The notes beneath the pieces are model-generated. The model made no database searches. It was given only the letters and a program-made list of their open reading frames with translations, and was not told where the DNA came from. Shown in pieces: positions 1 to 32,000 of a stretch of 32,000 nucleotides of DNA. The stretch spans positions 360,001 through 392,000 of the forward strand of contig JAUYHT010000002.1 of assembly GCA_030688545.1 (NCBI GenBank), given 5' to 3'. Numbering within the stretch: position 1 is the first letter of the stretch; each line of letters opens with the position of its first letter. The position numbers and the translations under genes are program-made. This DNA is from Candidatus Iainarchaeum sp. (lineage in GTDB: Archaea; Iainarchaeota; Iainarchaeia; Iainarchaeales; VGJJ01).

Positions 1-3000
1 TCCGACTTCATTAGTGATTTTGTAGATGGCCCGCACCTCTCGGGATCCAAAATCCAGGTCCTTGATATAGAGCTGTCCAAACCCATTGGTATACCCTATT
101 TCGTCCCCGTCTATTTCGACTACGACATTGGCGACCGGGTACCCATTTACGTTTTCGGCGCGTATGAGCAAATCCCCTTTCTCTTGAACCGGACAATTAT
201 CCAGATCAAAGTATCCATAGGCGTGATTTCCGCCCAGAAAAATAGGTTTGGTGGTGGGGGAGGACCCATCCGGGCAGGCGGCGGTTAACGTATAAGAACC
301 ATGTTTCTTGTTGATATCATGCTTTCCTTTCCCATCGGTCTTGCCGGATAGACTATTGTTTAGATAAATAGGGGCATTCCGAATGGGGGAATTGGAGTCC
401 ATCACAATCGCGTGGATTGTGCCTGTCCCAACGAGGTTGCATTGGGGGGCGCCTTCCGAGCAACCCGCTTCGCAATATTGGATGCTACAGGTACAGCCAT
501 TTTCAGGGTCGAAGGAACAACTGTTCAAGCGGTAATCGCCGAGGTAACAGGAGTTGTTGTAGAGGCTGCAGTCGTTCACCAATTCCATTTCCCCTAGATC
601 CAGTTCGCCATAGAACAAGAAACACGCATTGTTCTGCGTGTCCGTGAGGGAGATGCGGGCATCGTTGAGAGTGACATTTAAACGGTAGCGATCGGAGGGG
701 GATTGTAGCAGGAAATCGCCGAAGGAATTGGAAGTGGTATTAGTGATGAGGGTATTGTCGGTGCAGGCCCCCAAATCAAAAGGGAGGCCTGGAGATGGAT
801 TTCCTTGAGGGGTAATGGCTTTCCCTTGCACGACCGTGGTTTCGTGGAACTGCCAGATATTTCCTCCCAAAAAACCCGTCCCGAAGGGAGAGCAATCATT
901 GGGGCCGGTGTCAAACAGCATCTCGCCCCAGGGTACCACCAGCTTCATTTTGTAATTGCTGGCACCGGCGGCGAATACGAATTTTCCATCCGCATCGGTT
1001 ACGGCTGAGGTGACGAGTGAATCAGAACAGGTGGTGAGATTGATGGTGTAATTGGACAAGGGATTGGATAATTCATCTATCAGAAAGGCCTCATAGATGA
1101 AACCGTCCTGGCAAATATTTCCTTGGCACGCGTTGTAGAGACAATTGCTGTTTTGGGTACAGCTGCCCCCTGGATTGGTTTTACATGCTGATGGAATGCT
1201 TCCCCCGGGGGTGGAAATGTATTGCTCGTCGGCCAGGATGCTGCAAGATGTTCCAGATTGGCAGGATATGGGACCGTTCACGGTTTTGATGTCCGAATAG
1301 TTGGGACCAAAAGCCCCCAAAACCCAATACTCGCGCTCCGGTTGGGTCTGGGATTCACAATAATTGAATTTGGGGTTGACCACCCAGTAATCATCCCTTG
1401 GTTCATTGGGGGGACTATTAAGGATGGTGTGTTCAGCCCGTAAACCATCCGAATTATCGCAATCGTAATAGGCCTTCACGCGTGCCTCCCGATGGGATGG
1501 GAAGGCCGTATCGACCACGCATCCGGCGCCCGTGCAGATCTGATCGGGGACATCGACGCCGGTTAAGCATCCAAAATAATCATCCAGGATGCATGAATAC
1601 TTTTTTCCGGCGGACACTGAATTGGGGATACTGAATGAGTTGCAGGAGGTGGAAGCGCATCCCGATCCGCCGCAACCGAGCGGGTCATAATAGCAGGCAT
1701 CAAACACCCCGTCGTTGTTGTAGTCATAGCAGAGCATATCGGTGGATTCGCGCAAATTATAGGTAACGGGCCGGACTTTCGTGGAGGTGAAGGCAACTTG
1801 ATCCAAGTTCGTGCTTGTACCATTACTGGTAGCGGCGTCCCAGGTATCATAATTTAGAATGAAAGGGGAGTAGGAGGCGGGGGCCATACAGTGAGATTGG
1901 GTGGGGGTATCGTAGACGCAATAGCGGGATTGACACTGGGAATCCAGCGCACACAAACTTCCATTGGGAAGGCCGGTGGAACATTGATTGTTGATGCAGG
2001 TGTTGGAATTGCACTGGGCATTTTCCGTGCAATAACTCCCATCCGTCCCATAGGTACAAATTTTGTTGCCGGATGTCCCTTTGCAGTCCACCCCCCCATT
2101 GTCGTTCCAACAATCGGGATTGGTTGTGCAGGCATTGTAAAGATTGTTCTTGCAGATGAGGGAGGTGGTGAACGAGGAGGAAGTGTAGGCGAGGTCGGCG
2201 TCGCAAACCTTTCCGGCTGAGCAGGCTTGGGAAACCCCATCATAATTGGTATGCGAATAGGTCCCCGCGCCCCCGCAGGTGTTCGCATAGATGATCTCAT
2301 CCCCATAAGCGGTGGGGGATTGGTCCTGGTTGCAATGGATATAATAATCTGTCCGAGCGCCCCCGCAGACTCCGGATTGACACTGGCTACTATTGCTGCA
2401 GAGCGCGCCATCTGGGAGGAGCGATTCGCCGAAAACTTTGACGTCATCGACGTAGTATCCCGTGTAGGAATGGATAGAATTATCGGTTTCCATAACCAGA
2501 TTCAAATATATCCTGCCTGAAGTGGAAGTAAACGGATATGATTTCTTTTGCCAATCCGAGTAGGTGTTATCGATGGTATCAATGGTTACCCAGGAGGTTC
2601 CATCGGCTGATAAATTTACACTGAGAAAATCATAGCCTGGCTCTACGTTCCCTTTCAGCCAGAATTCAAAAACAGTATTGGAATAGCCGCTTAGGTTGAT
2701 TGGACCGTAAATCATATACGAATATTGATCATCATCGTAATTGTTCACGATGGTGTTTGCCACTTCCCGTTCCAATTTGACATTATCGACATATGCCCCT
2801 TCATATGTTATCGTGGAATCGCTCACGAAGTGGAATCCGTATTTGAATTGGGATGTCAACAAATTGCTTGGAATGGAACAGGATTTGGTAGTCCAACCAG
2901 GGCTACTACCAGAATATTCACATAAAACATACCATGAATTGCCATTATCCGGGGAAGCAATCACAAGAAGTTTGTCATAGCCGCTTTCCGTTTGATACCA

Positions 3001-4389
3001 GGTAGAAAAAGAGACGCGTGCGTTCAACCAGGAGGAAGCGTTGTAGGTCGTGTTCTTCGTGAAGAAAGCGGCCATGTCATTATCATACCTAAAAAGATAT
3101 CCCGTGCTGCTATTCCCTGCCGAATAGGCGGATCCGGGGCTGGAGGAATACTTGTTGGTCGAATAACCCCAAAAGTCGTACCCACTATTGGGGTTGGCGT
3201 CCCAGGTGGACCAACCCGATATGGAACCGTTAAATAAATCGGTGATAACCGTATTCCATTGGATTCCGATGTCAGATGCCCATGCGCTCCATGAACCAAA
3301 ATGCGATTGGGTGGATGTATCGTCCCAGTAATCCAATCCATTCCCCGAATCAGCATCTCCTACCAACCAGTTTCCGGGGAAGGCGCCTTCGAACGTTTCG
3401 TAGAAAATGGTGGTTGAGCTGAATAGAGCGGTGAGAAGATTAGGAGCGTAAAGGGGTAAAGTTGAGGAAGGAGGGAGGAGGCCCCCCTCTTCATCGCCAG
3501 CCGTCTTGGCAGGATCCGAAGAAGGGTTCGCTCCAGTATTCTGTTTGGGAATTATTTGGCCGTCTATCTCGACTATTTTATCCGGATGATCGATGGGAGG
3601 ACCTGTTTGCGGTCCGATGTGGGGGGTTCCGGTGTCGAAGTCGCCAAGATCTTCACTCGTTTTTGGTTTTATCCTATCCAAAAAGGCGGAGATCAACCGG
3701 CGTAATTCAGGAATATCTTCCGGCCGCACTTCAAATTCTTCCGTGAACGTGGCGATGAAAAAATAATCGCACAAGCCCGTTTGGGGCAACCCGACTACGG
3801 AAGGATCAAAACAGACCTCGGCGGCCAACCCCATCATAGGTTCGGTGGGGGTGCCATTGCCTGAAGGAATCTCATTTTGTATTAATTCATCCTCCTTGGA
3901 TGAACCAATTCCCATATCGGGGGGCGGATCGATTGAAATCGGGCGACCGCCGTGGAATTCTTCCGGAATCACCCCCAGAACTGTTTTGGAAGGATCGATG
4001 CGCCCGTCTTCCTTGTATGCGGTGACTAATTCATATTTCATCCCATCCAAGAAATCGAGGTGCAATAGTTTTTTTTCAACCCAATTGTCCGGAGAACCAA
4101 TGGGATTGGCGTAGGTATTGAGGCCGAAGAGGGTGGACAAAAAATGCCCATCGACCCCGACGAACTCAGCCGGAACTTTTACTGCTTCATCTTCCCTTTT
4201 TGGAATTGACACGTTATAGAATGTGAATGACTTGTTCTCACCGGATGCATTCGTAAATATTCCTGAATACCCATCCAGGAGAACGAAATCATCCGCTTGG
4301 ACCTTATCGATCGAGGGCGAGGCGAGAAAAACGCCCAGAAAGGCAATACCCAGGATGAGAAGAATCCCTATGGAATATTTCCATTTCAT
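1..4389 (-). CDS. Giant secreted/surface protein, partial (C-terminus beyond window edge, at least 1463 aa). It has a signal peptide, two MAM/choice-of-anchor-J-like beta-sandwich modules, Cys-rich knots and carboxypeptidase-regulatory/PEGA-like repeats.
   Basis: Hand translation of the minus strand from the ATG at 4389-4387 (MKWKYSIGILLILGIAFLGVFLASPSIDKVQADD...) runs 1463 codons to position 1 with no stop. It is absent from the ORF track because it has no in-window stop. None of the listed minus-strand ORFs in 1-4389 share its frame. Motifs seen: beta-sandwich endings YVDNVKLERE and YYVDDVKVFG; Cys modules LCSNSSQCQSGVC, YCTENAQCNSNTC, LCALDSQCQSRYC, SCTQNSNCLYNAC; repeats such as GTIHAIVMDSNSPIRNAPIYLNNSLSGKTDGKGKH; many N-x-S/T sequons. 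Confidence 0.8.
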   Translation of the reverse strand, partial: MKWKYSIGILLILGIAFLGVFLASPSIDKVQADDFVLLDGYSGIFTNASGENKSFTFYNVSIPKREDEAVKVPAEFVGVDGHFLSTLFGLNTYANPIGSPDNWVEKKLLHLDFLDGMKYELVTAYKEDGRIDPSKTVLGVIPEEFHGGRPISIDPPPDMGIGSSKEDELIQNEIPSGNGTPTEPMMGLAAEVCFDPSVVGLPQTGLCDYFFIATFTEEFEVRPEDIPELRRLISAFLDRIKPKTSEDLGDFDTGTPHIGPQTGPPIDHPDKIVEIDGQIIPKQNTGANPSSDPAKTAGDEEGGLLPPSSTLPLYAPNLLTALFSSTTIFYETFEGAFPGNWLVGDADSGNGLDYWDDTSTQSHFGSWSAWASDIGIQWNTVITDLFNGSISGWSTWDANPNSGYDFWGYSTNKYSSSPGSAYSAGNSSTGYLFRYDNDMAAFFTKNTTYNASSWLNARVSFSTWYQTESGYDKLLVIASPDNGNSWYVLCEYSGSSPGWTTKSCSIPSNLLTSQFKYGFHFVSDSTITYEGAYVDNVKLEREVANTIVNNYDDDQYSYMIYGPINLSGYSNTVFEFWLKGNVEPGYDFLSVNLSADGTSWVTIDTIDNTYSDWQKKSYPFTSTSGRIYLNLVMETDNSIHSYTGYYVDDVKVFGESLLPDGALCSNSSQCQSGVCGGARTDYYIHCNQDQSPTAYGDEIIYANTCGGAGTYSHTNYDGVSQACSAGKVCDADLAYTSSSFTTSLICKNNLYNACTTNPDCWNDNGGVDCKGTSGNKICTYGTDGSYCTENAQCNSNTCINNQCSTGLPNGSLCALDSQCQSRYCVYDTPTQSHCMAPASYSPFILNYDTWDAATSNGTSTNLDQVAFTSTKVRPVTYNLRESTDMLCYDYNNDGVFDACYYDPLGCGGSGCASTSCNSFSIPNSVSAGKKYSCILDDYFGCLTGVDVPDQICTGAGCVVDTAFPSHREARVKAYYDCDNSDGLRAEHTILNSPPNEPRDDYWVVNPKFNYCESQTQPEREYWVLGAFGPNYSDIKTVNGPISCQSGTSCSILADEQYISTPGGSIPSACKTNPGGSCTQNSNCLYNACQGNICQDGFIYEAFLIDELSNPLSNYTINLTTCSDSLVTSAVTDADGKFVFAAGASNYKMKLVVPWGEMLFDTGPNDCSPFGTGFLGGNIWQFHETTVVQGKAITPQGNPSPGLPFDLGACTDNTLITNTTSNSFGDFLLQSPSDRYRLNVTLNDARISLTDTQNNACFLFYGELDLGEMELVNDCSLYNNSCYLGDYRLNSCSFDPENGCTCSIQYCEAGCSEGAPQCNLVGTGTIHAIVMDSNSPIRNAPIYLNNSLSGKTDGKGKHDINKKHGSYTLTAACPDGSSPTTKPIFLGGNHAYGYFDLDNCPVQEKGDLLIRAENVNGYPVANVVVEIDGDEIGYTNGFGQLYIKDLDFGSREVRAIYKITNEVG

Positions 4390-4422
4390 TAAGCCAACCA
4401 GGTTGCCCAAAGGGTTAAATAC

Positions 4423-4914
4423 CTAGGGAAAATTTTTCATCAGAACCACGCGGCTTTTTTCCATTTCTCCCACAACCAGGTCGATGAGGCGGTTGCCAGA
4501 TAGGTTTTCGAGCTGTTTCTCATACGTGAGGGGTTCGCTCACTAATAAGAGTCCTCTGGGGGAAATGAATTTTTGAATATCCAGGTCAGGAAAGCAGTGC
4601 CAGGCATCGAAGCATACGACTAAGTCGAAGCGTTCGGGAGTGTCGAAGGAGGAGGAGAGGATATAGTCAATGCCGTCCTGGCGGGGGGAAATGGCTGACT
4701 CGGAAATATCGACCCCGACGATTCGGGAAAAGGAATGGCCTTTTTCTAGGAAGAAGGATTCCAGCCAGGCTGGGCCGATGCCCAGGTCCAGGAGAGAAGA
4801 AGGAGCATGGGCAGTGAGTTGAGGATGTAAAAAAGGCCAGAAGGCCTCGTATTTGGCCCATTGAATGGGGCGGAAGTGGGATTGGTAATAGGTAGGGGTG
4901 AGGAATGGGGGCAT
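4423..4914 (-). CDS. Small class I SAM-dependent methyltransferase
   Basis: 163-aa ORF starting at ATG 4914. It has SAM-binding motif I (LLDLGIGPAWLE) followed by VGVDIS. It is co-directional with the giant ORF and 33 nt upstream of it. Confidence 0.7.
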   Translation of the reverse strand: MPPFLTPTYYQSHFRPIQWAKYEAFWPFLHPQLTAHAPSSLLDLGIGPAWLESFFLEKGHSFSRIVGVDISESAISPRQDGIDYILSSSFDTPERFDLVVCFDAWHCFPDLDIQKFISPRGLLLVSEPLTYEKQLENLSGNRLIDLVVGEMEKSRVVLMKNFP

Positions 4915-5032
4915 GGCTGAAGGATGGGGAAAAGGGTTTTTTAGGAATTCAAAATGAAAGGTACCCTTTTAACGGGATCCGGGGTGGGTTTCAGGTATCG
5001 ACGAATGGGTGTACGACAAAAGAGGTGTGGGG

Positions 5033-6109
5033 ATGGAACTGGAAGAAAGGATTGACATCATGGCCTATCTCAAGGCCCGCTCGGAGGCCATAGACAGGGA
5101 GATGGAGAAGATCATTCCTCATCAGGCTACTTCGGAGTGGGCGGAAAGAATATTTGGAAAAGCCAGGTATGCGTATGATGTGGAAAGCCTCCAGGGAGCG
5201 TTGAACACCCCTATCTGGGATTTACTGGATCGGGGAGGAAAGCGATGGCGGCCTATTTTATTTCTGCTTTCTCTCGAAGCCGTGGGAGGAGACTCCCAAA
5301 AAAATCATCATTTTTCTGCCATATTTGAAATGGTTCACAACGGAACATTGATGATAGATGATATCCAAGACGATTCCCAACTCCGCCGTGGTAAACCGTG
5401 CACGTACAAAATCTTTGGGGTAGATGTGGCCATTAACGCCGGAAACGCAATGTATTATCTTCCCTATGTCCTTATCCGCGACGCAAAAGATTTTTCTCCT
5501 GAAAAAAAGAATCAACTCTTGGACATTTACATGCAAGAAATGCTTAATATCCATATCGGGCAAGGTATGGATATTATTTGGCATAAAGGACAAAAATATT
5601 CCATTTCAGAAAATGAATACCTACAGATGTGCGCGTACAAAACTGGCACACTAGCCCGTATGGCGGCCAGGATTGGAGCGGCTCTGGGAAATGGAACCGA
5701 GGAACAACAGCACGCGCTCGGAAAATTCTCTGAAACCATTGGGGTAGCCTTCCAAATCCAGGACGACATTTTGAGTTTGGTCGGAGAAGAGTTTGCTAAA
5801 GGAAAGGGAGTAGGGGAAGATATTCATGAAGGAAAAAGGACTTTAATGGTGTTGCACACGTTGAAAAATGGGAGTGAGGATGATAAAAAAAGACTCCTTG
5901 AAATACTGAACGCGCATCCTGAAGACGAAAAAACCATTCGAGAAGCCATATCCATTATCCAGAAATATGGGAGTATCGAATATGCACGGGAGAAAGCCAA
6001 AAGCCTCATGGAGCAATCCTGGAGGGACGTGGAAGCCGTTCTCCCGGAGAGCAATGCTAAAAAACACCTGCGGGCATTCGCTGCATTCTTAATAAACCGG
6101 AAGGTGTGA
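5033..6109 (+). CDS. Geranylgeranyl-diphosphate synthase-like trans-prenyltransferase (type III, eukaryote-like pattern)
   Basis: Both Asp-rich motifs are present (LMIDDIQDDSQLRRGKP and FQIQDDILSL). The segments HNGTLMIDD, GQGMDIIWH and EDIHEGKRT are colinear with type III GGPP synthases as I recall them. ATG 5033 is preceded by GAGGTG; the track start at 5009 is a GTG. Confidence 0.85.
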   Translation: MELEERIDIMAYLKARSEAIDREMEKIIPHQATSEWAERIFGKARYAYDVESLQGALNTPIWDLLDRGGKRWRPILFLLSLEAVGGDSQKNHHFSAIFEMVHNGTLMIDDIQDDSQLRRGKPCTYKIFGVDVAINAGNAMYYLPYVLIRDAKDFSPEKKNQLLDIYMQEMLNIHIGQGMDIIWHKGQKYSISENEYLQMCAYKTGTLARMAARIGAALGNGTEEQQHALGKFSETIGVAFQIQDDILSLVGEEFAKGKGVGEDIHEGKRTLMVLHTLKNGSEDDKKRLLEILNAHPEDEKTIREAISIIQKYGSIEYAREKAKSLMEQSWRDVEAVLPESNAKKHLRAFAAFLINRKV

Positions 6110-6116
6110 CGGGAGC

Positions 6117-7214
6117 ATGGACCTCCACACCGTTATTACCACTCATCGCACCCATATCGATTCGGCTCTGCAGGGATATTTCGAGAAAAAACATTTCGAT
6201 TTGCGCGAAGCGGGAAGCGAGATTGCGGAAGAAAATTACATGGCGATGCGGAATTACATCCTGGGGAAAGGCAAACGGTTGAGGAGCGTGATGGCGCTGG
6301 TGGGGTATGGGGCCTGCGGGGGAAAGGAGGAGGAGAAGATGCTCCTCCCCGCGTTGAGCGTGGAATTCTTCCATAATGCCTCCCTCATCCTGGATGACGT
6401 GATGGATGAAGACAAAGCGCGGAGAGAGATTCCCGCGGCCCACCAGGTCACCGCTAACTGGTTCCGAAAGCGGTTCAAACGTAAAACATATCGCGGGTAC
6501 CTGTTTGCCAATGAGGAATCGCGATTTGCCGTAAGTATGAGTACGATCGGGGCCAATATGCTGTTCTCGCTGGGGGCGCAGACGATATTGGATTCATCAT
6601 TCGAAATGGAGAAGAAAGTGAAAGCCTTGCAAGTATATGAGAAAACTTACCGCCTCGTGAATTTAGGGCAGATGCTGGATATGTATTATGAGCACCAGAA
6701 GAAGGTATCGGCGAAGCAGTATTTGCGCATGGCTTACTTGAAGACCGGGGCCCTATTGGGAGGCGCCCTGAAAATGGGGGGAGTATTAGGAGGAGGAAGC
6801 GACAAGCAGTTGCGCGCGCTCGAGGATTATGCGTTGTACGCGGCGACCACTTTTCAGATTCAGGATGACATATTGGATGTGACCAAAGGAGCCAAAAAGG
6901 GACGGGTGCTGGGAAGCGACCTCCGCAAGGGAAAGACAACTATTTTGGTGCTTGAAGCCAAAGAAATGCTGGATAATGGGGATTGGGGAAAAGTGGAAAA
7001 AGTATTGGGGAATGAAAAAGCCACCAAAGCTCAAGTGAACGCCGCGATAAAAATCCTGCACGAGAAAGGAATCGTTGAGAGTGCCCGGAAGCTGGCCAAA
7101 CAGAACGCCGAAAGGGGAAAAATAGCCCTCCGCCGCGCCCGACCCACTTTCACCAAGGAATACGTGCACATCCTCGAGCAATTCGCGGACTACCTAATGG
7201 AACGAAAGGCGTGA
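6117..7214 (+). CDS. Second polyprenyl synthase paralog, product chain length unassigned
   Basis: Motifs FHNASLILDDVMDEDKARRE (first Asp-rich motif, with RRE where RRG is usual) and FQIQDDILDV (second Asp-rich motif). The ATG is preceded by GGGAG, 7 nt after the upstream stop. A basic insertion of about 24 aa follows the first motif. Confidence 0.8.
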   Translation: MDLHTVITTHRTHIDSALQGYFEKKHFDLREAGSEIAEENYMAMRNYILGKGKRLRSVMALVGYGACGGKEEEKMLLPALSVEFFHNASLILDDVMDEDKARREIPAAHQVTANWFRKRFKRKTYRGYLFANEESRFAVSMSTIGANMLFSLGAQTILDSSFEMEKKVKALQVYEKTYRLVNLGQMLDMYYEHQKKVSAKQYLRMAYLKTGALLGGALKMGGVLGGGSDKQLRALEDYALYAATTFQIQDDILDVTKGAKKGRVLGSDLRKGKTTILVLEAKEMLDNGDWGKVEKVLGNEKATKAQVNAAIKILHEKGIVESARKLAKQNAERGKIALRRARPTFTKEYVHILEQFADYLMERKA

Positions 7215-7262
7215 ATTGGATTCTGAATTAGCCTAAAGGAATTATTATTCTGAACAGATGTC

Positions 7263-7829
7263 TCACACGCTTTCAAGCGACAGCTGCCTTTGTGTCACTT
7301 CTTTGGTGAAGTCGAATTCTTTTAAGGGTTTGAGGAGGAAGGTGCAGTCTCCGGGGTGAAGGGCGCGGCAGTCGGATTCGACGCATTCTACGTTCGAACC
7401 GAAGTATTCGGAGAAGGCCGCGGCGAGGATGGCGCGGTAGTAGTGGTCCACAGGGTTCTTCACGCGCCCCTGAAGATGCTTGGCGAGAGGGGAATGGGAT
7501 ACCACGACCACGGCGCGGTGGTTGGTTTCATCCACCTGGATATTGGTAGGTAATCCCCACCCGGAGGCGGCGAAAAACGTCTCCACGAGATCGAGGAATT
7601 TGGTTTTGGTGGCGCCCACTTTGAACTTGGGAAAAAGGTTCTTCTGGGAGGACTTTTTGAAAGCGTAATAGATGGCCTTGTTGATCGTGGGATCATCGAA
7701 CTCGGAGAAACCGATTAACACTTCGGTGGGGACGATGACGAAGGGAATGTCCAGGACGGTGAAATTGTAGTCCTTGAATTTGAGTTGGGAGGTGAAGATG
7801 AACTTGTCGAAGAAATTATTGAGGATCAT
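7263..7829 (-). CDS. V4R (4-vinyl-reductase-type) small-molecule-binding domain protein
   Basis: The C-terminal pattern ASGWGL...VVVVSHSPLA...YYRAILAAAFSEYFGSNVECVESDCRALHPGDCTFLLKP matches the V4R signature (E..C.A.G..C.F). It overlaps the upstream wHTH gene by ATGA. Confidence 0.65.
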   Translation of the reverse strand: MILNNFFDKFIFTSQLKFKDYNFTVLDIPFVIVPTEVLIGFSEFDDPTINKAIYYAFKKSSQKNLFPKFKVGATKTKFLDLVETFFAASGWGLPTNIQVDETNHRAVVVVSHSPLAKHLQGRVKNPVDHYYRAILAAAFSEYFGSNVECVESDCRALHPGDCTFLLKPLKEFDFTKEVTQRQLSLESV

Positions 7830-8176
7830 CCGGGTTCCCTATCCCGGGGATTTAACATCCCCTGCATGACACGCAGGGCTTCCACTTCAAGCGGCCAGAC
7901 GATGAGCGCGTGGCCCACGCGTTTGGACATGAGTCGTTTTTTGTGGACGAGTTTCTTGATATGGTAAGTAATACGGGAGGAGAAGAGCCGCTTATCCTCC
8001 CGGGTGCGGATGGAATGACCTAAATATTCGGCCACTTCGAGGGAGGAAGTGGGCCAGCGGGCATGGACGATGGTCAAAATTTGATTTTCGATTGGAGAAT
8101 AAGGAGAAATCGTCACGGGCGCCAACAGGATATCGGGCATGCCCGAAACATAACTGGCTAGTGATTTGGATTCCAT
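7826..8176 (-). CDS. Winged-helix DNA-binding protein (ArsR/MarR-like), probable regulator
   Basis: 116-aa ORF. The segment ENQILTIVHARWPTSSLEVAEYLGHS...ITYHIKKLVHKKRLMSKRVGHALIVWP has the helix-turn-helix plus wing layout. Its stop overlaps the V4R start by 4 nt. Confidence 0.55.
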   Translation of the reverse strand: MESKSLASYVSGMPDILLAPVTISPYSPIENQILTIVHARWPTSSLEVAEYLGHSIRTREDKRLFSSRITYHIKKLVHKKRLMSKRVGHALIVWPLEVEALRVMQGMLNPRDREPG

Positions 8177-8197
8177 CTGGGAATGTAAAAATGGGGG

Positions 8198-8207
8198 AGT
8201 ATATTAC
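8198..8207 (-). promoter_or_regulatory. TATA-like box (GTAATATACT on the minus strand) about 27 nt upstream of the wHTH ATG; leaderless geometry
   Basis: An AT-rich octamer is centred about 27 nt upstream of ATG 8176, and no Shine-Dalgarno motif lies between them. Confidence 0.3.
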
Positions 8208-8312
8208 CCTTTCCTTTGGCATGCCCAAAATTGGCCTATTTGGGAGGAATGGGGGATTGGGAAAAAACGTTCCACTGGTTTGAAAACATTGTAGAAGAAT
8301 ATGAAAATTTCG

Positions 8313-8357
8313 AAAAAAAAGAAGACTACAGGGGTTGCGGTGCAACCCCCACTGTAG
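8313..8357 (-). terminator. Hairpin plus T8 terminator after the 9846-8402 gene pair
   Basis: The minus strand reads CTACAGTGGGGGTTGCACCGCAACCCCTGTAG, then TCTTC, then TTTTTTTT. A second GC hairpin (GGCCGCT-CGCT-AGCGGCC on the plus strand, 8369-8386) lies between the stop codon and this hairpin. Confidence 0.5.
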
Positions 8358-8401
8358 CCCTTTGGCCCGGCCGCTCGCTAGCGGCCAATTCAAGCGGGCG
8401 A

Positions 8402-8662
8402 TTAAATATTCGACTCTGAACTTTCCTCTACGGCGGTATCGAGTTCATCCAGATCACGCTGGAGATCTTCGAGTTCCTGGGTGGAGATATCATTGGCTCC
8501 TGTTCCCGTGCCGCTCGTGAAGGAATTCACAACCGTGTTAGGATCACTGGTTGTCAACCCCCCCGTGGGAGGCGTCACCGAATATTCGGGCTGAGCGCAT
8601 CCTGCAAGGAGCAAGCTTCCCACAAGGAAGAGGCCCAATATTCCGATAGTCGTTGGTTTCAT
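8402..8662 (-). CDS. Small secreted lipoprotein (lipobox LLLAGC) with an acidic tail
   Basis: MKPTTIGILGLFLVGSLLLAGCAQ... is a signal peptide with a lipobox. GGAGGTGA lies 8 nt upstream. The start overlaps the upstream stop as TAATG. Confidence 0.55.
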   Translation of the reverse strand: MKPTTIGILGLFLVGSLLLAGCAQPEYSVTPPTGGLTTSDPNTVVNSFTSGTGTGANDISTQELEDLQRDLDELDTAVEESSESNI

Positions 8663-9846
8663 TATTGGTCACCTCCTGCGACGATGGTCTCGCCTGGTTC
8701 GCCGGTGGAATCGTTACCCGGGGACCCGGGTTCGATCACTCCTGCATTCACGGCGACTTCCACGTCCGTGAGGACCGCGGCGTCGTTGACCAGGATCTCA
8801 TCCTGGACCTCGGCTTCGACCTCAACCTCCGCTTCCGTGTCATCCGGGATGGTGGCTTCGGCTTCAACGATCAATTCATCCTCATCCCCCACTTGCTTCC
8901 AGTGGTTCCAGATGAAGACCACGCGCTGCGTGGCGTGCACAGAAACTTTGGCCCATGCCCGCGTACTCAGGAAGGAGGCTCGGAGCTTCCCCGCATTTTC
9001 AGGGGTGGGATTGGCAATGAAAGTATCCCGCTTTTCCTGCAAGTCCGCGATGTGGGCATCCAATTTGTTGTTCAACCGGGTCAGCTTGGCCGTGAGGAAT
9101 TGGATCTTTACAGACAACTGATTATCCTCGGATTGTTCGCCCAATAGTTGTAAGCGGGCGAGGAAGGAATCCAGTTTGGTCGACACGGATTCAGCATAGG
9201 TTAAGATGCGACCGGAGACCTCAATGAGATGGGCCTGGCGGAGGTCCCAAATGGCATTCTCGGCGTCCGCATCGACCTCATTGGAGGGCGCATCGGTGCA
9301 AGCCTCAAGTCGGCCCAGCAAGGATTCCAGGCGCGCGGCCAAGACAGTCTGTTCCTGGTCCTGGGCCACATTCATGGCCAAGCGCACACGCTCTTCCATC
9401 CACGCGCACGTGTCAGAGTCGCGCAGCTCATGAATGACCCATTTCTCTTCGAGCCTTTCGGCAGCACGGATTCGGATTTTTTCTCGAATTTCGACGCGAT
9501 CATCCTTCAAACGGAATTCCGTTCGCAGGCGCTGCTCGATCCCAGCTTGGGCCAGCTCGGGCAGGCGGGTCGCACTCAAAATCTTGAATGTGGCATCGGC
9601 CGAGTCTTTGGAAGTATCGGTCGATTTGACATCGGAAATCTTCTCATGGTAGCGGATTTCCCATTCCTGCTTGTAGCGCATCTTTTCTGCTTCGCTTAGG
9701 TTCTCCCATTTCATCACGGTCTGGGCATCGATTTCCTGGAGCGCGAATAGGCCATCTCGCCCTTCGCCTCGCTCTGCCAATACCAGGCTCCCCAGGAATA
9801 GGGAGACCAGGAGGACCGCGAGCACGGGAATGATTTTCAAACGCAT
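8662..9846 (-). CDS. Secreted coiled-coil protein with an acidic C-terminus, function unknown
   Basis: 394-aa ORF with an N-terminal signal/TM segment (MRLKIIPVLAVLLVSLFLGSLVLA). The body is long, helical and rich in charged residues. The C-terminus is acidic (EAEVEVEAEVQDE). Confidence 0.65.
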   Translation of the reverse strand: MRLKIIPVLAVLLVSLFLGSLVLAERGEGRDGLFALQEIDAQTVMKWENLSEAEKMRYKQEWEIRYHEKISDVKSTDTSKDSADATFKILSATRLPELAQAGIEQRLRTEFRLKDDRVEIREKIRIRAAERLEEKWVIHELRDSDTCAWMEERVRLAMNVAQDQEQTVLAARLESLLGRLEACTDAPSNEVDADAENAIWDLRQAHLIEVSGRILTYAESVSTKLDSFLARLQLLGEQSEDNQLSVKIQFLTAKLTRLNNKLDAHIADLQEKRDTFIANPTPENAGKLRASFLSTRAWAKVSVHATQRVVFIWNHWKQVGDEDELIVEAEATIPDDTEAEVEVEAEVQDEILVNDAAVLTDVEVAVNAGVIEPGSPGNDSTGEPGETIVAGGDQ

Positions 9847-10037
9847 TATGTGTTCACCTCACTCGTGTATCACCGCATGGATGCGGAAACAGAGGTATTG
9901 GGGGCCTTTTCCCATATAAAGGTTTCAATGGGAAAACGAGTGGAATAAAAGCAATATGACCCAGAAACGGAAAATGGAGGCATTTTCTCAAGAGAAGGGA
10001 TTGGCATCAAAAAGGGAGAGGAAGAAATATTGGGGGT

Positions 10038-10448
10038 ATGCATTATGCCATTCGACCGGATACGCCCATCGCCGGGTTGCCTCATGACCTGCATGCCATC
10101 CATTTAGTACGGGCTATCTCCGCGCGAAAGATGGAAGCCGTGCTAAAGCACTGCCCGCATCTCGAAGAGATACGTGTATCCCCTTCCGTGCGGAAGCGGT
10201 TGTCCCCTCGAGTGAATACATTGCTTACAAAACACGCCATTAGGATTGGGGGTGGAGCTAAAGCGGGCCGAGCGCTGGGGATCAACCTCGCGACCGTGCA
10301 AGCCATCGCCGATCTGAAGAAGGATTTCCTCTCGGTGCGCGCCATCAGCGCCAAAGTGGGGGTGCCCAAGAGCACGGTGCATTATCTCCTGAAAAAAGCC
10401 AAACGCGAGAAGATAAGGAATGGGCGGCATGTAATCCACGTGGCGTGA
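10038..10448 (+). CDS. Small protein with a C-terminal resolvase-type helix-turn-helix
   Basis: 136 aa; SVRAISAKVGVPKSTVHYLLKKAKRE is a typical HTH. The N-terminal half is uncharacterised. Confidence 0.5.
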   Translation: MHYAIRPDTPIAGLPHDLHAIHLVRAISARKMEAVLKHCPHLEEIRVSPSVRKRLSPRVNTLLTKHAIRIGGGAKAGRALGINLATVQAIADLKKDFLSVRAISAKVGVPKSTVHYLLKKAKREKIRNGRHVIHVA

Positions 10449-10558
10449 ATGATGATCATTGGAAGAGAACCAAAAAAAATTATTTTCCGGAATTTAATAT
10501 CAATCGTTTCTTGACTCAAGCACCCCATCTTTTGGAAAACCTAATTTCCAAAACTGGG

Positions 10559-10762
10559 TTCGTTTTTTTGATCAAACTTTTTTATCTAGAGGAGGTTTTT
10601 TGATCAAACTTTTTTTCCAAAAAAGTTTGTTTTGATGAAACTTTTTATCAAATATGTTCGTTTTTTGATCAAACTTTTTCTTAAAAAGTTTGTTTTGATG
10701 AAACTTTTTCTTAAAAAAAGATTCGTTTTTTTGATCAAACTTTTTTTCCAAAAAAGTTTGTT
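10559..10762. repeat. Tandem array of nested AT-rich palindromes (4 copies of TTTGATCAAA, each followed by AAACTTTTT arms; 3 perfect 10-11-bp hairpins)
   Basis: TGATCA occurs at 10569, 10601, 10666 and 10732. The hairpin CAAAC-T(5-7)-loop-A(5-6)-GTTTG occurs at 10605-10629, 10670-10692 and 10736-10760. The variant GTTTTGATGAAACTTTTT occurs at 10628-10646 and 10691-10709. The last three units are spaced at 63-66 nt (65 and 66 nt between successive TGATCA cores). The array lies between convergent gene ends. Confidence 0.85.
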
Positions 10763-11785
10763 TTAGTGCAAGCGGATGTGGGCGTGTTTGCCTTGCGCGC
10801 GGATGCGCATGAGGAGTTGTTTGGTGAAGAGGTCGATGAGCGTCTCTTCCGTCATGTAGGCAGGGATGTTGAGCTGCGCCGCGCGTGCATGCCCCCCCGC
10901 GTCACCATCGTGCTGTTGGGCGAAAGGGAGGATGATGTCGAGGATGTCAAGATCCAGGTCGTGGTGGAGTTTTTCGGAGACGCGGATGGAGCAGAGGATG
11001 TGGTGTGGGTCTCGCGCGTAGCCCACGGCGAGATCGGCGCCTAATTGGATGAAGGAGGAGGCAGCGAAAGCGGTGTGATAGGGGGCATGAATGAAAGCGA
11101 GGAGGTAGTCGCCCACTGTAAAAATCTTGGCGGCGCGAGCGGCCTTGAACAAGGCCAATCGATTGCCAGTAGGAGGTGGGGGGAATGCAAGGAGGAGGAG
11201 CTCTTCATATGTTTTCGGGCTCTTTTGCAGGAGGAAATCAAAGGTTTCAAAAGTATGCGGGTTGGCCACGGCGAAGCGCGCGGAATCCGCTAGGATGGCG
11301 GTGGCGAGGAGGGTGGCGAGAGTGGAGGGAAAGGACGCTTTCATGGCGCGGCCGATGCGCGTGACCATCTGGGCGGTGGCGATGGAATGCGGTCGGATAA
11401 TGGGAATGGTTTTACGGGAGAACGAATGGAGAGCGGTGGAATGGTGGTCGATGAGGATAAGGGTTTTGGGATAGGTTGAGAGCGCGTGGGAAAGAGACCC
11501 TCCTTGTTGGGGGGAGCGGAAGTCCACGCACACAACGGCATCATAGGAGGCGAGGGAGGAGATGGTTTTGGGTTTGATTTGGAATGGTTGGAGGAGCGCG
11601 CTCACGGTGTTCAGAGGATCGGGAATGCCAAATGTGGTTTTGGAATAGGGAGCAAAAAAGAGGGAGAGAGCGTAAGCGGACGCGAGAGTGTCTAAATCAG
11701 GACGCGTGTGGGCGAGGAAGAGGACCTTCTTTCCCGTGAGCAGGGTTTTGAGGCGCTTGGCATCCGCGGCGCGGGGAACTCCCAT
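10763..11785 (-). CDS. DHH/DHHA1-family phosphoesterase (NrnA/RecJ-like)
   Basis: Motifs HTRPDLDTLAS, VCVDF, LIDHHS and the C-terminal DAGGHARAAQ (DHHA1 GGGH-type). ATG 11785 lies 1 nt after the prefoldin stop. The track start at 11827 would overlap prefoldin by 41 nt. Confidence 0.8.
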   Translation of the reverse strand: MGVPRAADAKRLKTLLTGKKVLFLAHTRPDLDTLASAYALSLFFAPYSKTTFGIPDPLNTVSALLQPFQIKPKTISSLASYDAVVCVDFRSPQQGGSLSHALSTYPKTLILIDHHSTALHSFSRKTIPIIRPHSIATAQMVTRIGRAMKASFPSTLATLLATAILADSARFAVANPHTFETFDFLLQKSPKTYEELLLLAFPPPPTGNRLALFKAARAAKIFTVGDYLLAFIHAPYHTAFAASSFIQLGADLAVGYARDPHHILCSIRVSEKLHHDLDLDILDIILPFAQQHDGDAGGHARAAQLNIPAYMTEETLIDLFTKQLLMRIRAQGKHAHIRLH

Positions 11786-11786
11786 A

Positions 11787-12176
11787 TCAGGGTTTGTTGG
11801 CGTCCGAGGATTTAACGGTTTGGTCATTTGACCTTATTTGGGCCGCGCCCTGAGCGGCGTCGCTTTCAATTTGGGAGCGGAGGGTATTGAGCTTCTGGAC
11901 GAGGGATTCCTCCTGCTTCTCCACCGACTTCAAACGGATGGATGAGGTTTCCTTCTGGTCGGCAAGCTCCTTCTTCACTTCCCCTTTTTCGCGCAAAACG
12001 AGGATGTTGCCCGCGGCCTTGTATACATTCGTTTCCTTGGTGCGCTCTATTTCTTCCAAGGATTTCTCGAGACCATTCACCAAGGCTTGCAGTTGCTGCT
12101 TCTGCATCGTTACGTTGATCAACGCCTGCCGCTGTTTCTCGAATTCCATTATTTTTTCTCGGATATCCTGTGCCAT
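11787..12176 (-). CDS. pfdB: Prefoldin beta subunit
   Basis: 129 aa with a two-helix coiled-coil layout and a central NVYKAAGNILVL hairpin segment. It occupies the expected place in the archaeal superoperon. Confidence 0.8.
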   Translation of the reverse strand: MAQDIREKIMEFEKQRQALINVTMQKQQLQALVNGLEKSLEEIERTKETNVYKAAGNILVLREKGEVKKELADQKETSSIRLKSVEKQEESLVQKLNTLRSQIESDAAQGAAQIRSNDQTVKSSDANKP

Positions 12177-12222
12177 GTTCCATCTCTCCTGTCTGTATGA
12201 ATCGCTTAAGAATAAATAATCA

Positions 12223-12459
12223 TCAAAGGGTCGACAACCCCTTCAAGAAATCCGCTAACCCCGTGTAGGTGGCGGTGGAGGCTGTCAATGCGGGCGAGTG
12301 CACGGCTTCGATGTGGATGAGAAGGCGGTTTTTTTCACTTGTGATGTGGGTGCGGGCATTCCGTTCGTGGGATTTCCCGGTTTCCAATGAAAGGGCGGCC
12401 TGGGCCGCCGCCGCCTCGCGGGGGGAAGAAAACATTTTTTTTAGTGTGCGTGCGGGCAT
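12223..12459 (-). CDS. pcc1: KEOPS subunit Pcc1-like protein
   Basis: 78 aa from ATG 12459. The segment AAQAALSLETGKSHERNARTHITSEKNRLLIHIEAVHSPALTASTATYTGL fits the Pcc1 pattern (A..AL..E....R......L.I.IEA.d..ALRAs.nsY). The longer track ORF (to 12678) overlaps rpoP out of frame. Confidence 0.5.
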   Translation of the reverse strand: MPARTLKKMFSSPREAAAAQAALSLETGKSHERNARTHITSEKNRLLIHIEAVHSPALTASTATYTGLADFLKGLSTL

Positions 12460-12464
12460 GGGGA

Positions 12465-12596
12465 TCAACGGGCCTGCACTTTTTTCTCGACGGGGGCGCG
12501 GACCTTGTAGAAAATCTTGTTCCCGCAATTGGCACACCGGACTAAACCAATGGGGAGCTGATCGAACTGATGAAGGCATTTGCTGCATTTGTACAT
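12465..12596 (-). CDS. rpoP: DNA-directed RNA polymerase subunit P (Rpo12), zinc ribbon
   Basis: Hand translation gives MYKCSKCLHQFDQLPIGLVRCANCGNKIFYKVRAPVEKKVQAR followed by a stop. It has a CxxC...CxxC zinc ribbon. At 43 aa it is below the track cutoff. It sits in the canonical position after rpl37ae. Confidence 0.8.
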   Translation of the reverse strand: MYKCSKCLHQFDQLPIGLVRCANCGNKIFYKVRAPVEKKVQAR

Positions 12597-12598
12597 GG

Positions 12599-13054
12599 TT
12601 AATCATCTCCTTCCGCGGACTTGGGCTCGGGCATTGTTTGGGTTTTGGTTTTGGTTTTTGGAGAAGGGGAAAGGGCATTAGAGGGTTGGGGATCCATGGG
12701 CGCAGGAGATTCGTCGGGGAAAGGGGTTATTTCCTTTGAGGGCTTGGCGGGCGGCTCGTACACGGCCGCGAGCTCCTCGAGGAGGGAGGCGGAGAAGGCT
12801 TTCTGGGCGACCATCTTGGCCACAATGCTCCCGGAAAGGGTTTGGGGATAGTAGGCGCCGCCGGCATACTTGGAGTGGCACTTGGTGCAGGAAAAGATAC
12901 CCGTGGACACCCTTTTCACACGGGAAAACCCACATTTGGGGCAGATATGCTTGATTCGTTGCTTGGCTTCCACGAGATCGAAGCGCCGGCGCACCGCGAC
13001 CCCGTAGCGGGATCCAAATTTGGAGGAATAGCGGGTGCGTTTTTGTTTGACCAT
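12599..13054 (-). CDS. rpl37ae: Ribosomal protein eL43 (L37Ae) with a C-terminal extension of about 60 aa
   Basis: The core reads SKFGSRYGVAVRRRF...CPKCGFSRVKRVSTGIFSCTKCHSKYAGGAYYPQT. The tail (EPPAKPSKEITPFPDESPAPMDPQPSN...KTKTKTQT) is rich in Pro, Lys and Thr. Confidence 0.85.
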   Translation of the reverse strand: MVKQKRTRYSSKFGSRYGVAVRRRFDLVEAKQRIKHICPKCGFSRVKRVSTGIFSCTKCHSKYAGGAYYPQTLSGSIVAKMVAQKAFSASLLEELAAVYEPPAKPSKEITPFPDESPAPMDPQPSNALSPSPKTKTKTQTMPEPKSAEGDD

Positions 13055-13091
13055 GGGTGTGCTCCTGAATGAAACCCCCCGAAAAACCTTT

Positions 13092-13883
13092 TTAAACCTT
13101 CAAGCGTTTCCGGAGGGTTTTGGCATTCGCGAGGCCCATGTCGAGAGTTTGTTCCAATTCGCTGGGGGAAAAGGATCCCGAACCCCCTTTCTGGAAGGCA
13201 CAAAGAATTCCTTTTTCAGTGCTCCCGAAAGAGAAGCGGGCACTCTGGGCGTGCTCTTCCGTGCGGCGCGGGTCGGCTAAAATGAGACCAGCCGCTTTGG
13301 AATGGGTGGTTAATAGGGGTTGGTTGGCCAATTTGAGATTGCCCGCATATTCGTAATCAACAATTTTTCCATCCTCCACTTTAGGAAGCCGGGTTTGGTT
13401 CAGGGACAGAAGCGCCGCCATGGAAGCGGCATCGAACATGTTGCCATCGTCATTGAGGGCGTACATGTCGATGAACATCATGAGCACCTGCTCCCCGGGG
13501 ATCAAGCATAAGGAGGCGGTGTCGATGGCGTGGCTTTCTCTAATACAGCGGTCAACCACCCGGGCTAATTCAACCTCTTTGGGTTGGGGAGGACCGACTT
13601 CATACTGGGGAGAAGCGAGGGGCGTCAATTCCAATCCCACGGCGATGGCCCCCTCATTAGGGGTGTCGGGGTAAGGGGTTCCAATCCCGAATTTCACGCC
13701 GGCGATGACATCCGTTTTTCCTAATTGGACGCGCGCGGAACCATTCGCATTCTGACTCACACCTGTCTGGAATGAAATATCCCTATATTCGTCCAAGGCC
13801 CGGCCGTCCTCGCGCTTGCCACCGCGCAAAGAAACCAAGGTTTTGGCGCTCTGGAGTTCTACCAATACATCAATCTGCGTCAT
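13092..13883 (-). CDS. rrp42: Exosome complex subunit Rrp42 (RNase PH-like, non-catalytic)
   Basis: 263 aa. REDGRALDEYRDISFQTGVSQNANGSARVQLGKTDVIAGV is the typical Rrp42 N-terminus. It lies immediately after rrp41. Confidence 0.85.
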   Translation of the reverse strand: MTQIDVLVELQSAKTLVSLRGGKREDGRALDEYRDISFQTGVSQNANGSARVQLGKTDVIAGVKFGIGTPYPDTPNEGAIAVGLELTPLASPQYEVGPPQPKEVELARVVDRCIRESHAIDTASLCLIPGEQVLMMFIDMYALNDDGNMFDAASMAALLSLNQTRLPKVEDGKIVDYEYAGNLKLANQPLLTTHSKAAGLILADPRRTEEHAQSARFSFGSTEKGILCAFQKGGSGSFSPSELEQTLDMGLANAKTLRKRLKV

Positions 13884-13895
13884 ATGAGGTCACCT

Positions 13896-14816
13896 TCACT
13901 CCTTTTCCCCGAAAGATTCATTCTCTTCGGGTTGTTCGTCCTGGATATAATCAGCGGCCCCAAACGAGAAGGGGTCCTTCTCGGGGGGATGCTCATGCGT
14001 TCCTTGGGCGGATGGGTCGATGGGAGGAAGATCCTCATACCCCTCCACGGGAGCGGGGGCGGCGCGGGAAAAGGATTCCTTGAGGGCTTCCTTCTGCAAC
14101 GCATAAATGGATTCGATGTTGCTCTGAGCGAGGTCCATCAATTTTGAAAATTCCTCGCGGGTCATCTCCCCATCCATCTGGAGCAAAGTCACTTCTTTGG
14201 AATTGGGGAGGAAAGACACCGCCATGTCAATGGCGTCGGGGGCGTCTTCCTCGTGCTTGTTGAGGTCCACGAGGAGATGGCCATCGGCCCTTCCCACGGT
14301 TATCCCGGTCACGAGATCCCGCATGGGAATGCCCGCATCCGCTACCGCCACCGCGGCCGCTGTCAAGCAGGCGATGCGCGTGCCCGCATTGGAATCCAGC
14401 ACCTCCACGAAGATGTCGATGGCGGTATTGGGAAATCTTTCAAGGAAGATGGCGCGCTCGAGGGCCTCTCCCGATACTTTTGAAATTTCGATCTCGCGCC
14501 GACCGGGGCGAGGATTTTTTCTCTCGGATACCGAGAAGGAGGCCATGCGGTAGGTATAGCGCACGATGGCGCGGTAGGGGTTGGAATGGTGTTTGGGAAG
14601 ACATTCCCGGGGACCATTCACGGCGACCATTACTTTGTTTTGGCCCCATTCGAGGTAGCAGGAGCCATCGGCATTGGGAAGGATTCCTGCCTTTATTTTA
14701 ATGGCGCGCACATCATGCACGCCGCGGCCATCCATGCGCTTGCCGCTCTTATCCACCCAAACGGATTTGGGGTCATTGTCCCCTTTGGGACTTTTTTTGG
14801 TTTTCGGAGTTGCCAT
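13896..14816 (-). CDS. rrp41: Exosome catalytic subunit Rrp41 (RNase PH-like) with Lys-rich N-terminal and acidic C-terminal extensions
   Basis: Motifs RMDGRGVHDVRAIKIKAGILPNADGSCYLEWGQNKVMVAVNGPRE, NAGTRIA and DLNKHEEDAPDAIDM. About 58 extra C-terminal residues are rich in Asp, Glu and Pro. Confidence 0.9.
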   Translation of the reverse strand: MATPKTKKSPKGDNDPKSVWVDKSGKRMDGRGVHDVRAIKIKAGILPNADGSCYLEWGQNKVMVAVNGPRECLPKHHSNPYRAIVRYTYRMASFSVSERKNPRPGRREIEISKVSGEALERAIFLERFPNTAIDIFVEVLDSNAGTRIACLTAAAVAVADAGIPMRDLVTGITVGRADGHLLVDLNKHEEDAPDAIDMAVSFLPNSKEVTLLQMDGEMTREEFSKLMDLAQSNIESIYALQKEALKESFSRAAPAPVEGYEDLPPIDPSAQGTHEHPPEKDPFSFGAADYIQDEQPEENESFGEKE

Positions 14817-14857
14817 ATCGTTTTCACCTATGAATCGTTTTGTAAGATTGAATGATG

Positions 14858-15841
14858 TTATTCGAATGTGGGATCCTCATCCCCGCGAACGCGGTCGTCC
14901 CGGGGAAACCTTTTCCGGGGAGGGAAACGATTGCTATCCCGAGGAGGAAAAGAATTTTCTCGGCGTGAATCCGGGCTTTGAGAATACCCTTCCCCGAACG
15001 AACGGCGAGGACGAAAGTTGTTGGAGGGAGGGCGGCGATCATTCCCTCGGTAATTGGAGGGCGTTGAGCGTGGGCGGAAGGAGGAAGAACCAAAACTCCG
15101 GCGATCCCCTCGAGGGGGGCCGCGGTGGTCGCCCCCACGAAAACCGCCTCGTTGGGGGGGACGGGAATAGCCATGGACATCGAAGGACGCTTCATTCAGC
15201 GGGCCTTGCGTCCCGGGGAGACCCGTGCCTGTTTTGGCGGCGAGAAACTGTTGAATATTCTGTGTCAAGTGGTCGACGTGCGCATAGGTTTCCACGCGCA
15301 GAAGGGCTTCCTTGGCGAGAGCAATATCTCCTCCCTGAAGGAAGATGAACCCATTTCTTCCCACCATAATGTGAGCGCCGGTGCCATTCCGGATGACATT
15401 GAGCATGGACGCATTCTTCCCTATGATCCGGGGAACCTTCACGGGAGTCACGCTCACGACATCCCCTTCAGGAGAGAGGGATTTGACCATGCCTATTTCG
15501 GCCTCGTTGACTTCATTTACTTTAACGACTTTAGCTGAAATAACCCCCCCTATTTTGAGAGGGTCGCGGAGATCCTGCTTGGAGACGAAGGTGGGGTAGA
15601 AGGAGTTGATGTCGACATCATACCCCGCGAACCGCTCGCTCCGGACGATGCCTATGACCACGTCTTCAGACATGGGGAGGTAGCGCCCGCGCAGGGGAAC
15701 GACGGAAATGCGATCTTCGGTTTCATTCTTGATGCCTAAGACATCCGAATAAATGCGATCATGAAAGGCATATACATGGGTTCCCATCTGCTTGAGGTGT
15801 TCGCTCACCATCTCGCCGGGCACCACAATCTCTTTGCTCAT
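14858..15841 (-). CDS. rrp4: Exosome cap subunit Rrp4 (S1 + KH) with an Arg/Gly/Pro/Ser-rich C-terminal tail of about 120 aa
   Basis: S1-like segment DVVIGIVRSERFAGYDVDINS...GGVISAKVVKVNE. KH-like segment VPRIIGKNASMLNVIRNGTGAHIMVGRNGFIFL. The tail contains RGGFRGGDHRGPPRGDRRSFG and repeated FRPR/FPPR units. Confidence 0.85.
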   Translation of the reverse strand: MSKEIVVPGEMVSEHLKQMGTHVYAFHDRIYSDVLGIKNETEDRISVVPLRGRYLPMSEDVVIGIVRSERFAGYDVDINSFYPTFVSKQDLRDPLKIGGVISAKVVKVNEVNEAEIGMVKSLSPEGDVVSVTPVKVPRIIGKNASMLNVIRNGTGAHIMVGRNGFIFLQGGDIALAKEALLRVETYAHVDHLTQNIQQFLAAKTGTGLPGTQGPLNEASFDVHGYSRPPQRGGFRGGDHRGPPRGDRRSFGSSSFRPRSTPSNYRGNDRRPPSNNFRPRRSFGEGYSQSPDSRRENSFPPRDSNRFPPRKRFPRDDRVRGDEDPTFE

Positions 15842-15878
15842 AACGGTCTCACTCCTCTGGGGTTATCTGGATTAAGGT

Positions 15879-16601
15879 TCATTTTTGGATTAGTTTGGTT
15901 ACGACCTCACCTTTCGTGGCGTGGTTGAGGCGGTCGAAGAGTTCCTGCTTCATTCCACCCGGGATCTCGACGAGGGCCACTAAACTCCCATCGGATTGCC
16001 ATTCCTGTTGCTTCAACCCATAGGAATGGAGTACATTCAGGGCGGCCCCCGCATACTGGGGGGGGACTTTGACCCCCACGGTGATCTTCTCCATTGAAAT
16101 GGGGAGGATCTGCCTGAGCTTGGGGATAATATCATTCACCTGGGAGGTTACATCTTTAAACTCATCCACATGAACCTTGGCCTCCTCCAAGGCATGCTCG
16201 ATGCGGAGGGGCGGGTGAGGGGTGTTGGTTTGGGGGTTGAAGGCGTTTTGGGCGATGAAGGCAATGATCTGGCGGCGCTTCTCCTCGCGAAGATGCTTCC
16301 GCTGCTCGGTAGTTAACTGGACCTCGCCATCCTTAACAATCTTGAGGGCAATCTCCCGCGCATCCTTGGTTCCAAAGGCGTGTTGAAGGTCGCTTTCGGT
16401 GGCCTCATCCCCGGCCCTGGCATCCACGAATATCTTTTCCACAGCGAGAAGGTCATGGTTGCTCACGGTTTGCCCGCGGCGCACCTGGAGAGCGAGATCC
16501 GGGTCGACGAGGACCTCGAAACGGGTTCCGCTCTTGGAGAGGCGGGCGATCACAGCATCTTCGAGTTGGACCATAATGGGTGCTTCATTTGGCATATCCA
16601 T
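15879..16601 (-). CDS. SBDS-family ribosome maturation protein (SDO1)
   Basis: [33 protein letters not shown] is the conserved SBDS N-terminus. The track start at 16634 is a TTG. In-frame ATGs lie at 16601, 16595 and 16574; the last gives the family-typical [12 protein letters not shown] start. Confidence 0.85.
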
Positions 16602-16658
16602 TCCGGGAAAATAATTCCTCGGAATGGTTTCCAATGGGGGATGGGTGAATGGGTATAT

Positions 16659-16693
16659 CGTTAATATCTTTTTGATTCGTTATATCTTTTTGA
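16659..16693 (-). promoter_or_regulatory. Duplicated TATA-like element (minus strand TCAAAAAGATATAACG / TCAAAAAGATATTAACG) upstream of the SBDS gene
   Basis: Two tandem near-identical 16-17-nt units lie at 16659-16675 and 16678-16693, in the 71-nt psmA-SBDS gap. Confidence 0.35.
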
Positions 16694-16705
16694 GAGGAGA
16701 GGGGA

Positions 16706-17446
16706 TCACTCCGCCGATTCCCCTTTTGAACCCAGGATGGATTTCAATTCGCTCTTGGCAAAACGCTGGAATGGCTTTCCCGCTTCGATGTAACCAAAAT
16801 CCACGCGGTCGAGGCTCAATTTGGTGCCTTTGGGCATACTGGATTCAAGAGCGTTATACACCAGCCTCGCCGCCGGATCACGAGCGGTGTGGGGGGAATA
16901 GTTTTTCTCGAAGAAATCCATGACTTCTTTACGACCGGAGCCCACGGCGACCGCCATGTATTCGGCCAGCGCCCCCGAGGGTTCCGTTTCGAACAACCGC
17001 GGCCCGGACTCATCCACGCCCCCGATGATGAAAGCCACCCCAAAAGGGCGCATCCCCGCGTATTGGGTGAAGGCCTGCTTCACGGAAGAGATGTCTTTGG
17101 CTAACGTCTCCACGTGGATGGGATCATCGTAGAACATGATGTTTTCCTGGGCCCGCTGGCGCGCTCCCTGAATGAGACGCCGGGCATCCCCCACTAACCC
17201 CGCTGAGACCGCGGCGATGTGGTCATCGATCTTGAATAATTTTTCGATGGAATCCGGAAGGATAAGTTTGCTCGTGACATTCTTATCGGTACCAAAAACA
17301 ACGCCCCCTTTGTATACGCAGGCCGCTCCCGTGGTGCCCTGCTGGACGATTTTGGAAGCATACTCCACTTGGTACAACCGGCCATCCGGACTGAACATGG
17401 TGGCCGAACGGTCATAAGCAGCTGATTTGGCGGAACCGGGATACAT
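16706..17446 (-). CDS. psmA: Proteasome alpha subunit
   Basis: YDRSATMFSPDGRLYQVEYASKIVQQG is the alpha-subunit signature. The protein is 246 aa. AGGAGAAAG lies 8 nt upstream of the ATG. Confidence 0.95.
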   Translation of the reverse strand: MYPGSAKSAAYDRSATMFSPDGRLYQVEYASKIVQQGTTGAACVYKGGVVFGTDKNVTSKLILPDSIEKLFKIDDHIAAVSAGLVGDARRLIQGARQRAQENIMFYDDPIHVETLAKDISSVKQAFTQYAGMRPFGVAFIIGGVDESGPRLFETEPSGALAEYMAVAVGSGRKEVMDFFEKNYSPHTARDPAARLVYNALESSMPKGTKLSLDRVDFGYIEAGKPFQRFAKSELKSILGSKGESAE

Positions 17447-17490
17447 GAACGCTTTCTCCTGGGGGTATGTGGGAAGTGACGCCGGATTAG

Positions 17491-17498
17491 TTTAAAAA
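17491..17498 (-). promoter_or_regulatory. TATA box candidate (TTTTTAAA on the minus strand) for psmA
   Basis: It is centred about 48 nt upstream of ATG 17446. This leaves room for a leader of about 20 nt carrying the AGGAG ribosome-binding site. Confidence 0.35.
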
Positions 17499-17506
17499 GT
17501 CCCCTT

Positions 17507-17878
17507 TCACGTGCCTGAATCCAAGCGCGGCCGGAGGGATTTGATAGTACCACTCGTCTGGAGGGTCCGGAGAACGGCTTTTTTTCCGGCGAAAGAGGAA
17601 ACGAGCACGAGGGCCGCGATGAGGGCCTCCTTGGAAGAATGGGCACAGCGGAGAATCCCCATTCCCGAATGAGGATTAAATGAAATGAGCTTCACGCGGT
17701 GGGGGGGAAGGCCTAACGTGCCGAAGCATTGAAGGAGATGCTGGTGCAATGTTTTGGCCAAATCATCCCGGGAGATTTTTTCTATATTTTCCACGCGCAC
17801 GCGAAACAGGATGTATCTCTTTTTTCCCCGCCGGGACAAAGGGATGGTGGACACTTTTTTCTTCTGGATGCGGGCCAT
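17507..17878 (-). CDS. rnp2: RNase P protein component 2 (Pop5/Rpp14 homolog)
   Basis: 123 aa with the pattern KRYILFRV...LLQCFGTLGL...GILRCAHSSKEALIAALVLV...TSGTIKSL, which is typical of archaeal Pop5. Its position in the superoperon agrees. Confidence 0.7.
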   Translation of the reverse strand: MARIQKKKVSTIPLSRRGKKRYILFRVRVENIEKISRDDLAKTLHQHLLQCFGTLGLPPHRVKLISFNPHSGMGILRCAHSSKEALIAALVLVSSFAGKKAVLRTLQTSGTIKSLRPRLDSGT

Positions 17879-17890
17879 GAGGACACAATC

Positions 17891-18445
17891 TCACGTGGAG
17901 GATTTAATGACGGGGGATAGGCGCTTTTTCGTTCCCAGGAAATGGGAGAAAAGCGCCTGTTCTTCGGGAGCGGTTATCCGCTCATGGGGTTCCAAAGCGA
18001 AACTGGCGATGCGCGCGGGAACCCTGGATTTGTGAAGGAGGCGCGCCAGCTTCTGGAATTCCAACAGCGCCGCCGTATCTTTTTGGGATATGGCGCGTTG
18101 AATATCCCGCACCGAAAAAACAACCCCCATCCCTTTGACTCTGGCCGCATTCATCCACCCCGCGTCCAGGATGGGTTTTGAAGAAATGGAAACGTAAACG
18201 GAATGAATACCCTTGAGCTTCAATGCGTCAAAAGCCGACTGGAGGGAATGCACCTGCCAAATGATGGGAATCTTTTTGGAAAACGCGCGCTGAAGCTGCG
18301 CGTGATCCCCTTGCGTGAGGAAAAGAAATTTAGGGTGAGACACATACTGGTGAGTTTGAGCCTCCTCCACGGAATGAAACAGAATCCCCTGCGGGCGCGT
18401 GGCATCGTGCAAGGCGGAAGGGTAGATGAGGTCTTCGAATGGCAT
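17891..18445 (-). CDS. rnp3: RNase P protein component 3 (Rpp30 homolog), divergent and short
   Basis: 184 aa. The call rests mainly on synteny (between rpl15e and pop5) and on the C-terminal pattern GVVFSVRDI...LLEFQKLARLLHKSRVPARIASFALEPHE. Confidence 0.55.
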   Translation of the reverse strand: MPFEDLIYPSALHDATRPQGILFHSVEEAQTHQYVSHPKFLFLTQGDHAQLQRAFSKKIPIIWQVHSLQSAFDALKLKGIHSVYVSISSKPILDAGWMNAARVKGMGVVFSVRDIQRAISQKDTAALLEFQKLARLLHKSRVPARIASFALEPHERITAPEEQALFSHFLGTKKRLSPVIKSST

Positions 18446-18482
18446 TAATAAAAAAGCGTCGGGAAGTTTAAGGGATTACGCC

Positions 18483-19100
18483 CTACTTGGCCTTTCGGTT
18501 GTGAGCGCGCTGGGAGGGGCGGACCTTTTCAGTGCCGCGTCTTCCCGCTGGCTTTCGGAGGCCGCGACTTTTTCGGGCCGCGCTGGTCTTGCCGCGAAAC
18601 ACTCTTTTGGTGTGCTGGGGCATGGCGATCCAATTCAAATCCTTGTCGGCGCGAATGGACGGGTTATGCGGGTCCACGAGGATGACTTCGAAGAATTTAT
18701 GGCGACCATCCTGGGCAACCCAGTAGGAGTTGAGCACTTCCATATTGGGATGACCGCGGGCGGCGCGCTCCTCGGCCATGGCCTGGATGTTCTTGCGCCG
18801 GGTGATCTTATTGACCCCCATCCGCTTGGGTTTGCGGCCGCGATTAGGACGGAGAACCAGACCGCCGCCTCGGCGGATACGCATGCGAACGACAATGATG
18901 CCGGGTTTGGCTTTGTAGCCTAATGCCCGGGCGCGGAAGATATTGGTGGGCTTATCGAGCGTCACGGAACTCGTGAGGGCGCGGCGGTAGGACATGAGAC
19001 GAGAGCGATAGAGTTGTCCATAGTCCGTGTCAGAGGCCGAATCATATTGTCGCGCGGATTGCTGACGCAAGGCGTTTTGAACATGGGCACGGAGGGACAT
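18483..19100 (-). CDS. rpl15e: Ribosomal protein eL15
   Basis: Motifs DKPTNIFRARALGYKAKPGIIVVRMRIRRGGG and NSYWVAQDGRHKFFEVILVDPHNPSIRAD. ATG 19100 (MSLRAHVQNALR) fits family N-termini better than the track start at 19166. Confidence 0.9.
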   Translation of the reverse strand: MSLRAHVQNALRQQSARQYDSASDTDYGQLYRSRLMSYRRALTSSVTLDKPTNIFRARALGYKAKPGIIVVRMRIRRGGGLVLRPNRGRKPKRMGVNKITRRKNIQAMAEERAARGHPNMEVLNSYWVAQDGRHKFFEVILVDPHNPSIRADKDLNWIAMPQHTKRVFRGKTSAARKSRGLRKPAGRRGTEKVRPSQRAHNRKAK

Positions 19101-19162
19101 GATGGAGGAAGTCGCCTTGGAAACGCTTATAAACGCCTCTCTCAGGACACCGAACGTCTCTC

Positions 19163-19894
19163 TCAAGACGCCGAAACCGTGAAATTCTTATCCGGCGAAA
19201 TACCTACATTCCCCACCGTGTCAATCGCCAACACTTTATAGGTATGCGCCCCTACGGGAAAGGTGGAAACATAATTGCACTGGGAAATCTTCACCCTCTG
19301 GTTGCAGGATTTCTTGAGAGCTTCATCCACGTAAATTTCCACTTGCGTCAAGCCCGAACGATCCTCCACTAAAGCGGAGAGGGTGACATTCTGGTTCACC
19401 TTGGGATTGGCCGGGTCATGGAATACCGAGATACTGGGGGGAAGGGTGTCATTGGTCTGGAAGGCCGTCTGGATGTCGAGGATAAAGTAGTCCCGCTCGG
19501 GTTCGTAACCTACACTCCCATCCCGGAATGTGGCTTTAGCATAGTAATTCAGTGTCCCCACTTCCACCTGTTCCCATTTGGCGGTGCAAGGGTCATTTGT
19601 ACACGGGGTGGTGACCCATCCCCCGTGCTGGCGGATCCAAATCTCCATGCGCTCCACTTGCGCGGGAAGAGTAGTGGAGGCCGTGAACGTAACGGTGTCC
19701 CCCGCGAGTGGTTGAGAAGGTTCATAGGTGATGGACACCTTTGGGGTAAATGGAAGGATGGGGGGATTCGTATTGGGAGGCTCGATGGGAGGCTGATTGG
19801 TGGGGGGAAGGATAGGGGTTTGCTGGTCCCCGGGATTGGAGACGCAGCCCAGGAAGAAAATGGCGATGAGGGGAAGCAAGAGGAGCTTATTCAT
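19163..19894 (-). CDS. Secreted lipoprotein with a Pro-rich linker and two Ig-like beta domains
   Basis: From ATG 19894 the protein reads MNKLLLLPLIAIFFLGCVSNPG (lipobox). A linker PILPPTNQPPIEPPNTNPPILP follows. Two repeats of about 90 aa end in TVTFTAS and NFTVSAS. Confidence 0.6.
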   Translation of the reverse strand: MNKLLLLPLIAIFFLGCVSNPGDQQTPILPPTNQPPIEPPNTNPPILPFTPKVSITYEPSQPLAGDTVTFTASTTLPAQVERMEIWIRQHGGWVTTPCTNDPCTAKWEQVEVGTLNYYAKATFRDGSVGYEPERDYFILDIQTAFQTNDTLPPSISVFHDPANPKVNQNVTLSALVEDRSGLTQVEIYVDEALKKSCNQRVKISQCNYVSTFPVGAHTYKVLAIDTVGNVGISPDKNFTVSAS

Positions 19895-20106
19895 ACCCAG
19901 CGAAAGGGAGTGGAGTATAAATGAGTTTCCTCGAGGGCCGGGTTGAGGAAAAATAAGGAATACCGTGCGGGGCATGTAAGGGAGGACGAATGGGATTAAA
20001 TGGATTCACCCACCCCCAATCATAGCATGGAAGGCCATGGCTGATTCCGGGATCGCTAGGCGAAAACGGGATTATCCACCAGTGTAATGGCCAACCCAAA
20101 CCGGCC

Positions 20107-20178
20107 GGCCCCGTAGTCTATCGGCTAGGATGCCACCTTGACATGGTGGAGGGGGCAGTTCGATTCTGCCCGGGGCCA
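20107..20178 (+). tRNA. tRNA-Val: tRNA-Val, anticodon GAC
   Basis: Hand-folded cloverleaf. The acceptor stem is GGCCCCG/CGGGGCC. The anticodon stem is CCACC/GGTGG with loop TTGACAT. The T arm is GGCAG-TTCGATT-CTGCC. The discriminator is A, the variable loop is 4 nt, and no CCA is encoded. Confidence 0.85.
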
Positions 20179-20371
20179 TTATTAGGATACCGTGACTGAA
20201 AAAAATAACCATTCTCTCAAAATTTTCAATGTCATGCCCATAAACCGAGGGAAATCCCTTCCCATTTCCATGGGATAAAAACCCGAAGGGGACGTAACCC
20301 TTTTCAGTAAAGCTTTAGGAAAGGTTCCCGAAAATTTTCATAAAAAGCAAAGGGGAGACAAGGCTTTACGA

Positions 20372-21364
20372 ATGACTACCCGATCTGAAAAAGGCCGGGT
20401 GGGGGTGTTCCAAATGAGAAAGATGGACAATAACATAAGAAAAAAGGATGATACTATCATGGGCCTCCTCGCCCTCGGGATGCTCGCGCTCCTCATGGGA
20501 GGGAGTGCTGCGGCCGCTGGAATTGAAGTGTTTTCTTCAGCCCCAGCCATCAGCGAAACTGGATTGGTCACATTACCTTATGAGAAAAAAATAGATAGCC
20601 ACAATGAGACGGACGCGGAAGCCAATGTGAAATGGCAGACCGATGACGATGTGGAAAAAACTATCAGCATCCGCGCGGAATCCGATAATGAGTGGAATCC
20701 AAATACCCGCCTCGCGAGCGACGTGACAGCGGATATCCGAACGAATGGATTCACCGTGAGCAGCGAACGCATCACGCATGAAGTAGGGGTTTATTCCAAG
20801 GCGCACACTGGAGTCGCCGTAGCCTCCCGCGTGGAAGCACGAGAACGTCTCCTCGGGGATGTGGATAATGCCCCCGCAAAAGAAAAACAGGAATTCAAGA
20901 TCGCCGCCAGGGCATTGCGGAGCAACATCCGGCAATTCGTGGAAAATGACATTACCTTGGGAGGATCCTACAATGGGTTCTTCGGGGGGGACATCTTTCC
21001 CACGGTCATGGCAACCCCCTTCACTATCACCCAGAAACTGGAACTCTTGCAGGGGCTGTTCATGGGGATGGAGAATGAAAACTATTCCCGACACACCTTC
21101 ATGGCCTGGTCCATCAACCAGGATTTCATCGCCATGGGAAAGATGGGGGGTACTATTGAGAATGGAATCTTCAGCGGACTCGGGTATGGTTGGCACAATG
21201 GAAACTCCCAAGTGATGAAACTCTTCCTCGGGAATGGGTTCATAGCCGGCCTGCAGGGCACCAATGTGTTTTGGGGAACCTATGACGCCGAAGGGAATTT
21301 CACGCTGGTTAACTTGGGTGGAAATGCCCAGCAAACCATCACGGGGACATTCACATTGTACTGA
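20372..21364 (+). CDS. Secreted hypothetical protein
   Basis: 330-aa ORF. The hydrophobic signal MGLLALGMLALLMGGSAAAAG follows a basic N-region. An alternative ATG at 20414 is preceded by GGTGGGGGTG. The Gly/Asn/Phe-rich C-terminal half suggests a beta-rich fold. Confidence 0.6.
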   Translation: MTTRSEKGRVGVFQMRKMDNNIRKKDDTIMGLLALGMLALLMGGSAAAAGIEVFSSAPAISETGLVTLPYEKKIDSHNETDAEANVKWQTDDDVEKTISIRAESDNEWNPNTRLASDVTADIRTNGFTVSSERITHEVGVYSKAHTGVAVASRVEARERLLGDVDNAPAKEKQEFKIAARALRSNIRQFVENDITLGGSYNGFFGGDIFPTVMATPFTITQKLELLQGLFMGMENENYSRHTFMAWSINQDFIAMGKMGGTIENGIFSGLGYGWHNGNSQVMKLFLGNGFIAGLQGTNVFWGTYDAEGNFTLVNLGGNAQQTITGTFTLY

Positions 21365-21434
21365 ATGCTCCTTGAGAAATGTGAAGAATGCGGGTGGCGC
21401 GCACCCCCTTAATCCCCCCTCCTCCCCTATCTCC

Positions 21435-21460
21435 GGGGGGCGCGCCCCTATTTAATTTTT
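21435..21460 (+). terminator. GC palindrome (GGGGCGCGCCCC) followed by TATTTAATTTTT
   Basis: A perfect 12-nt palindrome at 21437-21448 is followed by a T-rich run. It lies between convergent gene ends (21364 and 21469). A second hairpin, GGGTG-GCGCG-CACCC, is at 21392-21406. Confidence 0.4.
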
Positions 21461-21468
21461 GAGAAAAC

Positions 21469-23082
21469 TCATTTCCGAGCATGGGGGAAATGATGGTGTT
21501 TCTTGTGATCCTCTTCAGATTCTGACCCATCCACGGACGAAGAATGGTTGTTCTCTTCTTTTGGAGAAGCCGAAGAATCTTTCTTTTCGGGGGCGGGAAT
21601 GGTGGGAAGTGGAGTTGAGGCGTTCCCGGATGATTTGGAATGGATCAACTGGTTGATGAGAGCGGATAGTTGAGCCGCCGCGTCATCCATTTGCTTCACC
21701 CGCTTGTCCATTTCCACCAGTTTTTGGTCCACACGGGATTCGAGGGAACTGGTGGATTTCTTGAACGCCGTTAACGTATCCTCGCGCTCCATATTGGCCT
21801 TGCGGAGAGAAGCGATGAACTGCTTCTGGAACATGTCCAGAGATTGCATGCGGGTGTCGGCCTCCATGAGCTTCTGACCTAATTCCTTCTTGGAGGCATT
21901 GAATTCATCCATTTGGGTCTTTACATGGACATCAAAATCAGCTGTCTTCTGGTGAATGAGGGTGTCCATTTTGGTATTCACGATCTTGTCAATACCATTG
22001 ATCTTCTCATCCACGTCTTCTAAACGCGTAGCGAGTTCATCGTCGAAATGGGCCTTGGCGGCATCCAATTGATGGGTTAAATCGGCGAACTCCTTAAGCA
22101 CCTCCTGGACATCACGCGAGGCCAAGTCGGCACCCAATTTCTTGAGTTGAATAATCTCATCCTGCATGTCATCCCGCAAGTCCTTCACGCGCGCTTCTAG
22201 TATTTGGTTGGCCTGTTGCTGGAGCTGGTCCGCGAGGCCGGAGGTTATTTTCTGCTCCAATTCTAAAGTATGCGTGGCGCGTGTTTCGACATCGCGGAGT
22301 TTTTCTTCGGTGGAGGAAACCAAATCATTGACCCTGGACTCGATGTCGTCCAGTTTGGTGTTGACATCATCCAAAATGGATCGGCGCAGGGAATCCAACC
22401 CCTCCACTTTTGTGGAGAAATCCGCCACCAAATCCTGCAAAATCATCCGCTGACCCTTGATGCGCTGTAAGTCTTCTTGCGTGGCGAGATTTAAGGTCTT
22501 GATCTCCTCGATCTTCTGGGTGAGCATCCCATCCATGTCGCGGGATTTGGCGTTGAGTTGGCCCTCGATGCGCATGCTCATGAGATCACGCTGGCTTTCA
22601 AAGAGGGTTTCCATTTTCTTCTCGAGGGCTTTTACATGCTGTTGAATGCGGGCCTCCATGGCATCATCGATGGACTTTTCCAATTGCTCCATTTTGACGA
22701 GCTTGGAATTCACCGTGTCGAGGATTCCTTTCTCCCAGAGATCGACGTTGGACTTGAAGGAAGGCGGGGTGGGAAGGGTAAGCGTGGAAGTATGGGCGGA
22801 AGGCGCACGCATCGTGCCTCGATGGGGAGGTGATGAAGGTTGGGATGACGCATGAGGTGAGGAATGGGCGGGGAGAGATGCATCCGATGAAATGGGTTTT
22901 TCCTTGGATTCATGCGAGTGGGCTGCTGTTTCCATTTGCTCCCGGTGGGCGTCGCGGTATACTTCTTCCGCCTGGTGGTGGGTTAGGCCCATGGCCTGGA
23001 GCTCCTTCACTAATTCATCCCGCTCCAAACCCATGCGGACGAGCTTCCGGACCGATTCGAGGATAGCGGGGCTGTAGGGCAT
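21469..23082 (-). CDS. Long coiled-coil / helical-repeat protein with a small UBA-like N-terminal domain and a His-rich C-terminus
   Basis: From ATG 23082 the protein reads MPYSPAILESVRKLVRMGLERDELVKELQAMGLTHHQAEEVYRDA. A Ser/Pro/His-rich linker follows, then about 400 aa of amphipathic helix repeats (for example LDDVNTKLDDIESRVNDLVSSTEEKLRDVE). The protein ends in HKKHHHFPHARK. The track start at 23193 is a TTG. Confidence 0.7.
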   Translation of the reverse strand: MPYSPAILESVRKLVRMGLERDELVKELQAMGLTHHQAEEVYRDAHREQMETAAHSHESKEKPISSDASLPAHSSPHASSQPSSPPHRGTMRAPSAHTSTLTLPTPPSFKSNVDLWEKGILDTVNSKLVKMEQLEKSIDDAMEARIQQHVKALEKKMETLFESQRDLMSMRIEGQLNAKSRDMDGMLTQKIEEIKTLNLATQEDLQRIKGQRMILQDLVADFSTKVEGLDSLRRSILDDVNTKLDDIESRVNDLVSSTEEKLRDVETRATHTLELEQKITSGLADQLQQQANQILEARVKDLRDDMQDEIIQLKKLGADLASRDVQEVLKEFADLTHQLDAAKAHFDDELATRLEDVDEKINGIDKIVNTKMDTLIHQKTADFDVHVKTQMDEFNASKKELGQKLMEADTRMQSLDMFQKQFIASLRKANMEREDTLTAFKKSTSSLESRVDQKLVEMDKRVKQMDDAAAQLSALINQLIHSKSSGNASTPLPTIPAPEKKDSSASPKEENNHSSSVDGSESEEDHKKHHHFPHARK

Positions 23083-23204
23083 GCTTGGAAAAGGGTTTTT
23101 GCCGAATAAAAAGTAGTCCTTTCCCAGGGAGGGGATGGGGCGTTTTATAAAACGATGGCGGGAGGATTTTGATATCGGAAAAGTCCCTTTCAACCGAATC
23201 GGCT

Positions 23205-23237
23205 TTTTTGATCAAACTTTTTTTCTAAAAAAGTTTG
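23205..23237. repeat. Dispersed fifth copy of the TTTGATCAAA + CAAAC-T7/A6-GTTTG palindromic element
   Basis: TTTTTTGATCAAACTTTTTTTCTAAAAAAGTTTG differs by one loop base from the copies at 10595-10629 and 10726-10760. Its last G is G1 of tRNA-Ala. Confidence 0.8.
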
Positions 23238-23308
23238 GGCGCTTGGCGCAATGGTAGCGCGCTTCCATGGCATGGAAGAGGTTGGGGGTTCAAGTCCCCC
23301 AGCGTCCA
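23237..23308 (+). tRNA. tRNA-Ala: tRNA-Ala, anticodon GGC
   Basis: Hand-folded cloverleaf. The acceptor stem is GGGCGCT/AGCGTCC and includes the G3:U70 alanine identity pair. The anticodon stem is CTTCC/GGAAG with loop ATGGCAT. The T arm is GGGGG-TTCAAGT-CCCCC. The discriminator is A. Confidence 0.9.
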
Positions 23309-23385
23309 TCGCGGTTTTCGACTACGATACCCATTTGAAGGGAAAAAGGGCCAACGGTTAATAAGTTGGGGTAAATGGACTCATT

Positions 23386-24126
23386 ATGGCAACATTGACC
23401 AACAGTTTTTTTGACATCAACAAGCTGCCAGCCGAAGAAGGCATTTTAGTTTTCCCCATTTCAATGAGTCGAATTTCCAACATACAAGACGCAAAACATT
23501 GTTGGGATTATTTATTGATATTCAGTCCAGAAAAAATAATCAAACCATTGGTAGGATTAAATTTTTTCTATTGCGACTACCTCTATTTTTCATCCGATGA
23601 AAAGGCATCAACACTAAAAAAGAAATTTAGTCAATTGATTGTAAATCACAAAAATGAATTTCTCAATATTATTCGCAAAAATCCATTTTATATTGAAAAG
23701 GCTGTCTCTTTTACGACTTGGAATCAGATATATCTGGACTGCAAAGATTTTACCAGATTTTTTGGAGAGCTCAAAAGGTTATATCAGTCGGACGAGAAGT
23801 TGAGGGGATACATGAAAGAAGATGCGGCACGGGCGAAGAAAAAGTTGACTCTAAATCAAATTGACTTCTTCCTGGAGGAGATTTTATTTTCTTATCTGGT
23901 GACGAAAGGGGAGGTTACACTCCACAATGAATTTATTCAGAATCACCACAAGTGGATTTTATATTGTTATCCAGGTAAACCATTGAAAGCTCAGATTTAT
24001 ATTTTTCAGAAAAACCCATTCAAACGGTATAATCCCAACAATAAGTTTGATGATGCATACTATGATTTGGCCGACAAAAAACTATACAACCTTGCAAAAA
24101 TTGACCTCAAAACATTTGATCTATAA
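23386..24126 (+). CDS. Hypothetical protein in the AT-rich island, with a weak colinear resemblance (judged by eye) to tRNA-dependent cyclodipeptide synthases
   Basis: 246-aa ORF with AT-rich codon usage. Segments of interest: ILVFPISMSRISN, KAVSFTTWNQIY...ELKRLYQSDEKLRGYMKEDA, LNQIDFFLEEILFSY and WILYCYPGKP. See the corresponding finding. Confidence 0.55.
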   Translation: MATLTNSFFDINKLPAEEGILVFPISMSRISNIQDAKHCWDYLLIFSPEKIIKPLVGLNFFYCDYLYFSSDEKASTLKKKFSQLIVNHKNEFLNIIRKNPFYIEKAVSFTTWNQIYLDCKDFTRFFGELKRLYQSDEKLRGYMKEDAARAKKKLTLNQIDFFLEEILFSYLVTKGEVTLHNEFIQNHHKWILYCYPGKPLKAQIYIFQKNPFKRYNPNNKFDDAYYDLADKKLYNLAKIDLKTFDL

Positions 24127-24218
24127 CCCGACTATACCATATTTTTAGAATGCTTCAATGTGAATCATAATCGATACATATTTAAATCATTTATGGGGTT
24201 ATTGGTTTAGGTGACTGT

Positions 24219-24461
24219 ATGAATGTGATTTTGAGGGGAAAAACGAAACAAATCGCGGAAGCCATGGTGGAAGAAGGCTATGCCAATTCCCAATCGGAAG
24301 CCATACGGTTAGCATTGGTTGATTTTGGGCAACACCATTTCGGGGAAGTAGAGTTAGTTAATCGGAAACTAGATCGCATTGACGAGGAAATCAAATCTGG
24401 GAAACGAAAGCTGCTGAACGCGGATGAGGCATTGGGAAACTATTCCAAAAATGCCAAGTGA
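24219..24461 (+). CDS. Ribbon-helix-helix (CopG/ParD-like) small DNA-binding protein
   Basis: MNVILRGKTKQIAEAMVEEGYANSQSEAIRLALVDF fits a beta-strand plus two-helix RHH pattern. AGGTGA lies 5 nt upstream of the ATG. Confidence 0.6.
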   Translation: MNVILRGKTKQIAEAMVEEGYANSQSEAIRLALVDFGQHHFGEVELVNRKLDRIDEEIKSGKRKLLNADEALGNYSKNAK

Positions 24462-24485
24462 TGCTCCAATCCCCTCATCCCGTTT

Positions 24486-24529
24486 CTATAAGTTTACTAT
24501 AAATTACTATAACTTATAGTAACTTATAG
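24486..24529. repeat. Inverted repeat CTATAAGTT/AACTTATAG plus a tandem duplicate TAACTTATAG x2
   Basis: The arms lie at 24486-24494 and 24511-24519, with a second direct copy at 24521-24529. The cluster lies between convergent gene ends (24461 and 24531). Confidence 0.6.
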
Positions 24530-24530
24530 T

Positions 24531-25916
24531 TCATTTGGTTTCAATAATGAGAGTATAGTAGGCCCCTCGATATTTGCCGTTTTTTCTTATTTTTCCTTGC
24601 TTGATAAGCTCATTAAGATCGGCGGTTGCCGTCGGTTGTGATACCCCCGTCATTTTTCGATAGTCGGCCGTCTTAAGAATAGGGTTCTTTTGGAGGTATT
24701 GCAGGGCCTGTTTTTGTCTTTTGTTTAATCCATCCACTTCTTTTCGTGGTTTTTTGCTGGAGTGATTATAGAAAATAACTTGGAATTGATTTCCGATTTC
24801 GTAGAATTCTGGATCTGGTAAGCGGGCTTGGCGAAACTGCTTGCGGATGAGGCGAACCCCCAATCCAAGACCTTCTCCTAATTTTAGTTCATGCAAAAGC
24901 CGGTAAACAATCGGGTTACGATGAACTGGGGTTCGATCAAAATTGTTAATATTTTGTCCCGGCATGAGCCCGCCTGGATTCGTAATCTGTAATCGGTCTT
25001 CGTAAATCTCGATTAGAGCTTCTTTGGTTTCGAAATAATCACGATGGCCGATTGCGTTGGTAATGACTTCGCGAAGAGATTGCTCTGGATAATCCAATAT
25101 TTCCTCTCTCTTAGCTCCCACAAGCGTTAAGTGTTTCCCAACATTTTCTTTCACGATTCGATAGGTTTGTTCGATAAGCTCGGGAATCGTTCCCTGAACT
25201 TTTTTATCGTGAACAATAGAACTGAGATCAGATTCCATTCCCATATATTTGACAATTCGTACTTCTAAATTTGAAAAGAACCGATTGGGATCCTTGGCGA
25301 AAAACAGCAGTGCAGCATTCTTAAGAAAAAATTCCCCATTATAGTTGGCTACATTTATTCCAGCTAAGACTGGCTTTAGCTCGTCTTCCTTTTTTGGATT
25401 GATCTTTACCCCTCTAATCTTCAATAGTTTTCCAACTTTTTCCAGATCCAGACTGTCCATATTCGCCTTGCTTCGGGATTCTTCAAAGTTCATTAGCGCA
25501 CGCTTTTTGAGAAAGTCCATCAACTCTTCCCCCGCAAGCGAAAGATTGGTGGTTCCCTGCCGGACGTAACATATCTTCTTGAAAAAACAGGGATTATGGG
25601 AGAGTGGAAAAGCCTCTATTTTTAGCACGATAAACGTTTTTCCCTCATGGCGAACAAACTCTTGCTCAGGCCGAGGATCCGGACGACATTGTTCCAACGT
25701 GGCACGAATGATTTGAGACGAAACATCGGGGTTATTGACTCCAACAGGTGTTTTTTCCTTCGGATCGACGCCGATAACGATTAGCCCACCGAAAGAATTC
25801 GCAAATGCTGCAACGGTCTTCCCCAGACTAACTTCGGACGCATTGGACTTAAATTCTAATGCGGGACTTTCCCAATCTTCAATCCAACGAAGAAGGTCAC
25901 TGTACGAGTAGGACAT
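24531..25916 (-). CDS. AlbA_2 (Schlafen-like) + HATPase_c_4 + winged-helix protein (the family usually annotated as RecG-like / putative transcriptional regulator)
   Basis: N-terminal segment ESPALEFKSNAS...GKTVAAFANSFGGLIVIGVD. Central segment REVITNAIGHRDYFETKEALIEIYEDRLQITNPGGL. C-terminal wHTH LNKRQKQALQYLQKNPILKTADYRKMTGVSQPTATADLNELIKQGKI. The first ATG is at 25916; the track start at 25937 is a TTG. Confidence 0.8.
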   Translation of the reverse strand: MSYSYSDLLRWIEDWESPALEFKSNASEVSLGKTVAAFANSFGGLIVIGVDPKEKTPVGVNNPDVSSQIIRATLEQCRPDPRPEQEFVRHEGKTFIVLKIEAFPLSHNPCFFKKICYVRQGTTNLSLAGEELMDFLKKRALMNFEESRSKANMDSLDLEKVGKLLKIRGVKINPKKEDELKPVLAGINVANYNGEFFLKNAALLFFAKDPNRFFSNLEVRIVKYMGMESDLSSIVHDKKVQGTIPELIEQTYRIVKENVGKHLTLVGAKREEILDYPEQSLREVITNAIGHRDYFETKEALIEIYEDRLQITNPGGLMPGQNINNFDRTPVHRNPIVYRLLHELKLGEGLGLGVRLIRKQFRQARLPDPEFYEIGNQFQVIFYNHSSKKPRKEVDGLNKRQKQALQYLQKNPILKTADYRKMTGVSQPTATADLNELIKQGKIRKNGKYRGAYYTLIIETK

Positions 25917-26050
25917 GTAGGGAGACCATATGTTCAAAAATTAAAAGCCTATGCAAAAATTACGAGCTCATTTTATCAGATTCACGAGGCATAGCTGCGG
26001 CATGAAGCCTGTGAGTAGGGTAAATCAGAATAAACCCCCCGGCGTCCAAT

Positions 26051-26455
26051 TTACTCGAAAATAAGTATGTATAGCGATACAATAAATAAAAATAATCCGC
26101 CAAAAAAAGTGAATACTTCAAAGGGTCTATGAAATGAGTAAAGTAAAAGGGCAACGCTTAAAGAAATAATCCCAGCCAAAACAAATTCTTGATGAAGCTC
26201 TAAATCAGGAACCCCCCGAATTCTTTTCACAGCTCCGATAAATACTATCAGAATAATCTGAACAATTGAGGACAATAAAATGCTAATCAAAATGATAATT
26301 TCAGTCGAATATTGGGCAAAAAAAGTACTAATACTATAACCCGCATTCGCATATAAAATGAACAGACCTATACCAAGAATGTTCCAGATATAGAAAGGAA
26401 CCGCTTCAACTTTTTTTGAAACGGCCTCTAACACAGTTGATGCATCAGACATCAT
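26051..26455 (-). CDS. Small integral membrane protein (about 4 TM helices), function unknown
   Basis: 134 aa with four hydrophobic stretches (for example FYIWNILGIGLFILYANAGY and IIILISILLSSIVQIILIVFIGAV). It starts 4 nt after the Sm gene stop. Confidence 0.55.
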   Translation of the reverse strand: MMSDASTVLEAVSKKVEAVPFYIWNILGIGLFILYANAGYSISTFFAQYSTEIIILISILLSSIVQIILIVFIGAVKRIRGVPDLELHQEFVLAGIISLSVALLLYSFHRPFEVFTFFGGLFLFIVSLYILIFE

Positions 26456-26459
26456 TATC

Positions 26460-26690
26460 TCACGGCGAAATCAATAGAATGTTATCCCCGCGCAGGACGA
26501 CCTTTCCGTATTTTGTTTTTGGGTTTCCGTTCTCCAGGCTCTCGGCGTTCTCGAGCACAATATTCATGTGGACGTCGAAGGCTTTTAGGACACCACGGAA
26601 TTGAAGATTGCCCTTGAGCTCAACTAACACGTTTTTACCGATGCTCTCGTTCAGCAGGTCGAAGGGTCTGGATGGGGTTTGATTGGCCAT
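26460..26690 (-). CDS. Sm-like archaeal protein (SmAP/LSm)
   Basis: From ATG 26690 (GGAGG lies 8 nt upstream) the protein reads MANQTPSRPFDLLNESIGKNVLVELKGNLQFRGVLKAFDVHMNIVLENAE...VVLRGDNILLISP, which contains the Sm1 and Sm2 motifs. The track start at 26780 has no such support. Confidence 0.85.
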   Translation of the reverse strand: MANQTPSRPFDLLNESIGKNVLVELKGNLQFRGVLKAFDVHMNIVLENAESLENGNPKTKYGKVVLRGDNILLISP

Positions 26691-26797
26691 GGTACTATTC
26701 CTCCAAGAAAAGAATGGTTGATAGGAGACTGGATGACCAAAACTACTTAAATAAACACCCATGGGGGGGATTTTCACCACTATTTCAATGACTTCCT

Positions 26798-26896
26798 CCC
26801 CACCCTAAAGGGTGGGGTATCCAACAAATAGAAAACGCCACCTGCGCGCGAGATCGCTCGCCAAACAATGGGCGACGAATGGCGCCCTAAAGGGCG
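26798..26896 (-). other. Cluster of GC-rich stem-loops in the 261-nt untranslated gap upstream of the Sm gene (candidate structured leader or small RNA)
   Basis: CCCCACCC-TAAA-GGGTGGGG lies at 26798-26817. CGCCC-TAAA-GGGCG lies at 26883-26896. GCGAG-ATCG-CTCGC lies at 26848-26861. A closing pair CGCCA (26836-26840) / TGGCG (26880-26884) is also possible. Confidence 0.3.
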
Positions 26897-26915
26897 AGGA
26901 ATCCATCTTTTTCCC

Positions 26916-26938
26916 CGGGCTTTTTTCTAAAAAGCCCG
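26916..26938 (-). terminator. Hairpin CGGGC-T5/A5-GCCCG just after the minD stop
   Basis: A 10-bp stem with a 3-nt loop lies 14 nt downstream of the stop at 26952-26954. On the minus strand it is preceded by a T7 run. It has the same architecture as the CAAAC-T/A-GTTTG hairpins. Confidence 0.4.
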
Positions 26939-26951
26939 ATTGAAAAAAAGC

Positions 26952-29183
26952 CTATACTTTCATCTCTTCCACGCCACTGCCCTTCTTTCCCCCGAAGAGA
27001 CGGGAGAAGAAAGAGGCGATGGATGCCAGAATCCCTTGGCGTGGGGTAGGATGGGAGTCCCCGTGAATGGGTAAACCCGCGAGTCGGGCAGCGAGCTTCT
27101 GAACTTCAATGCATGATTTGGCCTGGGGGTTGCGGAGGATGACGGGCACCACTTTATCCTTGATGAAGGAGTGACGCATCTCCACATCATACGGGATGAC
27201 CGCGTAAACCGGGAGCTCGAGCATGCGAGAGACTTCATCTTTGGAAATTTCCCCCTTCTCGAAATGCACCATGTTGAGGACAATGCCAAGGGGCTTGCTG
27301 CCCAGGCGCTGGGCGACAATCTTGGTTTTCAAAACGTCCGCGATGGATGGGGAATCGGGAGTCGCGATGAGCAAACATTCATCCGTGGCCGCGATGGACG
27401 CCAGAACGGATTTCTCGATGCCAGCGGGGCCGTCGAGGATAACAAAATCGTATTTATGCTGGATGGACTTGATGATGGAGGAAAGCCTGTCCGCGTCGAC
27501 GCGGCGATAGTTCTCAAGAGATAATCCAGAAGGAATAAGTTTCAGGCCGGCCGGACCATCGTACAACGCATCCTGCACCCCCGCTTCCCCGAGGAGGACA
27601 TCATGCAGAGTGATGGGAGAGGACTGCATCCCCAGCAACAAGGAAAGGTTGGCCATGGCGATATCCGCGTCAACCAAACAAACGGAGACTCCGCGCTGGG
27701 CGAGCGCGATGCCCAAGTTGGCGGCGATGGAGGTATTGGAACATAGGATTCCCGTGGCATGGGCGAAATGCCCGCCATAATCCGTTATCTGGAAATCATA
27801 CACATAGGGATGATCGTAGGGAATTCGTTTTACCTCTTCCACGCGGCGAAATTCAACATTATCATTCAGCATTTGCTCCAGCCAGGACAGGAGGGGGTGC
27901 TGAACCATCAAACGACGATACACTTCCAAATACCGTCGGACAGCCCCTTTGGAAAGGGCATAATATTCCCACTCGTATTCGTACACCATCTGCTTGGTGC
28001 AACCCAATTCCTTTCCGATCTGTAGACCCGTGTACCCGGCATCCATGCGAATTTGCTTTAGGAGTTTTCCCACAGGGTACACATCAATATTCGTGTTCTC
28101 AACCGCTGGACTCTGAAGCTGATCAAGGAGGCGGAATGCTTTCCTTTTTCCCGTGAATCCAATGTAATCCGAATATCGTTGGGCATTAGCCCCTGTAATG
28201 TAAATACGCCAATAGGGTTGTTTGGAGGCCATTCTCCCATTGGTGGCCATTTTATAGGTCAATTTTATCTGGGAAGAGATTCCGAAACGCGTGCGCAAAA
28301 TCGAGGCCACCTGGAATGCCAATTTCTTCGATTTGGTATCCAGTTCGATTTCCCGTCGATTGATGTTCACCGTCCCATCCGTATCAAAAAGACCCCTTAG
28401 GAAGGCGGCAATGGATGGGTTTTGGGAATGGAATAGAGCGGTTGGCACCTCCTTCTCCCCGGCCAAGGCTATTTTTACCCCATACTTCATGAAAAGATCG
28501 CGAATGGTTTTCTTTTTGTACTGGCTGAAAACATGCAGCCCACGATCCATATTTTCATGGATTTCCCCAAAAACATCTTTGTATGCGTTCCGAATGTTAT
28601 CCGCCAAGTCTCCGGGCTCGGCACAGATGGAAATACGGTTCGCCTCCATATGCCCATCCCCGATAACGTATCCCAACCACGTAGCAATAGGGATAGGAAC
28701 ACCCTCAGCATTCTCCTGATCATAAACGCCCTTGTGCAACACCAAATAATCTTTCGCTGGGATAATCGCGTCGGCCCGGATTTTCTGCAAACGACCAGAC
28801 CGCATCACAATGAAATGGTGTTCGGGCGTGACGGAAACACTCCCTGCCGCACAGGAAACGGTGAGCAACTCCTTGGGAGCTGGCTTACGCATCAAATGAA
28901 CGGGTTTATCCTGGAAATGCACGACCTTCTGGTTCTCCTCCGAAAACAAAAAAGCGTGAAGCTGCAAATCGCCTGGCGAATCGAGGACCTCAAACACTTC
29001 TTCCAAACCATCAACAGTTTTCACGATGGCTTTCTTCACGGCTAATGGGTTCTGGGCGATGAGGGAATCGATGTACGGGCCGATTTGAATGATATCCCCA
29101 TTCGCCAATGAGATGAACTCATCCTTATGAAGGCTCTTCCCCACGCCGCCCTTCCCCGAAACAATAGTGATACTGCGACCCAT
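26952..29183 (-). CDS. minD: MinD-type P-loop ATPase interrupted by an intein (743-aa precursor; predicted spliced product 276 aa)
   Basis: The N-extein is MGRSITIVSGKGGVGK. The C-extein is TSIAANLGIALAQRGVSVCLVDADIAMANL...FVILDGPAGIEKS...FFSRLFGGKKG. Joining them restores the deviant Walker A motif GKGGVGKTS. The DGPAGIE Walker B motif and a C-terminal amphipathic helix are present. Confidence 0.9.
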   Translation of the reverse strand: MGRSITIVSGKGGVGKSLHKDEFISLANGDIIQIGPYIDSLIAQNPLAVKKAIVKTVDGLEEVFEVLDSPGDLQLHAFLFSEENQKVVHFQDKPVHLMRKPAPKELLTVSCAAGSVSVTPEHHFIVMRSGRLQKIRADAIIPAKDYLVLHKGVYDQENAEGVPIPIATWLGYVIGDGHMEANRISICAEPGDLADNIRNAYKDVFGEIHENMDRGLHVFSQYKKKTIRDLFMKYGVKIALAGEKEVPTALFHSQNPSIAAFLRGLFDTDGTVNINRREIELDTKSKKLAFQVASILRTRFGISSQIKLTYKMATNGRMASKQPYWRIYITGANAQRYSDYIGFTGKRKAFRLLDQLQSPAVENTNIDVYPVGKLLKQIRMDAGYTGLQIGKELGCTKQMVYEYEWEYYALSKGAVRRYLEVYRRLMVQHPLLSWLEQMLNDNVEFRRVEEVKRIPYDHPYVYDFQITDYGGHFAHATGILCSNTSIAANLGIALAQRGVSVCLVDADIAMANLSLLLGMQSSPITLHDVLLGEAGVQDALYDGPAGLKLIPSGLSLENYRRVDADRLSSIIKSIQHKYDFVILDGPAGIEKSVLASIAATDECLLIATPDSPSIADVLKTKIVAQRLGSKPLGIVLNMVHFEKGEISKDEVSRMLELPVYAVIPYDVEMRHSFIKDKVVPVILRNPQAKSCIEVQKLAARLAGLPIHGDSHPTPRQGILASIASFFSRLFGGKKGSGVEEMKV
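27735..29135 (-). mobile_element. Intein with LAGLIDADG homing endonuclease (467 aa) inserted in the MinD Walker A loop
   Basis: Block A is SLHKDEFISLANGD (Ser1). Block B is VTPEHHF. The LAGLIDADG motifs are WLGYVIGDGH and FLRGLFDTDGTV. An HTH-like segment LQIGKELGCTKQMVYEYE is present. Blocks F/G read VYDFQITDYGGHFAHATGILCSN followed by Thr at +1. Confidence 0.85.
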
Positions 29184-29290
29184 GGATGCTCACTCAATAG
29201 GATGTAGAAAGGGTTTAGGCATTTAAAGGAACGCGTGGGTCCCCGCTAAAATAAGAACGCAGGGGTGGATTGGGGAAATAAAAGCCCTCG

Positions 29291-30274
29291 CTAATAGAAA
29301 GGCCTTTTGGCAAATAACCCTTTTTCTTTGATGAATTTGGACAGGGACATAGCCCTTGCCTGCCGCTCGAGAGCAAACAAGTCATCCGCTGCTTCGAATG
29401 GATCTTTCTTCTGGGTTTTGGGATTTAGCATACCACAAACTAGAACGGCCAGCATTTTTTCAGGTGTGAGGTGAAGGGGATATCGGTATACTGTTTCACC
29501 AAGGGTGCCGCTGTAATAGGATATTCGATGGATGCATTTGTTTATCTGTCCCCGCAAATCGGGCGAAGTGGTGCGACGGGTGTAGAGGTATAACAATTGG
29601 CGCGCCGATTCGGGGGTGCCAATCTTTCCTAAAGTGTGAAGAACTTGGAAACGAGAACGTGGGAAAAGATGAAGACACCGGAACAAGGTGGCACGCGTTG
29701 TTTCATCGGAGAATCGTTCCAGTCGCTCAATCGCCAATTCCCTATTCGCCAGAGTGGGGTCGTGCAGTGACACGAACCGGAGCAGATCGCGGGTGAGGGG
29801 ATGATCTATCATGCTGACGCGCATGAGCGCCCGATACCGGATGGAATGAATAGGATCTCGGAGGGCCGCATAGGCTAAATATGGAAACGATTTGCTTGGA
29901 TGAGGCACTCCTTTCAAGAATAGCCAGCTCCCGAAAAGGTCCGTTGATCGTGGGGCACTTTCCATTTCCTCCCGACCCATCTCAACAATTGCCTCTATGC
30001 GGAGACCACGTTTTTCTTGGGAATCCAGACTGCGCACAAATTGTTCGATAAAACGAAGATCTCTCCCGGGAGGGAGCTGGGCCTTGCCAGCATAGGCCGG
30101 GACATTCATGAACATCCGCCGCCAGAGCCGGTCGTACCACTGTATCAACAACCGACGGCGCTCAGGAGGAGTGGAATCCGGTAATCTGGATTTGAGAGCT
30201 CGAGCACGGGAACGCAATGTTTTCCGCCCGCGTGGATGAGAAGCCGGCATGGAGAGAAGATCGGCTCCTCCCAT
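29291..30274 (-). CDS. HEAT-like repeat protein with a basic N-terminus
   Basis: ALRDPIHSIRYRALMRVSMIDHPLTRDLLRFVSLHDPTLANRELAIERLERF resembles HEAT_2/PBS-lyase-type repeats. The ATG is at 30274. The track start at 30289 is a TTG that overlaps the upstream stop. Confidence 0.55.
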   Translation of the reverse strand: MGGADLLSMPASHPRGRKTLRSRARALKSRLPDSTPPERRRLLIQWYDRLWRRMFMNVPAYAGKAQLPPGRDLRFIEQFVRSLDSQEKRGLRIEAIVEMGREEMESAPRSTDLFGSWLFLKGVPHPSKSFPYLAYAALRDPIHSIRYRALMRVSMIDHPLTRDLLRFVSLHDPTLANRELAIERLERFSDETTRATLFRCLHLFPRSRFQVLHTLGKIGTPESARQLLYLYTRRTTSPDLRGQINKCIHRISYYSGTLGETVYRYPLHLTPEKMLAVLVCGMLNPKTQKKDPFEAADDLFALERQARAMSLSKFIKEKGLFAKRPFY

Positions 30275-30285
30275 AAAAGGATTGC

Positions 30286-30747
30286 TCAATCCCCATGCGC
30301 CTTGAGAAAGGATTCGATTTCCCTGGCGAGGACCCTGAGCTCGACGGTGGTCAGATCGGAGGTGGCGCGGACGATGTAGACCTTTTCCTGGTGGGGGAAA
30401 ACCATGAACCAGCGGTCTTTCTCTTTCACGAGGATGGTTTCAGATTCGGGGAGCTCGGATTTGACATAGTTGAACATGGATGAACCGATGATGGCCTCTG
30501 AGAAATCATTTTCATCCGTGGAGATGACGATGCTCCCATTGGGAGAACAGATGCAAATGGAATCCACCAAATGTTTTTTCTTCATGGACTGCATGAGTTC
30601 CTGGAGGGAGGAGGTATTCAATTCATAGCGGTGGCGGGAAAGAAAATTCTTGAGGAGATGCATCTGGTCACGCGGTACTTTGTGGTCATCCACATCCAAA
30701 ACCTTGCGGGTGATGTTGTCCAACAATCCCCTCATTTTGCCAAACAT
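30286..30747 (-). CDS. Roadblock/LC7-like (MglB-like) domain protein, tentative
   Basis: In this 153-aa protein the C-terminal 95 aa (VDSICICSPNGSIVISTDENDFSEAIIGSSMF...WFMVFPHQEKVYIVRATSDLTTVELRVLAREIESFL) follow the alpha-beta-alpha Roadblock pattern by eye. Confidence 0.5.
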   Translation of the reverse strand: MFGKMRGLLDNITRKVLDVDDHKVPRDQMHLLKNFLSRHRYELNTSSLQELMQSMKKKHLVDSICICSPNGSIVISTDENDFSEAIIGSSMFNYVKSELPESETILVKEKDRWFMVFPHQEKVYIVRATSDLTTVELRVLAREIESFLKAHGD

Positions 30748-30779
30748 ACAGGAAGAGGGACCGCTATCAATACAAAAAC

Positions 30780-31274
30780 CTATCTTCCTATACCCGCCAG
30801 CCCGAATTTCTTGAAAAGAGACTCCTTGGACTGGGATTCCTCGGGGCGGGTCCCCTGGAGCACGGTTCGGATGAGCTGAGGGTCAAATGGCTTGATGAAA
30901 GGAGAAAACTGGCCCTTGGATAAGGGTTTGGATAACGCGAGCTTGCCATTGAAAGCCATGACTAAGTCAACCTGCTGCAAGGATAAGGAAACGATGTCGA
31001 TGACGGTGTGTTCGGCGGCCATGGCGTTGAAGACATGAGGAAGGGATTCTGACCCATAAAGAATTTTGGAGACACCATGGTATTCAAACACCCCCCCCAT
31101 GCCCTGGCCGACGCGGAAGAGGAGGGCTCCTTCGTCTACGCCTATTTCGGATAGGGTGGAGAGGATAAGGTAGCCGGAAAAGGTGTCACGTGCCAGGATA
31201 TCCAACTCCTTTTTGGCATCGAACTGGCGGGATGACTGGCCCTGGGCCTTGAAAACACCCGTGGGGAGGTTCAT
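30780..31274 (-). CDS. Hypothetical protein with a PATAN/DUF4388-like pattern, tentative
   Basis: 164 aa. FSGYLILSTLSEIGVDEGALLFRVGQGMGGVFEYHG...YGSESLPHVFNAM...VIDIVSL resembles the sGyL...eG.l.F..G.i...y...G..AL pattern. It is the first gene of the co-directional cluster. Confidence 0.45.
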   Translation of the reverse strand: MNLPTGVFKAQGQSSRQFDAKKELDILARDTFSGYLILSTLSEIGVDEGALLFRVGQGMGGVFEYHGVSKILYGSESLPHVFNAMAAEHTVIDIVSLSLQQVDLVMAFNGKLALSKPLSKGQFSPFIKPFDPQLIRTVLQGTRPEESQSKESLFKKFGLAGIGR

Positions 31275-31391
31275 GGAAGCAAAATGGGTGGGGAGTTATT
31301 AAGGGTGGGGGAATGGTGCCATGTCGTGGGAGCGGCGGTACCATCGCGCTTTAAAAAAAGACCCTCATCGTGATTGGGAAGAGGAAAGGAA

Positions 31392-31796
31392 ATGAGCGAA
31401 ATCAAATTCACCCCTGTTGGTCAACTCCGGGAAGGGGGCTACGTGCTGATCGACGGGAACGTGTGCCAGATTAAGTCCATGGAGAAGAGCAAGCCGGGAA
31501 AGCACGGATCGGCGAAAGCGCGGATATCCGCGATGGGATTATTCGACAACCAGAAAAGGAATCTCATGGCCCCCGTGCATGCGGATGCGGAAGTGCCAAT
31601 AGTTGAGCGTGGAAATGCCCAGGTTATTGCGGTGGTGGGAGGACAATTGCAGATCATGGATATGGAATCGTATGAGATGACCAATGTTCCCAAATCCACT
31701 GAACTGAAAGACCTCAAAGCCGGGGATGAAGTGGAATACTTGAAATACGACAAGAACTTCAAGATCCTTCGCAAGCGGGGCGAGACGCAAGGATAA
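31392..31796 (+). CDS. eif5a: Translation initiation factor 5A (aIF5A)
   Basis: The hypusination loop SKPGKHGSAKARI is present. The protein starts MSEIKFTPVGQLREGGYVLIDG. GAGGAAAGG lies upstream of ATG 31392. The track start at 31374 is a TTG. Confidence 0.9.
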   Translation: MSEIKFTPVGQLREGGYVLIDGNVCQIKSMEKSKPGKHGSAKARISAMGLFDNQKRNLMAPVHADAEVPIVERGNAQVIAVVGGQLQIMDMESYEMTNVPKSTELKDLKAGDEVEYLKYDKNFKILRKRGETQG

Positions 31797-31870
31797 AGAA
31801 AACATCCGCCCGAAAAAAATTCTATCTTTTCTCCAAGGGATTGGCCAGGAGCCCTCCAGAAGCCTTGAAC

Positions 31871-31880
31871 CTATATAAAG
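31871..31880 (+). promoter_or_regulatory. TATA box CTATATAAAG about 28 nt upstream of ATG 31903 (leaderless geometry)
   Basis: This is a canonical archaeal TATA-like octamer. There is no Shine-Dalgarno motif between it and the ATG. Confidence 0.4.
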
Positions 31881-31902
31881 AGGCAGTCCTTTCTCGGGGA
31901 GT

Positions 31903-32000
31903 ATGCGCACCGCATGGAAAGCTGGGCTGATTCTCTTATTCGCCGTCGCGATGATGCAAACGGCACATGCGGATTTGGTTTGTGGAACGAACGTTTTGCC
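31903..32000 (+). CDS. Secreted protein, N-terminal fragment (continues beyond the window)
   Basis: Hand translation gives MRTAWKAGLILLFAVAMMQTAHADLVCGTNVL. It has a signal peptide with an AHA-D cleavage-type site, and the frame is open to the window end. Confidence 0.45.
   Translation, partial: MRTAWKAGLILLFAVAMMQTAHADLVCGTNVL

Follow-up and report, generated by a model that had tools for sequence, protein, structure and literature searches.

In the 32,000-nt stretch of Candidatus Iainarchaeum sp. DNA analysed here (the window), the spacer between two convergent genes, one encoding a DUF1699/HTH protein and the other a DHH phosphoesterase, carries an array that is probably a local tandem amplification of a dispersed, non-coding, REP-like palindromic repeat tagged with TTGAT. 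The array lies inside a lineage-specific insertion and, through its oligo-T runs, probably terminates transcription in both directions. In archaea, REP-type repeats and their enzymes have barely been described, in contrast to the extensive work on them in Proteobacteria. The window holds two loci of the repeat, with seven units in 32 kb; these units and the genes beside them are the following.

10038-10448, + strand: DUF1699_N/HTH protein gene, 136 aa, converging on the array (Pfam matches; end-to-end alignment with the Iainarchaeum orthologue, 53% identity)
10449-10529, no strand assigned: non-repeated left portion of the lineage-specific spacer (missing in relatives; no match in the family loci)
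10530-10553, + strand: flanking hairpin TTTTGGAAA-ACCTAA-TTTCCAAAA, 5' of unit 1 (from the sequence; paired in both fold predictions)
10563-10593, + strand: unit 1, T7-GAT tag and 5' arm CAAACTTTTTT without an adjacent 3' arm (half unit)
10596-10629, + strand: unit 2, T6-GAT tag and perfect 11-bp hairpin (10605-10629)
10630-10660, + strand: unit 3, T4-GATG variant with a degenerate 3' arm
10661-10692, + strand: unit 4, T6-GAT tag and perfect 10-bp hairpin (10670-10692)
10693-10725, + strand: unit 5, T4-GATG variant with a degenerate 3' arm
10726-10760, + strand: unit 6, T7-GAT tag and perfect 11-bp hairpin (10736-10760), 2 nt from the DHH stop codon
10763-11827, - strand: DHH/DHHA1 phosphoesterase gene, last gene of the exosome superoperon; stop codon TAA at 10763-10765
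23204-23237, + strand: isolated seventh copy, T6-GAT tag and hairpin (23213-23237), whose last G (G23237) is nucleotide 1 of tRNA-Ala(GGC)
23237-23310, + strand: tRNA-Ala(GGC), directly abutted by the seventh copy (ARAGORN; Rfam tRNA, 65.7 bits)

Structure of the tandem array

Positions 10563-10760 consist of six units of ~32 nt each (31-35 nt), all in the same orientation and joined head to tail, four of them containing TTGATCAAACTTTTT and two containing TTGATGAAACTTTTT. The complete units (2, 4 and 6) begin with T6-7 and GAT and continue into a perfect hairpin, C-AAAC-T5-7 / A5-6-GTTT-G. In its general form the unit has a tag, (G/T)TTTTTGAT, followed directly by a 10-11 bp A/T hairpin, N-AAAC-T5-7 / A5-7-GTTT-N'; the stems in the window contain one or two G-C pairs. 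Written as a single strand, the junction of tag and hairpin reads TTTTTGAT and then CAAACTTTTTTTCCAAAAAAGTTTG. Tandem Repeats Finder (TRF) reports a period of 32 nt (5.9 copies) and a super-period of 63 nt (2.6 copies, 85% matches), so that the array can be described as a pair of one GATC unit and one GATG unit repeated ~2.6 times. The units abut and leave no unique spacers, and a CRISPR array was rejected on this ground.

The recurrence of the unit far exceeds chance. The 15-mer TTGATCAAACTTTTT, with two or fewer mismatches, has seven matches in the window against 0.17 expected, a number reached by none of 100 shuffled sequences, and CAAACTTTTT has nine against 0.16 expected. Predicted folding of the array is stronger than that of shuffled sequences on both strands (z = -5.6 and -5.0).

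The original prediction described this region as a set of nested palindromes, and that description as a whole is confirmed. The 10-bp palindrome TTTGATCAAA occurs four times (10567, 10599, 10664 and 10730), two variants GATGAAACTTTTT lie at 10632 and 10695, and the three perfect hairpins have the coordinates and stem lengths given above for units 2, 4 and 6. The spacing of 63-66 nt corresponds to the double unit. The array also sits where it was placed, downstream of the end of the HTH gene at 10448, with its last hairpin ending 2 nt before the DHH stop codon, and a further GATC-containing palindrome, ATGATCAT, is present at 10452-10459. Pairing of each GATC unit with the arm that follows holds for three of the four, the exception being unit 1, which is a half unit. 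The seventh copy, beside tRNA-Ala, was not among the coordinates given.

A lineage-specific insertion

The window is archaeal: an exosome superoperon runs on the - strand from ~19.2 kb to 10.8 kb in the order L15e, Rpp14/Pop5, proteasome alpha, SBDS, Rrp4, Rrp41, Rrp42, L37ae, Pcc1, prefoldin beta and DHH phosphoesterase. The nearest homologues of the DHH protein, at 50% identity or less, come from Iainarchaeota/Diapherotrites, and the host is an Iainarchaeota-like DPANN archaeon. The database entry for this protein has 340 aa, implying a start at 11785, and the open reading frame as read has 354 aa.

Two syntenic relatives were found, Ca. Iainarchaeum CP064981.1 and one Logan contig. In both, the DHH and DUF1699/HTH genes are convergent with stop codons only 12 bp apart, as against a spacer of 314 bp in the window; the 12-bp spacer contains no T-runs, and the motif does not occur within 21 kb in either relative. 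Since the DHH and HTH proteins of the window align with their orthologues to the last residue, the 314-bp spacer is a lineage-specific insertion or expansion. By this comparison it is dispensable to both genes. No target-site duplication is visible at the borders of the units or of the array, and no pair of empty and filled sites was found.

The spacer is neither a conserved operator nor a conserved origin, and this bears directly on two roles that had been suggested for the array, a binding array for the adjacent HTH protein and a replication or segregation site. Repeated dyad-symmetric sites beside an HTH gene are what an operator for the DUF1699/HTH protein might look like, and a ParA-family gene elsewhere in the window could hint at partition. 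Yet the HTH gene is kept beside DHH in relatives that have no array, the array lies downstream rather than upstream of the HTH gene, and the motif is found beside unrelated genes in many phyla, with several copies per genome. As to an origin, cumulative GC skew climbs monotonically across this region without a turn, no Orc1/Cdc6 gene or domain was found among the scanned ORFs of the window, and the units have no ORB-like consensus; a multi-copy motif that is absent from syntenic relatives is also not what is expected of such a site. Neither proposal is supported, and we regard an operator, origin or partition site here as highly improbable.

Dispersal in the source organism

An identical DHH protein is found in three independent short-read assemblies, and in all three the contig ends 0-28 nt from its stop codon. 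A 12.5-kb Logan contig of the same organism, assembled at k=31, runs from a point within the tRNA-side copy to a point within unit 6; two other assemblies of the organism end 3 nt or less from the DHH stop codon. Breaks inside copies are the behaviour expected of a dispersed repeat. The two window copies have 22 consecutive bases in common at the break points, which is too few to account for a break at the tRNA copy when k=31, and we infer that at least one further near-identical copy exists elsewhere in the genome. A search of metagenome contigs with the lineage-specific pattern TTCG-T6/7-GATS... gave four matches, all unrelated, and no further copies from the source species. Units of this kind break short-read DPANN assemblies (3 of 3 here) and may be mistaken for regulatory sites or origins.

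A family of tagged hairpins

Scanning 185,579 species genomes for the pattern TTGATSAAACTTTTT-N0-9-AAAAAGTTT yielded at least 120 loci, against 0.08-18 expected from composition. Among the matches listed, the archaeal carriers include Methanosarcina, other Methanosarcinales, termite-gut Methanobacteriaceae, Methanophagales, one Thaumarchaeote, and members of the Micr-, Woese-, Nano-, Iain-, Aenigm-, Nanohal-, Undin- and Marsarchaeota; bacterial carriers among the same matches are Oscillospiraceae/Acutalibacter/Ruminococcus, Cloacimonadota and Desulfobacterales. A single genome, that of Methanosarcina sp. MSH10X1, has at least nine loci. Plasmid collections gave only matches of 29 nt, in Bacillus plasmids, IMG/VR gave eight scattered matches, and phage collections gave none.

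Two features that the search pattern did not impose define what is conserved. In the 129 distinct copies among the matches listed, the positions -1, -2 and -3 before TTGAT are T in 129, 127 and 119 cases, respectively, and the closing pair of the hairpin, formed by the base after GAT and the base after GTTT, is C-G in 91, G-C in 32 and mismatched in 6. Extra copies at these loci close with A-T or T-A, and compensations within the stem (AACC/GGTT and GAAC/GTTC) are also seen among them; loops vary freely between 2 and 9 nt. The conserved object is therefore the T5-GAT tag together with a hairpin maintained as a structure, and not the 10-bp palindrome TTTGATCAAA or GATC, on both of which the original prediction had placed its emphasis. 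GATC is no hallmark of the family, in which it alternates with GATG, GATA and GATT while the opposite end of the hairpin changes its base in concert. In the window GATC is neither enriched nor avoided (123 sites, 124 expected).

Copies in other lineages are frequently preceded by a 5' flanking hairpin, which leaves the single-stranded tag between two hairpins. In copies of the Woesearchaeota type, pairings between loop and tail covary (CAAC/GTTG, TAAC/GTTA and CAAGG/CCTTG). The units in the window have neither the flanking GC hairpins nor the pseudoknot seen in these other lineages.

No earlier description of the tag-hairpin family was found, although repeats of the REP-like kind are themselves known. 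Searching the literature for the string TTGATCAAAC returned primers only, and searches on DPANN tRNA introns, Methanosarcina repeats and MITEs, and mobile tRNA introns gave no account of the motif. The new aspects are the tag, the A/T stem, the head-to-tail clusters, the archaeal and cross-domain range and the occupation of tRNA introns.

Genomic positions of the copies

All copies are intergenic. Of those among the matches listed, 83 had callable genes on both sides and could be classified, with 33 in convergent, 43 in co-directional and 7 in divergent spacers, and 92% of the 83 touch the 3' end of a gene. Co-directional copies show no preference of orientation (19 vs 24). The neighbouring genes are unrelated: the 147 flanking ORFs match 203 Pfam families, none of which is common to more than three ORFs.

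Contact with tRNA genes is made by 16 of 138 copies, at three exact positions. The last G of the unit is nucleotide 1 of the tRNA in the window and at loci L031, L051 and L062; the copy follows directly on the tRNA 3' end at L005, L101 and L112; and at L004, L021, L053, L055, L091, L097 and L104 a reverse copy begins at the canonical 37/38 splice site of an intron-containing tRNA. The hosts of the intron-borne copies are Micrarchaeota, Woesearchaeota and relatives. That canonical tRNA introns of Micrarchaeota and their relatives have such a unit as their hairpin bears on the origin of archaeal tRNA introns. A search of the window around its low-GC island gave no att-type duplication of tRNA-Ala. 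In several methanogens, a forward copy is located 0-4 nt upstream of a Shine-Dalgarno sequence and ATG (L037, with two copies, L039, L084 and L011). Such copies are also compatible with a promoter or 5'-leader role.

This exact placement at tRNA 5' ends, at 3' ends and at the 37/38 intron site, taken with the covariation of the hairpins, the invariant single-stranded tag between hairpins in many lineages, the covarying loop-to-tail pairings of the Woesearchaeota-type copies and the strong predicted folding, would also be expected if the units reflected a fold with its own function, either of an RNA or of single-stranded DNA. An Sm-site-like U5-GA would then lie between hairpins, in some lineages with a small pseudoknot, and the unit would serve as an Lsm/Hfq-type platform or as a processing signal at tRNA/mRNA boundaries. 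A DNA-level hairpin, however, predicts covariation in a perfect palindrome equally well; wobble pairs favour one folding strand only weakly (9 vs 4), and co-directional spacers show no orientation bias with respect to transcription (19 vs 24). The elements outside the tag and hairpin on which this account draws, flanking GC hairpins and pseudoknot, are those missing from the window units, and no Rfam family matches. We consider a functional fold of this kind improbable.

In the window, Rfam 15 at the gathering score returned only the two tRNAs; at the array, nothing with E<=10 came near a gathering score, and seven other loci gave no match at the motif. Three known RNA classes were judged on the sequence and rejected: a hammerhead has no helix II available between GAUGA and GAAA, a C/D-box RNA has no CUGA boxes, and an H/ACA RNA has neither a pocket nor an ACA box.

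Possible roles in transcription termination and initiation

In archaea, termination efficiency and the binding of aCPSF1 increase with the number of U4 tracts (PMC8716108). Runs of four or more T number 14 on the + strand of the spacer and 7 on its - strand, and a T6 is located 7 nt after the DHH stop codon. With U-tracts on both strands, the array is expected to act as a bidirectional stop: the U5-7 tracts on both strands of each unit would halt archaeal RNA polymerase arriving from either gene, assisted by aCPSF1. For the window alone the significance is modest, the insertion being dispensable and probably insulating the two convergent genes from each other.

The stacked bidirectional terminator suggested in the original prediction is thus plausible as an effect of the T-runs on both strands, but not as a terminator of the bacterial hairpin/U-tail type. 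A search for bacterial-type intrinsic terminators between 9800 and 11200 gave no sites, and a sigma-70 promoter was likewise not found there. Against a terminator role stand the relatives, whose spacer of 12 bp is free of T-runs, and the copy at 23204-23237, where a strong forward stop should block an essential tRNA-Ala unless the unit itself supplies a start. This copy argues against a simple strong terminator. The single canonical TATA box upstream of tRNA-Ala is at 23145-23154, and the seventh copy lies between the box and the tRNA, with runs of T6 and T7 in the interval; this leaves two options, leaky T-runs or a start that the unit itself provides at its last G.

The array resembles ordinary archaeal oligo-U terminators in having at least two tracts of U4 or longer within ~20-30 nt after the stop codon on both strands (PMC8716108). 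It differs in that ordinary terminators of this type are not 33-nt palindromes conserved across phyla and domains. In addition, the orthologous gene ends in relatives are without such tracts, and one copy precedes a tRNA.

The second option leads to the main alternative to a REP-like repeat, in which the unit would be a punctuation module selected by the host, a portable one that terminates transcription arriving from either side and provides a forward start at its last G, with the T-run and GAT as a weak TATA-like element ~26-33 nt upstream; the array would then be a reinforced stop. The coincidence of the last G with tRNA nucleotide 1 at four loci, the copies 0-4 nt before a Shine-Dalgarno sequence and ATG, the enrichment of copies at gene 3' ends and the dependence of archaeal termination on U-tracts (PMC8716108) are all in keeping with such a module, and the T6 and T7 runs between the TATA box and tRNA-Ala imply a start downstream of them. 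However, TTTTTTGA poorly matches the canonical boxes found elsewhere in the window. These are TTTTATAAAA at 23145, TTTATATG at about 9914-9921, which is complementary to CATATAAA, and a box AAAGATAT(T)AA that precedes the SBDS gene in duplicate. Six tandem units are directed into the 3' end of DHH, where there is nothing to promote, and reverse copies in tRNA introns would fire antisense. Moreover, the orthologous spacers of relatives do without the module, and its core also occurs in bacteria, whose transcription machinery differs. A punctuation module selected as such by the host seems unlikely.

Relation to known repeats

Among the roles suggested in the original prediction, whose interpretation as a whole is partly supported, a REP/MITE-like element is the one that the data favour: as a tagged palindrome, the unit recurs outside genes in multiple dispersed copies, and the spacer that contains it is missing in syntenic relatives. 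Like REP and BIME sequences, it is an extragenic palindrome of ~33 nt (tag and hairpin together 32-35 nt) with a single-stranded 5' tag, a concept developed for tagged REPs (PMC3733652). Its stem is conserved in structure through compensatory changes, its dispersed copies are enriched at gene 3' ends and in convergent spacers and form local clusters, and it may have side effects on termination or mRNA stability. There are also differences. The bacterial tag is GTAG or CGTC, whereas here it is (G/T)TTTTTGAT, that is, T5-GAT; the REP stem is G+C-rich and the present stem is A/T; and BIME copies alternate in orientation, while all six units of the array (6/6) run head to tail. REPs are mobilised by RAYT Y1 transposases, and no RAYT-like gene was found in the window, the flanking ORFs or ~1 Mb of family loci. 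Finally, the hosts here are archaea (DPANN, methanogens and Thaumarchaeota) and some anaerobic bacteria, and tRNA introns are occupied as well.

A second parallel is provided by the ISDra2/CdISt1 group of the IS200/IS605 family and its miniature derivatives (PATEs). These elements insert 3' of TTGAT and have a subterminal hairpin at the left end, and their Y1 HUH transposase recognises them in single-stranded form (PMC2806898, PMC4227781). TTGAT is also the target-adjacent motif of TnpB (PMC8612924). In the present family TTGAT stands directly 5' of every hairpin, the same pentanucleotide as in ISDra2 (PMC2806898). Unlike IS200/IS605 elements, however, the unit begins its hairpin at the very next base, leaving no room for the spacing between guide and cleavage site; it has a single hairpin instead of distinct left and right ends; the T-run before GAT is itself conserved; and no tnpA or tnpB was found in ~1 Mb of family loci.

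Archaeal MITEs have been reported at high densities in Methanosarcina spelaei and a Woesearchaeon (PMC11602168), and the present units resemble them as small, non-coding intergenic repeats in the same taxa. The unit of 32 nt is shorter than the 50-500 bp of MITEs, though, and its arms are parted by a loop of 2-9 nt alone, with no internal segment; target-site duplications, too, are not detectable here. An integron attC site was considered separately and rejected: the hairpin is too short and too perfect, and there is no cassette spacing.

Proposed spread and amplification of the unit

The data presented above have led us to a model in two steps, the most likely one in our judgement, whereby an enzyme that recognises a hairpin and its tag would have spread the unit and the array would then have grown locally by slippage. 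Mobility is inferred from the dispersal of the copies and from the likeness to known elements, in which such recognition is the work of enzymes of the HUH/Y1 kind, as for REP/RAYT or the TTGAT-targeting members of IS200/IS605. No gene for a transposase, a Y1/HUH enzyme or TnpB was found in the window, and no transposase was present among the 25 most-matched Pfam families of the 147 flanking ORFs. The failure of tblastn with IS200 and IS608 TnpA queries to find a related gene in the ~1 Mb of family loci is a weak negative.

It may be, and we put this forward tentatively, that T5-GAT hairpins as a class are cross-domain miniature mobile elements, an archaeal counterpart of REPs, moved as single-stranded DNA by an HUH/Y1-type enzyme among methanogens, DPANN archaea and anaerobic Firmicutes/Desulfobacterales. 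They would survive where termination or the processing of RNA renders them innocuous, namely at gene 3' ends, in tRNA leaders and trailers and, as the intron hairpin, at 37/38 tRNA splice sites, and would have been co-opted as a portable module for termination and start-site selection. That a 33-nt tagged hairpin is present, near letter for letter, in Methanosarcina and Methanobacteriaceae, in Thaumarchaeota and no fewer than eight DPANN lineages, and in several anaerobic bacteria as well would suggest either an unrecognised broad-host-range mobilisation system or a common nucleic-acid-handling step.

The second step of the model, growth of the array, would have occurred by slipped-strand or unequal exchange. 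Every AAAAAGTTTG arm can pair with either the preceding or the following arm, and arms with alternative partners provide a geometry favourable to slipped-strand expansion; the double unit of 63-66 nt, present 2.6 times, is consistent with such a history. Other tandem arrays occur in the family, namely five perfect 83-bp units at locus L019 of Methanosarcina and units of 120 bp that follow a stop codon at L024.

Extended forms of the T5-GAT hairpin element

The T5-GAT hairpin element, a T-run with a GAT tag followed by an A/T hairpin, is embedded in several larger structures among the loci of the genome scan (L numbers). One is a composite element of ~100 nt, found 22–38 nt downstream of the stop codons of unrelated genes, in which a GC hairpin, frequently with a C-GAA-G loop, is followed in order by T5-GAT, the A/T hairpin, a small hairpin and a tail. 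The tail pairs with the loop of the small hairpin preceding it, and this pairing covaries as CAAC/GTTG, TAAC/GTTA and CAAGG/CCTTG; judged from this covariation, the small hairpin and tail together look like an H-type pseudoknot. The composite element has no counterpart in Rfam. The bacterial form, ~70 nt in length, consists of AAAAGTTTTTGATCAAACTTTTTTCAAAAAGTTTG and then a G+C-rich hairpin. It is present in several copies in each genome among the matches listed, is common in convergent-gene spacers and occurs in both orientations.

Forms and settings of the element by locus, among the matches listed
L036, L041, L042, L067, L072, L081, L094, L099, L102, L106, L117, L118: composite element, ~100 nt
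L001, L008, L033, L043, L065, L073 and other loci: bacterial version, ~70 nt, Oscillospiraceae/Clostridia
L009, L010, L057: bacterial version, ~70 nt, Cloacimonadota
L004, L021, L053, L055, L091, L097, L104; also L027, L083: copies in tRNA introns, reverse orientation
L019, 3920–4278: five perfect 83-bp tandem units, Methanosarcina sp. MSH10X1
L024, 1470–1775: 120-bp units immediately 3' of a stop codon, Methanosarcina sp. MSH10X1

Both the 83-bp and the 120-bp Methanosarcina units carry the motif together with additional T-rich hairpins in each. Genomes of Micrarchaeota, Woesearchaeota and related DPANN archaea have reverse-oriented copies of the element within predicted tRNA introns, where the canonical 37/38 splice site is the exact start of its hairpin. 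Here the element possibly provides the bulge-helix-bulge with its intronic helix.

Surroundings of tRNA-Ala and other features of the window

The spacer upstream of tRNA-Ala is divergent, separating it from a 537-aa gene that starts at 23082 on the − strand, and the TATA-like box that it holds could serve both directions. Directly 3' of tRNA-Ala begins a low-GC island, possibly an integrated element, which contains the Schlafen gene as well as ORFs lacking Pfam matches; an att-like repeat of tRNA-Ala was sought for this island and not found.

23145–23154: TATA-like box TTTTATAAAA, a perfect palindrome
23311–26800: low-GC island, GC ~0.40 versus ~0.53
24531–25937: Schlafen/AlbA_2 + HATPase_c_4 + winged-HTH gene, inside the island
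26952–29183 (−): ParA/MinD-family P-loop ATPase gene split by an intein that carries a LAGLIDADG homing-endonuclease domain
1–4422 (−): open reading frame spanning ≥1474 codons, continuing beyond the window start
16658–16693: 18-nt tandem duplication, TCGTTAATATCTTTTTGAT / TCGTTATATCTTTTTGAG, upstream of the SBDS-exosome genes

The initial stretch of the 1–4422 frame is hydrophobic and signal-peptide-like. On the − strand, the 18-nt duplication corresponds to a pair of AAAGATAT(T)AA boxes and probably represents a duplicated TATA/BRE region.

Follow-up and report, generated by a model that had tools for sequence, protein, structure and literature searches.

On the reverse strand of the window, the stretch of 32,000 nucleotides analysed here, lies a minD gene whose single open reading frame encodes two exteins separated by a long insert with the parts of an intein (Table 1). 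The insert is poorer in G+C than the exteins (0.485 vs 0.563), and in two alleles the G+C content of the intein is about 7 points below that of the exteins. Antisense open reading frames within the intein, such as one of 170 aa at 28533..29045 (+), are by-products of the coding strand and have no support as genes.

Table 1. Parts of the minD precursor gene, with positions in the window; numbered residues are those of the precursor unless the intein is named
Feature	Position	Strand	Description
minD precursor ORF	26952..29183	(-)	743 aa, 82.4 kDa; N-extein + intein + C-extein
N-extein	29136..29183	(-)	16 aa (MGRSITIVSGKGGVGK); last residue is the Walker A lysine
Intein	27735..29135	(-)	467 aa, 53.1 kDa; exactly precursor residues 17-483; Ser1 ... 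Ser-Asn
Hint domain, N-terminal lobe	28704..29135	(-)	block A (Ser1) and block B
Block B, T-P-E-H	28818..28829	(-)	Thr119 and His122
LAGLIDADG homing-endonuclease domain	28104..28703	(-)	pseudo-dimeric, double motif
LAGLIDADG motif 1, LGYVIGDGHM	28647..28676	(-)	catalytic Asp176
LAGLIDADG motif 2, FLRGLFDTDGTV	28368..28403	(-)	catalytic Asp269
XRE/Cro-type helix-turn-helix module	27852..28100	(-)	NTNIDVYPVGK...GCTKQMVYEYEW...
Hint domain, C-terminal lobe	27735..27851	(-)	block F VYDFQ...GGHF (Asp463, His472); block G GILCSN (Ser482, Asn483)
C-extein	26952..27734	(-)	260 aa and stop codon; first residue is the +1 nucleophile Thr484

The first-pass annotation of this DNA had proposed a LAGLIDADG intein that interrupts the Walker A loop of MinD, and that removal of residues 17-483 from the 743-aa frame would rebuild that loop, and the excised sequence bears this out. 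In-silico excision joins MGRSITIVSGKGGVGK to TSIAANLG... and yields a product of 276 aa, which scored 275.6 bits against the archaeal MinD model TIGR01969 (minD_arch; residues 3-252 aligned to profile positions 1-246; curated cut-off 201.75 bits); the unspliced precursor also scored above the cut-off (251.1 bits). The deviant Walker A motif (xKGGxGK[ST]) is regained, as SGKGGVGK/T (the slash here and below marks the insertion point), only when the insert is removed, with Thr484 then becoming the Walker A Thr. The spliced product aligned contiguously, without a gap through GKGGVGK/TSIAANLG, to the intein-free alleles P0051 (90% identity) and P0052, and in the alignment the intein-free alleles had the N-extein sequence unchanged at their N-terminus. 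Comparison of filled and empty alleles showed that the insertion is clean in the DNA too; the junction of the empty allele L004 reads ...GGGAAGGGGGGCGTAGGAAAA/ACCTCCATCGCCGCGAATTTAGG... We conclude that the insert in this MinD ATPase gene is a real intein, a conclusion on which profiles, the gapless match to empty alleles, catalytic residues, predicted fold and the population pattern agree. The source is an uncultured archaeon of the DPANN type, probably Diapherotrites/Iainarchaeota. The host protein is archaeal MinD by family assignment, and its ATPase activity and its role in cell division or positioning are putative. MinD function probably hinges on splicing, as had been suggested.

We assessed residue conservation in 17 aligned alleles, comprising 16 MinD inteins and one ParA intein, and found each of the splicing blocks (A, B, F and G) and both LAGLIDADG motifs named in the first-pass annotation. 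The block A nucleophile Ser17 (Ser1 of the intein) was present in 16/16 MinD alleles, the block B residues T119-P-E-H122 were unchanged in all 17 aligned alleles, Asp463 of block F was invariant while His472 was kept in all MinD alleles, and Asn483/Thr484 of block G was invariant throughout the alignment. By its residues this is a class-1 intein, with every core catalytic position (Ser1, TxxH, Asp, His, Asn and Thr+1) conserved. The exception is the penultimate position, G:6, which was Ser482 rather than His in all 16 MinD alleles. The penultimate His normally helps Asn cyclisation; it is common in class 1 inteins and is not obligatory. With Ser in place of this His and hydroxyls as both nucleophiles, the intein could splice slowly or only under certain conditions. 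The termini had been described as unusual, which holds for the penultimate Ser and not for Ser1 and Thr+1, standard class-1 nucleophiles (PMC4031507). Moreover, inteins that lack this His have been documented to splice, going by what PMC4031507 says of its references 74 and 87; as cited there, inteins of this kind (Chen, Benner and Perler 2000; Ssp DnaE) resemble the MinD intein in having a residue other than His at G:6 and in retaining the block F and block B residues, and sit in other hosts.

Profile evidence for the two halves of the element was uneven. The endonuclease model PF14528 (LAGLIDADG_3) matched the insert well above its cut-off (E 1e-17; 64.6 bits vs 22.5), but the Hint models did not reach theirs on the insert, PF14890 giving 31.4 bits against a threshold of 35.8 (E 2e-7) and TIGR01445 giving 15.5 bits against 24.5 (E 0.026). 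The insert did match the intein regions of models for intein-containing IF2, DnaB, RpoA'', RFC, RNR and VMA. An AF2 model of the intein (pLDDT 91, pTM 0.91) matched the TliVMA intein best among PDB structures in Foldseek (E 9e-26, TMq 0.71, TMt 0.77), followed by PI-PkoII, PI-PfuI and PI-SceI (E 1e-19 to 1e-10), and the mini-inteins PabCDC21-1 and TFIIB were also among its matches. Intein residues 1-134 were modelled as mostly beta strand and likewise found intein structures. Thus, the model predicts a Hint fold. Searching PDB sequences with phmmer gave weak matches only, with PI-PkoII at E 8e-5.

The two LAGLIDADG motifs each end in an acidic residue (LGYVIGD176G and FLRGLFDTD269G), as had been claimed. 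The motif 1 residue was Asp in 16 of the 17 aligned alleles, the ParA intein having Glu instead; that of motif 2 was Asp in 16 of 17 and Gly in P0001, and both were present in 15/16 MinD alleles. The domain matched TliVMA, PI-PkoII, PI-PfuI and I-DmoI in Foldseek, and the endonuclease looks intact. The helix-turn-helix (HTH) segment matched PF13560 at E 0.003 only; its AF2 model (pLDDT 86) has five helices, and the top Foldseek matches of this model were exclusively XRE/Cro-type HTH proteins (TM 0.6-0.7). This segment had been described as an extra element; it is indeed an HTH, but it is not extra, for it aligns with the HTH_3/HTH_31 region at the same position in MCM-a inteins. Since these P-loop inteins are the nearest relatives outside MinD and carry the same HTH, the module is typical of the intein family.

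We examined the relatives of the MinD intein in an exhaustive search with a MinD-intein profile, in which MCM helicases with a P-loop intein ranked next after MinD (300-380 bits); a pairwise comparison with an MCM-a intein gave E 8e-33 and 25% identity across almost the entire intein, HTH included. Other relatives at GK/T were found in FtsH and PhoH. The MinD intein lies immediately after the Walker A lysine (GKGGVGK/S...N/T), and to that extent the site had been made to sound more special than it is, since this is the classic P-loop intein site, common to the MCM-a (CDC21-a) inteins of archaeal MCM helicases and to VMA-b (PMC10643990). We refer to the insertion site as MinD-a. The MCM-a and MinD inteins share the order Hint, LAGLIDADG, XRE-type HTH and Hint-C, with the motif NTN[IV]DV.P...HTH, but their hosts are an AAA+ helicase and a MinD/ParA-type SIMIBI ATPase, respectively, and the MCM-a inteins seen have Cys1, His-Asn and Ser+1 where the MinD clade has Ser1, Ser-Asn and Thr+1. 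The VMA-b inteins (TliVMA and PhoVMA; PDB 7qss, 7qsu and 7qst) also have a LAGLIDADG endonuclease and supply the best structural match, whereas their host is the archaeal A-type ATPase subunit A and their sequence identity to the MinD intein is only ~19%. PI-PkoII, PI-PfuI and PI-SceI have the same two-domain layout of Hint and LAGLIDADG with added DNA-binding elements, but differ in their hosts (PolB, RNR and yeast VMA1), in the accessory DNA-binding domains and in their His-Asn termini. Closest in host is a ParA P-loop intein (P0018), from a metagenomic parA-parB operon, which interrupts a deviant Walker A motif of the same superfamily at the same point (KGGVGK/T); this intein is 590 aa long, has Cys1 and His-Asn and shares only 22% identity with the MinD intein, and it looks like an independent invasion. 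The element is not of a new kind; minD is a newly found host of a P-loop intein family that is itself well known.

We consider it probable (roughly 0.85) that this is a class-1 intein with its own LAGLIDADG endonuclease and XRE-type HTH, inserted after the MinD Walker A lysine, and that it would both splice and home. What we observe directly is the anatomy, the conserved catalytic residues, purifying selection, the filled, empty and decayed alleles and the homology to the MCM-a inteins; splicing, DNA cleavage and mobility are inferred, with indirect support for cleavage of the empty allele from the empty sister alleles and from purifying selection on the endonuclease domain. In the proposed course of events, an N-to-O acyl shift of Ser17, aided by Thr119 and His122 of block B, would first turn the Lys16-Ser17 bond into an ester, which the hydroxyl of Thr484 would attack to give a branched intermediate. 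Asn483 would then cyclise, with Ser482 standing where the penultimate His is usual and with Asp463 and His472 of block F assisting, and so free the 53-kDa intein. Finally, an O-to-N shift would produce a normal Lys-Thr bond, rebuilding GKGGVGKT in a 29-kDa MinD. The freed intein may in turn cut intein-free minD at the P-loop coding sequence, such that repair would copy the intein in.

A search for filled and empty MinD alleles recovered both kinds at the GK/T site. The same intein was present there in 16 or more protein clusters, and further metagenome loci have it too; all of these are DPANN-type MinD genes. Intein-free MinD alleles were 83-90% identical to the spliced product, and gene order was unchanged between filled and empty loci. 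In an extein tree, four filled alleles, including that of the window, were each paired with an empty sister allele. Among distant hosts, the inteins were 40-45% identical and the exteins only 28-36%. We also found a decayed-endonuclease variant (P0170), which lacks motif 1 and the HTH. This pattern of filled alleles, empty sisters and a decayed-endonuclease variant fits a homing cycle. In the viral contigs scanned, the only inteins detected were distant ones (22-23% identity) from giant viruses, none of them in MinD, and there is no evidence in this set of a viral vector for the MinD intein. A scan of genome contigs for the pattern SGKGGVGKS returned, among the matches listed, MinD/FlhG-like genes of bacteria in which the Walker A motif reads GKS, and no intein-bearing locus.

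Sequence alone cannot tell whether an endonuclease is active, and we weighed the idea that in this lineage the intein still splices and is no longer mobile, either because the endonuclease is inactive or because its targets are gone. Such an element could persist since any imprecise deletion would wreck the essential P-loop, and decay does occur: in addition to P0170, the motif 2 Asp is lost in P0001, and L090, from a contig covered 3x, has an in-frame stop within its intein. Thus, not every copy of the intein is active. The copy in the window, however, has an intact HTH and retains the catalytic Asp of each motif as well as the conserved Lys. In addition, compared with allele L002, the intein gave pN 0.18 and pS 0.83, with similar values in every sub-domain, such that the endonuclease and HTH sub-domains (pN ~0.15-0.19, pS ~0.82-0.86) resemble the splicing domain; synonymous sites are saturated against this nearest filled allele, and hence we give pN and pS only and no dN/dS. 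These values indicate purifying selection on the intein. Moreover, since an empty allele exists at 90% extein identity, targets are present in related populations. We therefore regard a loss of mobility in this lineage as unlikely, and we favour an intein that both splices and homes.

The purifying selection on the whole intein might instead be read as a sign of domestication, with slow or environment-dependent splicing gating the supply of active MinD in ultra-small DPANN archaea and the freed HTH protein perhaps serving, beyond homing, as a regulator that binds DNA. The termini (Ser1, Ser-Asn and Thr+1) are fixed in all MinD alleles, where the related P-loop inteins seen have Cys1 and His-Asn, and the HTH is of the XRE repressor type, both of which would suit a conditional switch. 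Yet the patchy spread with empty sister alleles marks a selfish homing element rather than a fixed regulator, and the MCM-a inteins share the HTH, whose simplest role there is recognition of target DNA. We consider such a switch quite improbable.

The absence of the penultimate His and the sub-threshold Hint profiles could also mean that the insert does not splice at all and that the gene is a disrupted, non-functional MinD or encodes a protein with another role. Against this, the remaining catalytic residues are invariant although the inteins are only 40% identical, and the exteins, which score above the MinD cut-off, are strongly constrained (pN 0.13 vs pS 0.74). The constraint on the exteins and their score against the MinD family argue against a dead gene, and we judge the chance of a non-splicing insert to be very small. 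Finally, the metagenomic origin of the window and the lower G+C of the insert might suggest that a chimeric assembly or a frameshift error joined unrelated sequence into minD, but this can be dismissed, since the reading frame is continuous, the identical 743-aa protein occurs on a contig of an independent assembly, a partial protein at NCBI (P0005) is 100% identical, and many independent samples contain homologous filled alleles that share this junction.

The suggestion that MinD had not been recognised as an intein host agrees with the literature and models that we searched, and the sequences themselves, in at least 16 clusters, are already public. We found no relevant paper on inteins in MinD or ParA, in DPANN phyla or in chromosome partitioning, and neither MinD nor ParA is named in the main text of Novikova et al. 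2016. Among NCBIfam models we found no intein exception for MinD. The coverage of DPANN in one intein survey amounts to 2 genomes and 1 intein (PMC10643990). Public records name the filled alleles merely "cell division ATPase MinD", and genes of ~740 aa with this plain label can mislead orthology assignment and size-based quality checks.

This gene extends the intein hosts, which are mostly replication, repair and energy ATPases, to the MinD/ParA (SIMIBI) class of ATPases that serve cell organisation. The general understanding of inteins is unchanged by it, and it is a clear example from nature of one P-loop intein family moving among unrelated ATPases (MCM, FtsH, PhoH and MinD) by way of the shared GK/T site. 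We also note that the combination of Ser1, Ser-Asn and Thr+1 makes this a cysteine-free natural intein, which may interest protein engineers.

The 743-aa minD ORF carries an insert at residues 17-483 that maps exactly where the first-pass annotation had placed it. Excision joins MGRSITIVSGKGGVGK to TSIAANLG..., leaving 276 aa, and this spliced product scored 275.6 bits in an NCBIfam search against TIGR01969, the archaeal MinD model (cut-off 201.75), with an unbroken match over profile positions 1-246. Thus, removal of the insert recreates a contiguous MinD, as had been proposed. A search with the spliced sequence yielded 664 relatives at E <= 1e-30, of which the best 120 are 260-293 aa long, apart from a single partial entry for the minD of the window. 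These relatives include an intein-free allele, P0051, that is 90% identical to the spliced product; a second intein-free allele, P0052 (source name Candidatus Diapherotrites), is 83% identical, and neither alignment has a gap across GKGGVGK/TSIAANLG (slashes mark insertion points). The insertion is also clean in the DNA, lying between the Lys codon (AAG or AAA) and the Thr codon (ACC or ACG). An assembly artefact is excluded, because an independent assembly carries the identical 743-aa protein; the in-frame insert in minD is real, and the observation is confirmed. The unspliced junction (29133..29156, minus strand) reads GKGGVGKS, with intein Ser1 directly after the Walker A lysine; a pattern scan of genome contigs found GKGGVGKS as a genuine Walker A in many bacterial MinD-like genes.

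Coordinates of features in the window and of the intein-containing ParA gene
Feature	Position	Strand	Evidence or remark
minD precursor ORF, 743 aa	26952..29183	-	ORF call on the window
Insert, precursor residues 17-483	27735..29135	-	coordinates match first-pass annotation exactly
HEAT-repeat ORF, 332 aa	29291..30289	-	PF13646, E 2e-7
Small ORF, 153 aa	30286..30747	-	no significant Pfam or NCBIfam family
Small ORF, 164 aa	30780..31274	-	no significant Pfam or NCBIfam family
tRNA-Ala(GGC)	23236..23310		low-G+C stretch begins directly after
Schlafen/AlbA_2 + HATPase_c_4 + winged-HTH protein, 468 aa	24531..25937	-	within low-G+C stretch
Archaeal exosome gene string: two RNase PH subunits, Rrp4-like subunit, SBDS	13092..16634	-	
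Two tandem polyprenyl synthetase genes	5009..7214	+	
ParA gene with intein (P0018)	L086, 258..2816		directly upstream of parB

Profile searches of the insert gave a clear endonuclease match (Pfam LAGLIDADG_3, E 1e-17), although Intein_splicing, at 31.4 bits, fell slightly below its 35.8-bit cut-off; HTH_31 matched at E 0.003. The insert was also matched by the intein parts of the NCBIfam models for intein-containing IF2, DnaB, RpoA'', RFC, RNR, PolII and VMA. An AlphaFold2 model of the intein, built from 29 sequences (pLDDT 91, pTM 0.91), found the TliVMA intein as its best PDB match (E 9e-26, TMq 0.71, TMt 0.77), followed in order by PI-PkoII, PI-PfuI, PhoVMA, PI-SceI, and then free LAGLIDADG enzymes and mini-inteins. 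The 83 residues after the endonuclease, modeled separately (pLDDT 86), matched XRE/Cro-type HTH proteins only (TM 0.6-0.7). Thus, the element consists of a Hint N-lobe with blocks A and B, a double-motif LAGLIDADG endonuclease, an XRE-type HTH and a Hint C-lobe with blocks F and G, and all of its parts belong to known kinds.

Both filled and empty MinD alleles were found. A search with the precursor identified 16 clusters (P0001-P0004, P0006-P0017) of MinD proteins, 713-767 aa long, that share this insert and its position; where sources name these relatives, they are Diapherotrites, Micrarchaeota, Pacearchaeota or "archaeon", and where the protein is named, it is always plain "cell division ATPase MinD". 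These source names are the basis of the taxonomic assignment. About nine further filled loci, from groundwater and other samples, came from scanning metagenomes with an alignment of the intein only; all are in MinD and have an identical junction. Ser1, the block B Thr and His, the block F Asp and His, the terminal Ser-Asn and Thr+1 are constant in 16/16 alleles. Both LAGLIDADG Asp residues, reported earlier as retained, are present in 15/16; P0001, with Gly at the second catalytic site, is a decaying copy of the MinD intein. Compared with L002, the nearest filled allele with DNA, non-synonymous divergence of the intein is 0.18 and synonymous divergence is 0.83, which is saturated. Since divergence is similar across the Hint, endonuclease and HTH parts, these sequences point to purifying selection on the whole intein.

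In a neighbor-joining extein tree, four of the filled alleles have an empty allele as their partner (window/P0051, P0002/P0058, P0004/P0063 and P0006/P0141). P0170 (596 aa) has a decayed endonuclease, with motif 1 and the HTH both lost. Moreover, inteins of the most distant hosts are 40-45% identical, compared to 28-36% for their exteins, and intein G+C is ~7 points below extein G+C in two alleles. Together, these are the traces expected if the element has passed through a homing cycle of invasion, fixation, endonuclease decay and loss. In one further decaying copy (L090, 2..1282), the intein is interrupted near its residue 44 by an in-frame stop, possibly a sequencing error given the 3x contig coverage.

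When 1.84 billion representative proteins were searched exhaustively with the MinD-intein profile, MCM helicases ranked next after MinD (300-380 bits). The matched region is an intein at GDPG[VAS][AG]K/C ... HN/S, the MCM-a (CDC21-a) P-loop site, and the MinD and MCM inteins align pairwise over nearly the full intein length (E 8e-33), including an NTN[IV]DV.P motif and the HTH. Pfam HTH_3 is significant in MCM inteins (E-values reach 3e-11 within an MCM protein and 4e-11 within an intein fragment), as is HTH_31 (E 5.5e-7). Thus, the HTH noted earlier is present but not extra; it is characteristic of the intein family rather than peculiar to the window's copy. These MCM-a inteins, however, begin with Cys, end in HN and have Ser at +1. 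FtsH and PhoH relatives from the precursor search share the GK/T site, but all have Cys1 and His-Asn. Transfer of inteins between P-loops of unrelated proteins has been reported (PMC10710043), and the MinD element fits a P-loop intein that colonized another Walker A. The ParA protein P0018 is interrupted at the same GK/T position by a different intein (590 aa, Cys1, His-Asn, an additional insert in the Hint N-lobe), which looks like a second, independent invasion; the MinD/ParA superfamily would therefore have been invaded at least twice. Distant intein relatives (22-23% identity) occur on two Nucleocytoviricota-type IMG/VR contigs (L088, L089) and share a [VI]EIGPFID motif near block A.

The termini are less unusual than initially described: Ser1 and Thr+1 are among normal intein nucleophiles (PMC4031507), whereas Ser at G:6 is atypical and the only departure. 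Splicing without a penultimate His has precedents (Chen, Benner and Perler 2000; Ssp DnaE; as cited in PMC4031507). Ser1 combined with Ser-Asn is fixed in the MinD clade and specific to it. By the established class-1 pathway (PMC4031507), Ser17 would undergo an N-to-O acyl shift, Thr484 would perform transesterification, Asn483 would cyclize, and an O-to-N shift would follow, restoring the GKGGVGKT loop in a predicted 29.3-kDa MinD and freeing the endonuclease as a 53.1-kDa protein. In the precursor, a 16-residue N-extein holds one part of the P-loop and the remaining protein holds the other, so ATP binding by MinD should depend on splicing.

No paper describing inteins in MinD or ParA turned up in our literature search, the main text of Novikova et al. 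(2016) makes no mention of MinD, and the "intein-containing" exception models of NCBIfam, which cover other proteins, do not extend to MinD. These results agree with the initial view that MinD/ParA is not a classical intein host, and the allele is undescribed, or at least unflagged. DPANN archaea were nearly unsampled in an intein survey (2 genomes; PMC10643990).

The window lies in an archaeal chromosome, as the exosome gene string and the two polyprenyl synthetase genes confirm. The order 164-aa ORF, 153-aa ORF, minD, LSm is common to filled and empty loci. Both small ORFs precede minD in longer related loci of either kind, with 154- and 165/166-aa counterparts in L001 (empty) and L002 (filled) and a 141-aa gene on the short contig L004 (empty); they are candidates for MinD partner proteins. 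The HEAT-repeat ORF sits between the conserved 153-aa ORF and minD, with a 4-bp overlap with its upstream ORF. It is missing at that position in L001 and L002, the L004 contig has no room for it, and L085, assembled independently from the same organism, has it. This looks like a gene inserted in one lineage into an otherwise conserved gene string. The region past LSm varies among related loci. G+C in the window falls to 0.40-0.43 at ~23000..27000, compared to about 0.51-0.56 around it, and this stretch, which includes a 246-aa ORF without a family, may be an island integrated beside the tRNA.
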